Below are positions 1 to 64,000 of a DNA stretch of 64,000 bases, piece after piece. The notes beneath the pieces were generated by a model that worked only from the letters and a program-made list of their open reading frames with translations, did no database searches and was not told the origin of the DNA. The stretch covers positions 227,178 to 291,177 of the forward strand of contig JAFXDI010000001.1 in the NCBI GenBank assembly GCA_017521245.1. The letters are read 5' to 3'. Every line of letters begins with the position of its first letter. Within the stretch, counting starts at the first letter, position 1. A program made the position numbers and the translations under genes. The DNA comes from Bacteroidales bacterium. GTDB taxonomy: Bacteria; Bacteroidota; Bacteroidia; Bacteroidales; G3-4614.

Positions 1-294
1 ACTTGCCAATCCACCTTCCCATATCTTAAATATCTCAATAGGGTTGCTGGTGTAATAGTCCCAATCATAAAAAAAGCAGTGGCCTAATCTTGCACCAATA
101 ATAGTAGCAACTATAACATATACAAAAAGTTTATCGCACCAATCATCGGGAGCTTTATCGTTTTTAAATATTTTAGCCTCAATATAATAACCAACCAAAA
201 AACCTATGGCAAATAGTAAACCATACCATCTTATCTCAAGAGGTCCTAAAGAAAATATGGCAGGATCAGCATTCCAAACTACAGAACTAAGCAT
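1..294 (-). CDS. lgt: Prolipoprotein diacylglyceryl transferase, N-terminal part (gene runs off the window start)
   Basis: My own minus-strand translation from the ATG at 294-292 gives MLSSVVWNADPAIFSLGPLEIRWYGLLFAIGFLVGYY...IFKIWEGGLAS. The TM-rich pattern and the W-x-GGLAS motif are typical of Lgt. It is absent from the ORF track because it is truncated. Confidence 0.75.
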   Translation of the reverse strand, partial: MLSSVVWNADPAIFSLGPLEIRWYGLLFAIGFLVGYYIEAKIFKNDKAPDDWCDKLFVYVIVATIIGARLGHCFFYDWDYYTSNPIEIFKIWEGGLAS

Positions 295-311
295 ATTAAT
301 ACTCTATAAAA

Positions 312-1208
312 TTAAACCAAATGTGAAATCCACTCTTCTCTATCTCCTGGCAATAAATCTATAACAGGCACTTCGGGCATTGTATAGCAACCGGGTTGTT
401 GACGGAATGTTGCACGAGCAGCATTAACCAACATTTGAGCAGTAAGAGCAGGGTTGTTAATCTTCATATTAAACTCAAAAAGTTGATTTTGTGTTTTGCC
501 CGATACTCCCTTGCGACACATCATAACGCCATGCCCCATATCCAAAAGGTTGTCAACACACTCAACCTGCATAACATGAGTCTCATCATTAACAAAGTAT
601 GCATCAGCCTTAATCGCTTTAGCAACCTCTTCAAACTTATACCCGTCTTCAACTTCAATATATACCATTCTCCTGTGAATACCAGTTCCAACAGGAATTG
701 TCATAGAGAGAGCAGCCTTAACACCCTCTATTGCTTTAACAGCAACAGTGTGTCCCATACTCATACCGGGTCCAAAGTTGGTATAAGTAATACCTTTAGG
801 TGCGGCAGCCTCCATTAGAGTACGAACAACAGAGTCGCTACCCGGGTCCCAACCGGCCGATATTATAGCCACAGCTCCACTCTCTTTTGCAATCTTATCA
901 AGGTTTGCCCTTAATGCAGTAATACCCGAGTGAATATCAAAACTATCGGCAGTATTAATACCCATTGCCAATATCTCTTTTGCATACTCCTCAACTTTAC
1001 GGGTAGGAGTGGCAAGAATAGCAACATCAACATTTTCAAGATCCTTAATATTGCTAACCACTTTATATTTTTTTATCTCTTCAGGAATATCATTGACATT
1101 ACGTCTAACAATTCCCGCAACCTCCATATCGCACGAAGCCTCAATGGCATCGATGGTAAATTTTCCAATATTGCCATATCCAACAACGGCAACTCTCATC
1201 TTTTTCAT
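312..1208 (-). CDS. ddh: meso-diaminopimelate D-dehydrogenase
   Basis: The N-terminal Rossmann motif MRVAVVGYGNIGK and overall similarity to Ddh (GMSMGHTVAVK, GIHRRMVYIEV) support the call. I chose the internal ATG at 1208 (MKKMRVAVVGYG) over the track start at 1235. Confidence 0.85.
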   Translation of the reverse strand: MKKMRVAVVGYGNIGKFTIDAIEASCDMEVAGIVRRNVNDIPEEIKKYKVVSNIKDLENVDVAILATPTRKVEEYAKEILAMGINTADSFDIHSGITALRANLDKIAKESGAVAIISAGWDPGSDSVVRTLMEAAAPKGITYTNFGPGMSMGHTVAVKAIEGVKAALSMTIPVGTGIHRRMVYIEVEDGYKFEEVAKAIKADAYFVNDETHVMQVECVDNLLDMGHGVMMCRKGVSGKTQNQLFEFNMKINNPALTAQMLVNAARATFRQQPGCYTMPEVPVIDLLPGDREEWISHLV

Positions 1209-1302
1209 ATCTATAAATAAATTTTTGACACACAAAAATAATATATTGTTGCTAAAAATAATCGAAATTAAATATTTTTAAATAAACTATAAATATAATT
1301 AT

Positions 1303-4300
1303 CTATACCGCAATCCATTTCTTCGCATCATCTAAAGCAATACCTCTCTTTTTGCAATACTCTTCTCGTTGATTATCATCAATAGTTAAGGTAAAATATC
1401 TTGCATTAGGGTTAGCAATCATAAAACCACATACTGAGGCATTTGGGTACATGGCTCCGTTCTCGGTAACTTCAATACCCAACTTGTCAAAATCAACAAG
1501 ATTTTTCATCTCAAACATAAGTGATTGGTCGGGTAGGGAAGGGTAGCCTATTGCCGGTCTAATACCAATACAATTACCTTTAATAATATTTGCAACATTT
1601 TTCTCTTCTGTTACGTAGCCCCACAAATCAGTTCTTACAAGGTAGTGGGTATATGCAGTAGCTGCTTCTGCTAAACGGTCAGCAACAGATTGCAAAAGTA
1701 CCGATTTATAATCCTCTCCGCTGCTTTTCAAATGCTCTATATATGATTGAATATCTCTACCAACAGTAACAGCAAAAGTTGCAATATAGTCCTCTAAGCC
1801 ACTCTTCTTAGGTAGAATAAAATCAGAAAGAGCAAGATAGCCATCCTCGTTATTTTCCCTCTTCTTCTGTTGGCGTAGGGTTGGAATTATAACATCATTA
1901 TCACTTTTAATAATAATGTTATTATCTTTTGAGCTCGCATTGTAGAATGATACAGATGCTTTAATCTTTGGATTAAGTTTATCGCAAATCTCCTTTATAA
2001 TCCTTAAACAATCTTTATGTAGTTGCATAGCCTCTGAAGCCTCTTTTCTTTCCTCTTCAGCAAAAGATGTAAGCCACGATGCTTTGCAGTGGTCACATCC
2101 ATTAAGATATGCAATAGAAGCAAACTTGCCACTCAATTTCCAAACATTAAAAAGTTGTCCCCAATTAATATAATCAACAAGTTCGCTAATTTCAAAAGAT
2201 AAATCTATCTCTTTGTTCAGTACCTTAGGGGTAGTAGGAGTATAACCATTGCAACAACTCATATCTCTTAACCCTTCGGCAACAACCATAGGAACAGTCT
2301 CGTCACATTTAGTACACTCTCTCAAAAGATGTTGTCGCTCTTTAATCTCTTTAATATAACTCTCTCTAACCTTCTCATTAGTCAGTTTGGCTGCAATAAT
2401 TGGGTCTTGCGAGGCATCCTTAACATACACTACCGCACCACTATAAAGAGGTGCAATTTTAACAGCAGTATGCAACTCCGAGGTTGTTGCACCACCAATT
2501 AACAAAGGAATATCCAACCCTCGTTTTTCAAGTTCACGAGCAATACTGCACATCTCGTTGAGCGATGGAGTAATAAGTCCGCTAACGCCTATAATATCAG
2601 CACCAACTTCAACCGCTTTATCAATAATAGTTTCGGCTGCAACCATAACACCAAGGTCAATAACCTCATAATTGTTGCACCCTAAAACAACCGAAACAAT
2701 ATTCTTTCCAATATCGTGAACATCGCCCTTAACTGTAGCCAAAACAATTTTACCGGCACTCTTTTGTGAAGAACTATTTTCGTTCTTAATATAAGGTTGA
2801 AGAATCTCAACGGCACACTTCATAGTTCTGGCACTCTTAACTACTTGAGGTAAAAACATCTTACCTTCACCAAACAGAGAGCCAACCCTATTCATTCCAT
2901 CCATAAGAGGACCTTCAATAATAGCAACTGCCGAGCCATATTGTGTTAAAGCCTCATTAATATCACTCTCCAAGTTGTCGCTATTCCCTTTAACAAGAGC
3001 ATTGCTTAACCTCTCTGCAATGGTAAAATTTTCTTCTGGTATTATCTGTGTCGCATTACTTTCCACCTTAACCTCTTTAACACTCTCAGCAATCTCAATC
3101 AAACACTCTGTTGCATCATCCTTTCGGTTAAGAATAACATCCTCAACAGCCTCTAAAATCTTCTCGGGAATATCATTATAGTTTACGTTCGTTGTAGGGT
3201 TAAGAATTGCCATATCCATACCTGCATTAATAGCATGGTATAAGAATACAGAGTGCATAACCTCTCTGATGTAGTTATTTCCTCTGAACGAGAACGAAAG
3301 GTTACTTACACCTCCGCTAACCTTTGCGTGAGGAAGGTTTGTCTTTATCCAACGAGTAGCCTCAATAAAGTCTTTAGCGTAATTTTTATGTTCATCAATA
3401 CCTGTTGCAACAGCCAAAATATTGGGGTCAAAAATAATATCTTCAGCCTTAAAGTTGCACTCAGTTGTCAATATATCGTACGCTCTTTTACAAACAACAA
3501 TTTTTCGGTTAAAAGTGTCAGCTTGTCCCTCTTCGTCAAAAGCCATAACCACAACCGCAGCCCCCATATCTCTAATGCGTTTAGCCCTCTCTTTGAATAT
3601 CTCTTCACCCTCTTTAAGACTTATAGAGTTTACAATAGCTTTACCCTGTACATTTTTCAATCCTGCCTCAATAACTTCCCAATCCGAAGAGTCAATCATA
3701 AAAGGAACTCTGCAAATTTCAGGCTCTGCGGCAAGAAGTCTGAGAAAGGTAATCACCTCCTCTTTAGCATTTAACATGCCATCATCCATATTGATGTCAA
3801 TAATTTGAGCACCATCGTTAACCTGTTTAAGAGCAATTGATAGAGCCTCGCTGTAACTCTTCTCATTAATCAACCTCAAAAACTTTCTTGAACCAGCAAC
3901 ATTACATCTCTCGCCAACATTAACAAAGTTATTCTCCTTGCATACAGTCAAAGGCTCAAGTCCGGCCAAAACAAGTTTACACTCCTTCTCGGGGAGAGTG
4001 TGAGGCTTACCATTTTTAGCAATTTCAGCAATAAGTTTAATATGCTCAGGAGTAGTTCCACAACAACCACCAATAATATTTACAAGTTGCTCCTCAATAT
4101 ATGGCTTAATATCATTTGCCATTAATAGGGGAGTTTGGTCATACTCTCCAAATCTGTTAGGTAAACCAGCATTAGGATGAACCGATATCGCAAAAGGAGC
4201 AATCTCCGATAATCTGCGTAAAAAAGGTAAAATATCCTTAGCTCCAAAAGAACAGTTAATTCCAACTGTTGTAATAGGAGCATGAGATATTGACGCAACA

Positions 4301-4980
4301 AAAGCTTCAAGTGTCTGCCCGGAGAGAGTACGACCTGTGTTGTCGGCAATAGTAACCGATATCATCAATGGAAGTTCAATACCTTTCTTCTTAAACAGAT
4401 ACTCCACAGCATCAATCGCACACTTTAAGTTAAGAGTGTCAAAGACAGTCTCTAAAAGAATAATATCAACACCCTCATCAATAAGCACCTCAATCTGCTC
4501 GCAATATGCATTATAGAGTTCATCGTATGTAATTGCTCTTGCGGCAGGGTTATTAACATAGGGGGAGATAGAACAACTCTTATTGGTAGGTCCAACACTA
4601 CCTGCAACAAAGCGAGGTTTATCGGTAGTAGAGAACTCTTTTACGGCCTCTTTAGCAACTCTTACAGCACATCTGTTAATTTCCTTTACATAACTTTCTA
4701 AACCATAATCACTCATCGAAACCGATGTAGCATTAAAACTATTAGTCTCAATAATATCAGCACCAGCCTCAAGGTACGCTTTATGAATATTCTTGATTAT
4801 GTTAGGTTGGGTGAGAACTAAAATATCGTTATTTCCTTTTAATTCATTTTGATAATCCTTAAATAAATCCCCTCTAAAATCATTCTCGCTCAAATTTAAC
4901 TTCTGAATTTCAGTACCCATAGCACCATCCAGAATAAGAATACGACTATTTAGAAGTTCTCTCAGGTTGTATATTGACAT
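1303..4980 (-). CDS. metH: Cobalamin-dependent methionine synthase
   Basis: At 1225 aa it contains Hcy-binding, pterin-binding and B12-binding (GDVHDIGKNIV) domains plus the AdoMet reactivation domain. Confidence 0.95.
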   Translation of the reverse strand: MSIYNLRELLNSRILILDGAMGTEIQKLNLSENDFRGDLFKDYQNELKGNNDILVLTQPNIIKNIHKAYLEAGADIIETNSFNATSVSMSDYGLESYVKEINRCAVRVAKEAVKEFSTTDKPRFVAGSVGPTNKSCSISPYVNNPAARAITYDELYNAYCEQIEVLIDEGVDIILLETVFDTLNLKCAIDAVEYLFKKKGIELPLMISVTIADNTGRTLSGQTLEAFVASISHAPITTVGINCSFGAKDILPFLRRLSEIAPFAISVHPNAGLPNRFGEYDQTPLLMANDIKPYIEEQLVNIIGGCCGTTPEHIKLIAEIAKNGKPHTLPEKECKLVLAGLEPLTVCKENNFVNVGERCNVAGSRKFLRLINEKSYSEALSIALKQVNDGAQIIDINMDDGMLNAKEEVITFLRLLAAEPEICRVPFMIDSSDWEVIEAGLKNVQGKAIVNSISLKEGEEIFKERAKRIRDMGAAVVVMAFDEEGQADTFNRKIVVCKRAYDILTTECNFKAEDIIFDPNILAVATGIDEHKNYAKDFIEATRWIKTNLPHAKVSGGVSNLSFSFRGNNYIREVMHSVFLYHAINAGMDMAILNPTTNVNYNDIPEKILEAVEDVILNRKDDATECLIEIAESVKEVKVESNATQIIPEENFTIAERLSNALVKGNSDNLESDINEALTQYGSAVAIIEGPLMDGMNRVGSLFGEGKMFLPQVVKSARTMKCAVEILQPYIKNENSSSQKSAGKIVLATVKGDVHDIGKNIVSVVLGCNNYEVIDLGVMVAAETIIDKAVEVGADIIGVSGLITPSLNEMCSIARELEKRGLDIPLLIGGATTSELHTAVKIAPLYSGAVVYVKDASQDPIIAAKLTNEKVRESYIKEIKERQHLLRECTKCDETVPMVVAEGLRDMSCCNGYTPTTPKVLNKEIDLSFEISELVDYINWGQLFNVWKLSGKFASIAYLNGCDHCKASWLTSFAEEERKEASEAMQLHKDCLRIIKEICDKLNPKIKASVSFYNASSKDNNIIIKSDNDVIIPTLRQQKKRENNEDGYLALSDFILPKKSGLEDYIATFAVTVGRDIQSYIEHLKSSGEDYKSVLLQSVADRLAEAATAYTHYLVRTDLWGYVTEEKNVANIIKGNCIGIRPAIGYPSLPDQSLMFEMKNLVDFDKLGIEVTENGAMYPNASVCGFMIANPNARYFTLTIDDNQREEYCKKRGIALDDAKKWIAV

Positions 4981-4992
4981 AAAAATAAAATA

Positions 4993-5556
4993 CTATTTAA
5001 TAATTTTATTGGGGTTTTTAGAAATAAACTCTTTCCAACTCTTGCATCCCTTTCCTGTAATTGGCGATTTCATTTGATAAAAGTGGCATAATGCAGCCGC
5101 AACAGCATCCGTAGCGTCAAGTTGGGGAGCCATCTTCTCATCGGGTATATGTAAAATACGTTTAAGCATATCAGCCACTTGCTCTTTTGAAGCAGCACCA
5201 TTGCCGGTAACAGCCATTTTAATTTTAAGGGGAGCATACTCTGTAATAGGTAATTCGTGATGAATAGCGGCAGCCATAGCAACACCTTGAGCTCTACCAA
5301 GTTTTAGCATCGATTGCACATTCTTTCCAAAAAAAGGAGCCTCAATAGCCAACTCTTTAGGAGAGTATTGAGTAATTAAACTTGAAACACGTTCATATAT
5401 TCTGTTGAGTCTAACATAATGACTCTCAAACTTATTAAGTTTAAGAGTGCCCATCACCACTAACGATGGTTCTTTACCATTACACTCTATAATACCATAG
5501 CCCATAACGTTAGTACCGGGGTCAATGCCTAATATTTTAATATTTGTATCTGCCAT
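4993..5556 (-). CDS. ruvC: Crossover junction endodeoxyribonuclease RuvC
   Basis: The N-terminal [16 protein letters not shown] motif and the ~187 aa length match RuvC. The gene sits 12 nt upstream of metH, so they are probably co-transcribed. Confidence 0.92.
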
Positions 5557-5573
5557 TCTTTACTATTAAAGTA

Positions 5574-5581
5574 CAAATATA
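5574..5581 (-). promoter_or_regulatory. Candidate -7 promoter box TATATTTG for ruvC-metH
   Basis: The reverse complement of caaatata matches the Bacteroidetes TAnnTTTG consensus. It lies 18 nt upstream of the ruvC ATG. Confidence 0.45.
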
Positions 5582-5588
5582 CGATTAA

Positions 5589-5905
5589 GCGAGCGAAATA
5601 ATATCAAGTTTACTTGAATATTTCACAGCGAGTGGAAGTATATTGGAGGTTTACCTCAAATATAGAATAAAAAAGCGAGCGAAATAATATCAAGTTTACT
5701 TGAATATTTCACAGCGAGCGAAAGTATATTGGAGGTTTACCTCAAATATAGAATAAAAAAGCGAGCGAAATAATATCAAGTTTACTTGAATATTTCACAG
5801 CGAGTGGAAGTATATTGGAGGTTTCCCTCAAATATACAATAAATAAACGAGCGAGAAATAAGAAGTTAACTTCAATATTTTTACGCCGAGAGCGAATGAT
5901 TTTTG
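5589..5905. repeat. Tandem repeat with an 86-bp unit: three near-identical copies (5589-5674, 5675-5760, 5761-5847) plus a degenerate fourth copy
   Basis: Direct reading shows copies 1 and 2 differ at 2 positions. Each unit holds two imperfect hairpins with the same TTTAC loop (gaaataatatcaag-tttac-ttgaatatttc and tatattggagg-tttac-ctcaaatata). Confidence 0.9.
5657..5836 (-). promoter_or_regulatory. Three reiterated -7-like boxes TATATTTG (5657-5664, 5743-5750, 5829-5836), one per repeat unit, all pointing toward ruvC
   Basis: The reverse complement of caaatata in each unit is the same octamer as the proximal ruvC box. The -33 partners are weak. Confidence 0.3.
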
Positions 5906-6164
5906 ACTATATCATAAATAAAACAAAGAAAAATCAAACAAAATGTGAAATTCTATATCTAAAATAGTGCTAATACAAAAAAATATATATAATATTGTAT
6001 CTGTAACCAAAAAGAGGGAATATATAGAAGTTTAACCGATAATACAGATTTATATCGTTATCGTTTTGTTAATTATATTTAGAGATAATCTTTTATTTTT
6101 TTTGATAAATATTATACTCTAAAGCAACCTATCCCTTAATATTTTGAAATAACAAAGTACTGAG

Positions 6165-6194
6165 TCCATTAATTGTGCTCAATTAATGGATTTT
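6165..6194 (+). terminator. Orphan plus-strand terminator-like hairpin
   Basis: The sequence tccattaatt-gtgctc-aattaatgga forms a 10-bp stem followed by ttttgtaatgtttttt. No plus-strand gene lies upstream. Confidence 0.4.
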
Positions 6195-6216
6195 GTAATG
6201 TTTTTTCATGATTTTG

Positions 6217-6251
6217 ATGTGGTGTGTCCGTGAGGTTGCACCACATTTTTT
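6217..6251 (+). terminator. Orphan plus-strand intrinsic terminator-like hairpin
   Basis: The sequence atgtggtg-(14 nt loop)-caccacat is followed by a T run. No plus-strand gene lies upstream. Confidence 0.45.
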
Positions 6252-6324
6252 ATGAGAAAGTTATGGAGTTATTGAATATATATTGTAGGGAAGTGTAATG
6301 CTATTTATAATTTTATCTGAAACA

Positions 6325-6358
6325 TAAAAAAGTTCCAAAATCTTTCGACTTTGGAACT
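6325..6358 (-). terminator. Intrinsic terminator of gdhA
   Basis: The minus-strand RNA reads AGUUCCAAA...UUUGGAACU followed by UUUUUUAUGUUU, about 27 nt after the gdhA stop. Confidence 0.7.
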
Positions 6359-6384
6359 TAAATATTGAGTATTGTCTATATTAA

Positions 6385-7719
6385 TTACAAAACACCTTGA
6401 GCCATCATTGCTTTAGCAACTTTCATGAATCCAGCAACGTTTGCACCCTTAACATAGTTGATGTATCCATCCTCTTGTTTTCCGTAAAGAGTACATTGAG
6501 AGTGAATATCTTTCATAATTGATTGAAGTTTAGCGTCAACTTCTTCTCTGCTCCAACTTAGTTTAATTGAGTTTTGAGTCATCTCCAAACCACTAACAGA
6601 AACACCTCCGGCATTAGCCGCTTTACCAGGAGCATAAAGAATCTTGGCATTCAAGAACTCCGCAATAGCGTCGGGAGTTGAAGGCATATTTGCACCCTCT
6701 GATACAGCAAAACATCCGTTTGCAAGAAGTGCGCGAGCATCATCTCCGTCAATCTCATTTTGAGTTGCACTTGGCATTGCAATATCGCATTTCTCATTCC
6801 AAGGACGAGCGCCTTCAACATATTTGCAACCATATTTCTCAGCATACTCTCTAATGCGTCCGCGTTGAACATTTTTTAGGTTGAATATGAAAGCAAGTTT
6901 CTCTTCATCAATACCATCTGGGTCGTAAATATAGCCATTACTATCTGACATTGTAATAACCTTAGCACCAAGGCTGATAAGTTTCTTAACTGTATATTGA
7001 GCAACATTACCCGATCCTGATACAGCAACTACTTTATCTTTAATGTCAATGCCTTTGGTTTTTAGCATCTCAAGCAAGAAATATACGTTACCATAACCTG
7101 TTGCTTCAGGGCGAACCAATGATCCACCAAACTCAATACCTTTACCTGTGAAAGTACCAGTGTTTTCAAGAGCCATTTTTTTGTACATTCCATACATGTA
7201 ACCAACTTCACGACCACCAACACCAATATCACCAGCAGGAACGTCAGTTTGAGGTCCTATATGACGCCACAACTCAGTAACGAATGCTTGGCAGAAACGC
7301 ATAACCTCCATATCAGATTTACCACGGGGGCTGAAGTCTGAACCTCCTTTACCACCACCCATAGGTAGAGTAGTAAGCGAGTTTTTGAAAGTTTGCTCAA
7401 AAGCAAGGAATTTCAAAATAGAAAGGTTTACAGAAGAGTGGAAACGGATACCACCTTTGTAGGGACCAATAGCGTTATTGTGTTGGATACGATAACCCAT
7501 GTTAGTTTGAACTTGACCTTTGTCATCAACCCAAGTAACTCTAAAAGTGAAAACTCTGTCAGGAATACAAAGTCTTTCAATCAAATTATATTTATCAAAC
7601 TCAGGGTGTTTGTTGTACTCCTCTTCAATTGTCATTAAAACCTCTTCAACTGCTTGATGATATTCAGGCTCGTTGGGAAAGCGTCTTTTCAAATCGCTTA
7701 AAACTTTTTTAACTTCCAT
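6385..7719 (-). CDS. gdhA: NAD(P)-specific glutamate dehydrogenase
   Basis: At 444 aa it carries the GDH signature LPMGGGKGGSDF and a dinucleotide fold (VSGSGNVAQY). Confidence 0.95.
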   Translation of the reverse strand: MEVKKVLSDLKRRFPNEPEYHQAVEEVLMTIEEEYNKHPEFDKYNLIERLCIPDRVFTFRVTWVDDKGQVQTNMGYRIQHNNAIGPYKGGIRFHSSVNLSILKFLAFEQTFKNSLTTLPMGGGKGGSDFSPRGKSDMEVMRFCQAFVTELWRHIGPQTDVPAGDIGVGGREVGYMYGMYKKMALENTGTFTGKGIEFGGSLVRPEATGYGNVYFLLEMLKTKGIDIKDKVVAVSGSGNVAQYTVKKLISLGAKVITMSDSNGYIYDPDGIDEEKLAFIFNLKNVQRGRIREYAEKYGCKYVEGARPWNEKCDIAMPSATQNEIDGDDARALLANGCFAVSEGANMPSTPDAIAEFLNAKILYAPGKAANAGGVSVSGLEMTQNSIKLSWSREEVDAKLQSIMKDIHSQCTLYGKQEDGYINYVKGANVAGFMKVAKAMMAQGVL

Positions 7720-7825
7720 TTTTTTATAAATTTAAAATTGTTATTAATTCAAAACACTTATCTTGTATAACCTATTTGTGTGTTGTTTTGTTTGCAACCT
7801 GATAGGCGTTTTTTCAAGACCGATG

Positions 7826-7833
7826 CAAAGGTA
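7826..7833 (-). promoter_or_regulatory. Candidate -7 box TACCTTTG for gdhA
   Basis: The reverse complement of caaaggta lies about 107 nt upstream of the ATG. Confidence 0.45.
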
Positions 7834-8029
7834 ATATACTAAAACGTAATTTTGCAACTTTTTTACGATTTTTTTTGACAAAAGATGATTTTTTTACACT
7901 TGTACTAACAAAAAGTTATCATAATTGCAAAAAATATGCCTTTTTGTTACAAAATATATTCGTAAAATATACACCAAATATACAACTAAATAAAATTGCT
8001 AACCTATTGTTATACTCGCACATATTTAT

Positions 8030-8037
8030 TATCTTCG
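8030..8037 (+). promoter_or_regulatory. Candidate -7 box TATCTTCG (TTCG variant) for the dut operon
   Basis: The sequence tattatcttcgcacc lies 23 nt upstream of the dut ATG. Confidence 0.45.
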
Positions 8038-8059
8038 CACCATAAACAAATTAAACAAA

Positions 8060-8497
8060 ATGGTAAAGGTAAAAGTTATAAATAAAGGAAAACATGCACT
8101 TCCCGAATACGGAACATTGCATGCAGCAGGAATGGATGTAAGAGCCAATCTTTCGGAATCGGTAACGTTAAAACCTATGGAGCGTAAAATAATACCCACA
8201 GGTTTATATATTGAGTTGCCCGAAGGATATGAGGCACAATTACGACCACGTAGTGGATTAGCAATAAAAAAAGGAATAACACTTTTAAATACTCCAGGAA
8301 CAATTGATGCCGATTATAGAGGCGAGGTAGGAGTTATATTAATAAATCTTTCGCAAGAAGACTTTATTGTAGAAGATGGCGAGCGCATATGTCAAATGGT
8401 AATAAAACCATATACTCGAATTGAGTGGGAAGAGACAGAAACTCTTGAAGATAGCGAAAGAGGAGCAGGAGGCTTTGGACATACAGGAGTAAAATAA
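8060..8497 (+). CDS. dut: dUTP diphosphatase
   Basis: At 145 aa it shows the motifs RPRSGLA and [11 protein letters not shown]. Confidence 0.95.
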
Positions 8498-8498
8498 G

Positions 8499-10262
8499 AT
8501 GCTCTATCAAATTAAATTAGCGAAAAAGATATTTTTATTGGTGTTACTATTTCAAATAACATCAACAGTAACCCTTTTTGCTGATAACGGAGAGCAAAAC
8601 AATGATAAGATAACATATCTTTTGTTAGAGGCGCAACGTCTTGAGCAGACTCATAACCCGGACTCTCTTGTAGCTGCATTTGAAATGTTGAAAGCGGCCA
8701 TAAAAGATGACAACTTGAATCAGGACGCAAGATTTAAACTCTCATCATATTATTACAAGATGAATATGCCCGACAAATATTATGATAATATATTGAAGGC
8801 GGCATATTCTGACACCACAAACTATTACTATAACATAGTAGCGGCAGATAATGCACAAAAAATTGGGGATTACGAAATGGCTACGGAGATATATGAGAGA
8901 TTAATCCGAAACTATCCCAATGATGAGAGCCTCTATACAATGATGGCAAATCTCTATTTAGAACAAGCAAATATTGAAAAAGCCATAGAGTGTTACAATA
9001 AGGTTGAACGATTGACTGACAACACGGAGTATGCTGCATTTGCAAGAGCAGATGTATATCTCTATTTAAAACAATACGACAAAGCCGCCTCTGAATTTAA
9101 GCGTCTGTTAAAAAACGATTCCACCAATATAACCTATCTATTATCTCTGTCGCAACTCTATATCCAAATAGATAGTCTTACACAAGCAAAAACCTATATC
9201 AGCAAAGCAAAAGATGCAGGAGCAGGTTGTGAGATATCGTTATATGATTTAGAGTATTACAAGGCTCAGAATAACAATGATAGTGCAAAAATATCAATGT
9301 CTCAGGTGTTGAGTTGTCCCGATATAGTATATAGTGCAAAAAAAGAGATATTGCGAGAATATATATCAGGCATTTTAGATAATAATGAAAAACTCAATTC
9401 ATCATACGAAGAACTACAAGCTGATTTAAAAAATACCGATTCTCTATTTAAATATTTGATAGAGGAGAATCCTCGCGAAACATTTATAAAGATGCTCTAT
9501 GCTGAGGTTTTACAGATGCAACAAAGATATTCTGAAGCAATAGAGCAGTGCCATTCAGCACTCTATATTTCGCCATCAGATATGGATATTCATCGACAAT
9601 TAATAAGAATGTTAGCATTCTCTAAAAACTATGAAGCAATGAATATTGCAGTAGAGAATGCATCGGAGTATGCCGATTCAACATTTATATTAGAATCTTC
9701 AGCATACTACTATTCAACTCAACAAGTCGAAAAGGCTATATCGGAGTTAAACTCTGCGGCACAAAAATACAGTTCACCGCTATTCCTTTCACAAATATAC
9801 TCTACAATAGCAGATATATATTTTAATGAAGGGGAGAAATATTTACCAGAGAAATACTATAAATTGTCGTTAGAGTATAATCCAGACAATACAATGACAC
9901 TCAACAATTATGCCTACTATTTAGCACAAACAGGAGGAGATCTCTCATTGGCAGAGAATATGAGTGCCAGAACCATTAAAGAAAAACCCGATGATCCAAC
10001 ATATCTCGATACATACGCATGGATATACTTCAAACAAGGGAAATATCTCTTTGCTGAGTTATATATAAAAAATGCAATGGATAAAGGAGGACGAAATAAT
10101 CCTGAGGTTGTAGAACATTATGGCGATATATTATATCATCAAGGAAAAGTTGAAGATGCGCTTGTGCAATGGCAAGAGGCATTAGAGATGAACAAAACCT
10201 TAGGTAATGATAAAGCGATTCTTAAACAGAAAATTGAAAAGAAAACTTATATCAAAGAGTGA
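8499..10262 (+). CDS. Tetratricopeptide-repeat protein with an N-terminal signal/anchor
   Basis: Multiple TPR-like A/Y/L periodicities are visible (e.g. YNPDNTMTLNNYAYYLAQ). The gene is tightly coupled to dut and to the next gene. Confidence 0.7.
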   Translation: MLYQIKLAKKIFLLVLLFQITSTVTLFADNGEQNNDKITYLLLEAQRLEQTHNPDSLVAAFEMLKAAIKDDNLNQDARFKLSSYYYKMNMPDKYYDNILKAAYSDTTNYYYNIVAADNAQKIGDYEMATEIYERLIRNYPNDESLYTMMANLYLEQANIEKAIECYNKVERLTDNTEYAAFARADVYLYLKQYDKAASEFKRLLKNDSTNITYLLSLSQLYIQIDSLTQAKTYISKAKDAGAGCEISLYDLEYYKAQNNNDSAKISMSQVLSCPDIVYSAKKEILREYISGILDNNEKLNSSYEELQADLKNTDSLFKYLIEENPRETFIKMLYAEVLQMQQRYSEAIEQCHSALYISPSDMDIHRQLIRMLAFSKNYEAMNIAVENASEYADSTFILESSAYYYSTQQVEKAISELNSAAQKYSSPLFLSQIYSTIADIYFNEGEKYLPEKYYKLSLEYNPDNTMTLNNYAYYLAQTGGDLSLAENMSARTIKEKPDDPTYLDTYAWIYFKQGKYLFAELYIKNAMDKGGRNNPEVVEHYGDILYHQGKVEDALVQWQEALEMNKTLGNDKAILKQKIEKKTYIKE

Positions 10263-11080
10263 TGAAAATTAGATATAAACACATATATATACTGCTACTG
10301 CTTATAGTTTTTTTAGTATCTTCGTGTCGAACAACAGATGAAATATCAATACCAGAACAAGAGACTAAGAAAAGTGAATTGTTAATATTTGAGAAGATAA
10401 TAGAGCAGCAACCACAATTTTCAACAGCAACAACAAAATGTAATGTTGCTATCGACAAATTGAGTTCAAAGGCTCAAATAAAGATGATAAACGGAGAGTA
10501 TATTCAAATATCTTTAACACCACTATTAGGAATAGAGGTATTTAGGATAACAATGACTCAAGACTCAATTTATGTAATTGACAAAATAAATTCACAGGTA
10601 GCAGAAGAACCCCTTGCTTCAGTAAAAAAATATCTTCCACAAGGAGTAGGTATAAAAGAGTTACAAAAAATAATATTGGGAGTTCCATTTCTTGTTGCCG
10701 ATACGCTAACAAACAATAAATATAAAAAATTTGAATGGAATAGAACTCCAGAAACAGTTCAAATGCAAAGTGTATTAGATAAGTCGGCATCAATTATGTT
10801 CTCAAACAATTTAGAAGGAGTATTGCAATCAACAACCATTGAGTATAATGCAAAACCAATAGTGGAATTTAAATATACCTCTCACAAACCCGATGCTCAA
10901 GCAAAGTTACGACCATCACAAATTAAAGTATGGTCAAATATTCCGCAATTAGGTATGCCCATATCGGCAACAATAAGTGGTATGTCAGTTGAGTGGAATA
11001 AAAGAGTAGTAAAAGATACAAAAATCTCATCACGTTATAAACGAGTCTCATTAAGTCAACTATTAGGGAACTATTTTTAA
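10262..11080 (+). CDS. Conserved Bacteroidota lipoprotein (DUF4292-like)
   Basis: A signal peptide plus lipobox (LLLLIVFLVSSC) is present. The ATG at 10262 overlaps the upstream TGA (tgATGa). The family assignment comes from my recollection of the dut-TPR-DUF4292-M23 synteny. Confidence 0.55.
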   Translation: MKIRYKHIYILLLLIVFLVSSCRTTDEISIPEQETKKSELLIFEKIIEQQPQFSTATTKCNVAIDKLSSKAQIKMINGEYIQISLTPLLGIEVFRITMTQDSIYVIDKINSQVAEEPLASVKKYLPQGVGIKELQKIILGVPFLVADTLTNNKYKKFEWNRTPETVQMQSVLDKSASIMFSNNLEGVLQSTTIEYNAKPIVEFKYTSHKPDAQAKLRPSQIKVWSNIPQLGMPISATISGMSVEWNKRVVKDTKISSRYKRVSLSQLLGNYF

Positions 11081-11081
11081 T

Positions 11082-12305
11082 ATGATATTCAGGGTAATAA
11101 TCTTTCTGTTAGCATTTGTAATAGCAACACCAACTGTGAGTGCTGCATCAACAAATGTAAAAACTCTTAAAGAACAAAAGAGTAAGGCAGATAAACAAGT
11201 AGCAAATACAAATAAAAAACTAAAGGCAGCGCAACGCGAAGCAAAAAAATCACTATCTGCTTTAAATGAAATATCTGCCGAGATAAAGACGCAGAATAGA
11301 GCAATAAATAAACTCAATAACGAAATAAGCCGATTGCGCAGAGAGGAGAATGCTTTAACTCGTGAAATAGAGCTTGCCGAAAAAGAGATAAAAGCAAAGA
11401 AAGACGACTATGCTAAGTCAATGCAGAGCCTATATCGAAAAAACTCAGGGCAGGATATATTTATATTTCTTTTCTCTGCCAACTCGTTTAAACAAGCAAT
11501 GCGAAGAGCAAGATATTTAAAGGAGTTCTCAGCATGGCGAAAAACACAAGCATTAGAGATTACCGAACATCAACAAAAGTTGGAGAAGAAGCGTGAAGAG
11601 TTACGAGAATTGCGTGAAGAAAAAAACAAAATAGTATTGCAACGAACAACTGAGACGAATAAACTTAAAACTCAGGAGCAGAAACAAAAACAGATAGTAA
11701 ATAAAGCTAAGAAAAACGAAAAGGCTCTACGTAAAGAGTTGGAGAAGCAGAAAAAACAAGCAGCGGAGTTAAATCGTAAAATAGAGCAATTAATAGCAGA
11801 GGAGGCACGACGCTCATCGTCATCGTCATCATCAGCAGGTGGCTCATATAGCGGTTATAAGATGACAAAAGATGAGCAGAAATTGGCTACAAATTTTGAG
11901 CAAAACAAAGGTAAATTGCCAATGCCATTATCTGGTAAATATAAGATAGTTGGTCATTACGGAACGCAACAACACTCTGAGTTAAAATATGTTCAGGTAA
12001 ACAATAGTGGAATAGTAATTAAAACAATACCGGGAACATCGGCACGAAGTGTTTTTGATGGAGTAGTAACCCGTATATTTGTAATGCCGGGATACAATAG
12101 TTGTGTGATTGTCCGACATGGAAACTATCTAACCATCTATTCAAACCTTAAAGAGGTATATGTAAAAACTGGCGACAAGGTAAAAACACGCCAAGCAATA
12201 GGAAAGATATATTCAGATATTGAAGATGACAATGCAACACTATTGCACTTCCAGATATGGAAAGAGACAAATAAATTGAATCCGGAAACGTGGTTAGGAG
12301 ATTAA
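11082..12305 (+). CDS. Peptidase M23 family / EnvC-like murein hydrolase activator with a long coiled coil
   Basis: A signal peptide is followed by a K/E-rich coiled coil of about 230 aa and a poly-Ser linker. The C-terminal LytM-type domain reads GIVIKT...RHGNYLTIYSNL...LHFQIW. Confidence 0.85.
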   Translation: MIFRVIIFLLAFVIATPTVSAASTNVKTLKEQKSKADKQVANTNKKLKAAQREAKKSLSALNEISAEIKTQNRAINKLNNEISRLRREENALTREIELAEKEIKAKKDDYAKSMQSLYRKNSGQDIFIFLFSANSFKQAMRRARYLKEFSAWRKTQALEITEHQQKLEKKREELRELREEKNKIVLQRTTETNKLKTQEQKQKQIVNKAKKNEKALRKELEKQKKQAAELNRKIEQLIAEEARRSSSSSSSAGGSYSGYKMTKDEQKLATNFEQNKGKLPMPLSGKYKIVGHYGTQQHSELKYVQVNNSGIVIKTIPGTSARSVFDGVVTRIFVMPGYNSCVIVRHGNYLTIYSNLKEVYVKTGDKVKTRQAIGKIYSDIEDDNATLLHFQIWKETNKLNPETWLGD

Positions 12306-12311
12306 ACGGAT

Positions 12312-13253
12312 ATGAATACCATAATATGTAAACGATACAACTCCTCATTTGCATCAGAGTGGGATAGAGTAGTAGAGGAGTCACGTAATGGAACATTTTT
12401 GTTTAAGCGAAACTATCTCGATTATCACTCAGATAGATTTCGTGATCACTCCCTGATGTTTGAATTAGGAGGAGAAATTGTTGCACTATTTCCAGCCAAC
12501 CAAAAAAAAGAGATAATCTATTCTCATCAAGGATTAACATACGGAGGGGTTATAATGACTTCGCGTTGTAAAGGAGCATTGGTGCTTGAAATTTTTGAGA
12601 AGATGATAGGATATTATCGTGCTAATGGAATAAAAGAGATTATCTATAAACCTGTACCGCACATATATCATATTAAACCTTCTGAAGAAGATATATATGC
12701 TTTGTATAGATATAAAGCAGAACTCTATTCGTGCGGAATATCATCAACCGTAGATCTTACACAAGAGGTCTGTTTCAACTCTTTAAGAACAAGAGGTATA
12801 AAAAAAGCATTGACAAACAATATTGAGATAAAGGAAGAGTTTAATTTTGCTCCTTTTTGGGAAATGCTAACCCAAAATTTACAACAACGTCACTCAGTAT
12901 CCCCTGTGCATACACTCAAAGAGATAGAAATGTTAAGGGATCGTTTTCCTGAAAATATCCGACTATACACCGCTACACAATCCAATGAGTTATTAGCAGG
13001 AGTAGTAATATATGAAACGCCAATGTGTATTCACTCTCAATATATAGCCTCATCGCAGAAAGGGAGGGATATGTCAGCATTAGATCTGCTCTTTTCAAAT
13101 CTTATAAAAGAGCGTTACAAAGAGTATAGATATTTTGATTTTGGAATATCAACCGAATCAAACGGAGAGATACTTAACGAAGGATTACTATCTCAGAAAG
13201 AGGGCTTTGGAGCAACGGCTACAATATACAATTCGTATAAAATAACACTCTAA
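12312..13253 (+). CDS. FemAB-like / GNAT-fold acyltransferase family protein
   Basis: At 313 aa it shows a two-lobed pattern and resembles proteins annotated as GNAT family (Acetyltransf_6, FemAB-like). The assignment is from memory only. Confidence 0.45.
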   Translation: MNTIICKRYNSSFASEWDRVVEESRNGTFLFKRNYLDYHSDRFRDHSLMFELGGEIVALFPANQKKEIIYSHQGLTYGGVIMTSRCKGALVLEIFEKMIGYYRANGIKEIIYKPVPHIYHIKPSEEDIYALYRYKAELYSCGISSTVDLTQEVCFNSLRTRGIKKALTNNIEIKEEFNFAPFWEMLTQNLQQRHSVSPVHTLKEIEMLRDRFPENIRLYTATQSNELLAGVVIYETPMCIHSQYIASSQKGRDMSALDLLFSNLIKERYKEYRYFDFGISTESNGEILNEGLLSQKEGFGATATIYNSYKITL

Positions 13254-13261
13254 AAATATCC

Positions 13262-14701
13262 ATGTCCGAAAAAAATAGCATATATAAAAGAATAGTTAAT
13301 GCAACCTCCCTTTTTGGAGGAGTGCAGGTGATAAATATGCTATGCTCCTTAATCCGAAATAAAGTAATAGCAATACTGCTTGGAGCCGAAGGCGTTGGAC
13401 TAATAGGTCTGTTTAATAGTGCAATAGAGATGGTCTCTTCGATGACCAATTTAGGCCTGCGTCAAAGTTCGGTGAGAGATATCTCTTCGGCATATAATAC
13501 CACCACAGAAAAGTTTAAAAAAATAGCAGGAGTAGTCCGTAAACTCTCTCTTGTTTTAGGACTTCTGGGTGCTATGGTGTTTATTGGAGCAGCACCGCTT
13601 TTAAGCAAGATAACATTCGGAACAGATAAAAATCTATGGAGTTTTGTTATTCTGTCAGCAGCACTATTGTTTAATGCCTTGTCATCAGGCGAACAAGCAA
13701 TATTGCAGGGTAGCGAAAAACTGAAAACCTTTGCCAAATCAACAGTAGCGGCCAGTGTAGTATCGTTAATTTTCTCACTTCCTTTGTACTATATATTTAG
13801 AATAGAAGGAGTAGTACCATCATTGTTGCTGACTTCCATATTTGCCTTCTCATTTAATTATTTGGCATCTCGAAAAGAGAAAATAGGAACAGAAAAAGTC
13901 TCTGTAAAAACAGCCTTTAAAGAGGGAAGTCCAATGTTAAAGTTAGGAATATATATGACTATTAGTGGGTTTATGACAACATTATTGAACTATATACTAA
14001 TAGCATGGATGAATAACTACTCAACAATGACCGAAGTTGGATATTATCAAGCAGGATTTACCCTTGTAACACGATATGTAGGAATGGTATTTGTGGCAAT
14101 GTCAACAGAGTATTATCCTCGATTGTCAAAGGTACAAAGCGATAATAGTCAAGTTTCGCTTCAGGTATCACGACAAATGGAGAGTTCAATCTTGATGTTG
14201 CTTCCAATTATAGCACTATTCCTATTGTTTCAAGATTGGATAATAGAACTCCTGTATTCGCCACAATTTGCAGTTGTATCAGCCTATGTGGGATGGGCAA
14301 TCCCGGGAGTACTATTTAAAGCAATATCATGGTCGTTAGGTTTTATACTATTGGCAAAGGGAGAGGGAAAACTATTCTTAATAACAGAACTTATATCCGA
14401 CGTAACAACATTGGTAATCAGTGTATTGTTGTATCTAATGTTAGGTCTTGAGGGATTGGGAATTGCCTATACCATTAACTTTGCAATATACACAACCTAT
14501 ATGTGGGTAATATGTAAAAAACGATATTGTTTTATCCCCGAAAGAACATTCTATTCGGTCTCTTTGATAGCATTTGTTTTAGTCTATACGCAAGCAATAA
14601 TAGTGAACTTTGAGATATCAAGCTATGTTATACCATCCATTCTCTCTGTTATAGCAATACTCTTCTCATCTGCTGTGCTTTATAAGAGGCTAAAAGCATA
14701 G
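13262..14701 (+). CDS. Polysaccharide/oligosaccharide flippase (Wzx/MOP superfamily)
   Basis: At 479 aa it has about 12-14 hydrophobic helices. The N-terminus (GGVQVINMLCSLIRNKVIAILLG..G.G) is typical of O-antigen translocases. Confidence 0.7.
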   Translation: MSEKNSIYKRIVNATSLFGGVQVINMLCSLIRNKVIAILLGAEGVGLIGLFNSAIEMVSSMTNLGLRQSSVRDISSAYNTTTEKFKKIAGVVRKLSLVLGLLGAMVFIGAAPLLSKITFGTDKNLWSFVILSAALLFNALSSGEQAILQGSEKLKTFAKSTVAASVVSLIFSLPLYYIFRIEGVVPSLLLTSIFAFSFNYLASRKEKIGTEKVSVKTAFKEGSPMLKLGIYMTISGFMTTLLNYILIAWMNNYSTMTEVGYYQAGFTLVTRYVGMVFVAMSTEYYPRLSKVQSDNSQVSLQVSRQMESSILMLLPIIALFLLFQDWIIELLYSPQFAVVSAYVGWAIPGVLFKAISWSLGFILLAKGEGKLFLITELISDVTTLVISVLLYLMLGLEGLGIAYTINFAIYTTYMWVICKKRYCFIPERTFYSVSLIAFVLVYTQAIIVNFEISSYVIPSILSVIAILFSSAVLYKRLKA

Positions 14702-14814
14702 AGATACTTTTCACTGAAATACCTCAAATAGTGATAACTATCGGTTATAATTAAAGTTATCAACAATTAACTCAATTTTTTATATATAAAACAGAATATT
14801 TCTCAAAAAAACAT

Positions 14815-14822
14815 TATATTTG
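14815..14822 (+). promoter_or_regulatory. Candidate -7 box TATATTTG for the dnaN operon
   Basis: The sequence acattatatttgc lies about 74 nt upstream of the dnaN ATG. Confidence 0.4.
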
Positions 14823-14895
14823 CTTTTGTATGCCTTATGTTTTAGCAAAAAGGCAATTGGTTGAATATAAGTAAAATAAATAAAAAATAAGAATT

Positions 14896-16023
14896 ATGAA
14901 ATTTGTAGTATCAAGTTCTTCACTATTGTTTCATTTACAAACAGTTGGAAGAGTAATCAGTTCAAAAAACACAATCTCTATATTAGAGAACTTTTTGTTT
15001 AATTTGTCAGGAGATAAATTAACAGTAACAGCCTCTGACCAAGAGACAACAATGACCACATCAATTGAGGTTCAAGAGTCAGAAGGAAGCGGATTGTTTG
15101 CAGTATCAGCAAAAATGTTATTAGACTCGTTAAAAGAGTTGCCCGATCAACCATTAGCATTTGAAATCAATGATGAGACTTTAGACATATTACTATACTT
15201 CCAAAATGGTAAATTTAACTTTGTAGGAATAAACGGAAGTGAATATCCACAAAGAGCACAATTAAGTGAGATAGCAAAAACAATATCAATGGATTCAAGT
15301 GCATTGTTAAAAGGAATCAATAACACAGCATTTGCACTTGCCGATAACGATTTGCGTCCGGTGATGAGCGGTATCTATTTTGATGTTCACCCAGAATATG
15401 TAGTGTTTGTAGCATCAGATAGTCAAAAATTGGCATGTTTTAAAAATATGTCAGTTCAAACAGGACTTCAAACATCGTTTATTTTACCACGTAAACCGGC
15501 AGCGTTGTTAAAAAACATATTAGCAAAAGAGAGTGGCGATGTAACAATAACATTTGATGAGAAAAACGCATGTTTCAATCTTGAAAACTTCATTTTGAAT
15601 TGTCGCTTGATAGAGGGAAATTATCCAAAATATGCCTCTGTAATACCACAAAACAATCCAAGTCAATTAATAATTGACCGTTCTATATTTACAACATCAT
15701 TACGTCGTACGGCAATATTTTCAGACCAAGCAAGTAGTTTGGTAAAATTACAATTATCTCCCGATAAACTTATCGTATCAGCAAAAAATACCTCTTTTGC
15801 AACATCTGCCGAAGAGAGTGTAGCATGTAGTTATACAGGAGATACAATGAATATTGGATTTAGTGCCAACTATCTAATAGAGATATTGAACAATATGTCA
15901 TCACAAGAGGTTTCAATACAACTATCTGATCCTTCAAGAGCAGGAGTTATTGTGCCAATGCAAAATGATGAGAACGAAGATATGTTGGTATTGTTGATGC
16001 CTATAATGTTAAACGACTTTTAA
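14896..16023 (+). CDS. dnaN: DNA polymerase III beta sliding clamp
   Basis: At 375 aa it begins MKF.VS...L and has a three-domain clamp pattern (LRPVMSGIYFD, NYLIEIL). Confidence 0.93.
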   Translation: MKFVVSSSSLLFHLQTVGRVISSKNTISILENFLFNLSGDKLTVTASDQETTMTTSIEVQESEGSGLFAVSAKMLLDSLKELPDQPLAFEINDETLDILLYFQNGKFNFVGINGSEYPQRAQLSEIAKTISMDSSALLKGINNTAFALADNDLRPVMSGIYFDVHPEYVVFVASDSQKLACFKNMSVQTGLQTSFILPRKPAALLKNILAKESGDVTITFDEKNACFNLENFILNCRLIEGNYPKYASVIPQNNPSQLIIDRSIFTTSLRRTAIFSDQASSLVKLQLSPDKLIVSAKNTSFATSAEESVACSYTGDTMNIGFSANYLIEILNNMSSQEVSIQLSDPSRAGVIVPMQNDENEDMLVLLMPIMLNDF

Positions 16024-16044
16024 ATAGTAGGTTCGTAGAACGCA

Positions 16045-16821
16045 ATGGAACTTAATATCAAGAATCCGATAGTATTTTTCGATTTAGAAACAACGGGTCT
16101 TAACATTGCAACAGACCGAATAATTGAGATAAGTTATTTAAAAGTCTGGCCAAATGGTAAAGAGGAGAGTAAAACCCGAAGAATAAATCCAGAAATGCCA
16201 ATCCCACCACAAAGCACTGCTATACATGGAATAACAGATGCCGATGTAGCCGATTGCCCAACCTTTAAGGAGATAGCAAAAACCTTGGCAGCAGAGATAA
16301 AAGGTTGCGATTTAGCAGGGTACAATTCAAGTCGATTTGATGTGCCGCTTTTGGTTGAAGAGATGTTAAGAGCAGGAGTTGATTTTGATATATCAAAACG
16401 TAAGCAGATAGATGTACAAACAATATTTCACAAAATGGAGCAACGTACACTTACTGCTGCCTATAAGTTTTATTGCGACAAAGAACTCGATAATGCGCAC
16501 TCGGCACAAGCAGATACCCGAGCAACATACGAGGTGTTAAAATCACAATTAGAACGCTATCCTGATTTGCCTAACGATATGGCTGCATTGTCTGAATTTA
16601 CCACCTACAACAATAATCTCGATTTAGCGGGAAGAATAATTGTGGATGAACAAGGGCGAGCAATATTTAACTTCGGAAAGCACAAAGGGAAATTTGTATA
16701 TGATGTCTTTGCAACAGATTTAGGATTTTACGATTGGATGCAAAAGGGAGAGTTTACTCTTAACACAAAAAAAGTATTAACCAAATTGTATGCAGAGTAT
16801 CAACTAAAAAAGAGAGGTTGA
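16045..16821 (+). CDS. DEDDh 3'-5' exonuclease (DnaQ/epsilon-like)
   Basis: The Exo I motif FFDLETTG, Exo II motif GYNSSRFDVPLL and Exo III motif HSAQADTRAT are present. Confidence 0.85.
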   Translation: MELNIKNPIVFFDLETTGLNIATDRIIEISYLKVWPNGKEESKTRRINPEMPIPPQSTAIHGITDADVADCPTFKEIAKTLAAEIKGCDLAGYNSSRFDVPLLVEEMLRAGVDFDISKRKQIDVQTIFHKMEQRTLTAAYKFYCDKELDNAHSAQADTRATYEVLKSQLERYPDLPNDMAALSEFTTYNNNLDLAGRIIVDEQGRAIFNFGKHKGKFVYDVFATDLGFYDWMQKGEFTLNTKKVLTKLYAEYQLKKRG

Positions 16822-16823
16822 TA

Positions 16824-18017
16824 ATGTTAAAAGGTAAACATATAATTTTAGGGATTACAGGAAGTATAGCTGCATACAAAGCAGCATACCTAACCCGGTT
16901 GTTAATAAAAAAGGGAGCAGAGGTGCAGATCGTGATTACACCATCGGGCAAAGAGTTTATCACCCCTGTAACCCTTTCAGCATTAACAGGCAAACCAGTA
17001 GTTTCTGAGTTTTTCACTGCAAACACAGGGGAGTGGCATAGCCATGTCGATTTAGGCTTGTGGGCAGATGCAATGGTTATTGCACCGGCAACAGCCTCAA
17101 CCATAGCAAAAATGGCAACAGGAGTTGCAGACAATATGCTAATAACAACATATCTGTCGGCAAAAGCACCAGTATTTGTTGCTCCGGCAATGGATTTAGA
17201 TATGTATAAACACCCATCAACACAAAATAATCTAAAAACATTGCAGTCGTATGGTAACTACATAATAGAACCGGCATCAGGATTCTTAGCAAGTGGGCTC
17301 GAAGGTAAAGGACGTATGGAAGAACCCGAAAACATTGTAGCATACCTCGAAAAATTTTTTACCAAAGAGCAAAAGTTTGCAGGTAAAAAAGTTATGATAA
17401 CAGCAGGACCAACATACGAAAAAATTGACCCTGTTCGCTTTATAGGAAATAACTCAACAGGAAAAATGGGATATGCCATAGCCCAAGAGTTTGCCTCACA
17501 AGGAGCAGAAGTGACACTAATATCAGGGCCTGTAAATCTCTCGTGTGGTCAAGAGATAAAACGAATAGATGTTGTATCGGCAAAAGAGATGTGTAAAGTA
17601 TCGCAAGAGGAGTTTGTTGATGCTGATATTGCAATAATGTGTGCAGCAGTAGCCGACTATGCACCCAAAGAGTATAGTGCAACAAAAATAAAGCGAACAG
17701 GAGATTTAACCATAGAGTTGGTACCAAACCCTGATATCGCTGCAACTTTAGGAGAGATAAAAAAAGAGAATCAAATATTGGCAGGATTTGCACTCGAAAC
17801 AAACGATGAAGAGGCAAATGCACAATCCAAACTTAAGAAGAAAAATTTAGACTATATAGTATTAAACTCACTTGCCGACAAAGGAGCATGTTTTGGATAC
17901 GATACCAATAAGGTAACCATAATCGGCAAATCGGGGGAAAAAGAGAGTTATCCCTTAAAATCAAAAAGAGAGGTAGCAAAAGATATAGTTGAATACACAT
18001 ACAAACTATTAAAATAG
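16824..18017 (+). CDS. coaBC: Bifunctional phosphopantothenoylcysteine decarboxylase / phosphopantothenate-cysteine ligase
   Basis: The flavoprotein N-domain reads ILGITGSIAAYK and the CoaB domain reads ITAGPTYEKIDPVRFIGNNSTGKMG. I chose the ATG at 16824 because the track start at 16818 is a TTG. Confidence 0.93.
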   Translation: MLKGKHIILGITGSIAAYKAAYLTRLLIKKGAEVQIVITPSGKEFITPVTLSALTGKPVVSEFFTANTGEWHSHVDLGLWADAMVIAPATASTIAKMATGVADNMLITTYLSAKAPVFVAPAMDLDMYKHPSTQNNLKTLQSYGNYIIEPASGFLASGLEGKGRMEEPENIVAYLEKFFTKEQKFAGKKVMITAGPTYEKIDPVRFIGNNSTGKMGYAIAQEFASQGAEVTLISGPVNLSCGQEIKRIDVVSAKEMCKVSQEEFVDADIAIMCAAVADYAPKEYSATKIKRTGDLTIELVPNPDIAATLGEIKKENQILAGFALETNDEEANAQSKLKKKNLDYIVLNSLADKGACFGYDTNKVTIIGKSGEKESYPLKSKREVAKDIVEYTYKLLK

Positions 18018-18020
18018 CCA

Positions 18021-18929
18021 ATGCGTAAAATAATATCGTTCATATTTTTTTCTCTATTAGCAACTACTCTATATGCACAAGAATTGAATTGCAAAGTAAC
18101 AGTCAATTCAAGCAAAATAGAGAGTGCAGATACAGATTTGTTTCAAACTTTGGAGCAATCCATAACTGAATATATGAACGATAGAAAATGGAGTAATGCA
18201 CAAATAGCGGTAAATGAACGTATTGATTGCACAATATATATAACAGTAAATTCAGTAGAAGATACCCGTTATAATTGCGACATACAAATACAAGCAAGTC
18301 GTCCAGTCTATAATAGTAATTACACCACTACCACATTAAATTTTAAAGATACAGAGTGTAGTTTCACATACCAAGAGTACGAACCACTCATATATAACGA
18401 GAGTATGTTTGAGAATAACCTTACATGTATTCTCAACTTTTATGCCTATTTGATTTTAGGAATAGACTTTGACACTTTCGCTCCAAATGGAGGAGAACTC
18501 TTTTTTCGCCAGGCAGAAAAATTTGTGATGATGGGGCAAGGCTCACAAGAGGCTGGATGGGAAGCATTTGGAAGTAATCGCAACCGAGCAGCCATATTGG
18601 CAGGATTTACCGAAGAGCGAACAGCACCCTTTAGAGAACTCTTATACCTATATCATTTAAAAGGATTTGATGAAATGTCTGTTTCGGTAGATAAGGGACG
18701 CAAAGTAGTAACAGAGACAATAAAAAATCAATTAAAAAAGATATATGAGGATAACTCAATGTCTGTATTGTTGTCAATATTCAGAGACTCAAAATTAGAT
18801 GAATTAGTGAGTCTCTATTCTGAAGCACCCCAAACCGAACGAGAGGAAGTATATAAAATACTCTCCAACCTATATCCCACAGAGGAGCAACGCCTATCAC
18901 AACTACGCAAAGGAAAAGAGAACAGGTAA
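18021..18929 (+). CDS. Conserved Bacteroidota secreted protein (DUF4835-like)
   Basis: A signal peptide is present. The coaBC-X-recN position is the one I recall for the DUF4835 family. No catalytic motif was recognised. Confidence 0.45.
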   Translation: MRKIISFIFFSLLATTLYAQELNCKVTVNSSKIESADTDLFQTLEQSITEYMNDRKWSNAQIAVNERIDCTIYITVNSVEDTRYNCDIQIQASRPVYNSNYTTTTLNFKDTECSFTYQEYEPLIYNESMFENNLTCILNFYAYLILGIDFDTFAPNGGELFFRQAEKFVMMGQGSQEAGWEAFGSNRNRAAILAGFTEERTAPFRELLYLYHLKGFDEMSVSVDKGRKVVTETIKNQLKKIYEDNSMSVLLSIFRDSKLDELVSLYSEAPQTEREEVYKILSNLYPTEEQRLSQLRKGKENR

Positions 18930-18930
18930 T

Positions 18931-20586
18931 ATGTTAAAACGATTAAGCATAAAGAACTATATATTAATTGATTCCTTGACCATTGAATTTGGTCAAGGAT
19001 TATCAGTAATAACAGGCGAAACAGGAGCAGGAAAATCAATACTTGTAGGAGCATTAGGTTTGTTAGCAGGAGCAAAACCTGACTCAAAGAGTATATCACC
19101 GGGAGCCGCCAAAAGCATAATTGAAGGCGAGTTTGATATCTCAAAATTATCCCTCCAACACATATTTGAAGAAAATGATATCGATTACGAGGATGAGACA
19201 ATAATCCGCCGAGAAGTTTCGGAGAGTGGTAAATCAAGAGCATTCATAAATGACACCCCTGTATCAGTATCACTACTCAAAGATTTGTCAAAACATATAA
19301 TAGAGATACACTCACAACATCAAAACCTACTCTTGGCAGATAACACATTTCAGTTAGATGCCGTAGATATATATTCAGGTAACGCAGAGCAGTTAAATCA
19401 ATATAAAGAACTCTATAATGAATATATAAAAAAACAGAACGATTTAAAACAACTATTATCCCTTCAACAACAAGCAAAGCAAGAGGAGGAGTATATAAAA
19501 TTTGTAGTTAACCAACTCAATGAAGCCGCAATAAAAGATAACGAAGAGGCAGAATTGGAGGAGGAACAAAATTACCTGTCACATGCCGAAGAGATAAAAG
19601 AGGGGTTTTATAAAACATCCCTCCTGTTTGACGAGGAGGATGGCGTTAATTCTAAACTCTCAAGCATGTTGTCCGAGATAAGGGCAATAAACAAAAAAGT
19701 AAAAACAGGCGATCTGTCAGATCGTTTAGAAGCACTATATATTGAAGCAAAAGATATAGCATCTGAGGTTGCTTCCCGACTTGATGAGATAGAGTGTGAT
19801 CCACAACGATTAATAGAAGTAGAGGAGCGATTATCATTAATATACACACTTCAGAAACGCTATTCTCAACCCGATGTACCATCTCTACTACAATATAAAA
19901 AAGAGATGGAGGATAAACTCCAAACAATTGATGGAGCCGATGCAGTAATAGAGAAGTTAGAGAAAGATATAGCAAAACTGAAAATAGACCTTGTTGCAGC
20001 TGCAAACAACCTCACAGCAGCACGACAAAAAGGAGGAGAGTCATTTGCTAAAGCATTAATGGATATGGCACGCCCACTATCACTACCAAACCTAAATTTC
20101 AAAGTAGAGTGGGAGTCAACAGAAGAGTTTACCGAAAACGGAACAGAGAGAGCAATATTTACATTCACAGCAAATAAAAATATGCCACTCTCGCCACTAT
20201 CAAAGAGTGCATCAGGAGGAGAAATATCACGTTTGATGTTATGTGTAAAAGCAATGATAGCAACAAACCGAGCAATGCCTGTAATGCTATTTGATGAAGT
20301 AGATTCAGGAATATCTGGCGAGACAGCAGGAAAAGTAGGAAGAATAATGTCCGAAATGTCATCTGAACGACAAATAATAGTAATCACCCACCTACCTCAA
20401 GTTGCAGCAAAAGGAGCGTGTCATTACAATATACAAAAACAAGACACAGAAGAACGAACCATTGCTATTGTTAAGAAACTAAATCAAGAGGAGAGAATAG
20501 CAGAGGTGGCACGAATGATGAGTGATGGAGATATAACCCCGGCAGCAATGAGTTTGGCAATACAATTATTAAAAACAAATAAATAG
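18931..20586 (+). CDS. recN: DNA repair protein RecN
   Basis: An SMC-like N-terminal Walker A (GETGAGKS), a coiled coil and a C-terminal signature (SGGEISRLML...LFDEVDSG) are present. Confidence 0.93.
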   Translation: MLKRLSIKNYILIDSLTIEFGQGLSVITGETGAGKSILVGALGLLAGAKPDSKSISPGAAKSIIEGEFDISKLSLQHIFEENDIDYEDETIIRREVSESGKSRAFINDTPVSVSLLKDLSKHIIEIHSQHQNLLLADNTFQLDAVDIYSGNAEQLNQYKELYNEYIKKQNDLKQLLSLQQQAKQEEEYIKFVVNQLNEAAIKDNEEAELEEEQNYLSHAEEIKEGFYKTSLLFDEEDGVNSKLSSMLSEIRAINKKVKTGDLSDRLEALYIEAKDIASEVASRLDEIECDPQRLIEVEERLSLIYTLQKRYSQPDVPSLLQYKKEMEDKLQTIDGADAVIEKLEKDIAKLKIDLVAAANNLTAARQKGGESFAKALMDMARPLSLPNLNFKVEWESTEEFTENGTERAIFTFTANKNMPLSPLSKSASGGEISRLMLCVKAMIATNRAMPVMLFDEVDSGISGETAGKVGRIMSEMSSERQIIVITHLPQVAAKGACHYNIQKQDTEERTIAIVKKLNQEERIAEVARMMSDGDITPAAMSLAIQLLKTNK

Positions 20587-20590
20587 ATAG

Positions 20591-21328
20591 ATGATAAAGA
20601 GTAGCGATATGATATTTGGCATTCGTGCCGTAGCAGAAGCAATATCAGCAGGAAAAGAGGTAGATAAAATATTAATTCGCAAAGATCTCTCTGGAGAGTT
20701 GGCAGGAGAACTCTTTGAAATGTTGCGAGGAAGTAACATTGTAGTGCAACGCGTACCACAAGAGAAGTTAAACTCAATCACACGAAAAAATCATCAAGGA
20801 GTAATAGCGTTTATCTCACCAATAAATTATCAACCTATCGAAGAGATAGTAGCATCACTATATGAGCAAGGTAAAGTTCCATTTATCTTAGTGCTTGATC
20901 ATCTAACAGATGTTCGCAATTTTGGAGCAATAGCACGTACTGCCGAGTGTGCAGGAGTAGATGCAATAATAATACCCTCAAAGGGAAGCGTGTCGGTAAC
21001 AGCAGATGCGGTAAAAACATCGGCAGGAGCATTAATGAATATACCAGTCTGTCGAGTACAATCATTATATAACAGTGTTAAGTATCTAAAAGATTGTGGT
21101 TTGCAAATAATGGGAGCCTCTGAAAAATCGAATATCAATTACACCGATGCCGATATGACAACACCATTGGCATTGGTAATGGGAGCCGAAGACAAAGGCA
21201 TCTCAACAGAGATACTATCGCTCACAGATACAACAGTATCGCTACCTCAATATGGAAAAATAGCCTCATTAAATGTATCGGTTGCAGCAGGAGTAATGAT
21301 ATATGAAGTATTGCGTCAGCGTAAATAA
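20591..21328 (+). CDS. rlmB: TrmH-family 23S rRNA 2'-O-ribose methyltransferase (RlmB-like)
   Basis: The protein begins FGIRAV.EA and shows SpoU motifs (NFGAIARTA, LVMGAEDKGIS, SLNVSVAAGV). The start could instead be the internal ATG at 20609. Confidence 0.85.
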   Translation: MIKSSDMIFGIRAVAEAISAGKEVDKILIRKDLSGELAGELFEMLRGSNIVVQRVPQEKLNSITRKNHQGVIAFISPINYQPIEEIVASLYEQGKVPFILVLDHLTDVRNFGAIARTAECAGVDAIIIPSKGSVSVTADAVKTSAGALMNIPVCRVQSLYNSVKYLKDCGLQIMGASEKSNINYTDADMTTPLALVMGAEDKGISTEILSLTDTTVSLPQYGKIASLNVSVAAGVMIYEVLRQRK

Positions 21329-21406
21329 ATTAAGAGTCTATTTAAAAACTTATTAAAAATCAGCACTATAAAAGAACTAAAATTTTATTTGTCAAGAAAT
21401 ATTACA

Positions 21407-21414
21407 TATATTTG
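21407..21414 (+). promoter_or_regulatory. Candidate -7 box TATATTTG for the GH2 gene
   Basis: The sequence acatatatttgcaaa lies about 85 nt upstream of the ATG. Confidence 0.4.
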
Positions 21415-21495
21415 CAAATAATATAAAATTCATATTAACGTATAATTATATTAGGTGATAACAAATTTTGTATAATACAAACAACTAAAATATAA

Positions 21496-26286
<4,791 letters not shown>

Positions 26287-26308
26287 AATAATAAACCCCT
26301 AATAAACA

Positions 26309-26342
26309 AGAGCGAGGAGAGTGATACCACTCTCCTCGCTCT
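26309..26342 (+). terminator. Perfect 15-bp hairpin 23 nt after the GH2 stop
   Basis: The sequence is agagcgaggagagtg-atac-cactctcctcgctct. The downstream T tract is weak. Confidence 0.6.
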
Positions 26343-26466
26343 GTTATAATTAAAAAAAGAAAGTTTATATAAAAATAACATTCGCTTAAAACAAAACAGA
26401 AACAAGATTGTTATATAGGTATAAAAGTTATCCTCTTTCTTGTTTTTGATATATTTCAAGTTTGAA

Positions 26467-26497
26467 AGGTTAGTTCGAGAGAACTGACCTTTTTTTA
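26467..26497 (+). terminator. Strong intrinsic terminator (GAGA tetraloop plus U7)
   Basis: The sequence aggttagttc-gaga-gaactgacct is followed by ttttttt. It lies about 125 nt after the previous hairpin. Confidence 0.6.
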
Positions 26498-26550
26498 TAA
26501 ATTGCGAGAAAAAAAATTTATTAAAACAAGCAAAAAACAAAACCATTAGT

Positions 26551-26558
26551 TAACTTTG
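26551..26558 (+). promoter_or_regulatory. Candidate -7 box TAACTTTG for the 26599-27827 operon
   Basis: The sequence agttaactttgta lies 41 nt upstream of the ATG. Confidence 0.45.
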
Positions 26559-26598
26559 TATTAATAACGTAAATAAAGATTTACATCTAATCTTTTTT

Positions 26599-27276
26599 AT
26601 GCAAAAAACAAGCAAAGAGAAAAGGAGTATATTCAGAAGAATAAAGCGACAATATAGTAAAGGCGTTCGCAACATAATACACCGTAAAGGACATGGTGTA
26701 CACTCACCCTATGTATTTAACTTTATAACACGTGTAATAGAGGAGAAAGCAAGATACTACGCTTACGATAAAATAGAGGAGCAATATAAACAATTAAAAA
26801 TACAATCAAAAAAAGGAGTCGTACCCAAGCCACAAACATTAAAATATTACAAACTCTTATATCGAATACTAAACCGAGTAAAACCACAAAACGTATTAGA
26901 GTGTGGAAGAGATTGCGGATTAGTGGATACCATATTTCTCTTGGCTAATCCCGATGTACAAATAACAAGAGTTGAAGAGAGTGATTACAATACAGAAATC
27001 CCTGTCTATTACACAACAAATCCATTACCCGATTTAATATACATACATAAACAAACCGAAGAGGGATACAAGCAAATATACAATCACCTATCTTCAAAAA
27101 TAAAGGATACATCAGTAATAATAGTGTCGGGGATAAGATCAACAAAACACTCATACACTAATTTTGTAGAGTTTGCATCAAGCAAAACAATAAAGGTAAC
27201 AATAGATATATACGACTATGCAATATTGGTAGCATCTCCAAAACTAAATAAACAAACATTTAAAATAGGATTTTAA
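26599..27276 (+). CDS. Conserved hypothetical protein, possibly a divergent class I methyltransferase-fold family
   Basis: The N-terminal HGVHSPYVF motif recalls a Bacteroidota family annotated as SAM-dependent methyltransferase. The expected Gly-rich SAM loop is not obvious here (VLECGRDCGL). Confidence 0.35.
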   Translation: MQKTSKEKRSIFRRIKRQYSKGVRNIIHRKGHGVHSPYVFNFITRVIEEKARYYAYDKIEEQYKQLKIQSKKGVVPKPQTLKYYKLLYRILNRVKPQNVLECGRDCGLVDTIFLLANPDVQITRVEESDYNTEIPVYYTTNPLPDLIYIHKQTEEGYKQIYNHLSSKIKDTSVIIVSGIRSTKHSYTNFVEFASSKTIKVTIDIYDYAILVASPKLNKQTFKIGF

Positions 27277-27281
27277 AGAGT

Positions 27282-27827
27282 ATGAAGATATATACAAAAG
27301 GAGGCGACACAGGCACAACCTCATTAGTAGGAGGAACACGAGTGTGTAAGCACTGCACAAAAATAGAAGCCTACGGAACAATAGATGAATTAAATTGTTT
27401 TATAGGAGATTTATTAACAGTAATGCAAAGCACCACTGATAAAGAGATATTAAACAAGATACAAAACTGGTTGTTTAATATAGGCTCAATATTAGCAAGT
27501 GAGGAGGAGTATATAAACAAAATGCCACAAATAGGAGAGGAGCATATTGCAGTTATTGAAAAACGTATTGATGAGATAGATGCACAACTCCCCAAACATA
27601 ATAAATTTATACTACCACAAGGAGTACCCTCAGCAACAAAAGCTAATATATGTCGCACCGTTGCGCGTAGAGCAGAAAGATGTATATGTGCTTTAAAATC
27701 AGAAGATAACGTATCTGATATTGTACTTAAATTTATAAATCGTTTATCCGATTATTTCTTTGTTCTTTCTCGCTATTGTAATATAATTGAAAATAAAGAA
27801 GAAATATTTTGGGATAATCATTGTTAA
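27282..27827 (+). CDS. pduO: ATP:cob(I)alamin adenosyltransferase, PduO type
   Basis: The sequence MKIYTKGGDTGTTSLVGG.RV.K....EAYGTIDELN is the family's hallmark N-terminus. Confidence 0.9.
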   Translation: MKIYTKGGDTGTTSLVGGTRVCKHCTKIEAYGTIDELNCFIGDLLTVMQSTTDKEILNKIQNWLFNIGSILASEEEYINKMPQIGEEHIAVIEKRIDEIDAQLPKHNKFILPQGVPSATKANICRTVARRAERCICALKSEDNVSDIVLKFINRLSDYFFVLSRYCNIIENKEEIFWDNHC

Positions 27828-27945
27828 ATAGAAAATATTTTATATTTTCGTGGTCGATTTGCAAAAATGAGTGTTAAATTATTTTAAAATCAAAACTCTA
27901 ATAGCAAGTAATATAAACGTTAAATTATTAAAAGTTAGATAGAAT

Positions 27946-28167
27946 ATGTATTGGACATTAGAATTGGCTTCAAAATTAGAGGATGCACCATGGCCAGCAT
28001 CAAAAGATGAACTAATCGATTATGCTTACCGTTCAGGAGCACCATTAGAGGTAATTGAGAATCTTCAAGAGATAGAGGATGAAGGCGAGGTATATGAATG
28101 TATCGAAGACATTTGGCCCGACTATCCTACAAAAGAAGATTTCTTCTTCAACGAAGAGGAGTATTAA
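27946..28167 (+). CDS. Small acidic protein, DUF2795-like
   Basis: The protein is 73 aa. The WPASKDELIDYAYRSGAPLEVIENLQEIEDE pattern is the one I associate with DUF2795. Confidence 0.55.
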   Translation: MYWTLELASKLEDAPWPASKDELIDYAYRSGAPLEVIENLQEIEDEGEVYECIEDIWPDYPTKEDFFFNEEEY

Positions 28168-28197
28168 TCAATCTATGAAAAATATAATTGACAAAAT

Positions 28198-28229
28198 AGA
28201 GAAAAGGCACCCAATGGTGCCTTTTCTCT
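28198..28229 (+). terminator. Terminator hairpin after the DUF2795-like gene
   Basis: The sequence agagaaaaggcacc-caat-ggtgccttttctct forms a 14-bp stem followed by atttat. Confidence 0.65.
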
Positions 28230-28411
28230 ATTTATATATATTATAAACTTTCATCTCACATGAATCATTTCATAAAAGGAGGGGAATATAACAATAGAAA
28301 TCCCAAATAAATGTTTATAACTTTTAATTAATAATAGTTGTTACCATTAAAAAGAAATCAGTAATTTTATACATTCTAATTATTACTGCAATCAAAAAAA
28401 TAAAGTCTATA

Positions 28412-29578
28412 ATGAAATTATTGCATACAAGCGATTGGCATTTAGGGCACACACTCTACAACTACGATAGGGTAGAGGAACAACAGAGTATGATGAGTCA
28501 GATGATAAGTATAGTATCTGAGCAAAAGCCCGATCTGTTTTTACTATGTGGAGATGTATATCACACCTCACAACCATCATCGGCAGTACAAACTATGTTT
28601 ACCGATTTTTTAGTACAACTGCACGATGCCAATCCCCAGATGCATATAATAGTAACAGCAGGAAACCATGACAGTGCCACCAAACACGAAATTTTCCGTA
28701 CCCCATGGCGTTCAATGAAGGTACATACAGTAGGAACACTCAATAAAGAGAACATATCTGATCATATTATAAAAATAGGAGATAAAGGATATGTATTGGC
28801 AGTACCCTATGCCAACACACGCAACATACCCAATGGATTTTTCCAAAACCTGTTAGATGAAGTAAATTCACAAAACAGAGAGTCTCTTCCTGTTGTACTA
28901 ACAGCACACACAACAGTAAAAGGTTGCGATTATATGGGACACAGTAATGCAACTGATTTATCAGTAGGAGGTATCGATACCCTAGACATAGAAGAACTTG
29001 GCTCTGGTTATGATTTCTTGGCACTTGGTCACATACACCATCAACAATATGTACATACAGGTAAGCACAATGTAAGGTACTCAGGCTCGCCACTTGCAGT
29101 AAGTTTCGATGAAGCGTACCCACATACAGTAACAATGGTAGATATTGAAAAACATGGAGCAGTACCAGTAACAACCCAAATAGAGATAACCAATCCACGT
29201 CCTTTAGTAACACTCCCCACCGAAGGAGTAGCTACATGGGATGAAGCAAAAACATTACTAAGCAAGTACCCTGCTGATATACCAGCCTACATTCGGCTAA
29301 ATGTAGAGATAGAGAACTTCTTATCACCTAACGCAAATGCCGAAGCAGTTGCACTAACAAAAGAGAAACAGTGTAGATTTTGTTATATAAATGCAAAACT
29401 TAAAAATTCGGGAGGAGTAGAAACAAAGGTAATGACCATTCAAGAACTCCAGTCCGAAGCACCTATCGACATTGCACGTCAATATGCTAAAGACAAAGGC
29501 ATTGTCTTTGATGAAACAATGCAAACACTATTTCAGGAGGCATTAGGAAGATTAAATGAAGAGATGCGCAATGAGTAA
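28412..29578 (+). CDS. sbcD: Exonuclease SbcD (Mre11-type phosphoesterase)
   Basis: The motifs HTSDWHLG, CGDVYH, AGNHDS and GHIH are present. Confidence 0.88.
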   Translation: MKLLHTSDWHLGHTLYNYDRVEEQQSMMSQMISIVSEQKPDLFLLCGDVYHTSQPSSAVQTMFTDFLVQLHDANPQMHIIVTAGNHDSATKHEIFRTPWRSMKVHTVGTLNKENISDHIIKIGDKGYVLAVPYANTRNIPNGFFQNLLDEVNSQNRESLPVVLTAHTTVKGCDYMGHSNATDLSVGGIDTLDIEELGSGYDFLALGHIHHQQYVHTGKHNVRYSGSPLAVSFDEAYPHTVTMVDIEKHGAVPVTTQIEITNPRPLVTLPTEGVATWDEAKTLLSKYPADIPAYIRLNVEIENFLSPNANAEAVALTKEKQCRFCYINAKLKNSGGVETKVMTIQELQSEAPIDIARQYAKDKGIVFDETMQTLFQEALGRLNEEMRNE

Positions 29579-29591
29579 ATGAATTAGAGTT

Positions 29592-32500
29592 ATGAAGATA
29601 CAAAAACTAACAATCCACAATATAGCATCGGTCGAAGATGCAGTTATCGATTTTGAGTCGCAACCATTAGCCGATAGTGATATATTTCTAATAACAGGAA
29701 AAACAGGTTCAGGAAAATCAACAATCCTCGATGCAATATGTCTTGCTTTATATGCCGATACCCCTCGATTAACAAATTGTAAAATGGGCGGAAAGGTAGA
29801 GGATGCAGGAAAGAGCGATTCCTTAACACTTAAAGATCCCCGACAACTATTAAGAAGAAATGAGGCAGAGGCGTATGTAACTTTGACTTTTATTGGAAAG
29901 AATGAGATTAGTTATGAGGCAACATGGAGTGTGCGTAGAGCAAATAACAAAGTATCAGGTAAACTACAATCCAAAAGTTGGATATTAAAAAATATCACAA
30001 GAGGTATTACATTAACAAAAGATGCAGAAATTCAAGATGAAATAAAGTCTGCAATAGGATTGGATTTTAATCAATTTTGTAGAACAACCCTACTTGCACA
30101 AGGTGAATTTACACGATTCTTAAACAGTAATAATAATGAAAAAGCCGAAATATTAGAGAAGATAACAGGAGTAGATATATATTCTCAAATAGGAAAGCAA
30201 ATATATATTATAACCTCAGAGAAGAGAGAAGCCTATAATACAATAAATAAACAAGTAGATAATATTCACATACTCACCGAAGATGAAATAACAGCAAAAA
30301 AAGATTTGTTAAACACTCTTGAAGAAGAGTATAAAATTATAAAAAAGTTAACCGAAAATGAATCACTAAAACTTGAGTGGCTTAAAACAGATATAAATCT
30401 AAAAGAGGAAGAGAGGAGTAGTTGCGAATCACTTCAAGAAGCAAAACAATTGCTTGAAGAACCTCATTTTAAACAAAAAGAGAAGCTTGTTCAAGAGTGG
30501 CAAGAGACAATTGATGCACGAGATAGTCTTGAGAAAATATCCAAAGCTAAAACCATACAACAGACACAAGAGGAGATACTTAGAACATTAGCAGAAGAGT
30601 TTCAAAGATTATTAGGTGGTTATAAGTATGAATTAACCCAACTCACAGCAATTAAATCTTCTATTGAAAAAATAGATACCTATTTTGAAAATGAGCAAGA
30701 AAATAAAACTATATACGAAAATGCACAAACAATCAAAACTCTTTTGCTCAATATTGCGGATGATTATGCGATAATAGAGGCAAAAAGTAAAATTATTGGG
30801 AATAATCGAAAATCACTAACAGATAATCTGTTACCTCTTCATCAAGAGGCAATACGTAAAGTTGAGGAGGTCAAGAAAGAGTATGCACTGAAAGCCGAAG
30901 AGTTAAACACAGCAAAAAAAGAACTTGAAGATATAAATCTTCCACAACTTCGTGTAGCGTATGCACAAGTAAGCGATTTGCTAAATAAAATAGCAATAGC
31001 AAAAGAGAGAATTGAGAACTTAGAGCAAGAGAAAAAACGTATTGAGAATTTAAAAAAAAGACTTGCAACTCAAGAATTATCAATAATAGAAAAGAAGAAA
31101 CAGTCTGCTGATATGGATACCCCACTTCGAGAAGCAGATTTAATAATGAAAGAGCGAAAAGCAACATTAGACAAGCAGAAAGATACCGTTGATAAGTTTG
31201 CAAAAACATTACGTTCAAAACTTACCATAGGAGATGTATGCCCCTTATGTCAACAAAAGATAGTGTCGGAGATACCACATGAGGATACCCTGTCAGCATT
31301 GGTTGATGGTTTCATAATTGCGTATGAAGAGGCTGAAAATAATTACAACCAATTGCGAGAAGTAAAATTAAAAATTGATGCAGAGATTAAATCTGCAATT
31401 GAATCATATAACAGAGATAAGCAACTATTAGAAGCCGACAAGTCTGTTGAAGAGGCAACACAAAAAGTAATAAACGGCTGTAAAGATTGTGGAGTAGAAA
31501 CACTAAATGATACAACCCTCTCAATACTAAATAATTTACAAGAAACAAACAATACAAAAAAAATAGATTTAGAAATAAAAATATCTATTGGAGAGACTAA
31601 AGAAAAAGAGGTTCAAAAAATCCAAACAACCCTAAATACTATGCGCGATAATGTAGATAAACTTAACAATAAAGTTTTAGAGGCAGAACATCGCATAGCC
31701 CAAGAAAATACAACAATAGAGAAAGAGGAGGGAATAGTAAAAATAAAAAGAGGCGAGGTAGAAGAAGACAAGACAAAAGTTCAAGAGTATCTGCCTTTAA
31801 TTAAATGGGGTATAGATTGGAGTTTGCAACCACAAGAGTTTGTTGTAAAATTAAATTCAGAGTATAACAAATATAACACAACCCTAAATGAGCGAGAAGA
31901 ACTTCAATCACAAAGTCATAAATTAGAAACTATATGTGGTAATGTAAAAACTATACTTGCAAAAATCCAAGAGTTAAATCCTCTATTACAAACATATAAT
32001 CCAATAGATGTAGTAAAAATAGAAGATTTAGAAAATGATACAAGAGCATTAGCAACAAATATAACAACAGCACTTGGCAATTTAAAAATAGCAGAAGGTA
32101 TGATAAAAGAGAGTTCTGAAGAACTTGAAAAATATCTATCTTCACATCCATCTATAACAAAAGAGAGAGTAATAGAACTAAATACATATACTTCCGATAA
32201 TATAAATGCAGAGACTGAGAGTATAAAAAAGGTTCGAGAAAACTTTGTAGCAATTGAGGCTCAATATAAGATGTTAAAACAGCAAATAGAGACACATCTT
32301 AAGAAATGTCCCCAGTTATCAGACGAGGAAACCATAGAACTAATAGTTCAACGAATGGCAGAACAAGAGAGTAATTCTGTTAAGATAGTTGAAACTAAAG
32401 TGTCAATTGAGCAAGAGTTAAAAAATAATGAGGAGCAAAATCAAGAACTCAAAAAACTTCTTGATGAAAAAGAGGCTAAGCGTATAGAATATGAAAATTG

Positions 32501-32996
32501 GAGTAAAATAGACAATCTTTTAGGTGATGCAATAGGAAACAAATTCCGTCAAATAGCCCAGAGTTACATCTTATCCAATTTAGTACACTCAGCAAACAAT
32601 TATATGAGATCTTTAACAGATCGTTATCTTTTAAAAGTAGAACCTGGAACCTTTGTAATAATGCTTCAAGATGCCTATCAAGGTTATCTTTCTCGAGCAG
32701 CAAGTACAATCTCAGGCGGAGAAAGTTTTCTTGTATCCCTTTCGTTGGCATTAGCCCTTAGTGATATAGGCACAACCCTGTCTGTAGATACACTCTTTAT
32801 CGATGAGGGATTTGGAACACTAAGTGGAGATGCTCTACAAAATGTTATTGATACCCTCCGTACCCTTCATATAAAGGCAGGACGTCATGTAGGAATAATA
32901 TCTCACGTAGAGGCACTTCGAGAGTGTGTGCCCGTACAAATACAAGTAATACAAGAGGGAACAAACTCAAGCAGCACAATAAAAGTTGTATCTTAA
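29592..32996 (+). CDS. sbcC: Exonuclease SbcC (Rad50/SMC-like ATPase)
   Basis: It has Walker A (GKTGSGKST), a Q-loop (LLAQGEF), a long coiled coil with a CxxC zinc hook (VCPLCQQ), the signature ISGGESFLVSLSLALAL and Walker B (LFIDEGFG). Confidence 0.88.
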   Translation: MKIQKLTIHNIASVEDAVIDFESQPLADSDIFLITGKTGSGKSTILDAICLALYADTPRLTNCKMGGKVEDAGKSDSLTLKDPRQLLRRNEAEAYVTLTFIGKNEISYEATWSVRRANNKVSGKLQSKSWILKNITRGITLTKDAEIQDEIKSAIGLDFNQFCRTTLLAQGEFTRFLNSNNNEKAEILEKITGVDIYSQIGKQIYIITSEKREAYNTINKQVDNIHILTEDEITAKKDLLNTLEEEYKIIKKLTENESLKLEWLKTDINLKEEERSSCESLQEAKQLLEEPHFKQKEKLVQEWQETIDARDSLEKISKAKTIQQTQEEILRTLAEEFQRLLGGYKYELTQLTAIKSSIEKIDTYFENEQENKTIYENAQTIKTLLLNIADDYAIIEAKSKIIGNNRKSLTDNLLPLHQEAIRKVEEVKKEYALKAEELNTAKKELEDINLPQLRVAYAQVSDLLNKIAIAKERIENLEQEKKRIENLKKRLATQELSIIEKKKQSADMDTPLREADLIMKERKATLDKQKDTVDKFAKTLRSKLTIGDVCPLCQQKIVSEIPHEDTLSALVDGFIIAYEEAENNYNQLREVKLKIDAEIKSAIESYNRDKQLLEADKSVEEATQKVINGCKDCGVETLNDTTLSILNNLQETNNTKKIDLEIKISIGETKEKEVQKIQTTLNTMRDNVDKLNNKVLEAEHRIAQENTTIEKEEGIVKIKRGEVEEDKTKVQEYLPLIKWGIDWSLQPQEFVVKLNSEYNKYNTTLNEREELQSQSHKLETICGNVKTILAKIQELNPLLQTYNPIDVVKIEDLENDTRALATNITTALGNLKIAEGMIKESSEELEKYLSSHPSITKERVIELNTYTSDNINAETESIKKVRENFVAIEAQYKMLKQQIETHLKKCPQLSDEETIELIVQRMAEQESNSVKIVETKVSIEQELKNNEEQNQELKKLLDEKEAKRIEYENWSKIDNLLGDAIGNKFRQIAQSYILSNLVHSANNYMRSLTDRYLLKVEPGTFVIMLQDAYQGYLSRAASTISGGESFLVSLSLALALSDIGTTLSVDTLFIDEGFGTLSGDALQNVIDTLRTLHIKAGRHVGIISHVEALRECVPVQIQVIQEGTNSSSTIKVVS

Positions 32997-33015
32997 ATTG
33001 AATAGTTGTCATAAT

Positions 33016-33054
33016 AAAGATGCTGGAGTAAAGGTGTACTTCTCCAGCATCTTT
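33016..33054. terminator. Bidirectional terminator hairpin between convergent sbcC and the S8 peptidase gene
   Basis: The sequence aaagatgctggag-(13 nt)-ctccagcatcttt forms a 13-bp stem. Confidence 0.65.
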
Positions 33055-33089
33055 CTAACATTCAAGTTGTTATAATATAACTACTTTAT

Positions 33090-35249
33090 TTATAAAATAA
33101 CTTTAGTGGCATTTGCAAAATTGTCGCCATCAATTTTTATAATATAGATACCATTATCTGAAATCTGGTTAAAGAGAATCTCTTCACCTGCATTTGCACA
33201 ACCAATAAGTTTGTTAATTAGAAGTTTACCAGTGATATCATAAACAGCAATAGAGCAATTACTTATATTGTTAGTGAATAAAACATTTATCACTCCATTA
33301 TTTGCATAAACCCTTACATTGTTATTGTTCTCAGTAATATAGCTCTCCTCAATACCATTCAACTCTAAAATCTTTTTTAATCCACCCCAAGCATCAAGTT
33401 TTCCATATCCCCATGTATTGTTAGGTTGACTGCCAGTCCATTCATCTCTTATTGCAGTTTCACTAAAAATCTCTCTAACATCTTCGGGGGTAAGATTAGG
33501 ATTAGCCTCTAACCACAAAGCCAGAGTACCGGCAACCATAGGAGAACTCATAGAAGTTCCTCTTATAGCACCCCAATAGTAGTTAATACCATTAACAGTA
33601 ACAGTATCACCACGTTGAATTTCGGTACTATTGTTGCTGACTGAGTATGAAGAGTTAGACATTGATGAAACAAGATACTCACCGGGAGCAGCAATATCAG
33701 GTTTCATTCTTCCGTCAAGGGTTGGACCAATACTTGAGAAACTTGATATATCTCCCAAAGTAGAAGTTGCAGAATATGCTCTTGATACATACGAGCCAAC
33801 ACTTATAATACGTTTACCGGTACCGCCTATCTCGGCAATGTTACTCTCAAAATCACCGGGAGTCCAACCCTCAAGATTTGATTTATTGGTAAATCTGCTA
33901 TAATAGTCATCGCACCAACCATGAATTGTAGTGCCTGTTGCTCCTATAACTTTAAAACCAATGGTATATCCTGTTTTTACAGAACTAGCAAGAGCCATAA
34001 CATTTATATGAGGTCTGTTGCTACCGGGTTCAAGTTCACAACCAATTTGAATAGCTACATTCGCTCCAACGTTATCAACCTTTGAAAGAGAGAATTCGTG
34101 AACACCAATATTACTTGATGATACAGCCTCTGTCTCATTAACTACAGTACCATCACTTGCCTTAACAACGCAAACCTTAACTTTAAACTCTTGATTATGT
34201 TCTGCATAAAAATCGCATTGAGAAGCATAGTAGGTATTATATTTAGTAAGTAAATTAACGTATGTTCTCAAACTATCTTGTGCTGTAGTAAACGTCTTTT
34301 TAATATGTTGTCTATGGTTACCTTCGTTACCTGCACTACCTACAAGGAGTTTACCTTCTCCTTGAAGAGCATCACAAACTTGGTCAAGAATAGAACATCC
34401 GTCGTGGGGACCATAAACATCACCTAAACTTATATTGACAACACAAGGTTTATTAACGCTATCGGCATAATCATAAATATATTTTAAGCCATCGCTTATT
34501 GAGTTCCATTCAATACTTTGATCGTTATAGTTGTAACTAACAACTACAATATCCGTTTCGGGGGCAACGCCATGAAAGTTATTCTCTTTATAACTACCAG
34601 CAGCAATACCTAAAACATGGCAACCATGAGTTTCGTATGTGTCATCAAAACCAACATTTTCAATATCCTCTTCACTCTTGTATTCGCTACCATAACTATA
34701 ACCTTCAGGAGGAGTACCAGTATTAATAGGCTGATTCCAAAAACGTTTAATACGAAGATTACCATCTTTGTCGTAAAAATTTATATGGTTCAATTGAACA
34801 CCACAGTCAATGATGCCAATAACCACACCCTTACCAGTATATGCCGAAGGTAACTCAATACCATTGATAATATCATCTACATTAACAGCTTCTCTTGCTT
34901 TATCTAATTTTGGTTTTGGTCTGCCACCAGAATCAATTCTCTTTACTATGTCAAGAGAAGAAATTTCATCTATTGCATCAAGAGGAATACGTGCCGATAT
35001 AATAGAATCCAAAACCATATTAACCTTTACGCCATACTCTTCCAATGAGTAGGGGTTGCAACCCTCTTTAACAATAATATAAGCACCAATTTCAGAGCAT
35101 CTATCTTTCGAAGATTTTAGCAACGAACTATTTTCGTTGTTAATCTCATTTATAAAGTTGAATGTATTTATAGATAGTTTATTGTTATAACCATTTGCAT
35201 AAACAAGAGTGGAAATAACTAAAAATGCAAGAGTAAAAAAATTTCTCAT
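33090..35249 (-). CDS. Secreted subtilisin-like S8 serine peptidase with a T9SS C-terminal sorting domain
   Basis: The catalytic triad context reads VIGIIDCG (Asp), HGCHVLG (His) and GTSMSSPMVAG (Ser). The C-terminus (VYDITGKLL...GIYIIKIDG...KVIL) looks like a T9SS CTD. Confidence 0.88.
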   Translation of the reverse strand: MRNFFTLAFLVISTLVYANGYNNKLSINTFNFINEINNENSSLLKSSKDRCSEIGAYIIVKEGCNPYSLEEYGVKVNMVLDSIISARIPLDAIDEISSLDIVKRIDSGGRPKPKLDKAREAVNVDDIINGIELPSAYTGKGVVIGIIDCGVQLNHINFYDKDGNLRIKRFWNQPINTGTPPEGYSYGSEYKSEEDIENVGFDDTYETHGCHVLGIAAGSYKENNFHGVAPETDIVVVSYNYNDQSIEWNSISDGLKYIYDYADSVNKPCVVNISLGDVYGPHDGCSILDQVCDALQGEGKLLVGSAGNEGNHRQHIKKTFTTAQDSLRTYVNLLTKYNTYYASQCDFYAEHNQEFKVKVCVVKASDGTVVNETEAVSSSNIGVHEFSLSKVDNVGANVAIQIGCELEPGSNRPHINVMALASSVKTGYTIGFKVIGATGTTIHGWCDDYYSRFTNKSNLEGWTPGDFESNIAEIGGTGKRIISVGSYVSRAYSATSTLGDISSFSSIGPTLDGRMKPDIAAPGEYLVSSMSNSSYSVSNNSTEIQRGDTVTVNGINYYWGAIRGTSMSSPMVAGTLALWLEANPNLTPEDVREIFSETAIRDEWTGSQPNNTWGYGKLDAWGGLKKILELNGIEESYITENNNNVRVYANNGVINVLFTNNISNCSIAVYDITGKLLINKLIGCANAGEEILFNQISDNGIYIIKIDGDNFANATKVIL

Positions 35250-35297
35250 AATCTAAAATTTAGAAAAATATCAGCAAACCATTTTGCTGTGATGTGG

Positions 35298-35305
35298 CAA
35301 AGTTA
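35298..35305 (-). promoter_or_regulatory. Candidate -7 box TAACTTTG for the S8 peptidase gene
   Basis: The reverse complement of caaagtta lies 49 nt upstream of the ATG. Confidence 0.45.
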
Positions 35306-35360
35306 CAAATAAACCTCTGTATTTCAAAATATAACTAACACCAAAGAGTGTTAAAATAGC

Positions 35361-35387
35361 AAAGGGCATATCAACGATATACCCTTT
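35361..35387 (-). terminator. Terminator of thrS
   Basis: The minus-strand RNA reads AAGGGUAUAUC-GUU-GAUAUGCCCUU followed by UGCUAUUUU. Confidence 0.6.
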
Positions 35388-35422
35388 AGCCTTGTAAACA
35401 AATATTTATTTAGTAATAATTA

Positions 35423-37396
35423 TCACTTATTCTCTTGAGGAACCTCTTTGCGGATAGCCTTAGTTCTAATCTCTTCACAGATTTCAGAAACAAACTGAGC
35501 CAAAGGTTTGCTACCCTCATCGCCGGCAAAGCGACTACGAACAGCAACCGAGTTGCTCTCTTCCTCTTGTTGACCAATAACCAACATATAAGGAACACGA
35601 TTGTTACGGGCATCGCGGATCTTGTATCCAATCTTCTCCGCTCTGCCATCAACAGTAACAAGCACTCCGTTGCGTTTAAGCTCTGCTGCAACCTTGTCAG
35701 CATACTCAATATATTTGTCAGATATAGGTAATATACGCACTTGTTCAGGAGATAACCAAGTTGGGAATTTACCCTCATATTTCTCAATCAACCAAGCAAG
35801 AGTACGCTCGTAGCAACCCATACTTGTACGGTGAATAATATAAGGTCTTACTTTCTCTCCGTTTTGGTCAATGTAGTACATATCAAATTGTTCGCTCAAT
35901 AGAGCATCCCATTGAACAGTAATCATAGTATCCTCTTTACCATAAACGTTCTTAGCGTTTATATCAACCTTAGGACCATAGAATGCAGCACCACCAACCT
36001 CTTCAACAAAAGGAATTTCAAGTTCGCGTAACATTTGGCGAATATGCTCTTGAGTCTCCTCCCAAACCTCAGCAGTACCAATATATTTAGTAGTGTTCTC
36101 TGGGTCATATTTAGCCAAAACGTAAGTAACATCATCTTGCAGACCAAGAGTAGTCATAACATGTTTAGCCAAAGCAAGACAGTTTTTAAACTCTTCCACC
36201 ATCTGGTCGGGGCGAACAATTAAGTGTCCCTCGCTTATAGTAAATTGACGAACGCGAGTCAAACCGTGCATCTCACCAGAATCCTCATTGCGGAATAGGG
36301 TAGAGGTCTCGCTATAACGTAAAGGAAGATCTCTATAAGAGTGTTGAGTTGCTTTGTAAACATAATATTGGAAAGGACAAGTCATAGGACGAAGAGCAAA
36401 CACCTCTTTATCCTCCTCCTCGTTACCAAGAACAAACATACCATCTTTGTAATGATCCCAGTGTCCCGAAATCTTATACAAATCGCTCTTTGCCATCAAA
36501 GGAGTTTTAGTTCTGATGTAACCCCACTCGTTATCCTCCAAATCCTCAATCCAACGTTGAAGAGTTTGAACAATCTTAGCACCCTTAGGCATAAGCAAAG
36601 GCAAACCTTGACCAATAACATCAACAGTTGTGAACAACTCCATCTCTCTACCAATCTTGTTGTGGTCAATGTTTTTGATATGCTCCAAGTGAGCGAGATA
36701 AGCATCGCAATCCTCTTTAGTAAAGAACGCAGTACCATATATACGCGATAACGAAGCATTGCTCTTATCACCACGCCAATAAGCAGTTGAAGTTGAAAGT
36801 AACTTAAAGCCCTTAATCATTTTAGTATTTAACAAGTGAGGGCCCATACAAAGATCAACAAAATCATCTTGTGAATATAGAGTAATAGTCTCTCCCTCAG
36901 GGATAGCATCAATAAGTTCTAACTTATAAGGCTCGTTTTTAGCCTTCATAAGTTCATAAGCCTCATTTCTTGAAACAACCTTACGCTCAATTCTTGGGTT
37001 CGATTTAATAATCTTCTTCATCTCCTTCTCAATCTTCTCCAAATCCTCTTTGCTGAAAGGAGCACACTCAAAGTCATAGAAGAAACCTGTTTCAGTAGCA
37101 GGACCTATTGTAACTTTAGCCTCAGGGAAAAGATGGGTAACCGCCTCTGCCATAATGTGAGTAGTGGTGTGGCGAAGAATATGAAGAGCCTCCTTGCTAT
37201 CGGTAGTAACAAGTTCAATATCGCAATCCGTCGTGATAGTCGTTCTTAAATCGGTAATTTCGCCGTTTAATTTAACGGCAACAACACTATTTAAAAGTTG
37301 AGGATCAATCGATTTTAAAACATCGATAAAATTTACCTCGTTGCTCTCAGTACAAAACTCTTGAGCATTTCCGTTAAGTAATTTAACTTTAATCAT
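35423..37396 (-). CDS. thrS: Threonine--tRNA ligase
   Basis: At 657 aa it has a TGS domain, an editing domain (HILRHTTTHIMA), a class II core and an anticodon-binding domain. Confidence 0.95.
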   Translation of the reverse strand: MIKVKLLNGNAQEFCTESNEVNFIDVLKSIDPQLLNSVVAVKLNGEITDLRTTITTDCDIELVTTDSKEALHILRHTTTHIMAEAVTHLFPEAKVTIGPATETGFFYDFECAPFSKEDLEKIEKEMKKIIKSNPRIERKVVSRNEAYELMKAKNEPYKLELIDAIPEGETITLYSQDDFVDLCMGPHLLNTKMIKGFKLLSTSTAYWRGDKSNASLSRIYGTAFFTKEDCDAYLAHLEHIKNIDHNKIGREMELFTTVDVIGQGLPLLMPKGAKIVQTLQRWIEDLEDNEWGYIRTKTPLMAKSDLYKISGHWDHYKDGMFVLGNEEEDKEVFALRPMTCPFQYYVYKATQHSYRDLPLRYSETSTLFRNEDSGEMHGLTRVRQFTISEGHLIVRPDQMVEEFKNCLALAKHVMTTLGLQDDVTYVLAKYDPENTTKYIGTAEVWEETQEHIRQMLRELEIPFVEEVGGAAFYGPKVDINAKNVYGKEDTMITVQWDALLSEQFDMYYIDQNGEKVRPYIIHRTSMGCYERTLAWLIEKYEGKFPTWLSPEQVRILPISDKYIEYADKVAAELKRNGVLVTVDGRAEKIGYKIRDARNNRVPYMLVIGQQEEESNSVAVRSRFAGDEGSKPLAQFVSEICEEIRTKAIRKEVPQENK

Positions 37397-37479
37397 CTGA
37401 CTATCTTATAAATAAATTAGTAAATATCAATTATATAATAGTTCTTATTCCTATATAGAAATATCTTCTCTGTAAACTG

Positions 37480-37487
37480 CAAAGATA
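37480..37487 (-). promoter_or_regulatory. Candidate -7 box TATCTTTG for thrS
   Basis: The reverse complement of caaagata lies about 84 nt upstream of the ATG. Confidence 0.45.
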
Positions 37488-37547
37488 CAAAACAATCCAA
37501 TAATAAACAATAGTAATAAAAGTCAAATAAAAAGATAAAAACAATAA

Positions 37548-37582
37548 AGAGGCTATCTCAATATTCTTGTTTGATAGCCTCT
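37548..37582 (-). terminator. Terminator after the LamG/T9SS gene
   Basis: The sequence agaggctatc-(15 nt)-gatagcctct has U-rich flanks on both strands. Confidence 0.65.
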
Positions 37583-37604
37583 TTTATTGCTCTTTATTAT
37601 TTAA

Positions 37605-39287
37605 TTATTTCACAATAATTTTGCCCGATTTATAAACATTCTCTCCTGAAATATGGTAAATATAAACACCGCTTTGCGGGAACTCACTTAATGATATTTG
37701 AGTTATTTCATCAGATAATTTCTTCTCTTTTACCATAATACCTTGAGTATTGTATAAACTTAATTTAAGATGTTTATTATTATCTGATTTTTCTATTACA
37801 AGAGAGTAGTTATCAACTCTAATATTAATATCAGAGGAACTATTTAGGTTCTTAACGCCATCTGGGTTAATAACTATAACTTCTTTGTAATAAGGCCTAT
37901 AAAAGAATCTTTTTCCTTTATATGTAAATGACTCTAAACTAGGCAAAGTTTGTGAGCCTGTCAATAATAGCGTATAATCAAACCATAGTCCCATTCCTGT
38001 TGAGCCTATTCCCCTCGTAAGACCATATACCATATTATCCTCACATAACTCCGCTATATCTATATGATTACAGTTGTTGTATATCCATGGGAAACAACTC
38101 TCTCCTGTCTCAAAATCATATAATGGATATTCTGTATCATATAGTGTCACTCTACTTTCATAATCATCATTCCCTCGACTATAAGAGCAGTCGCTACAAG
38201 TTTGAATATAACATTCAGGTTTTACATAAACTTTCTCTCCCTCTACTCTTGTTCCTGCAATAAAACTACCTGTTTCATCATATAACTTTGAATAAGTTTT
38301 ATCATTAATTATAGTGTCACCCTCTAAATAGTACTTAACTGTAAATGTACCTTCAGGACAATAATAAAATTTTGTTGTATCTCCTATCTCCTCAATGCCA
38401 CAAATAAAATCGTTAGCCATAGTGTTTTTATATCTTATTACCCATTCTGCATCTTCAGTAGGAAATACATCAGGTAGTTTTATATCTTCTTCCGTTTTAA
38501 TTCCCTCGCCAAATGTAAAAGGTACAATTTCTACTTCTCCAAAAGTCCCTTTATACATTGTCGCTTCTATCGTTCCATAGTCACTGGGCATAAAGCCTTC
38601 CGAGTTAGTATTGCACCCCTCTTCAAAATCCCAATATCCTTTAAGAGAATTATCATTTAATAAGGGGGCTGTCATTGTTGTTTGAATTTCGTTTTGCGTT
38701 AATGCTTTGTTGTAGAGTTGTACTTTGTCAATGTATGCGTTTAGAGGAGCAGATGTAAAATTTTGACCTCCTATCATAATTATTTTATCATCTTCAACGT
38801 ACGTTCTTATTTGAGAAGTAAGAGTATATATGAGTTTCCCATCTATATATAAATCAATATTCAAGGTAGAGGTTTTGTATTCAAATACAAAAGTATAATA
38901 GTGCCATTTGTTTGTTTCTAAGATAAATGAATCATCTACTAACTGCGAAGAGGGAGGAGTATTAGCTCCATTTCTGACTGTGTATGCTATATCTCCCGAT
39001 TGATTTATAACTCCCCACATCCAACCCCAACTATTCATTGGCCACTCATCAGTTACATCTCTAATATTAATCAATTGAGATATTTCTGTATTGTCATTAA
39101 ACTCTTTTATATTAGCCCAAAATGAAATTGTATAAGATTCTTTACTGTCAAAAGTTATTTGATCTACTGGTATGCCAAAAGCATTCTCTTCTAAATCTAT
39201 TCCACGAGGTTGTTCACTATTTGCACTCGCAAATGTAGAAGATAATACTATTAATGCAATTAGTGCGATTGTTTTTTTTAGTCTCAT
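37605..39287 (-). CDS. Secreted LamG (concanavalin-A-like lectin) domain protein with a T9SS C-terminal sorting domain; function unknown
   Basis: A signal peptide is present. The LamG-like pattern reads ISFWANIKEF...WHYYTFVFEY...LYIDGKLIY...VQLYNKALTQNEI. The C-terminus reads LSLYNTQGIMV...GVYIYHISG...GKIIVK. Confidence 0.75.
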   Translation of the reverse strand: MRLKKTIALIALIVLSSTFASANSEQPRGIDLEENAFGIPVDQITFDSKESYTISFWANIKEFNDNTEISQLINIRDVTDEWPMNSWGWMWGVINQSGDIAYTVRNGANTPPSSQLVDDSFILETNKWHYYTFVFEYKTSTLNIDLYIDGKLIYTLTSQIRTYVEDDKIIMIGGQNFTSAPLNAYIDKVQLYNKALTQNEIQTTMTAPLLNDNSLKGYWDFEEGCNTNSEGFMPSDYGTIEATMYKGTFGEVEIVPFTFGEGIKTEEDIKLPDVFPTEDAEWVIRYKNTMANDFICGIEEIGDTTKFYYCPEGTFTVKYYLEGDTIINDKTYSKLYDETGSFIAGTRVEGEKVYVKPECYIQTCSDCSYSRGNDDYESRVTLYDTEYPLYDFETGESCFPWIYNNCNHIDIAELCEDNMVYGLTRGIGSTGMGLWFDYTLLLTGSQTLPSLESFTYKGKRFFYRPYYKEVIVINPDGVKNLNSSSDINIRVDNYSLVIEKSDNNKHLKLSLYNTQGIMVKEKKLSDEITQISLSEFPQSGVYIYHISGENVYKSGKIIVK

Positions 39288-39359
39288 AACTTCTCTTGTT
39301 TTTGAGGTTAATTTTTTGCAAGATATTAAATAAATTAATAATATGCAAGGGAAAAATTA

Positions 39360-39368
39360 CCCCCCCCC
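39360..39368. repeat. C9 / G9 homopolymeric tract in the divergent intergenic region
   Basis: Nine consecutive C are read directly (tac ccc ccc cct). It is the longest G/C run I saw in the window by a wide margin. Confidence 0.95.
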
Positions 39369-39427
39369 TATTTTAACATATATTAACTATATAAACAATA
39401 CAAATTGGATAATTACCAACTTATTAT

Positions 39428-39435
39428 TACCTTCG
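39428..39435 (+). promoter_or_regulatory. Candidate -7 box TACCTTCG (TTCG variant) for ybaK
   Basis: The sequence attaccttcgcattt lies 22 nt upstream of the ATG at 39457. Confidence 0.45.
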
Positions 39436-39456
39436 CATTTGCAAATTAAGATAACG

Positions 39457-39939
39457 ATGAAACCTCAAAAGATAAATAAAACCAATGTTGCACGTCTGTT
39501 AGACAAAGCAAAAATTGAGTATGAGTTGATACCCTACGAAGTAGATGAGAGCGACCTTGGGGCTCAGCATATTGCCGACCAACTTGGCGAAGATATAAAT
39601 CAGGTATTCAAAACCCTTGTGTTGCGAGGTGATCGCAACGGACTGTTTGTTTGTGTTATACCGGGTAATTGCGAAGTAAACCTAAAATATGCAGCAAAGG
39701 TATCTGGTAACAAAAGTGCCGAGATGATAGCAATGAAAGAGTTATTACCTTTGACAGGTTACATTCGTGGAGGTTGTTGTCCAATAGGAATGAAAAAGCC
39801 ATATCCCACATTCTTTCACTCAACAGCCACAAACTTCCCTTATATATATGTAAGTGCAGGAGTGCGAGGATTACAACTTAAAATATCGCCTCAAAAACTA
39901 ATCGATTATGTAGGAGCAGAAATTACCGAACTATTTTGA
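39457..39939 (+). CDS. ybaK: Cys-tRNA(Pro)/Cys-tRNA(Cys) deacylase YbaK
   Basis: The sequence KTNVARLLDKAKIEYELIPY...VFKTLVLRGD...LTGYIRGGCCPIGMKK matches YbaK. I used the internal ATG at 39457 because the track start at 39343 would read through the promoter and the C9 tract. Confidence 0.85.
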   Translation: MKPQKINKTNVARLLDKAKIEYELIPYEVDESDLGAQHIADQLGEDINQVFKTLVLRGDRNGLFVCVIPGNCEVNLKYAAKVSGNKSAEMIAMKELLPLTGYIRGGCCPIGMKKPYPTFFHSTATNFPYIYVSAGVRGLQLKISPQKLIDYVGAEITELF

Positions 39940-39942
39940 AGA

Positions 39943-39993
39943 TAGTTGTTAGTTGTACGCTGCTGTGCATCTTATTTTTTGTTGTTAGAAATT
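39943..39993 (+). repeat. Heptamer module TAGTTGT x2 starting 4 nt after the ybaK stop, plus GTTGTTAGAAATT
   Basis: The same words recur at 42467-42524 and, in reverse complement, at 42531-42553 and 53615-53637. Confidence 0.7.
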
Positions 39994-40007
39994 ACTATTA
40001 ATTAAAT

Positions 40008-40041
40008 GAGCGGAAATCCAAAAGGACTTTCGCTCTGTTTT
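40008..40041 (+). terminator. Probable ybaK terminator
   Basis: The RNA reads GAGCGGAA-(12 nt)-UUUCGCUC followed by UGUUUUAAUG. Confidence 0.5.
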
Positions 40042-40117
40042 AATGCTTTATTAGAAAGGTTAAGATACAACAAACTTGGCGAAGAAAATGACGGGAGCAT
40101 ACAGACGTATGTGATCA

Positions 40118-40193
40118 AAATAAAAGAGAAGGAACATTATATTCCTTCTCTATATTTTAAAAAGTTTGATAGTTGAGATAAGTTTTGGGATTT
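40118..40193 (+). repeat. Dispersed ~75-bp element, copy A (contains hairpin 40125-40151)
   Basis: It aligns with the reverse complement of 53646-53722. The core attttaaaaagtttgatagttgagataag is nearly identical in the two copies. Confidence 0.8.
40125..40151. terminator. Bidirectional terminator-like hairpin downstream of pgk
   Basis: The sequence agagaaggaa-cattata-ttccttctct has U-rich flanks on both strands. Confidence 0.55.
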
Positions 40194-40283
40194 GTGTAGA
40201 TTTTTTTAAGCGGAGTTTAGTTTCCTAAATGAGCATTAAAAAATCAAACAAAGGACAAAAATTAGCCAACTTGCAACTTTTTA

Positions 40284-41534
40284 CTAGCCTTTGATAGCCT
40301 TAATACCTGGCAACACCTTACCCTCAATAGCCTCTAACAAAGCACCACCACCTGTTGATACGTAAGATACTTTGTCTGCCAAACCGAATTTGTTTACACA
40401 TGCTACTGAGTCTCCTCCTCCTACAAGTGAGAATGCTCCGTTTTCTGTTGCCTCAACTATTGCATCAGCAATTGCACGTGATCCTGCTGTGAAGTTGTCG
40501 AATTCGAATACTCCAGCTGGGCCGTTCCAAAGGATTGTTTTTGCATCTTTGATAGCGTTAGCAAACAATACGCGAGTATCAGGACCTGCATCAAGACCTT
40601 CCCATCCTTCAGGAATTGCTCCAACAGGAACAATTTGAGTGTTTGCGTCGTTACTGAATGAATCTGCAGCAACACAGTCTGTTCCAAGTACAAGGTTTAC
40701 TCCTTTTGCTTTTGCTTTCTCAATGATGTTTAGAGCAAGGTCAAGTTTGTCTGTCTCACAGATCGAAAGACCTACTTCTCCGCCCATTGCTTTTGCAAAT
40801 GTGTATGTCATACCACCGCAAAGGATTAGGTTATCAACTTTATCCATCAAGTTCTCAATGATACCGATTTTTGTTGATACTTTTGAGCCTCCCATAATTG
40901 CAGTGAAAGGACGTTTAATATTGTTAAGTACGTTCTCAACAGCATTTACCTCTTTCTCCATTAGGTAACCTAACATTTTGTTATCTGCGTCAAAGTAGTC
41001 GGCGATAACTGCTGTTGAAGCGTGTTTACGGTGTGCTGTTCCGAATGCGTCATTTACGTATGCATCAGCATAACTTGCAAGTGTTTTAGAGAACTCTTTT
41101 TGACTTGCTTTCATTGCCTCTTTTGCCTCTGCATATGCAGGATCTTCTTTATCAATTCCTACAGGTTTTCCTTCCTCTTCAGGATAGAAACGAAGGTTCT
41201 CAAGTAATAAAACTTCTCCTGGTTTAAGTGCTGCTGCTTGTTCTGCTGCTTTTGCACAGTCTGGTGCAAATTGTACTGCTACTCCAAGTTTCTCTGCTAC
41301 TACGTCTTTGATTTGTCCAAGTGAGAATTTAGGATTTACTTTTCCTTTTGGTTTTCCCATGTGTGACATGATGATTAATGCACCACCGTCAGCAAGAATT
41401 TTTTTAAGTGTAGGAAGTGCTCCGCGAATACGAGTATCGTCAGTAACTTTTCCATTCTCATCTAGAGGTACATTAAAGTCAACGCGAACGATTGCTTTTT
41501 TACCTGCAAAATTGTAATTGTCGATTGTTTGCAT
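40284..41534 (-). CDS. pgk: Phosphoglycerate kinase
   Basis: The motifs [15 protein letters not shown] and the C-terminal GGGDS...STGGGA are present. Confidence 0.96.
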
Positions 41535-41577
41535 AGTTTTTTTTATTTTAATTGGTTATGTTTCTTGTATATGAGTG

Positions 41578-41585
41578 CGAAGTTA
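41578..41585 (-). promoter_or_regulatory. Candidate -7 box TAACTTCG (TTCG variant) for pgk
   Basis: The reverse complement of cgaagtta lies 44 nt upstream of the ATG. Confidence 0.45.
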
Positions 41586-41628
41586 ATAAATTTTCGTTAG
41601 TTTATATATATTTTTTTTGCTTTTTATA

Positions 41629-42459
41629 TTATACTATCCCTCTCTCTTTTAGTATTGCCTCCATCTCTTTTTGCACAGACTCTGCTGCTTGTGCTGCAGC
41701 CTCTGCAAAGTCTTCTCCTTTTGACACATATATAACTCCACGTGAAGAGTTAACTAATAGTCCGCAATCTTCAATCATTCCATATTTACATACATCCTGA
41801 AGACTTCCTCCTTGAGCTCCTACTCCTGGTACTAATAGGAATGATTTAGGTGCAACTTTACGAACATCAGTAAAGCGTTCTCCTTGTGTTGCTCCAACTA
41901 CAAACATCATCTCATCTGGTGTTGCCCATGTTTGTGCTGTACGCATTACTTTTTCGAATAGTTGCTCTCCCTCTGTATCTGTTGTTAATTGGAAATCGTG
42001 TGAGCCTTTGTTTGAAGTTAATGCTAATAGAATTACCCATTTGCCTTCGTAGCCAAGAAATGGTTTTACGCTGTCCTCTCCCATATAGGGGGCTACAGTT
42101 ACAGAATCAATATTTAAGTGTTCAAAGAATGAACGAGCATACATCTCTGATGTGTTTCCTATATCACCACGTTTTGCATCAGCAATTATAAACATATCGG
42201 GATAGTTCTCTTGGATATATTTCACTGTTTTCTCAAATGCTATCCATCCCTCTACTCCTAAACTTTCGTAGAATGCTAAGTTTGGTTTATACGCTACACA
42301 ATATTGTGCTGTTGCATCAATTATCGCTTTATTGAAAGCAAAGATTGGCTCTTCCTCTGACAACAAGTGTTGAGGTATTTTTTTAATGTCTGTGTCGAGA
42401 CCTACGCACAAAAATGAGCGTTTACGTTTGATGTTCTCAAAAAGTTCTTTACGTGTCAT
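41629..42459 (-). CDS. pyrF: Orotidine 5'-phosphate decarboxylase (long, type 2)
   Basis: At 276 aa it shows the motifs [20 protein letters not shown] and VPGVGAQGG. Confidence 0.9.
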
Positions 42460-42466
42460 GTCTATT

Positions 42467-42553
42467 TAGTTGTTAGTTGTCAACTCCGTTGCCCATTTGG
42501 GTAGTTGTTAGTTGTTAGAAATTTAAATGCTAAAAACAAAAAACTAACAACTA
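42467..42553. repeat. TAGTTGT-heptamer modules forming a 12-bp perfect inverted repeat between prfA and pyrF
   Basis: The sequence tagttgttagtt (42502-42513) pairs with aactaacaacta (42542-42553). A further tagttgttagttgt lies at 42467-42480. Confidence 0.8.
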
Positions 42554-42563
42554 AAAACTTAAA

Positions 42564-43673
42564 TTATAGTTCACTCTCTTTTAATCTCTCAGCATTCTCG
42601 GCAATCATAAGGTTATCAATACAATCTTGTATATCGCCATCCATAAATGCTGATAGGTTGTATATGGTATAGTTTATGCGGTGGTCAATTATACGTCCTT
42701 GAGGATAGTTGTAGGTACGTATTTTTGCTGAACGGTCGCCTGTCGATACCATTGTTTTGCGTTTGCTCGAAATGTCATCGATATATTTTTGATGCTCTTT
42801 ATCATATATAAATGTACGAAGTCGTGCCAATGCTCTCTCTTTATTTTTTGGTTGGTCGCGTGTTTCGGTACACTCAATCAATATCTCTTCTGTCTCGCCT
42901 GTATTAGGATTCTTCCACATATAACGCAAACGAACTCCAGACTCAACTTTATTTACGTTCTGTCCTCCTGCTCCTCCTGAACGGAAAGTATCCCATTTTA
43001 TCTCACCTTCGTTTATCTCAACATCAAATTGTTCAGCCTCTGGTAATACGGCTACTGATGCAGCAGAGGTGTGTACGCGTCCTTGTGTCTCGGTTACCGG
43101 TACTCGTTGCACTCGGTGTACTCCTGATTCGTATTTAAGAGTTCCGTAAACTTTCTCTCCGGATACAGAACAGATAATCTCTTTAAATCCTCCACTTGAG
43201 CCTTCGCTTACGCTTGATACTTCAAGACGCCAACCTTTTGTTTCGCAATATTTTGAATACATACGGAAAAGATCTCCTGCAAATATTGCTGCCTCATCTC
43301 CTCCTGTTCCGCCACGAATTTCTAGTATTGCATTTTTATCATCTTGTGGATCTCCCGGAACTAAAAGAAGTTTTATCTTCTCCTCAATTTGTGGTAATGC
43401 CTCACTATTTATATCTAACTCCTCTTTTGCCATTTCACGCATTTCGGCATCATCCTCACTCTCCAATATCTCCTTTGCCTCAGCAATAGAGTTTAAGCAT
43501 CCTTCATACTCTTTTTTTGCCTCTACTATTTTTTCAAGGTCTTTATACTCTTTGGTGAGTTTTACATATCGTCTTTGGTCGGCAATTGTTTCAGGGTCGG
43601 TTATAAGCGTTGCCACCTCCTCAAAGCGAAATTGCAGAGTCTCTAATTTATCAAGTAAAGTGTTGTTACTCAT
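42564..43673 (-). CDS. prfA: Peptide chain release factor 1
   Basis: The GGQ motif (SGGAGGQNVNKVESGVRL) and the RF1-type P-x-T tripeptide (PVT) are present. Confidence 0.95.
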   Translation of the reverse strand: MSNNTLLDKLETLQFRFEEVATLITDPETIADQRRYVKLTKEYKDLEKIVEAKKEYEGCLNSIAEAKEILESEDDAEMREMAKEELDINSEALPQIEEKIKLLLVPGDPQDDKNAILEIRGGTGGDEAAIFAGDLFRMYSKYCETKGWRLEVSSVSEGSSGGFKEIICSVSGEKVYGTLKYESGVHRVQRVPVTETQGRVHTSAASVAVLPEAEQFDVEINEGEIKWDTFRSGGAGGQNVNKVESGVRLRYMWKNPNTGETEEILIECTETRDQPKNKERALARLRTFIYDKEHQKYIDDISSKRKTMVSTGDRSAKIRTYNYPQGRIIDHRINYTIYNLSAFMDGDIQDCIDNLMIAENAERLKESEL

Positions 43674-43703
43674 ATTCTTTCTTATATATCTTCTATACTA
43701 AAT

Positions 43704-43752
43704 AGTGCAAACCGAGAGCGGAACTAAACTTGTTTAAGTTATGCCGAGGTGT
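43704..43752 (-). repeat. Dispersed structured element, copy 1 (in the putative prfA 5' leader)
   Basis: Its reverse complement aligns with 59462-59508. The shared sequence is CTCGGCATAAC..AAACAAGTTT.GTTC.GCTCT. Confidence 0.7.
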
Positions 43753-43781
43753 AGCCTATTTTCGCGGTAGTTTATCTACCG

Positions 43782-43789
43782 CAAAGATA
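43782..43789 (-). promoter_or_regulatory. Candidate -7 box TATCTTTG for prfA
   Basis: The reverse complement of caaagata lies about 109 nt upstream of the ATG. Confidence 0.45.
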
Positions 43790-43790
43790 A

Positions 43791-43835
43791 TTAAAAAAAA
43801 GTGAGCAACCAAGTTTTTTATATTCTTGGTTGCTC
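43791..43835 (-). terminator. Terminator of the aromatic operon (after tyrA)
   Basis: The minus-strand RNA reads GAGCAACCAAG-(11 nt)-CUUGGUUGCUC followed by ACUUUUUUUU. Confidence 0.7.
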
Positions 43836-43854
43836 TTTTTGTTTTGTGTTGTTT

Positions 43855-44628
43855 TTACTTCAATTTTCCTCGAATTGCATTCAAGTATTTTATCATTCCT
43901 GATGCGTCTTTCTCTTCTACCATCTTTTGTAATATAGATAACTGTTTTTGTATATCTTCTAATTGTTGTGGTGTGTGAGGGTTGAAAAGAATTTCGGTTA
44001 ATAGATAGTCATCTTCTGATAGCAATCCTCGAGCTATGTTCATGTGCTTTTTGAATGTTGTTCCTGGTGCATCTTGATGTTTCATTACACTTGCAAAAAC
44101 TAATGTTGAAGCAAAGGGAATTGATAGCGAGTAGGCTATTGTTTCATCGTGCTCTTGGAATGTATATTCAAATATGTTCAAATGTAACTTGCTATACAAG
44201 TCTTTAAAAAAGACTTTTCCTAAGTGGTCACTCTCTGAAATGATTATTGTGTTTTGTGTACTTAAATCACTTAGGTTGGCAAATGTTGGCCCGAACATTG
44301 GGTGTGTTGAAACAAACGGACGCCCTGCCTCTTTATAAAATTCAGGCAACCCTGTTTTTACTGATGCTATATCTGAAATTATACATCTTTCGGGGAGATA
44401 TGGTATCACCTCTTTAAAAGCATCAATGGTATATTTTACCGTTACTGCATTTATAAGTAGTTCGGGTTCAAACTCTTTTATCTCCTCTAATTCTGAAAAT
44501 CGTAGGGTGTTGAATGTAAATCGTAAGCGTGCAGAATCTTTATCGAACATTGCCACTTCGTGTTCAAAACTTAACACATCGGCAAAGAACGATCCCATCT
44601 TGCCTGCTCCCATTATTAATATTTTCAT
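43855..44628 (-). CDS. tyrA: Prephenate dehydrogenase
   Basis: The N-terminal Rossmann fold reads MKILIMGAGKMGSFF. The HPMFGP motif and the operon context with DAHP synthase/chorismate mutase support the call. Confidence 0.8.
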   Translation of the reverse strand: MKILIMGAGKMGSFFADVLSFEHEVAMFDKDSARLRFTFNTLRFSELEEIKEFEPELLINAVTVKYTIDAFKEVIPYLPERCIISDIASVKTGLPEFYKEAGRPFVSTHPMFGPTFANLSDLSTQNTIIISESDHLGKVFFKDLYSKLHLNIFEYTFQEHDETIAYSLSIPFASTLVFASVMKHQDAPGTTFKKHMNIARGLLSEDDYLLTEILFNPHTPQQLEDIQKQLSILQKMVEEKDASGMIKYLNAIRGKLK

Positions 44629-44645
44629 AATATACAGATTTCTAT

Positions 44646-44706
44646 GCTAACTAAGATATCTAAGATAACTATCTCTTAGAAGATTATCTTATACATCTTA
44701 GTTAGC
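44646..44706 (-). repeat. 61-nt nested inverted repeat between the DAHP synthase/CM gene and tyrA
   Basis: The outer stem pairs gctaactaagat with atcttagttagc (12 bp). The inner stem pairs taagataa with ttatctta (8 bp). Confidence 0.8.
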
Positions 44707-44726
44707 AAAGTTTTATCAAATAACAA

Positions 44727-45800
44727 TTAGTTATCGCTTTTCAATATCTCAACTTGTTGACGAACACTCTCTTCGTGTATGGCTTGCATAATTGTCATCA
44801 TAAATTCACCTTTCATTTCAGCTGCTTCAGCTTGCTCAACTCGTTTTTTCAATATCTCATCGTAGCGTGCTGCTTGAAGAACTGTCATTTTATGTTCTTT
44901 TTTAAATCTTCCTATCTCGCGAGATACACGCATACGTTTTGCCAAAAGGTCTATTAGTTCGTTATCCAATACATCAATTTGTTTACGAAGGTCTCCTAAG
45001 TCTTCGGTAGTTGTGTGTTGGTCACGTATAATCAAATCATCTAATACAAGATCAAGTGCTCCCGGTGTTATTTGTTGGTTCTTATCGCTCCATGCATAGT
45101 CAGGAGAACAGTGTGACTCTATTATAAGTCCGTCAAATCCCAAGTCCATTGCTTGTTGAGATAGTGGAGCAATAAAATCACGTTTTCCACCGATATGACT
45201 GGGATCACTAAATATTGGTAAATCCGGCAAACGACGACGCAACTCAATGGGTATATGCCATTGTGGCGAGTTACGATATACTTTTTCATCGTAGCTGCTA
45301 AATCCACGATGTATTGCACCTATTTTGCGTAGTCCTGCATTGTATATACGTTGTATTCCTCCTATCCATAGTTCTATATCGGGGTTTACTGGGTTTTTAA
45401 TCAATACTGGAATGTCTGCTCCTTTTAGTGCATCAGCAATCTCTTGCATAGCAAAGGGGTTAGCTGTTGTTCTTGCACCTATCCACAACAAATCTACTCC
45501 GTGTTTTAATGCTTCAAGTACATGGTATTGGTTTGCAACCTCAGTTGCTACATACATTCCTGTCTCTGCTTTTACTTTTTTAAGCCACAAAAGACCTTCG
45601 CTTCCAACTCCTTCAAAACCTCCCGGTTTTGTGCGTGGTTTCCATATTCCGGCACGGAATATTTTTATACCTCGCGATGCTAAATCTTTTGCTGTCTCCA
45701 TTACTTGATCCTCTGTCTCTGCACTACAAGGACCTGCTATTACAAGTGGGCGTTTTGCGTCTAACCCTGGAAGGGTGATTGGTTCAAATTGCATTTCCAT
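44727..45800 (-). CDS. Bifunctional 3-deoxy-7-phosphoheptulonate (DAHP) synthase / chorismate mutase
   Basis: The N-terminal region is KDO8P/DAHPS I-beta-like (VIAGPCSAE, DPSH). The C-terminal ~90 aa form a type II chorismate mutase helix pattern (LRKQIDVLDNELIDLLAKRMRVSREIGRFK). Confidence 0.87.
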   Translation of the reverse strand: MEMQFEPITLPGLDAKRPLVIAGPCSAETEDQVMETAKDLASRGIKIFRAGIWKPRTKPGGFEGVGSEGLLWLKKVKAETGMYVATEVANQYHVLEALKHGVDLLWIGARTTANPFAMQEIADALKGADIPVLIKNPVNPDIELWIGGIQRIYNAGLRKIGAIHRGFSSYDEKVYRNSPQWHIPIELRRRLPDLPIFSDPSHIGGKRDFIAPLSQQAMDLGFDGLIIESHCSPDYAWSDKNQQITPGALDLVLDDLIIRDQHTTTEDLGDLRKQIDVLDNELIDLLAKRMRVSREIGRFKKEHKMTVLQAARYDEILKKRVEQAEAAEMKGEFMMTIMQAIHEESVRQQVEILKSDN

Positions 45801-45830
45801 AGTTGTATGTATTAAATTTTTATATTCTGT

Positions 45831-46994
45831 TTATAATATTGCTTTAATTCTCTCTTTTGCTTCTTTTAATTTCTCTTCTGTTGCACATAGTGATATGCGT
45901 ATAAATTTATCGCCTTCGCTTCCAAATATCATTCCTGGTGTTATGAATACTCTTGCATCGTATAATATTTTATCGGCTAACTCTGCTCCATCTTTATATT
46001 TATCAGGGACTTTTGCCCATAGGAACATTCCTCGTTGTGCCGGATCAAATTTACATCCTAACATTGTGGCTATCTCTTCGGCTAATACTCTTCGTGGACG
46101 ATATATTGTGTTTATCTCTTCGTACCACTCCTTGCCAAGCGATAGAGCTTTTGATGCAGCTATTTGCATTGAGCGGAATGTTCCTGAATCGATATTGCTT
46201 TTTACCCTTAATACCCACGCTACAAATTGAGGATTTGATGCTAACATTCCTACACGCCAACCTGGCATATTATGCGATTTGCTCATTGAGTTGAGTTCGA
46301 TACATATATCTTTTGCTCCCTCTACTGATAAAATACTTAATGGATTATCGTTAAGGATAAAACTATATGGATTATCGTTTACTATTACTATGCCATGTTT
46401 TTTACCAAAGGCTACCAACTGCTCAAACAACTCTTTTGTGGCTACTCTTCCTGTTGGCATATTGGGATAGTTTACCCACATTAGTTTTACGTTTGAGAGG
46501 TCATTTTTCTCTATCTCATCAAAGTCGGGCAACCAATCGTTCTCCTCTTTTAGATTATAGGTTATTATGTTTGCCTCTGCTAAACGACTTACCGAACTAT
46601 ATGTTGGGTATCCTGGATTGGGAACTAATACTCCATCACCTTGATTTAGGAACGCCAACGAAATGTGCAATATTCCCTCTTTTGAGCCTATAAGTGGCTG
46701 TATCTCTGTTTTTGAATCAAGTTCTACACCAAACCATGTTGAGTACCATGTGGCAAATGCCTCGCGTAATTTAGCTATACCTACGTATGGCTGGTATCCG
46801 TGTGCTGTATCTTGTGCGGCATCGTTTGATAAAGTCTCAATTACCTCTTTATGAGGTGGACGGTCAGGACTGCCTATTCCTAAACTTATTACATCCAAAC
46901 CTCGTGCATTCATCTCTGCCACCTCTTTTAATTTCTTCGAAAAGTAGTACTCGCTTATTGTTCCTACTCTGTTTGCAGGTTTAATCTCTTTCAT
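45831..46994 (-). CDS. Class I/II PLP-dependent aminotransferase (probable aromatic/prephenate aminotransferase)
   Basis: The PLP-lysine context reads NSMSKSHNMPGWRVG. It is the first gene of the aromatic operon. Confidence 0.85.
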   Translation of the reverse strand: MKEIKPANRVGTISEYYFSKKLKEVAEMNARGLDVISLGIGSPDRPPHKEVIETLSNDAAQDTAHGYQPYVGIAKLREAFATWYSTWFGVELDSKTEIQPLIGSKEGILHISLAFLNQGDGVLVPNPGYPTYSSVSRLAEANIITYNLKEENDWLPDFDEIEKNDLSNVKLMWVNYPNMPTGRVATKELFEQLVAFGKKHGIVIVNDNPYSFILNDNPLSILSVEGAKDICIELNSMSKSHNMPGWRVGMLASNPQFVAWVLRVKSNIDSGTFRSMQIAASKALSLGKEWYEEINTIYRPRRVLAEEIATMLGCKFDPAQRGMFLWAKVPDKYKDGAELADKILYDARVFITPGMIFGSEGDKFIRISLCATEEKLKEAKERIKAIL

Positions 46995-47006
46995 TGTTAT
47001 ATTAAT

Positions 47007-47035
47007 AAAAAATCCCGCTCTTTAAAGAACGGGAT
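47007..47035 (-). terminator. Attenuator terminator 12 nt upstream of the aminotransferase ATG
   Basis: The minus-strand RNA reads AUCCCGUUC-UUUAAA-GAGCGGGAU followed by UUUUUAUU. Confidence 0.65.
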
Positions 47036-47088
47036 ATTGTATTTGTTTTTATTTATTTCTTATATCTTACACACGCAAAACCCCGCTC

Positions 47089-47151
47089 TTACTTGATGTT
47101 AAAGTAAAAGTAATAATAAAAGTATGCGAATGTTGACATTAAGTTTTTCAT
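47089..47151 (-). CDS. Aromatic amino-acid operon leader peptide (20 aa, MKNLMSTFAYFYYYFYFNIK)
   Basis: This is my own translation. Nine of 20 codons are Phe/Tyr and eight of them are consecutive. The stop codon abuts the antiterminator arm. Confidence 0.6.
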   Translation of the reverse strand: MKNLMSTFAYFYYYFYFNIK

Positions 47152-47185
47152 CTCGTTTTTATGCGGTTTTGTAATTTCCACCTTG

Positions 47186-47193
47186 CAAAGGTA
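47186..47193 (-). promoter_or_regulatory. Candidate -7 box TACCTTTG, with TTTG 19 nt upstream (47213-47216), for the leader and aromatic operon
   Basis: The reverse complement of caaaggta lies 35 nt upstream of the leader ATG. Confidence 0.5.
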
Positions 47194-47253
47194 TATAGAT
47201 TTTTCTTCTTTACAAATATTTTGATATTTTTTTTCAAGATTTTTTTTTGCAAA

Positions 47254-48249
47254 CTATTCAAATCTATAAATATTGCTTCTGCTTCGTTCTTGTTGCTCTC
47301 TTAAATCAAGTCGTAATTGTTGAATATAATCTGATAGATATGCGATCTCGGGATCATATACGCTCTTCTTGCGTGAATGGAGTGCGAATGATATACGTGC
47401 CCACATTAACGACTTATCAAAATTGTGTTTTATCTCTTCGTACATTGCTAAATTTGCTGCTGTTCGTGCTTGAAATTTCTTTGAACGTTTATTTTCATAA
47501 AGATATTCCCATATAAATGACGCTTCATCGTATTTTCCTTCTCTCCAAAATTTATCTGCTTTTCGCATCATTCTGTTGCCTGAGACAAAATAGAGTCGTA
47601 CAAAACTTTTGTTACTTGGCATAAATTGTGTCGATGCTACTCTTGCTATATTGGGAACTAATTTATTTATACATTCATTGTGTGATGGTAATGAATTTAT
47701 TGCCTCTTCACGTGTATAACCTGCTCCATTAAATACTAATGTATCAACACACGAATATGATACTATTGTATCATAATTAGGACGGGCAATAGAGAGTTGT
47801 ATTTCGGTGGGCACAAACAAATCAACAAAGTGCCAATCTTCATCTATTGTTCCTGAACGATAATAGGGATTTATATAAACCTTATTTAATGCTATAATAT
47901 TATTTCCCGAAGGATTGTACTCTTCTATCTTATTCTTAGTTATTGGTTGCGAAGAGGGAGAATCAACAATGTACTCTTTTACTATGCAGGGGGATTCTGA
48001 TGAGTTTAGTCTGTCTGATATTGCTGCAAATATATATTGCGCAACAGAGTCTTGTATCTTCAATACTGTTTGATTCTCTTGTACTGATATTTTGCTTACA
48101 TTATATAATAGCACAATTGGGGTTGTATCAGAAAGAGCAATATTGGGAGCGTTCTTTATATTATACTCTACAACTTTCATTGATGTACAACTCATCATTG
48201 TAAGCATAATTGTTAGAAACAGATATATGGTTCCTTTTTTCATATTCAT
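47254..48249 (-). CDS. Putative lipoprotein of unknown function with a TPR-like C-terminal region
   Basis: A signal peptide plus lipobox (LTIMLTMMSC) is present. No catalytic motif was recognised. Confidence 0.5.
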   Translation of the reverse strand: MNMKKGTIYLFLTIMLTMMSCTSMKVVEYNIKNAPNIALSDTTPIVLLYNVSKISVQENQTVLKIQDSVAQYIFAAISDRLNSSESPCIVKEYIVDSPSSQPITKNKIEEYNPSGNNIIALNKVYINPYYRSGTIDEDWHFVDLFVPTEIQLSIARPNYDTIVSYSCVDTLVFNGAGYTREEAINSLPSHNECINKLVPNIARVASTQFMPSNKSFVRLYFVSGNRMMRKADKFWREGKYDEASFIWEYLYENKRSKKFQARTAANLAMYEEIKHNFDKSLMWARISFALHSRKKSVYDPEIAYLSDYIQQLRLDLREQQERSRSNIYRFE

Positions 48250-48349
48250 TACTTTGTGTTTTATATCCTAAATTCCCGATTTATATACACAAAAGTAATG
48301 AATATTTTTATTTATAGGTTATTTCTGATTGTTAAATTGAGTATAAATT

Positions 48350-49462
48350 TTAATACCTATATGGCGGTGGTGGCATAATGGTATTGGGAGTGTATCCCGG
48401 ACCCCACTCATTCCAAGGAGTAAGCACTACTCTTAAATTTATGTCGCCGTAAGTGTGTAACTCTAATATCGGATTTTGTCTGCAATTTAGATATACTAAC
48501 GATGAACATAATGAAACATCAAGAGTTGTAATAGAGTTATTACTACAATCGAGATGTTGCAACAATGTTCGGGCATGTAAATCCAAATCATCGATACTAT
48601 TGTACGAGCAATCAATAAACGAAAGATAATCACACTCTTCAATATTTATCTGTCGTAAATTATTATATGAACAATCGAGGTGCGTTAGCAATGGAGAGTT
48701 ATATATTGAGAAATAGGTCATATTGTTATTGCTGCAATAGAGTGTTGTCAGTTTCTTTAAATTCATAGGCACAAATCGTGTTATATTATTGTTGTCGATA
48801 TTAAGATTTGATAGCAAGGGAACTCCCGATAAATCAATTTGTGTTAGATTGTTATATCCGCAATAGAGATTAAATAGGGAGTCGCAACCTGATACATCAA
48901 TATCTTGCAGTTTACATCCTTGTATATTTAATGTATTAAGAGTTTTTGAGGCAGATGCAGTAAAAGTTGTAAAATCGTTATTACCACAATTTATTATTGA
49001 GATTGATGGTATTAACGATACATTGAGTTCTTTTAAATGGTTTTTATTGCATAAGAGGTGCTTGAGAGAGGTGCAATTTTCCAAGTTGAGAACCTCAATA
49101 TGATTATTTGATATATTTAAACTTTTAAGATTTGTACACCCTGATATATTTAATGAGGTGAGTTTGTTTCGTGATAAATCAACGGTTTGTAGCATTATCA
49201 TATCTGATAAATCCAATTCGCCTGAAAGGGAATATCCTCGCCACATTATTGATTTTAGATGCCCATTACTCCATTCTACGCCATGCCAAGAGAGGGGATT
49301 ATTCAAATCTTTTATTCCCATTGCTTGTGCATTGGTTTTATTTGAGTGTGCAGTTTGTGATAAGAATGTTTTTATCTTTTTTAGTTCGCTCTTATCAATT
49401 TGCTGTGCATTGACTGTTAGTATTGCAAAAATTAGAAGTGTTAGAAATAGAACTCTTTTCAT
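48350..49462 (-). CDS. Secreted leucine-rich-repeat (LRR) protein
   Basis: A signal peptide is followed by about 12 tandem ~22-23-aa repeats of the L..L.C..N.L..L(D/N)(V/L)S type. The C-terminus is Pro-rich (PPPPYRY) and no T9SS CTD was recognised. Confidence 0.8.
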   Translation of the reverse strand: MKRVLFLTLLIFAILTVNAQQIDKSELKKIKTFLSQTAHSNKTNAQAMGIKDLNNPLSWHGVEWSNGHLKSIMWRGYSLSGELDLSDMIMLQTVDLSRNKLTSLNISGCTNLKSLNISNNHIEVLNLENCTSLKHLLCNKNHLKELNVSLIPSISIINCGNNDFTTFTASASKTLNTLNIQGCKLQDIDVSGCDSLFNLYCGYNNLTQIDLSGVPLLSNLNIDNNNITRFVPMNLKKLTTLYCSNNNMTYFSIYNSPLLTHLDCSYNNLRQINIEECDYLSFIDCSYNSIDDLDLHARTLLQHLDCSNNSITTLDVSLCSSLVYLNCRQNPILELHTYGDINLRVVLTPWNEWGPGYTPNTIMPPPPYRY

Positions 49463-49467
49463 AGTAC

Positions 49468-49499
49468 AAAAAAAATAGTATATGCTTAAAACATATACT
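49468..49499 (-). terminator. Terminator-like hairpin plus U8 ending only 5 nt upstream of the LRR gene ATG
   Basis: The minus-strand RNA reads AGUAUAUG-UUUUAAG-CAUAUACU-A-UUUUUUUU-GUACU-AUG. Confidence 0.5.
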
Positions 49500-49514
49500 A
49501 CTCTTATTATGTTC

Positions 49515-49563
49515 GTTGCTTTGCAACAATTAGTTTAGCACTTCGTGCTAATTAGGAATTAGT
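49515..49563 (-). repeat. Dispersed hairpin-word modules (GTTGC-TTT-GCAAC, TAGCAC-TTC-GTGCTA, CTAATTAGGAATTAG)
   Basis: The words actaattcctaatt[a/g]gcac and attgttgc[a/g]aagcaac recur at 59583-59619 in a different order. Confidence 0.7.
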
Positions 49564-49615
49564 ACGTGACCTCGCCACAATTAGAAAATAGCAATTATTT
49601 CATTTCTCATTTATA

Positions 49616-50455
49616 TTAACACAACTCTATTGTGGTTGGAGTTATTGTTATAAGTTTTGCTTTATATAATGCTCCTATTGCTTTTTTGTAACTTTTTTTA
49701 CTACAACCGAATATCTCGGCTATCTCTGTTGCCGATGATTTATCTGATAATGGGATTATCCCGCCTGATGCTTTTAGTTTATCGTATATCTCTGTTGCAA
49801 GGGCATCCATTGCTTGAACATCGTACCCTATTTTTTGTAGAGTTATGTCTAACTTCTCATCATTTCGGATATGTTTTACATAACCTTTTAAACGGTCGCC
49901 TTTTTGTATGGGAACAAATATCTCATTGTCATATATCATTCCGCTATGAAGACTGTTTACTATTACCTTCCAGCCTATATCGGTTTTTTGAGTTATAAGC
50001 AAATCAACCTCTTGGTTAAACTCATACTCAACAGGTGTATTATCTAAAAACTTATTTAGTTTTGCCGATGCAACAAGGCGTTGACTTTCAACATCGGCAT
50101 AGATATATACTATATATTTGTAGCCCTCTTTCATCTCGCTACGTTGTTCGCGAAAAGGTACTAACAGATCTTTTGGTAATCCCCAATCTAAAAATGCTCC
50201 TATTCGGTTTACTGATTTTACTTGCAAATAGGCAAATTCTCCTGCTTGAGCATAGGGTTTTAGTGTGGTTGCTATTATGCGATCTTCGGAATCGAGATAG
50301 AGGAAGACCTCTATTTCATCGCCTACCTTTGTTCCCTGGGGGATATATTTGGTTGGTAAAAGAATTTCTCCAAACTCTTCACCACCATCAAGGTACATCC
50401 CAAAGTCCAACTCTTTTACTACTTTTAGTGTGTTATATTTTCCTAACTTTGCCAT
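49616..50455 (-). CDS. S1-domain RNA-binding protein (CvfB/YitL family)
   Basis: The N-terminus MAKLGKYNTLKVVKELDFGMYLD is followed by repeated S1-like segments and a C-terminal winged-helix-like tail. Confidence 0.8.
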   Translation of the reverse strand: MAKLGKYNTLKVVKELDFGMYLDGGEEFGEILLPTKYIPQGTKVGDEIEVFLYLDSEDRIIATTLKPYAQAGEFAYLQVKSVNRIGAFLDWGLPKDLLVPFREQRSEMKEGYKYIVYIYADVESQRLVASAKLNKFLDNTPVEYEFNQEVDLLITQKTDIGWKVIVNSLHSGMIYDNEIFVPIQKGDRLKGYVKHIRNDEKLDITLQKIGYDVQAMDALATEIYDKLKASGGIIPLSDKSSATEIAEIFGCSKKSYKKAIGALYKAKLITITPTTIELC

Positions 50456-51775
50456 CTATTTTATTGTAAATTTAGCAACTCGTTTTGTTGTTTCGGTTAT
50501 TTTATATTTATTGCTTTGTCTTTCGCCAACCAACCACAAAATTTCATCAACGGCAACCAATAGCCATATCTGCTCTTTTTGTAAAAGTGAGAACTTGTGG
50601 GTTGTAAAATAGTCGCTTAACTTTTGTGTTCCTTTCATTCCAAAGGGCATAAATCTATCTCCCATTCGCCAATGACGTAGTTTCAACCCGGAAGGAAGCT
50701 TGTCGGCATCGAAATATGCACAACCTTTATCTCGGGTGAGTGGTGGCAAATCTTCAATATTGATATACTCCACCCTCAACATCTCCTCAGCAGGATATGT
50801 TATTATGAAGTTATCCTCTTGCCCCAATGGTGATACAATAAGTTTATTACGATCTTTTATTATTCTGTGTGTTAATGAGAAGAATCTTTTACCTGATTCA
50901 TCTCCAAATGAAGATATTATATCGTTTAATTGCGATGTTGCAAAACCATACGTCTTTATTATTTCATATAGTATGGTGCGTGGTGCTGATTGTTGTAAGA
51001 GTTTTTGTATATCAATATATGCAATATCTTCTCTTGTATCTACAACTTCATCAATTATCTTGTTAAGGGCAGAACGATATATTAACTCTGTCTCTCTCAA
51101 ATGTGTAGCTGTTGATTCTATTGCCTCGTAAATCGAAGGGTTTATCTCTTTCATCATTGGTAATATACGATTGCGGATTTTATTACGCACATATATTACC
51201 TCTTTATTTGTGCTATCTGTTACATAGTTTAATCCGCTTAATTGGATATACTCCTCAACTTGGTTACGAGATAATGAGAGTATTGGGCGAATAACCGTTC
51301 CATTTAGTGGAGCTATACCTGTTAGTCCAGAAATTCCAGTACCACGAATAAGGTTTATCAATACAGTTTCTACAGAGTCATCGCGATGATGAGCCACTGC
51401 TAAATATCGGCAATCAAGAGCTATGCGTTGCTTTTCAAACCACTCATATCGTAACTCTCTACAAGCCATCTCAACAGATATTTTATTTTCAGCAGCATAT
51501 TTTAGCGTATCAAACCGAACCTCAATAAAAGGTACTTCCAATTTTGTTGCAATCTGCTTTGCAAAGTTGCGATCGCGATCAGACTCTTCGCCACGCAATG
51601 CAAAATGGCAATGTGCAGCAAAGCAGCAATATCCTAACTCTTTGAGTATTGAAAGAAGTGCAACAGAATCTGCTCCTCCGCTTAATCCAACTAATATCTT
51701 ATCGCCAACAGATAGTGGAATATTGTGAGAGATATACTCTTTTACTTGAGATATTATTTGGAGTTTTGTTGCCAT
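50456..51775 (-). CDS. tilS: tRNA(Ile)-lysidine synthase
   Basis: The PP-loop reads VGLSGGADSVAL. The ~439 aa length fits TilS. Confidence 0.9.
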   Translation of the reverse strand: MATKLQIISQVKEYISHNIPLSVGDKILVGLSGGADSVALLSILKELGYCCFAAHCHFALRGEESDRDRNFAKQIATKLEVPFIEVRFDTLKYAAENKISVEMACRELRYEWFEKQRIALDCRYLAVAHHRDDSVETVLINLIRGTGISGLTGIAPLNGTVIRPILSLSRNQVEEYIQLSGLNYVTDSTNKEVIYVRNKIRNRILPMMKEINPSIYEAIESTATHLRETELIYRSALNKIIDEVVDTREDIAYIDIQKLLQQSAPRTILYEIIKTYGFATSQLNDIISSFGDESGKRFFSLTHRIIKDRNKLIVSPLGQEDNFIITYPAEEMLRVEYINIEDLPPLTRDKGCAYFDADKLPSGLKLRHWRMGDRFMPFGMKGTQKLSDYFTTHKFSLLQKEQIWLLVAVDEILWLVGERQSNKYKITETTKRVAKFTIK

Positions 51776-51802
51776 TTTATCTTTTTACGTGATTTTATGA
51801 TG

Positions 51803-51810
51803 CGAAAATA
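51803..51810 (-). promoter_or_regulatory. Candidate -7 box TATTTTCG (TTCG variant) for tilS
   Basis: The reverse complement of cgaaaata lies 28 nt upstream of the ATG. Confidence 0.4.
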
Positions 51811-51875
51811 ATATTTTTAACTCTGTTGTGGAAATATTTATGAGAGTTATATTATAAAAAGTCGCTTTAAATTAT

Positions 51876-51883
51876 TAATTTTG
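51876..51883 (+). promoter_or_regulatory. Candidate -7 box TAATTTTG for pheS
   Basis: The sequence attaattttgcaac lies 28 nt upstream of the ATG at 51911. Confidence 0.45.
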
Positions 51884-51910
51884 CAACGTTTTAAACAAAA
51901 TGACTCTGTA

Positions 51911-52930
51911 ATGATAACTAAAATAGAGAATTTAAAGAAAGAGATTGAGGCGTTAAAGGCTTCAAATGCCGAAGAGGTTGAAGCTTTACGCATTAAATAT
52001 TTGAGTAAAAAAGGTGAAGTAACTTCGTTGTTGGCAGAATTTAGAAATGTTCCTGCCGAACAAAAACGCGAAGTTGGTAAACTTATTAACGATCTTAAAG
52101 AGTTTGCCACAGAAAAGATTAACGCTCTTAAAGAGGATGTTTTGAGTAATGTTAAGGAGGATGATACTATTGACCTTACTCGTTCAGCATATGTTTTAAA
52201 GAGAGGTACTCGTCACCCATTATCTATCGTTAAAAACGAGATTTGCGATATATTCGGCAAACTTGGTTTCTCAATAGCAGAGGGTCCGGAGGTTGAGGAT
52301 GACTGGCACGTATTCTCATCTCTTAACTTTGCAGAAGACCACCCAGCTCGCGATATGCAGGATACATTCTTTATTACTCGTAACCCAGATGTGCTTCTGC
52401 GTACACACACTTCATCGGTGCAAACTCGTGTTATGGAGAAGGCTCAACCACCTATCCGCATCATCTGTCCAGGACGAGTATATCGTAACGAGGCTATCTC
52501 TGCTCGCGCACACTGCTTCTTTCACCAAGTTGAAGCTCTGTATGTTGACAAAAATGTCACATTTGCCGATCTTAAACAGGCTCTATTGTTCTTTGCAAAA
52601 GAGATGTTTGGTCCAGAGACTAAGATTAGACTTCGCCCATCATACTTCCCCTTCACAGAGCCTTCGGCTGAGATGGATATATCTTGCAACCTGTGTGGAG
52701 GTAAAGGATGTTCTTTCTGTAAAGGAACAGGTTGGGTTGAAATTCTTGGTTGCGGTATGGTTGACCCCAACGTCTTAGAGGCTTGTGGTATAGATAGCAA
52801 AGAATATACAGGTTATGCTTTAGGTATGGGTGTTGAGCGTATCACTAATCTAAAATACCAAGTTAAAGACTTGCGTATGTTCTCTGAAAACGACAAACGT
52901 TTCTTGGAGGAGTTTGAGTCGGCTTTATAA
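51911..52930 (+). CDS. pheS: Phenylalanine--tRNA ligase alpha subunit
   Basis: Class II motifs are present (HPARDMQDTFF, FRNEA, FTEPS, GMGVERI). I chose the internal ATG at 51911 because the track start at 51881 overlaps the promoter box. Confidence 0.94.
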   Translation: MITKIENLKKEIEALKASNAEEVEALRIKYLSKKGEVTSLLAEFRNVPAEQKREVGKLINDLKEFATEKINALKEDVLSNVKEDDTIDLTRSAYVLKRGTRHPLSIVKNEICDIFGKLGFSIAEGPEVEDDWHVFSSLNFAEDHPARDMQDTFFITRNPDVLLRTHTSSVQTRVMEKAQPPIRIICPGRVYRNEAISARAHCFFHQVEALYVDKNVTFADLKQALLFFAKEMFGPETKIRLRPSYFPFTEPSAEMDISCNLCGGKGCSFCKGTGWVEILGCGMVDPNVLEACGIDSKEYTGYALGMGVERITNLKYQVKDLRMFSENDKRFLEEFESAL

Positions 52931-52933
52931 CAG

Positions 52934-53563
52934 ATGAAAATTCAGGAGAGATATAACAATATTATAAATTGGTTTAAGGCCAATATGCCCATAGCTGAAA
53001 CGGAGTTGAATTATGAAACTCCGTTTCAGTTGCTTATTGCCGTTATACTGTCGGCTCAATGTACTGACAAAAGGGTTAATATGATTACCCCTGCTCTATT
53101 TGAGGCATACCCTACGCCCGAAGTTTTGGCAGCAGCCACTCCCGATGCCGTTTTTGAACTTATACGCAGTGTTTCGTATCCTAACAATAAGGCTAAACAT
53201 CTTGTTGGTATGGCTAAAAAGTTATTGAGCGATTTTAATGGCGAAGTTCCTTCGGATATTGATAAATTGCAAACATTGCCCGGCGTGGGCAGAAAGACTG
53301 CTAATGTTATTGCTGCCGTTGTTTTCAACAAAGAGGCTATGCCTGTTGATACTCATGTTTTTAGAGTTTCAAACAGGATTGGTTTGACAAACAACTCCAA
53401 AACTCCTTTGCAAACTGAAAAGACTCTTGTTAAATATATTCCTGGAGAACTCCTTCCTATTGCACATCATTGGCTGATACTTCATGGCAGATATGTGTGC
53501 AAGGCTCGTAAACCCGATTGTCTGAATTGCGGTATTAAAGAGTGGTGTAAGAGTTTTAAATAA
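52934..53563 (+). CDS. nth: Endonuclease III
   Basis: The HhH-GPD motif reads LPGVGRKTANV. The 4Fe-4S cluster reads C-x6-C-x2-C-x5-C (CKARKPDCLNCGIKEWC). Confidence 0.93.
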   Translation: MKIQERYNNIINWFKANMPIAETELNYETPFQLLIAVILSAQCTDKRVNMITPALFEAYPTPEVLAAATPDAVFELIRSVSYPNNKAKHLVGMAKKLLSDFNGEVPSDIDKLQTLPGVGRKTANVIAAVVFNKEAMPVDTHVFRVSNRIGLTNNSKTPLQTEKTLVKYIPGELLPIAHHWLILHGRYVCKARKPDCLNCGIKEWCKSFK

Positions 53564-53614
53564 ATTTTAGATGAGTAAATCTGCGAGTAAGCTCCCTTTA
53601 ATAATATATATTTA

Positions 53615-53637
53615 TAACAACAAAAAACTAACAACTT
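53615..53637 (-). repeat. Reverse-complement copy of the AGTTGTTAGTTTTTTGTT module
   Basis: The sequence ataacaacaaaaaactaacaact matches 42531-42553 (aaaaacaaaaaactaacaacta). Confidence 0.65.
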
Positions 53638-53645
53638 TTAAAAGC

Positions 53646-53722
53646 ATCAATCCCCAAGCTTATCTCAACTATCAAACTTTTTTAAAATAGAGCGAAGGGG
53701 TATCTGAATGTTACTTATCTTT
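53646..53722 (-). repeat. Dispersed ~75-bp element, copy B (inverted relative to copy A at 40118-40193)
   Basis: The core cttatctcaactatcaaacttttttaaaat is the reverse complement of the copy A core. Confidence 0.8.
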
Positions 53723-53956
53723 TATGTCAAACAATTTGTCTGATCTATCTAATATCTTGTTATTAAATACTTTTGTCTATTGTTTTTTTACAGAACCTTT
53801 TTTGAGTAAAATATATACTCTTCCTGCATATCAAACAAAAAACAAATGAATTACAAAAAAATAGACTTTAACTTTCTATTTTACAATTTTAAATATCTTA
53901 GTTCTCAATTGTTTGGCATAGTATTTGAATTTAATATGATATAAAATATTTTAGCA

Positions 53957-56134
53957 ATGTTAGAAGTAGCAGAAAGAGAACGAGAAAATATTTACGGATC
54001 TTTGTCCGAGGGTCAAGTGTTTAAGGCAATAAAGCAAATAGAATATCTGTTTGATGAAGCAATAGAGCCTACTCAAGATCTTATTGAGAAGGTAAAAGAA
54101 ATTAAATCAACATATTCTATAATGACACAATATCTAAACGTAGAAGATCCTCAAAGAGTTGATATACATAATAGATTAATCATTTCATTGTATGAGATAG
54201 TAGATGAAACTATTGATATATTTATACAGAATAACTTAGTTTCAGGTTATATATACGACAAACGTCGTTATTATGATTCTATTGATACCATTGATATTGA
54301 TAAAGAGATAATGCTCTTGAAAGAAGAATCAAAAAAGAGCATAACAACTGAAACTCTTAAAACAATTGAAAATATTCAGAATGAGATATTTAATATAATA
54401 GCAACATCATTGACAATAAAAACAAAAGAAAAGGCCGCAATACTTTCTCTTGTAAATAGTGATGAATTTGGAATAGTTACCTCTTCATTAGTAATATCAG
54501 CACTAACAATCTCAGCTATATATTTCTTCTCTGAGGATAAGTTACTACTTCTCCTTGATACATACTCAAAAAGTAATTGCGAGGAGGTGAAGCAGAGAGC
54601 TCTTTGTGGAGCGTTAATTATATCCTATATACATCGTAATAAAGTAAATCGATCTAAAGCTGCAAAGTTAAGAGTAGAAATGCTCTCTGCTGAGAATAAT
54701 TTCTGCGAAGATGTTCGCTATATTTTTATACAATTTATTCGTTCATTAGAGATTGAGAAATTGTCAGATATGTTAAATAAAGAAATGAGGAAACTGACAG
54801 CAGAACTAAATAATGAACTATTATCAACAATAAAAGATAAGAATATTGAGAGTGTAAAAGAACTTGAATCTTTGTTTGAGGAGAATCCCAAATGGGCACA
54901 AAAGATTGAAGATAGTGAATTTGAAAAGAAATTAAGAGAGATAAACGAATTACAATTTGAAGGTTCAGATGTATTGATTTCAACATTTTCACAAATGAAA
55001 GATTTTTCTTTCTTTAAATCAATACAAAACTGGTTAAGACCATATACAAATGAATATAGCGAAATATATGACAGTATAAAAGAGCTTCCCAAGTTGGGCG
55101 ATATTCTTGAAAAAACATTCTTTTTGTGTAATTCAGATAGATATTCTTTGCTCTTCTCTTCGGAACTCAATAAACTTAATAACCTAATGTTGACAGGTCT
55201 TCCGAGTGATATAAATATGAGTGATATGTTTACCGAAAATATTGAATCATCAAGAGCGGAGGCAAAATTAAGAGCAAGATTGTATATTCAAGATCTTTAT
55301 AGATTATTTACTATATCAAAATTTAATCTTCCCAACATATTTGCAACACATATAAATCTGTATGAAGTAGATATATTAGAACCCGTCTTCCAAGATGAAG
55401 AGACCTTGCGAAGTATAGGAGAATTTTATCTATCAAAAGGGTATTATACATATGCAAAAACATATTTTAAATTATTACTTAACAGTAACCCAACAGATTA
55501 TCTCTTGTATCAAAAGATAGGATATTGCAATCAGATGCTTAAAGACTATAAAGGAGCAATTGAAGAGTATGAAAAAGCCGACATTATAACAAAGGATATA
55601 TGGACAATTACTCGCATAGCCTTATGTTACAGATTAATTGGAGATACATCAAAAGCCATAGAATATTATCAAGAGGCATTAAGATTAGAGCCCGATAATA
55701 CCTCATTTGAGATGCAGATAGGTTATTGTTTATTAATGGCAAATAAATATAATGAGGCATTGGAATGTTTTTATAAAGTAGATTTTATAACAGACGGAAC
55801 TCCAAAAACATGGCGAGCAATAGGATGGTGTTTGTTTTTGTTAGGTAAATTTGATGAAGCTCAAAATTATTACGAAAAGATTTTGTCTACTGCCCCAACC
55901 CCTAATGACTATATAAACATCGGACATATCTATTTAATAAAAAATGATATAAATAATGCTCTATCTTCTTATACAAAGAGTATTGAAATGAGTCTAAATG
56001 ACACTGGTAATTTTGAGGATTCAATCTTAAAAGATAAAGAAATACTACTTAAATTAGGAGTCTCAGAGACAAAACTTTCAATATTACGAGATATTGTAAT
56101 TAATAATGCAACAACTAACAAAAGCACACTATAA
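53957..56134 (+). CDS. Large TPR-repeat protein with an uncharacterised ~470-aa N-terminal region
   Basis: The C-terminal ~230 aa contain clear TPR units (AIEEYEKA, AIEYYQEALRLEPDN, ALECFYKV, AQNYYEKIL). The N-terminal region carries no motif I recognise. Confidence 0.6.
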   Translation: MLEVAERERENIYGSLSEGQVFKAIKQIEYLFDEAIEPTQDLIEKVKEIKSTYSIMTQYLNVEDPQRVDIHNRLIISLYEIVDETIDIFIQNNLVSGYIYDKRRYYDSIDTIDIDKEIMLLKEESKKSITTETLKTIENIQNEIFNIIATSLTIKTKEKAAILSLVNSDEFGIVTSSLVISALTISAIYFFSEDKLLLLLDTYSKSNCEEVKQRALCGALIISYIHRNKVNRSKAAKLRVEMLSAENNFCEDVRYIFIQFIRSLEIEKLSDMLNKEMRKLTAELNNELLSTIKDKNIESVKELESLFEENPKWAQKIEDSEFEKKLREINELQFEGSDVLISTFSQMKDFSFFKSIQNWLRPYTNEYSEIYDSIKELPKLGDILEKTFFLCNSDRYSLLFSSELNKLNNLMLTGLPSDINMSDMFTENIESSRAEAKLRARLYIQDLYRLFTISKFNLPNIFATHINLYEVDILEPVFQDEETLRSIGEFYLSKGYYTYAKTYFKLLLNSNPTDYLLYQKIGYCNQMLKDYKGAIEEYEKADIITKDIWTITRIALCYRLIGDTSKAIEYYQEALRLEPDNTSFEMQIGYCLLMANKYNEALECFYKVDFITDGTPKTWRAIGWCLFLLGKFDEAQNYYEKILSTAPTPNDYINIGHIYLIKNDINNALSSYTKSIEMSLNDTGNFEDSILKDKEILLKLGVSETKLSILRDIVINNATTNKSTL

Positions 56135-56188
56135 TTATAGTTGTGAAATTTAATACTCGCCTTATTTGGCAGTTAGTTATATTTGCGT

Positions 56189-56196
56189 TATCTTCG
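56189..56196 (+). promoter_or_regulatory. Candidate -7 box TATCTTCG for TetR-fabG (alternative TATATTTG at 56178-56185), embedded in an inverted repeat at 56179-56202
   Basis: In gttatatttgcgttatcttcgcaatat the arms ATATTTGCG and CGCAATAT flank a 7-nt spacer. Confidence 0.4.
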
Positions 56197-56216
56197 CAAT
56201 ATAAATATATTATAAT

Positions 56217-56843
56217 ATGAGGGGTGAAAAAACACGATTAAAATTAATTGAGGTAGCACGTCAACTCTTTATAAAGTCAGGAGTTGAATCTACAACAATG
56301 AATGATATCGCTATCGCAGCTGGAAAAGTTCGCCGAACCCTATATACCCACTTTAAGAGTAAAGAAGATATATATTGGGCAGTAGTTGAATCAGAGATTA
56401 TGCAGTTGATAGAGAAACTTAAATCAATTGTAAATCAAAATTTGCCCCCCGAAGAAAAACTTGCATACTATATCTTTCATCGACTTGAGTTAATAAAAGA
56501 GATAGTATTGCGTAATGGAACCCTCCGAACAGAGTTTTTTAGAGATGTCTGGAGTTTGGAACATGCTTGGAAAGATATTGGACAACAAGAGATATCTCTT
56601 TTACGCTCAATATTACAAGAAGGTGTTGAAAGCGGAGCATTTGAAGTAGATAATATTCAAGCAACCGCCATACTAATACACTATGCCTTACGTGGATTTG
56701 ATGCTCCATACGTCCGTAACCATTTTCAACGAATGGCGCCAGGAAGAGAAGAGATTAGAGCTGCGGCAATAGATTTAATATTAAATGCAGTAAGAGCAAA
56801 AGGAACAGTTTGTACAAAATATATTTATCCCGACAGTCATTAA
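56217..56843 (+). CDS. TetR/AcrR family transcriptional regulator
   Basis: The N-terminal HTH reads LIEVARQLFIKSGVESTTMNDIAIAAGKVRRTLYTHFKSKEDIY. Confidence 0.85.
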   Translation: MRGEKTRLKLIEVARQLFIKSGVESTTMNDIAIAAGKVRRTLYTHFKSKEDIYWAVVESEIMQLIEKLKSIVNQNLPPEEKLAYYIFHRLELIKEIVLRNGTLRTEFFRDVWSLEHAWKDIGQQEISLLRSILQEGVESGAFEVDNIQATAILIHYALRGFDAPYVRNHFQRMAPGREEIRAAAIDLILNAVRAKGTVCTKYIYPDSH

Positions 56844-56855
56844 AAAATAAAATAT

Positions 56856-57602
56856 ATGAAACTATTAGAAGGAAAAGTTGCTATAATAACCGGAGCAGCA
56901 AGAGGAATTGGAAAAGCAGTTGCAATGAAATTTGCTCAAGAGGGAGCTAACATTGCATTTACCGATTTAAAATATGATGAAAATATGCAAAAAACCGAAG
57001 AGGAGATTGCAGCATTTGGAGTAAAAGTAAAAGGATACGCATCAAACGCAGCAAATTTTGCTGATACACATAGTGTTGTAGAGGCAATAATGGCTGACTT
57101 TGGAAGAATAGATATATTAGTAAACAATGCAGGAATAACACGTGATACACTAATGTTGCGTATGACCGAAGAGCAATGGGATATGGTTTTAAATATAAAC
57201 CTAAAATCAGCCTTCAACTTCATTCATGCAGTATCACCAATAATGATGAAACAACGTGGCGGAAGCATCATCAATATGTCATCAGTAGTAGGAGTAAGTG
57301 GAAATGCAGGGCAATGCAACTATTCGGCATCAAAAGCAGGAATGATAGGATTAGCAAAATCAATAGCTAAAGAGATGGGACCACGTGGCGTAAGAGCAAA
57401 CTGCGTAGCACCGGGCTTTATTATTACTGAAATGACAGCAGTATTGCCAGATGATGTAAAAGAGGCATGGGCAAAACAAATACCACTACGTCGTGGAGGA
57501 ACACCCGAGGATGTTGCTAATGTATGTACATTCCTAGCATCAGACCTATCATCATATGTGTCAGGACAAGTAATACACTGTTGTGGTGGAATGAATATGT
57601 AA
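56856..57602 (+). CDS. fabG: 3-oxoacyl-[acyl-carrier-protein] reductase
   Basis: SDR motifs are present: TGAARGIG, NNAG, S...YSASK and PGFI.T.M. Confidence 0.9.
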   Translation: MKLLEGKVAIITGAARGIGKAVAMKFAQEGANIAFTDLKYDENMQKTEEEIAAFGVKVKGYASNAANFADTHSVVEAIMADFGRIDILVNNAGITRDTLMLRMTEEQWDMVLNINLKSAFNFIHAVSPIMMKQRGGSIINMSSVVGVSGNAGQCNYSASKAGMIGLAKSIAKEMGPRGVRANCVAPGFIITEMTAVLPDDVKEAWAKQIPLRRGGTPEDVANVCTFLASDLSSYVSGQVIHCCGGMNM

Positions 57603-57758
57603 TATTCAAATTCAATTAAAAATACTTTAATGGCGGTGTGTCATAATTGACAAACTACTATGTTGTTTTCAATATTAGGGCTCAGTTATGTACCTATGTA
57701 CACTCCTTTCTCCCTAAATTTCAACGCCTTGTATTTTATCAATTCTTATACACCTTAA

Positions 57759-57800
57759 GAGGCTGAATCAAAAATTGCATTTTGACACAGCCTCATTTTT
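57759..57800 (+). terminator. Terminator-like hairpin downstream of fabG
   Basis: The sequence gaggctg-(22 nt)-cagcctc is followed by attttt. It overlaps the TTG start proposed by the ORF track. Confidence 0.45.
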
Positions 57801-57816
57801 AAATAAAACAAATAAA

Positions 57817-58503
57817 GTGGAAGTTCTTTACGAAGACAATCATATAATAATAGTTAACAAAAACAGCTCCGAGATAGTGCAAGGAGACAAAACAGGCGAC
57901 AAACCACTCTCTGAGATTGTAAAAGAGTGGATAAAGGAGAAGTATGCAAAACCGGGAAATGTATTCATAGGAGTAACACACCGACTGGATCGTCCTGTGA
58001 GTGGAGTAGTAGTATTTGCAAAAACAAGTAAAGCACTATCTCGACTAAATGAAATGTTTAGAGTAGGGGAGGTAAAGAAAACCTATTGGGCAATAGTAAA
58101 GAACAATCCACCCTTTGAAAATCAAACACTCAAACACTACATATATCGTAACGAAAAGCTCAATAAAAGTATAGCATACGATCATCCTAAAAATGGAGCA
58201 AAAGAGGCAGAGCTATCCTACAAACTATTAGTAAAGAGTGTAAACTATAACCTTCTGCATGTAAACCTAAAAACAGGAAGACATCATCAAATACGATGTC
58301 AGTTGTCAAAAATTGGGTGTCCCATAAAAGGCGATTTAAAATATGGAGCCGAACGCTCAAATGCTAACGGAGGTATATCGTTACATGCTCGTTCGATAGA
58401 GTTTATACACCCAGTATCAAAAAAACTAATATCAGTAACAGCACCAGTTCCAACTGATGACAGATTGTGGTTAGACATGGAACAGGCAGCAATAAATTTA
58501 TAA
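57817..58503 (+). CDS. RluA-family pseudouridine synthase
   Basis: The motifs VLYEDNHIIIVNK, HRLDRPVSGVVVFAKT and TGRHHQIR are present. I prefer the GTG at 57817 because the TTG at 57775 lies inside the upstream hairpin. The start remains uncertain. Confidence 0.8.
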   Translation: MEVLYEDNHIIIVNKNSSEIVQGDKTGDKPLSEIVKEWIKEKYAKPGNVFIGVTHRLDRPVSGVVVFAKTSKALSRLNEMFRVGEVKKTYWAIVKNNPPFENQTLKHYIYRNEKLNKSIAYDHPKNGAKEAELSYKLLVKSVNYNLLHVNLKTGRHHQIRCQLSKIGCPIKGDLKYGAERSNANGGISLHARSIEFIHPVSKKLISVTAPVPTDDRLWLDMEQAAINL

Positions 58504-58508
58504 AAACT

Positions 58509-59405
58509 ATGGCGCAAAATCTCTTTAACAGATATGTATGGTTGGTAAATACCCTTTACCGTAATAAACGTATGACCTTAAAAGAGATAAACAACAGTTG
58601 GGTTCATACCGATTTTTCAGATGGAAACCCAATACCACGCCGAACATTCCACAACCATCGCGAAAAGATACAGGAGTTTTTTGATATAAACATAGAGTGC
58701 GACAGAGTAACAAATGAATACTACATTGAAGATGTTGATTCTCTTTCAAATGACAAAGTACGTTTTTGGTTGTTAAACTCATTTGCGGTAGAGAATATAA
58801 TAAATGAGCAGCAAAAACTACACGATAGAATAATGTTAGAGAAGAACCCTTCGGGGGAGATATATCTCACAACAATAATTGAGGCAATGCGCGACAGTAA
58901 GGTGTTGCAATTCACATACCGAACTTTTAGCGAAACAGAAGAACACGTAGTTACCCTACTGCCATATTTCATACGAATATTCAAACAAAGATGGTATATA
59001 ATAGGCTTTAATCCAGAATACAATCAGTTACGAATATACTCACTCGACAGAATGTCATCTGCCGATATACAAAAAGAGGAGTTTGAATATCCTTCAGACT
59101 TTTCACCAGAAGATTACTTTAAAAATAGTTTTGGAATAATAGTAGAAGATAAGAGCGTGGAGGTTATAGTATTAAAGGTAAATGCACCCCAAAATAGCTA
59201 TATAAAAACATTACCGCTACATCACTCACAAAAGCAGTTGTTTGATTGTGATAGTTTTACAACATTTCAATACACCCTCCTCCCAACCTTTGACTTTAAG
59301 CAAGAGATACTCTCTATGGGTGCAAAAGTAGAAGTATTACAACCCTTATCGTTACGAAACGAGATAATCGCAACCCTGAAACAAGCATTAGAAAACTACG
59401 ATTAG
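58509..59405 (+). CDS. WYL-domain transcriptional regulator (HTH - WYL - C-terminal extension)
   Basis: The WYL core reads FKQRWYIIGFNPEYNQLRIYSLDRM and the N-terminal HTH-like region reads MTLKEINNSW. I used the ATG at 58509 rather than the track start at 58467, which overlaps the rluA-like gene. Confidence 0.75.
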   Translation: MAQNLFNRYVWLVNTLYRNKRMTLKEINNSWVHTDFSDGNPIPRRTFHNHREKIQEFFDINIECDRVTNEYYIEDVDSLSNDKVRFWLLNSFAVENIINEQQKLHDRIMLEKNPSGEIYLTTIIEAMRDSKVLQFTYRTFSETEEHVVTLLPYFIRIFKQRWYIIGFNPEYNQLRIYSLDRMSSADIQKEEFEYPSDFSPEDYFKNSFGIIVEDKSVEVIVLKVNAPQNSYIKTLPLHHSQKQLFDCDSFTTFQYTLLPTFDFKQEILSMGAKVEVLQPLSLRNEIIATLKQALENYD

Positions 59406-59433
59406 CAATCAGTTATCAGCAATCAGCTGTCAG
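59406..59433 (+). repeat. Heptamer repeat (NNATCAG) x4 starting immediately after the WYL gene stop codon
   Basis: The sequence caatcag ttatcag caatcag ctgtcag was read directly. Confidence 0.8.
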
Positions 59434-59461
59434 TTAACAAACATTCGTTTGTTGAATCTGC

Positions 59462-59508
59462 TCACGCTCGGCATAACACAAACAAGTTTGGTTCTGCTCT
59501 TGCTTACT
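59462..59508 (+). repeat. Dispersed structured element, copy 2
   Basis: It aligns with the reverse complement of 43704-43752. The hairpin is preserved by a paired T:A to C:G change. Confidence 0.7.
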
Positions 59509-59582
59509 CGTAGATTTGTCAGTTAGGTTTATTGGACTAATTAGTCTAATTTGACTAATACAAAGTGAAGCCGTAATTCCTC

Positions 59583-59619
59583 ATTGTTGCGAAGCAACTA
59601 ACTAATTCCTAATTGGCAC
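59583..59619 (+). repeat. Hairpin-word modules shared with 49515-49563; overlaps the Nudix gene stop
   Basis: The sequence is attgttgcgaagcaac followed by actaattcctaattggcac. The Nudix stop codon (59609-59611) lies inside the second word. Confidence 0.7.
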
Positions 59620-60121
59620 AAAGTACCGAACTAATCTTTAAAAATTCGCTTTCAAAATTGGGGGTGAAAATTCCTTTACCAATGTTGTTTTGTATATCTG
59701 TTATACTCCAAAATCTACCTTCATCAACTTCGTCAAGATCAGGAGTAATAACACCATTATATACAGTTTTGTAGCAATTGATAAGTTCGCGTTCAATCTC
59801 TGATTCAAACAGATATTTAGTAACCAAAGAGAACTCAAATTCGGTAATGCCCAGCTCTTCTCGAGCCTCACGCTTTAAAGCTACCTCAATCTCCTCGCCA
59901 TAATCTATGTGGCCACCAACAGCTGTATCCCATTTGCCGGGTTGAATATCCTTCTTCATAGAGCGTTTTTGAAGATACAACTCACCCTTGTCGTTAAGGA
60001 TATGTAGATGCACAACTGGGTGTAGAGGTTTGCTGCCTCCATGACAATAACTTCTTGTAGCCTTGCCAATAACAATACCCTCTTCGTCTACTAAAGGGAA
60101 TAGCTCATCACCATTACTCAT
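59609..60121 (-). CDS. Nudix hydrolase
   Basis: The Nudix box reads GGHIDYGEEIEVALKREAREELGI. I used the ATG at 60121 (MSNGDELFPLVDE), which lies 4 nt after the topB stop, rather than the track start at 60190. Confidence 0.85.
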   Translation of the reverse strand: MSNGDELFPLVDEEGIVIGKATRSYCHGGSKPLHPVVHLHILNDKGELYLQKRSMKKDIQPGKWDTAVGGHIDYGEEIEVALKREAREELGITEFEFSLVTKYLFESEIERELINCYKTVYNGVITPDLDEVDEGRFWSITDIQNNIGKGIFTPNFESEFLKISSVLCAN

Positions 60122-60125
60122 TGCC

Positions 60126-62210
60126 TTAATTGTTATTAGGTTTATAATTTTCTGCAATAGAAGCCAATTTGTTGCTATCTGCATCGGCACTACACTCTAA
60201 GAATGGAATAGTAAATCTACAACCACTCTTCCATTCAGAGCAACCGTATGCACTCTTACCCTTAATCAATATACCCTTACCGCAAATGGGGCATTTAACA
60301 TCTTTATTGGCCTCTTTCTTAACCTTAGGTCTCTTCTCCGATTTGTTAGTTTGTTTACTCTTCTTCTCTTTTGTTGAAGAGCCACTTTTCTTGCTATTAT
60401 TACTACTATTCTCCTCAATGGTAATAACCTTGTAACCTGCATTTCTAACATTGGTTACAATATCCATAACCATCAATTTGAGTTCTTCCAAGAATACTTT
60501 ACCGCTATACTCTTTCTTCTCAATTTTACGAAGTTTATTCTCCCATTGACCGGTAAGCTCAGCAGATTTCAGAAGTTCTTCATCAATAGTATCAATAAGT
60601 TCAACACCGGTAGGAGTAGCAAACAAACTCTTACGCTCTTTTCTTATGTAGTTACGTTTATAAAGAGTCTCAATAATAGCTGCTCTTGTTGATGGACGTC
60701 CAATACCGTTCTCTTTAAGAGCGTCCCTAAGTTCATCGCTGTCAACAAACTTACCGGCAGTCTCCATTGCTCTAAGTAGAGTAGCCTCAGTATATGGTTT
60801 AGGAGGTTGAGTCATCTTCTCCGAAAGAGTAGGAGAGTGAGGTCCACTCTCTCCTTTAACAAAGGTAGGAAGAATCTTCTCCTCATCTTCATTTTGATTA
60901 TCATCATCCCCTTTACTCTTCTCAAAAACAATACGCCATCCCTGCTCTAAAATTTCTTTACCGGTAGCTTTAAACTCTACCTCATTGCACTCACCTAATA
61001 CCGTTGTAGTAGCAAATTTGCAATCGGGAAAGAATACCGCTATAAATCGCCTCGCAATAATATCATAAACCTTTCTCTCGTTATCCGAGAGAGAGTTTGG
61101 CGTAACATTAGTGGGAATTATAGCATGGTGGTCAGTAACCTTTGAATCATCAAAAACCTTTTTAGATTTAGGAAGACTTTTAAGATTAAGGTTATTAATA
61201 AATTCACTATATGTTGCATTTCTACCTAAAGCACCCATTATGCCAGGAACCTTAGGATATATATCATTACTTAAAAAAGTTGTATCAACGCGAGGATAAG
61301 TGGTAAACTTCTTCTCGTATAAACTTTGAATAATTTTCAATGTATCATCAGCAGAGAAAGAAAATTTTTTGTTACACTCCACTTGTAACGAAGTTAAGTC
61401 AAATAGGCGAGGAGGAGCCTCTTTACCCTGCTTCTTTGAAACATCAGTAATAAAAAACTCTTTATCCAATATTGCATTCAGAGCCTCTTGTCCTTTCTCT
61501 ATTGCATCAAATTTACCCTTTGCAGCGGAGAAAACAGTATCTCTATAAAGAGTCTTTAATTCCCAATAAGGAGTCGGAATAAAGTTCTCAATCTCCTTTT
61601 GTCTGTTAACGATTAGTGCAAGTGTAGGAGTCTGTACTCTACCAACCGACAATACTTGTCTGTTCTGTCCATATTTAACGGTGTAGAGTCTTGTTGCGTT
61701 AATACCTAATAACCAATCACCAATAGAGCGAGTAAGACCAGCTTCATACAATTTATCAAACTCCTCTTGAGGTTTAAGAGAGTTAAAGCCCTCTCTAATA
61801 GATTCCTCAGTAAGGGATGAAATCCATAATCTCTCTACCTTACATTTGCAACCAGCCAATTGCATAACCCATCTCTGAATTAACTCACCTTCTTGCCCGG
61901 CATCACCGCAGTTGATAACTGTATCTGCCGAAGCAATAAGTTTAGCAATAGTTGCAAATTGTTTCTCTACCCCTTTGTCATTTATAAGTTTAATACCAAA
62001 TTTAGGAGGAATCATAGGAAGAGTGTTTATATTCCAGCTCTTCCATTCAGAGGCATATTCATGAGGTTCCTTAAGAGAGCAGAGGTGTCCGAAGGTCCAA
62101 GTAACACAATAGCCATTTCCTTCAAAATAGCCATCCTGTCTATTGTTTGCACCAATGATTGACGCAATCTCTTTGGCAACACTCGGTTTCTCTGCAATAC
62201 AAACTTTCAT
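60126..62210 (-). CDS. topB: DNA topoisomerase III with a K-rich linker and a C-terminal zinc ribbon
   Basis: It has a Toprim N-terminus (MKVCIAEKPS), a type IA core (TTYPRVDT, GRPSTRA) and a C-terminal CPICGKG...CSEWKSGC. Confidence 0.92.
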   Translation of the reverse strand: MKVCIAEKPSVAKEIASIIGANNRQDGYFEGNGYCVTWTFGHLCSLKEPHEYASEWKSWNINTLPMIPPKFGIKLINDKGVEKQFATIAKLIASADTVINCGDAGQEGELIQRWVMQLAGCKCKVERLWISSLTEESIREGFNSLKPQEEFDKLYEAGLTRSIGDWLLGINATRLYTVKYGQNRQVLSVGRVQTPTLALIVNRQKEIENFIPTPYWELKTLYRDTVFSAAKGKFDAIEKGQEALNAILDKEFFITDVSKKQGKEAPPRLFDLTSLQVECNKKFSFSADDTLKIIQSLYEKKFTTYPRVDTTFLSNDIYPKVPGIMGALGRNATYSEFINNLNLKSLPKSKKVFDDSKVTDHHAIIPTNVTPNSLSDNERKVYDIIARRFIAVFFPDCKFATTTVLGECNEVEFKATGKEILEQGWRIVFEKSKGDDDNQNEDEEKILPTFVKGESGPHSPTLSEKMTQPPKPYTEATLLRAMETAGKFVDSDELRDALKENGIGRPSTRAAIIETLYKRNYIRKERKSLFATPTGVELIDTIDEELLKSAELTGQWENKLRKIEKKEYSGKVFLEELKLMVMDIVTNVRNAGYKVITIEENSSNNSKKSGSSTKEKKSKQTNKSEKRPKVKKEANKDVKCPICGKGILIKGKSAYGCSEWKSGCRFTIPFLECSADADSNKLASIAENYKPNNN

Positions 62211-62219
62211 AAAGTAATC

Positions 62220-62843
62220 TTATAAATCCTCCTCGCTTTTAAGAGTCGGAAGAGTCCATTTATATCTAACAGCCATAATACGAGTAGCAATAACACCACC
62301 GGCTGCAAGAATTTGAGTGATAATATCATTTACACCCATACGGAACGAAATCCAATAAACAATACCACCAAAGATACAAGCCGAAGCATAAATATCTTTT
62401 CTAAAAATCAGAGGTTCCTCATTAACAAGAATATCTCTTAAAATACCTCCAAAAGCACCAGTTAAGGTACCCATTATAATAGCAACCCAGAATGGATAAT
62501 CCAAAGCAACTGATTTTTGAATACCAACTACAACAAAAAGAGCTAAACCAATTGTATCAAATATAAAAAAGGTATTCTCAAAACGTAGAATGTTCTTTTG
62601 AAGAATAATAACCAATAGCAAAGCTGCGGCAGTAATAATCAAATATATTGAGTCGCTCATCCAAAAGGGGGTGACATCTAAAAGAAGATCACGAAGAGTT
62701 CCACCGCCAATAGCAGTAACAAGTCCGACAACGTATGCCCCAAAGAGGTCGAACCTCTTTCGGGCAGCCATTCTTATACCGCTTATTGCAAAAGCAAAAG
62801 TTCCTATAATCTCAACAATATACAAAAATGTGCTATTACTCAT
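62220..62843 (-). CDS. Trimeric intracellular cation channel family protein (UPF0126/YadS-like)
   Basis: Two UPF0126 repeats carry Gly-rich motifs (AIGGGTLRDLLL and GAFGGILRDIL). Seven hydrophobic helices are present. Confidence 0.8.
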   Translation of the reverse strand: MSNSTFLYIVEIIGTFAFAISGIRMAARKRFDLFGAYVVGLVTAIGGGTLRDLLLDVTPFWMSDSIYLIITAAALLLVIILQKNILRFENTFFIFDTIGLALFVVVGIQKSVALDYPFWVAIIMGTLTGAFGGILRDILVNEEPLIFRKDIYASACIFGGIVYWISFRMGVNDIITQILAAGGVIATRIMAVRYKWTLPTLKSEEDL

Positions 62844-62906
62844 CTCTCCTATTGCAAATATTCTTTATTATTGGTTAAAATCAAGATGTTATATCTGCTA
62901 ATATAA

Positions 62907-64000
62907 TTAGTTATTAACACCAACCATCATTACCTCAAACTTGTCGGCATTTTTGAAGATTTTCTTTATAAACTTTTGAACATCTTCAGCAGTTATATCC
63001 TCTATTATCTCAACATAGTTCAAGACATCGGTAGTTCCGTAAAGAGCCTTGTTGTTAAGCTCGCTAACCCAGAAACTATTTCGTTTTACATTATCGTTAG
63101 CCTTTTTGAGCATATACTTTTTAACGCGTTCAAATTTCTCGTTATCGATATCTTCGTTAATCACTTTAAACATCTCTTTGATGGCGCGATTTTTCAAGCG
63201 GTCCATACTCTCAACGTTAGTATCAAAAGCAAAACGGAATACCCATTCATTATTTAATGTGATAACTGCTTTAGTACCGACGCCGTATGTTCCACCCTCT
63301 TCCTCACGTATAGTAGAGGTATAAACCATATCCATAATTTGCTCAAAGATGCTTATCATCATCAGATTTTTTGTAGTACATTTGGTCTTACCAATAAATC
63401 CGCAATTAACAGTACCAACAATGTTTTCCATCTCTCTCTCAAACACATTAATGTACTCATCGTGACGCATACCATATTTGTCGTCACCACATTTCTCTTT
63501 TTTCTTAGAAGAGGGAAGAGATCCAATATATTTCTCAAATAGAGGGCGAAGAGTCTCTTCGTCAATATTACCAACAACATTGAATGTGAAGTCTCCCGCA
63601 TTGCTGAAACGCTCTTTCCAAATTTCAATGATTCTATCGTAACTAATTAATCCAGCTTTATCAATATCCATAGATACTCTTCTTGGATTACCTTTATATA
63701 TAGCAACGGCAACCGAGTCGGATACTGCATTCTTTGGGTCTGCATCTTTATTTTTCAAAGCCTCTTCAAGAGCATCTTGCCAAACCGCAAATGTTTCATC
63801 ATCTTTACTAATATCAGTAAAATGTAGATATATTAACTGTAAGAATGTCTCAATATCCTTTACCGAACTAACACCTCTTACAGCCTCCGATTTATTGCCC
63901 AGACTAACCGAAGCATTAGCACGTTTACCTGCCAATAACTTTTTGATTTCGTTATCAGTAAAACCGCCAAGTTTACTTAAACCTATAACCTCGTCAAAAA
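62907..64000 (-). CDS. M16 (pitrilysin/insulinase) family peptidase, C-terminal part (gene continues beyond the window end)
   Basis: The reading frame stays open to position 64000; the track start at 63935 is an internal TTG. The sequence resembles the non-catalytic C-terminal halves of large Bacteroidota M16 proteins. Confidence 0.65.
   Translation of the reverse strand, partial: FDEVIGLSKLGGFTDNEIKKLLAGKRANASVSLGNKSEAVRGVSSVKDIETFLQLIYLHFTDISKDDETFAVWQDALEEALKNKDADPKNAVSDSVAVAIYKGNPRRVSMDIDKAGLISYDRIIEIWKERFSNAGDFTFNVVGNIDEETLRPLFEKYIGSLPSSKKKEKCGDDKYGMRHDEYINVFEREMENIVGTVNCGFIGKTKCTTKNLMMISIFEQIMDMVYTSTIREEEGGTYGVGTKAVITLNNEWVFRFAFDTNVESMDRLKNRAIKEMFKVINEDIDNEKFERVKKYMLKKANDNVKRNSFWVSELNNKALYGTTDVLNYVEIIEDITAEDVQKFIKKIFKNADKFEVMMVGVNN

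Follow-up and report, generated by a model that had tools for sequence, protein, structure and literature searches.

The window, i.e., the whole 64,000-nt stretch of DNA that was analyzed, corresponds to positions 227178 to 291177 of contig C18 in a genome of 2.09 Mb (54 contigs, 36.6% G+C), for which the closest named records are Candidatus Caccoplasma MAGs with a RuvC identity of 89 to 91%. On the minus strand of the window, ruvC (positions 4993 to 5556, 187 amino acids; PF02075, 1.6e-42) is followed after 12 nt by metH (1303 to 4980, 1,225 amino acids, confirmed by Pfam), and the glutamate dehydrogenase gene gdhA (6385 to 7719) lies on the same strand, separated from ruvC by an 828-nt gap. 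This gap harbors a tandem repeat array at 5582 to 5906, directly 5' of ruvC-metH, with ruvC as the first gene downstream. A terminator-like hairpin on the plus strand (6162 to 6193), located outside the repeat, is conserved genus-wide; in three distant congeners (G004, G007, and G011), its counterpart lies after a gene for tRNA-Ala(GGC) not present in the gdhA-ruvC gap of the present genome, and the hairpin is probably a leftover of this tRNA gene, which the three congeners have retained.

The array consists of three full units of the 86-bp type and one partial unit, all on the minus strand. Measured from box to box, the units occupy 5582 to 5664 (U1, 83 nt), 5665 to 5750 (U2, 86 nt), and 5751 to 5836 (U3, 86 nt), and the distal partial unit (5837 to 5906) contains only hairpin 1 and two CTCGCT boxes. 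Tandem Repeats Finder reported a period of 86 with 3.4 copies, 93% matches, and a score of 504 at 5587 to 5880; a repeat search of the window array found three in-register copies with identities of 100, 98, and 96%, and a 36-nt core of the unit occurred three times, compared to 0.00 expected. The sequence TATATTTG, a −7 box of the form TAnnTTTG, is present at four sites: the proximal box (5574 to 5581) stands on the sense strand 17 nt before the ruvC ATG (5556), the internal box of U1 (5657 to 5664) forms the 5' arm of hairpin 2, and identical internal boxes are found at 5743 to 5750 and 5829 to 5836. Read on the ruvC strand, hairpin 2 (TATATTTGAGG-TAAA-CCTCCAATATAC; 5638 to 5664, with copies at 5724 to 5750 and 5810 to 5837) has the word CACTCGC (5628 to 5634) just 3' of it, and the AU-rich hairpin 1 with its bulged T (5595 to 5624, with copies at 5681 to 5710 and 5767 to 5796) has CGCTCGC (GCGAGCG on the other strand; 5589 to 5595) in the equivalent place; both words recur with 86-nt periodicity. 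A variant palindrome (approximately 5853 to 5882) takes the place of hairpin 1 in the partial unit.

These data bear out the preliminary description of the locus as an 86-bp tandem array 5' of ruvC-metH, in which copies 1 and 2 differ at two positions and each unit carries a minus-strand −7 box directed toward ruvC. The degenerate fourth copy mentioned there is present at 5848 to 5906 (nhmmer model positions 1 to 57) and retains hairpin 1 and both GCGAG boxes, but it is a partial unit without hairpin 2. What had been taken for a truncated proximal remnant at ruvC is instead the normal 3' end common to every family member, so the proximal box is where the element canonically ends, and we infer that it serves as the ruvC promoter. 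When the array unit was folded, as had been proposed, both hairpins formed on the ruvC strand, with a folding energy of −20.9 kcal/mol and a z score of −4.7. In an independent metagenome assembly (L158), the whole 828-nt gdhA-ruvC gap is identical, array included, and three other assemblies break inside the array, as is usual for short reads at tandem repeats; all copy numbers given here are taken from MAGs, all of which are short-read assemblies.

A dispersed family of covarying two-hairpin units

Comparison of the unit with the rest of the genome and with relatives, a step suggested in the preliminary description for BLASTN, revealed a dispersed family of varying copy number. By BLAST, iterated nhmmer, and a covariance model, the main family comprises about 31 to 34 units at 20 loci in the present genome, with 34 matches to the covariance model R1. 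Most family loci hold a single unit, and arrays of two to three units are found elsewhere at C10:21252, C14:41165, C24:66658, C18:195893, and C23:149. Units are 91 to 97% identical within the window, C10, and C24 arrays versus 69% between loci, which points to local duplication.

Written on the strand of the neighboring gene, i.e., the reverse complement of the orientation used at first, the unit runs from a TAnnTTTG box in the 5' arm of hairpin 2 through CTTTCnCTCGCTG, hairpin 1, TTTCTCGCTCG, and about 8 nt to the next TAnnTTTG. The first part of the consensus reads nnTATnTTTG-NNN-TAAA-NNN-CGAAnATAC / TTTCaCTCGCTGTgAAA, and the remainder AATATTcAAG-yAAr-CTTgATATT / TCTCGCTCG-yTTAtTCG / TATnTTTG. 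The most conserved words of the family are the CTCGCT boxes, of which each unit has two, separated by about four helical turns. A TTTAC loop common to both hairpins had been reported and is found at the ruvC locus, but loops vary elsewhere in the family.

Both hairpins are maintained by compensatory change. Across the family, 88.4% of stem cells are paired, compared to 76.5% in column shuffles, and 75 stem cells show double changes versus 28 expected, a number reached by 0 of 500 shuffles; in controls with a slid register, stem pairing was just 38 to 57%. The covariation of both hairpins was also examined with RNAalifold. The proposal that structure is kept while sequence changes, made initially for the ruvC array, thus holds family-wide. 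The sole systematic non-Watson-Crick stem position is in hairpin 2, opposite the third T of TTTG (box position 7), where 17 of 26 copies have G and only 2 of about 25 to 26 have the A that would make the arm fully complementary. With such an arm, a second, reverse-facing TAnnTTTG would arise; the scarcity of A suggests that this is avoided, and avoidance fits a box that is read as a promoter.

Gene context and gains at resident −7 boxes

Eighteen of the 20 loci could be assessed, the remaining two running into contig ends. At all 18, a co-oriented gene begins 26 to 142 nt past the last CGCTCG, an outcome with a chance of about 4e-6 under random orientation, and nearly every locus terminates in ...CGCTCG-N8-TAnnTTTG, a few copies being one base off. 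The downstream genes encode or are SUI1, nusB, an aminotransferase, rnhB, miaB, ybeY, DUF2851, a HAD protein, an OmpA-like protein, ruvA, ruvC, a porin, dxs, tgt, rnpA, CotH, DUF6769, and a 75-aa ORF, and no one pathway accounts for them.

Bacteroidota promoters have a −33 TTTG about 19 to 21 nt upstream of the −7 box, and in some copies only, the 3' arm of hairpin 1 supplies TTG or TTTG 21 to 23 nt upstream of the box, a loose −33 match. Genome-wide, sense-strand TAnnTTTG is enriched 20 to 60 nt upstream of starts, evident at 20 to 29 nt by 110 sense versus 22 antisense occurrences (approximately 5-fold). TAnnTTTG near −7 defines the sigma-A promoter motif of Bacteroidota, and in Bacteroides thetaiotaomicron the −7 motif precedes 81% of primary start sites (PMC7366714). 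By its position and strand, TAnnTTTG appears to be an operative promoter signal in the present genome, matching B. thetaiotaomicron, and we infer promoter activity for the boxes of the family as well. We considered whether the conserved word preceding the box is a general promoter trait and rejected this, since CGCTYG-N6-10-TAnnTTTG occurs only 15 times against 3,776 TAnnTTTG. Separately, two contigs (C17:1-150 and C23:1-150) have in common the stretch that runs from an element copy to the contig end on its downstream side, at least 130 nt in length; it holds no ORF, found no match in an Rfam search, and upon comparison is not the 16S leader, so that an rRNA promoter was dismissed here. The shared sequence looks like a multi-copy feature driven by the box of the element.

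Comparison of filled and empty sites among congeners shows where the element is gained. At nusB, the insertion in the present genome measures 85 nt and comes with a duplication of 13 nt (TTAGTATCTTTGC) centered on the box: the site reads ...aaaaaaTTAGTATCTTTGC[72 nt]TTAGTATCTTTGCacaac..., and the empty site of G003, the closest species, reads ...aaaaaaTTAGTATCTTTGCacaac..., with one base differing between the flanks over the stretch shared in the alignment. As the site is also empty in G008, G001, G009, G006, and G010, the comparison argues for an 85-nt gain in the lineage of the present genome. The HAD gene site (C15) is filled in the present genome, G003, and G008, and contiguous, hence empty, in G001, G005, and G009. 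Conversely, the site at C50:9200 is empty in the present genome, G006, and G010 (common AATGTT-TATCTTTG-TAAAAATT), and in G001 too; there, G008 has two units precisely at the resident TATCTTTG, and G003 has two units, a 6.6-kb island, and then three units. At C18:125345, G003 has one unit and the present genome a single box-like heptamer, and radA and three more sites follow a like presence/absence pattern with greater divergence. The duplication measures 8 to 14 nt across loci (13 at nusB, 14 at C50:15995, 8 at C4). Exact excision between duplicated boxes could mimic a gain at single sites, but the empty outgroups speak against it. These clean filled/empty pairs show that gains land on existing −7 boxes and duplicate the box.

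Genus distribution, sister repeats, and candidate drivers

The scan with model R1 found 13 to 37 units in 9 of 11 congeners and 0 to 3 in G004, G007, and G011, and zero family units in 19 genomes from 19 other Bacteroidales families. About half of the loci filled in other species are empty in the present genome, and the converse is also true. The family unit found no match in annotated phage and plasmid collections, and the earlier check for resemblance to a known mobile-element end likewise gave none in Rfam and these collections. One IMG/VR contig (L173, IMGVR_UViG_3300021306_000156) has at 7339 to 7414 a half-element composed of a hairpin, CGCTCGCTTAATCG, and TATCTTTG; this viral contig is unrelated, of higher GC, and otherwise without similarity to the present genome.

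Upstream of ruvC, copy number varies across the genus. The present genome (RuvC 100%) has three units plus a partial; G003 and G008 (94 to 95%) have two units plus a partial; G005, G009, and G002 (89 to 91%) have just TTTCGCTTGTTTCTTGTATTTTTG, a remnant; G001, G006, and G010 (86 to 91%) have a plain box; and G004, G007, and G011 (75 to 77%) have a divergent tRNA-Ala and a plain box. Variation of the array among congeners, a possibility raised in the preliminary description, was therefore found, at zero, a remnant, two, or three units. Since the array is absent or variable upstream of congener ruvC, ruvC has no need of it. Recent amplification had also been suggested from the near identity of the copies; this series and the within-array identity of 91 to 97% agree with it, and the ruvC array is a recent expansion.

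Repeat similarity links 213 of 934 intergenic segments of the present genome. A sister family of about 60 loci and about 87 nt likewise has the order hairpin-box-hairpin-box and shares the GTAAAC loop with the main family; its consensus is GTTAACAAACATTCGTTTGTTGAA-TTTGCTCACGCTCGGC-AAAGTTTAAGTAAACTTAACTTT-GCTCTCGCTTACTCGCAGATTTGT. It lacks the TA of the box, leaving no TAnnTTTG, and sits 0 to 70 nt past stop codons, mostly in sense orientation, with TAGTTGT on both flanks; examples in the window are at 43710 to 43760 (C18:270887) and 59433 to 59519 (C18:286610). That the box-bearing subfamily is found only before genes and the boxless one after genes supports the importance of the box. A third small repeat, TTAGTTGTCAACTTCGCTGCCCCTACGGGGTAGTTGT (39 matches), forms a GC-rich hairpin with TAGTTGT words on either side and is frequently next to the sister family. 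On C27, 330 to 500 nt upstream of the 16S start, a related repeat consisting of a hairpin and CTCGCTTAC is present in two tandem copies, and the likely rRNA promoter box, TAATTTTG, is directly followed by CACTCGCTTTCGGGG.

We then considered what might move the element, which itself appears to behave like a mobile element. Its unit ends are direct repeats (box...box), its inverted repeats are the internal hairpins, and MITE-type terminal inverted repeats are lacking; the 8- to 14-nt range of duplications does not suit a classical transposase, and no longer, autonomous copy was found in the present genome. A Y1 transposase (PF01797) is encoded in only 2 of 12 genomes (G000, the present one, and G009), leaving 8 of 10 element-bearing genomes without one. 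The single Y1 (IS200/RAYT-like) gene of the present genome (C18:4541-4882, within C18:4300-5400, outside the window) has three copies of another, approximately 100-nt repeat (TTGTCTGAAAGACAATGTTGAGCAAAGCGAAACTACG...) around it, the classic REPIN-RAYT layout. A RAYT/Y1 driver was rejected on both grounds, i.e., its presence in 2 of 12 genomes and its different flanking repeat. The 6.6-kb G003 island (L174, G003:C5:262300-269450), located between array units with TATCTTTGC flanks and missing from the present genome, combines a DpnII restriction-modification system, made up of the endonuclease and two DNA methylases, with the gene for a tyrosine integrase that has Arm-DNA-bind_5, SAM_5, and catalytic domains. 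IntDOT-type integrases (at least 400 amino acids) are likewise not found in the present genome and occur in the element-free congeners G004 and G011; for want of co-occurrence, an IntDOT-like integrase was set aside as the driver and is kept only as a lead, a recombinase that reads the box being an attractive one. At dxs (C24:66532-66930), a two-unit array lies between a direct duplication of an approximately 85-nt leader (GAGCATCTTATAAAATGATTTCGG...). A larger tandem duplication therefore spans units plus flank, and the inclusion of leader sequence suggests slippage or template switching mediated by the box.

Rival readings and relation to known repeats

The reading we favor, at a probability of roughly 0.7, is that the array arose by local tandem amplification of a genus-specific, promoter-associated, mobile non-coding repeat of about 85 nt. 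The element would enter at an existing sigma-A −7 box and leave a duplicated box at both ends, such that the downstream gene keeps a −7 box at the usual distance, now with the element in front of it. Units would then multiply or vanish locally by slippage or unequal recombination between repeated boxes and units, and this explains why there are three units here, two in G003 and G008 as the nearest species, and a remnant or nothing in more distant ones. The proximal box at 5574 to 5581 would serve as the working promoter for ruvC-metH, and the three internal boxes, in a like context, may add tandem starts that give rise to hairpin-bearing leaders. Among the initial proposals, that of reiterated promoters for ruvC-metH comes closest, as the −7 box is recreated at each junction; the restriction to ruvC did not stand, since the unit is dispersed, gained, and lost at promoter boxes, and the array is therefore not a ruvC-specific device.

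A regulon could also place the same repeat before many genes: one regulator would bind the CTCGCT boxes or hairpins at DNA-repair and RNA-processing genes, with the array multiplying its sites. The strong conservation and helical spacing of these boxes agree with this, as does a lean of the downstream genes toward nucleic-acid housekeeping (ruvA, ruvC, rnhB, rnpA, ybeY, miaB, tgt, nusB, and SUI1, with radA in congeners). The porin, OmpA-like protein, DXS, aminotransferase, CotH, and HAD genes do not share this lean, however; about half of the occupied loci differ between species in both directions, the nusB copy is missing in the closest species despite near-identical flanks, and the sister family, whose boxes are the same, is found past stop codons. 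We consider a shared operator unlikely, and it is compatible with a mobile origin. The unit might instead act in RNA: transcription from the upstream box would place it in the 5' UTR, with an effect on stability, on processing, or on antitermination of the nut type by way of a hairpin and the boxA-like CGCUC. In favor of this, hairpin 2 has a U·G pair at its odd position on the gene strand in 17 of 26 copies, where the opposite strand would have a C·A mismatch; folding is slightly more stable on the gene strand (−20.9 versus −19.1 kcal/mol); the main and sister families are mostly sense to the adjacent gene; and the 16S gene is preceded by related repeats. Yet retention of TTTG without a reverse-facing box forces U·G at this position in any case. 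Once this single inherited column was set aside, G·U versus A·C counts of about 11 versus 8 left neither strand clearly favored, and the strand test was discarded as indecisive. Moreover, the distal box of a single unit lacks upstream context, a transcript from it would not include the 5' arm of hairpin 2, and Rfam is unmatched; a leader function as the explanation is rather improbable.

The preliminary description had also raised tandem small-RNA genes of about 70 to 80 nt, each with a promoter and terminator, and in line with this, every unit has an AU-rich hairpin after its −7 box and, in the ruvC array only, GCUCGCUUUUUU. This U-run is unique to the ruvC locus, other loci having CGTTTATTCG, and a consensus scan found no terminator-like site in the array. 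At permissive thresholds, Rfam returned only noise over 4900 to 6500 (best 21.2 bits versus a threshold of 50, E = 4.3), all 18 assessable loci adjoin a gene start, and most loci hold a single unit; this proposal is highly improbable and was abandoned. A bolder extension of the favored reading takes the main and sister families together as a genus-specific mobile system of gene punctuation, built on a protein-less promoter-homing element. The approximately 72-nt core bears an "anti-box", CGAAnnTAC, in the 3' arm of hairpin 2, complementary to the −7 box; this complementarity, or a box-reading recombinase, would direct insertion into TAnnTTTG with duplication of the box. Promoters would thereby be multiplied before genes, and the TAGTTGT-flanked sister would be placed just past stop codons. 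As a whole, this extension is tentative and less probable than not.

Small dispersed repeats that carry promoters are already known. Correia elements (CREE/NEMIS) of Neisseria are small, non-coding, and dispersed near gene starts; they create or carry promoters, form hairpins, have 26-bp terminal inverted repeats with a TA duplication, and occur in hundreds of copies in either orientation. They share with the present element the small dispersed hairpin repeat at gene starts, but they are not known to target the promoter box. BOX elements of Streptococcus pneumoniae (boxA-boxB(n)-boxC) are intergenic, with a multiplied inner module and stable hairpins, and can alter the expression of neighbors; like the present element, they are modular, tandemly multiplied, and hairpin-forming, but they are not known to carry a promoter box of their own or to have target specificity. 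The BrickBuilt MITE of Porphyromonas gingivalis, with a 23-nt repeat between leader and tail, small inverted-repeat ends, and bidirectional transcription, resembles the present element in its Bacteroidales host, narrow taxon, about 19 to 20 loci that are always intergenic, spacerless head-to-tail internal repeats, and promoter elements (PMC4596501). Unlike BrickBuilt, the unit here is 85 nt with two covarying hairpins, lacks terminal inverted repeats, keeps one fixed orientation to the gene, and ends in duplicated −7 boxes. REP/BIME and REPIN-RAYT sequences are likewise short extragenic palindromes, dispersed and clustered, and lineage-specific, but REPs have a conserved GTAG-type head and depend on the RAYT that they flank (PMC8049555); here, the Y1 gene of the present genome is flanked by a different repeat, and no cognate RAYT is found. 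Putative mobile promoters, i.e., highly similar regions upstream of unrelated genes in one genome, were defined by similarity alone (PMC3575422), whereas the present comparison resolves the structure and target of the element, the duplication, and the direction of gain. In the att sites of IntDOT (CTnDOT), the crossover adjoins a conserved word that ends in TTTGC, with imperfect inverted repeats around it (PMC2034462, PMC2817482), and target and element here also share the box word, with TTTGC in about one-third of copies; in contrast, the hairpin 2 arms are spaced by about 12 nt compared to the 7-bp overlap, and many copies have TTTGA or TTTGT, so that the resemblance is a lead and confers no class membership.

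Among the small dispersed repeats that bear promoters, the element has not been described before, and its well-documented insertion at −7 boxes is unusual. The spread of promoters within genomes has mostly been inferred from similarity; here, there are clean filled and empty sites, a resolved direction of change, and the promoter box itself as the target, which would explain why every copy faces a gene. For genome annotation, the main family marks promoters and the sister family marks gene ends, and for assembly, arrays of the element break short-read contigs. The family provides a concrete system for regulatory rewiring by non-coding DNA in an abundant uncultured genus of gut Bacteroidales.

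Follow-up and report, generated by a model that had tools for sequence, protein, structure and literature searches.

In the pheL-pheA and pheM-pheST leaders of E. coli (Rfam family Phe_leader, RF01859), a short ORF contains a Phe-codon run, the RNA has four segments that form 1:2, 2:3, and 3:4 helices under a ribosome-stalling logic, and an intrinsic terminator stands directly before a Phe-pathway gene. The same features appear to recur in the leader described here, which lies on the minus strand of the 64-kb stretch of Bacteroidales DNA that we analyzed (hereafter the window). On the other hand, the run in the window alternates Phe and Tyr codons, its operon consists of shared and Tyr-branch genes, its promoter is of the Bacteroidetes TTTG/TAnnTTTG type with no Shine-Dalgarno (SD) sequence, and its Phe_leader score of 28.1 bits (E = 0.011, gathering score 55) indicates no detectable homology. 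The E. coli thr (Thr+Ile) and ilvGMEDA (Ile/Val/Leu) leaders likewise mix codons that correspond to two or more end products of a branched pathway, but they concern other amino acids and belong to unrelated families; the Thr_leader score at the window leader is 26.7 bits, compared with a gathering score of 55. The Bacteroid-trp motif is interpreted as a Trp-codon peptide leader. It resembles the window element in being a Bacteroidetes cis-regulatory leader before an aromatic (Trp) operon (RF01692; Weinberg et al. 2010, PMC2864571). It differs in its Trp codons, its operon, and its family, and it gave no match at the gathering score in the whole window or at E ≤ 10 in 46900‒47350.

Attenuators were reportedly predicted in Bacteroidetes/Chlorobi by Vitreschak et al. 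in 2004 (FEMS Microbiol Lett). Naville & Gautheret (2010) leave Bacteroidetes unmentioned. For the B. thetaiotaomicron operon pheA > hisHb > aroA.aroQ > tyrA, a putative attenuator from the Merino database is given by Song et al. (2005; PMC1173090, Table 7), where the word 'leader' is absent and an F/Y leader-peptide mechanism is not described. The supplement of Ryan et al. (2020; PMC7366714) contains sORF_00347 with a transcription start site (TSS) at 5111397(-), and dRNA-seq placed this primary TSS 34 nt 5' of the orthologous leader ATG; the locus is represented there by a table row and a 19.4-bit Phe_leader match under 'RNA_thermometer'. We found that sORF_00347, which encodes MKSFSYAYYFFFYFYFSQKVEREFVCIK and is followed by the GAGCGGGAG segment also seen in the window, is the orthologous element. 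The two loci share the same operon content, except that the leader precedes pheA in B. thetaiotaomicron and pheA is missing from the window operon; moreover, the B. thetaiotaomicron ORF runs through segment 2 of the RNA, whereas the window stop codon overlaps it. The kind of element is therefore already known, since an attenuator before this operon and leader-peptide attenuation in Bacteroidetes were both predicted earlier, and the window element is an uncurated member of it. The novelty estimated in the preliminary description of this locus was accordingly too high. Our literature search found no experiments on leader translation, premature termination, or amino-acid response in any Bacteroidales, and nothing specific on Term-seq or ribosome-profiling follow-up in Bacteroides.

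All features below are on the minus strand of the window. The promoter, read directly from the sequence, consists of a −33 element TTTG (47213‒47216), a 19-nt spacer, and a −7 element TACCTTTG (47186‒47193) of the Bacteroidetes TAnnTTTG type. TTG or TTTG occurs at the equivalent −33 spacing in most orthologues, and 71 of 74 leaders have a TAnnTTTG box no more than 70 nt 5' of their start codon. The leader ORF (47089‒47151), supported by direct reading and by orthologous ORFs, starts with an ATG at 47151, 34 nt past the −7 box, and comprises 20 codons plus a stop, encoding MKNLMSTFAYFYYYFYFNIK. Nine of its 20 residues are Phe or Tyr, eight of them consecutive. The regulatory run is F-A-Y-F-Y-Y-Y-F-Y-F, codons 8‒17 (47101‒47130), and the TAA stop (47091‒47089) overlaps the antiterminator arm AAGAGCGGGGT (47090‒47080). 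A search of both strands of the window for mini-ORFs with at least six F/Y in any seven residues returned the leader ORF alone, and none of the other leader-like mini-ORFs of the window, those 5' of pheS and thrS included, was convincing. Gene callers missed the leader ORF in the places examined.

Downstream of the leader lie genes for a class I/II aminotransferase (45831‒46994; PF00155, E = 6e-58), presumably the first regulated gene, a DAHP synthase fused to chorismate mutase (44727‒45800; PF00793 and PF01817), and a prephenate dehydrogenase (43855‒44628; PF02153, NF006409). These enzymes make precursors of Phe and Tyr, matching the leader codons. In most relatives, the leader is located 5' of the prephenate dehydratase gene, which is missing from this operon, and tblastn gave no prephenate dehydratase match in the 64-kb window. 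A 279-aa ORF at 49616‒50455 was considered as a candidate and rejected; it encodes an S1/CvfB-type protein. Since the window operon lacks prephenate dehydratase, the Phe codons would control only the shared and Tyr-branch steps. The preliminary description had proposed this promoter, the 20-aa leader with its F/Y content, the overlap of its stop codon with the antiterminator arm, and the three operon genes; the first three agree with the sequence at these coordinates, and the Pfam domains confirm the genes.

The leader RNA can be divided into four segments. Segment 1 (47102‒47133), inside the ORF, is the 5' strand of a 1:2 anti-antiterminator stem-loop in both the MFE and centroid folds. Segment 2 (47069‒47094) pairs either with segment 1 or, through its core AAGAGCGGGGU (47080‒47090), with segment 3 in the antiterminator duplex. 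Segment 3 (AUCCCGUUCU, 47026‒47035) is the 5' arm of the terminator and is common to both alternative helices, and segment 4 (AGAGCGGGAU, 47012‒47021), placed by folding, a terminator scan, and the orthologue arms, is the 3' arm. The U-tract of the intrinsic terminator, UUUUUUAU(U) (47004‒47011), was read directly and also found in the terminator scan. The hairpin thus spans 47035‒47012, followed by TTTTTTATT, and has a 10-bp stem and a 4-nt loop (ATCCCGTTCT/TTAA/AGAGCGGGAT); it had been correctly located before, but with a 9-bp stem and a U-tract ending at 47007 instead of 47004. Scanning 1.2 kb (46500‒47700) for terminators returned two sites including the leader hairpin, compared with 0.4 expected, and the window leader folds more stably than its shuffles (z = −2.95). 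The calculated free energies of the antiterminator duplex and the terminator hairpin are −14.8 and −14.2 kcal/mol, respectively, and the arms co-vary, bearing out the earlier claim that the two helices are mutually exclusive.

We consider that this element very probably controls transcription as a ribosome-mediated leader-peptide attenuator, sensing charged tRNA-Phe and tRNA-Tyr, with a predicted response to both amino acids. Transcription would start a few bases past the TACCTTTG box, and the 20-codon leader would then be translated. When Phe or Tyr is scarce, the ribosome would stall in the ten-codon F/Y run and cover segment 1, which lies within the ORF and includes its last F-Y-F codons, leaving segment 2, which overlaps the stop codon, free. 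Free segment 2 would pair with newly made segment 3, so that the terminator, whose arms are segments 3 and 4, would not form and transcription would continue across the genes for the aminotransferase, DAHP synthase/chorismate mutase, and prephenate dehydrogenase. With both Phe and Tyr in good supply, the ribosome would reach the stop codon and mask segment 2, and upon its release the 1:2 helix would re-form. With segment 2 masked or held in the 1:2 helix, the 3:4 terminator would form, and transcription would end about 12 nt before the first gene. The locus combines the sequence-level features that define this class of regulator: a promoter-proximal ORF, cognate codons, a terminator, an exclusive antiterminator, the geometry of ribosome masking in silico, and a 1:2 helix. 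The attenuation model of the preliminary description overlooked the 1:2 stem-loop, and its addition completes the classic four-segment attenuator. All sequence-level predictions of that model that were tested, namely conservation, co-variation, geometry, and a TSS upstream of the mini-ORF (the one mapped in the B. thetaiotaomicron orthologue), held.

An ORF scan found the F/Y mini-ORF in 73 loci, and these 73 orthologous leaders, or 74 with the window, form the comparative sets used throughout. The covariance model R1, built from the 73 leaders with the window left out, detected the element in 76 of 80 loci and missed it in four, whose contigs are truncated upstream. In the window, R1 matched 47001‒47133 (-) with 92.9 bits (E = 1.1e-16) over model positions 1‒138 of 138, and the next-best match (20.7 bits) was the reverse strand of the same hairpin. 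The leader design as a whole is kept in 76/76 orthologous Bacteroidales loci with sufficient upstream sequence. A comparison of four metagenome assemblies of the same organism carries no information, the leader region being 100% identical among them. An automatic detector placed a terminator 49‒85 nt past the run in 72 of the 73 orthologous leaders, and the terminator of L025 was assigned by eye. A strict detector, which demanded a perfect stem and a loop of ≤8 nt, missed 20/73 (19 without a terminator call and L056 not evaluated); the leaders that it missed have bulged stems or long loops. Two loci (L002 and L003) carry tandem second attenuators with their own co-varying arms, which serve as an independent replicate of the design. 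The mini-ORF, the terminator, and the alternative pairing proposed from the single locus are thus kept in its relatives.

The codons of the run follow the periodicity T / T-or-A / T-or-C across the 74 leaders, and none of their 740 run codons is a Leu TTA or TTG. Every leader contains both Phe (≥3) and Tyr (≥2), and none contains Trp. Since Phe and Tyr codons are both always present, two amino acids seem to be sensed. Conservation of the peptide sequence does not extend beyond the F/Y run, and the C-terminal tails are clade-specific, being in-frame readings of segment 2. An in-frame ATG or GTG start is present in all 76 loci (GTG in L030), in a context that is A-rich upstream, lacks an SD sequence, and has A at +4 in 92%. 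These data bear on a different reading, in which a genuine switch is operated by some trans-acting factor, such as an RNA-binding protein, an uncharged tRNA, or a small-molecule aptamer, and the F/Y ORF is incidental. The alternative helices alone do not give the identity of the sensor; in addition, Bacteroidetes lack SD sequences and an SD-like motif occurs in only 2/73 leaders, so that efficient translation of the leader is not a given. However, an incidental ORF accords poorly with the strict F/Y codon periodicity, which tolerates free synonymous and F↔Y changes but no Leu codons, and with the start codon retained in every locus. Furthermore, no Rfam family of riboswitch, T-box, or protein-binding leaders reached its gathering score in the 64 kb, the alignment has no conserved unpaired aptamer-like motif beyond the four segments, and the switch in the ribosome-mask folding described below coincides with the end of the run. 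We therefore consider control by a trans-acting factor very unlikely and favor the attenuator with a putatively translated leader.

Co-variation of the RNA arms supports both alternative helices. In the terminator columns of the alignment, 90% of cells are paired, both sides change in 10 of 13 pairs, and the co-variation score was matched by 0/500 shuffles. The antiterminator columns are 73% paired, compared with 39‒47% when the register is slid, and pairs 72-170, 73-169, 74-168, and 76-166 alternate between GC and AU. Segment-3 columns 166, 168, and 169 co-vary with segment 4 too; in this alignment, the antiterminator partner and the terminator partner of the common segment 3 both co-vary with identical positions in it. 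The mean energy of the 2:3 duplex is −14.8 kcal/mol with each locus's own arm, −11.1 kcal/mol with arms swapped between loci, and −6.3 kcal/mol with shuffled sequence. Segment 2 begins 8‒16 nt past the last F/Y codon in 74/74 leaders, regardless of the position of the stop codon.

The hairpin might instead mainly control translation of the first gene or, as a constitutive terminator or structure, simply shield the operon from transcription arriving from upstream, with the mini-ORF being an unrelated small protein gene. Such a role would suit a U-tract that ends just about 12 nt from the aminotransferase ATG and the hairpins of four loci (L037, L045, L047, and L074), which have no good U-tract. 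On the other hand, a constitutive terminator needs no co-varying competitor 8‒16 nt past the F/Y run in every locus, and the leader has its own conserved promoter, located past the upstream gene. Since the distance from the leader stop codon to the first in-frame start of the next long ORF varies from 23 to 246 nt among loci, occlusion of a fixed start site is not conserved. Taken together, we judge this reading most unlikely and regard the hairpin as the predicted site of regulated termination. We also rejected the hairpin as the terminator of the upstream DUF6340 gene, because the conserved promoter separates the hairpin from that gene and because the element accompanies the aromatic operon rather than the DUF6340 gene.

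The 1:2 helices were assessed by per-sequence folds, not by alignment columns; column-based co-variation is not available for them because the MAFFT alignment A1 shifts these helices 1‒2 nt out of register. A 1:2 stem-loop, with half or more of segment 2 paired to the ORF, was found in 71/74 leaders (mean z = −2.75), and A-U and G-C pair types are both seen in the outer 1:2 helix. In the window, the 1:2 helix is part of the MFE structure.

To model the decision, the nascent RNA was folded up to segment 3 with a ribosome footprint blocked, the footprint being assumed to cover positions −18 to +12 relative to the A-site. For the window, any A-site position from codon 1 to codon 18 lets the antiterminator form, codons 19‒20 and the stop codon do not, and without a ribosome segment 2 is sequestered in the 1:2 helix. 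Across the 74 leaders, under the same assumed footprint, the antiterminator forms in 84‒91% with the ribosome on the F/Y codons, in 4% at +2 codons, in 0% at +3, and in 2/74 at the stop codon; it never formed in six leaders. With this assumed footprint size, the folding geometry switches where the F/Y run ends. When no ribosome is present, the nascent RNA at equilibrium forms the antiterminator in 43/74 leaders, and the 1:2 helix dominates in 31/74; the 1:2 helix is thus predicted to be thermodynamically dominant in the window, not in every relative. For the full-length leader at equilibrium, the terminator is favored at every ribosome position. Equilibrium folding of the complete leader is uninformative because the decision is kinetic, and the attenuation model therefore depends on co-transcriptional kinetics.

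Besides the role of the element in cis, its leader RNA, once released, or its F/Y-rich peptide may act in trans, a possibility that we consider quite improbable. Termination would yield an abundant, structured leader RNA of about 170 nt, and a function in trans is reported for rnTrpL/peTrpL of Sinorhizobium meliloti, a precedent from another attenuator (PMC6614838, PMC7298713). However, the peptide is conserved only in the F/Y run, its tails following the clade as segment 2 read in frame, and nothing points to any trans target. As for the family to which the attenuator belongs, we tentatively suggest, with some doubt, that it is a distinct, formally undescribed dual Phe+Tyr leader family, present in every informative Bacteroidales locus sampled (76/76) and in one Marinilabiliales genome. 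Such a family might comprise sub-types in which the stop codon lies before or after segment 2, tandem doubles, and leaders located before pheA or before the aminotransferase gene.

The mechanism itself is textbook, and the value of the finding is practical and contextual. The 74 aligned leaders (73 seed leaders plus the window), with their four-segment structure and co-variation, make up a well-supported, ready-to-use candidate RNA family that Rfam 15 lacks. The attenuator reading also assigns a function to an unexplained sORF and TSS of the B. thetaiotaomicron transcriptome atlas and to an approximately 260-nt "intergenic" gap in many gut Bacteroidales genomes. Ribosome-mediated attenuation requires a ribosome close behind RNA polymerase, and such coupling is said to be absent in Bacillus subtilis (Johnson et al., Nature 2020). 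To our knowledge, transcription-translation coupling has not been established for Bacteroidota, which initiate translation without SD pairing. Since attenuation needs close coupling, a universally conserved leader is indirect evidence of coupling in Bacteroidota, and it offers a simple reporter for testing this. If the leader indeed forms a distinct and ubiquitous family, tight transcription-translation coupling would be implied in SD-less bacteria. For the engineering of gut Bacteroides, the leader may also provide a compact genetic part that responds to Phe/Tyr.

The preliminary description proposed a Phe/Tyr leader-peptide attenuator, and every element it listed was found at its place by direct reading of the minus strand. 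The promoter comprises TTTG (47216-47213), a 19-nt spacer, and TACCTTTG (47193-47186). The 20-codon leader ORF (47151-47089, ATG at 47151) encodes MKNLMSTFAYFYYYFYFNIK, with nine Phe/Tyr residues, eight of them consecutive, and is the sole mini-ORF of its kind on both strands of the whole window. Its TAA stop overlaps the core of segment 2, AAGAGCGGGGU (47090-47080). The terminator hairpin (47035-47012; 5′ and 3′ arms hereafter segments 3 and 4) lies where described, but its stem has 10 bp rather than 9 and closes a 4-nt loop; UUUUUUAUU follows, and the U-tract, corrected here, extends to 47004, ahead of the aminotransferase start at 46994. The two alternative helices compared, the antiterminator (2:3, -14.8 kcal/mol) and the terminator (3:4, -14.2 kcal/mol), are nearly isoenergetic.

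One element had been missed. The leader ORF (segment 1) pairs back onto segment 2 by two helices, and in the window this 1:2 stem-loop, the anti-antiterminator, is the minimum-free-energy (MFE) fold. The last Phe-Tyr-Phe codons form one side of the inner helix (UUUUACUUU / AAGURAAG), and a conserved Thr/Ala-Tyr codon pair forms one side of the outer helix ([AG]CAUA[CU] / [AG]UAUG[UC]); the outer pair is A-U (33), G-C (11), or G-U (14). In 71 of the 74 leaders, 1:2 sequesters half of segment 2 or more (mean z = -2.75). Since this stem-loop is also present, the predicted element is a complete four-segment attenuator.

With the aminotransferase as the query and one genome per species, we collected 80 loci (63-75% protein identity) from Bacteroidaceae, Prevotellaceae, Muribaculaceae, Alistipes, Tannerellaceae, Dysgonomonadaceae, Paludibacteraceae, Barnesiella-like groups, and one Marinilabiliales genome. 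Conservation of the F/Y-rich mini-ORF was borne out in 73 of the 80 by an ORF scan (consensus M-x-x-F-x-[TA]-Y-F-Y-F-Y-F-Y-F), and a covariance model matched the element in 76; the contigs of the other four stop short of the relevant region. The scan accepted only ATG and thus missed the GTG-started ORF of L030 (1953-2030; (M)NRFYFTYSFYYFYFSKQVRQDFVCK), which scores 105 bits with R1, a covariance model made from 73 orthologous leaders with the window left out. Since R1 also matches the leader of the window with a score of 92.9 bits (E about 1e-16), recognizing nothing else in the window, this leader belongs to a coherent, uncurated Bacteroidales family. It scores 28.1 bits against Rfam Phe_leader, below the cut-off of 55, and belongs to no other Rfam 15 family.

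The stop codon lies 6 to 54 nt past the F/Y run across the 74 leaders. In one class, which includes the window, it lies 6-9 nt past the run; in the other, it lies 24-54 nt past and the ORF extends through segment 2 (L027, L048, L052, L060, L070, and others), the clade-specific peptide tails KVKREFVCV and KAGICM being segment 2 in the reading frame. Two loci carry tandem F/Y attenuators ahead of pheA (L002:1854-2150 and L003:1856-2115); the downstream copy comes complete with a separate ORF (MIQRFFRFYGYYFFYF...), a separate segment 2 (AAGGUGGGA), and a terminator to match (UCCCACCUU...AGAGUGGGA, then U7), and was not detected by R1 at E <= 0.001. In four metagenome assemblies of one organism (L081-L084, 1242-1500), the 259-nt leader region is 100% identical, and gene callers annotate nothing in it.

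Despite the variable stop codon, segment 2 keeps its placement relative to the run: in 74/74 leaders, the last F/Y codon and the start of the segment complementary to the terminator 5′ arm are 8-16 nt apart (median 10), and the terminator lies 49-85 nt past the run in all of them (n = 74; that of L025 assigned by eye). The mean pairing energy of segment 2 with its arm is -14.8 kcal/mol at its own locus, -11.1 with arms swapped between loci, and -6.3 with shuffled sequence. In a MAFFT alignment of the leaders, the terminator is 90% paired, with both sides changed in 10 of 13 pairs, and the antiterminator is 73% paired versus 39-47% when its register is shifted by 1-3 columns. At segment-3 columns that also co-vary with segment 4, the antiterminator core pairs change from G-C to A-U or back. 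The alternative pairing predicted earlier thus extends to relatives, and this three-way tracking of segments 2, 3, and 4 is the signature of such pairing.

Equilibrium folding of the complete leader always gives the terminator, as expected of a kinetic switch; we therefore folded nascent RNA ending with segment 3, masking the ribosome footprint codon by codon. In the window, segment 2 is locked in 1:2 when no ribosome is present, a ribosome at any codon from 1 to 18 lets the 2:3 helix form (8-10 of 10 pairs), and the antiterminator is absent with the ribosome at codons 19-20 or the stop. Of the 74 leaders, 84-91% form the antiterminator when an F/Y codon occupies the A-site, 58%, 4%, and 0% when the ribosome is one, two, and three codons past the run, and 2/74 when it is at the stop codon. 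The run is thus placed for the decision to flip exactly at its end. Without a ribosome, 2:3 is favoured at equilibrium in 43 of 74 nascent leaders, so the role of 1:2 in those relatives must depend on its earlier synthesis.

The sequence pattern argues strongly for translation of the leader ORF. Of the ten codons that close the run, 90% begin with T; the second base is T or A and the third T or C. F/Y exchanges and synonymous changes are common, and Leu TTA/TTG occurs in 0 of 740 run codons. The other two frames give mixed L/F/T/I/S strings, one with stop codons. Every leader has at least three Phe and two Tyr codons, and none has Trp. The start context is A-rich (+4 is A in 92% of leaders) with no Shine-Dalgarno sequence at the start codon, which fits the initiation signals described for Bacteroidetes.

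In 71/74 leaders, the 70 nt 5′ of the start codon include a TAnnTTTG box. The Bacteroides thetaiotaomicron orthologue, sORF_00347 (NC_004663.1 5111277-5111363, minus strand), encodes MKSFSYAYYFFFYFYFSQKVEREFVCIK with the same GAGCGGGAG segment. Since it has a mapped primary TSS at 5111397 (Ryan et al. 2020 supplement, PMC7366714), the lack of a start site upstream of the mini-ORF, which would refute attenuation, is contradicted for this orthologue. That supplement files a 19.4-bit Phe_leader match at the site under "RNA_thermometer", and the main text says only that sORFs in some long 5′ UTRs are "reminiscent of leader peptides". In the window, a second Bacteroidetes-type -7 box, TACTTTTG (48280-48300, minus strand), lies just 5′ of a DUF6340 gene, which suggests that this gene is transcribed apart from the LRR protein gene that precedes it.

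As first described, the genes downstream encode a class I/II aminotransferase, DAHP synthase fused to chorismate mutase, and prephenate dehydrogenase; prfA comes next. Most loci carry the leader ahead of the prephenate dehydratase gene (PF00800), which heads the operon in ~70 other loci (usual order pheA-aminotransferase-DAHPS/CM-PDH) and is absent from the 64-kb window. The leader lies immediately 5′ of the aminotransferase in the window (46995-47253) and in four Bacteroidaceae MAGs. These four, the other loci without pheA, have strong hairpins without a proper U-tract, e.g. GGGACTTACATATAT (L037:2880-2952, L045:650-727, L047:2890-2964, L074:2888-2961), which puts intrinsic termination there in question. 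Nearby lie pheS (51881-52930, plus strand), thrS (35423-37396, minus strand), and a gene for an aminoacyl-tRNA editing domain protein (39343-39939, plus strand); the tilS-pheS divergent gap is only ~105 nt. Unlike E. coli pheST and thrS, the window pheS and thrS showed no leader-like mini-ORF ahead of them in a simple scan.

Vitreschak and colleagues reportedly predicted attenuators in Bacteroidetes/Chlorobi in 2004. A putative attenuator from Merino's database precedes B. thetaiotaomicron pheA > hisHb > aroA.aroQ > tyrA, with no leader peptide mentioned for it (Song et al. 2005, PMC1173090, Table 7); Bacteroid-trp was defined as a Bacteroidetes cis-regulatory motif (Weinberg et al. 2010), and Guerin et al. 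also belong to the prior art. A literature search found no experimental study of the leader element. The feature is real, and the attenuation model, completed by the 1:2 helix, is supported by every available sequence-based test. Its predicted mode of action is that of the pheA and pheST leaders of E. coli. The element was computationally flagged earlier in a model species, its kind being well known and this member uncurated. What sets it apart is the alternation of Phe and Tyr regulatory codons (predicted dual sensing), together with expression signals of the Bacteroidetes type and several structural sub-types. The mechanism itself would be no surprise to a specialist. The main value lies in defining a family, correcting the annotation, and providing a way into transcription-translation coupling in Bacteroidota.
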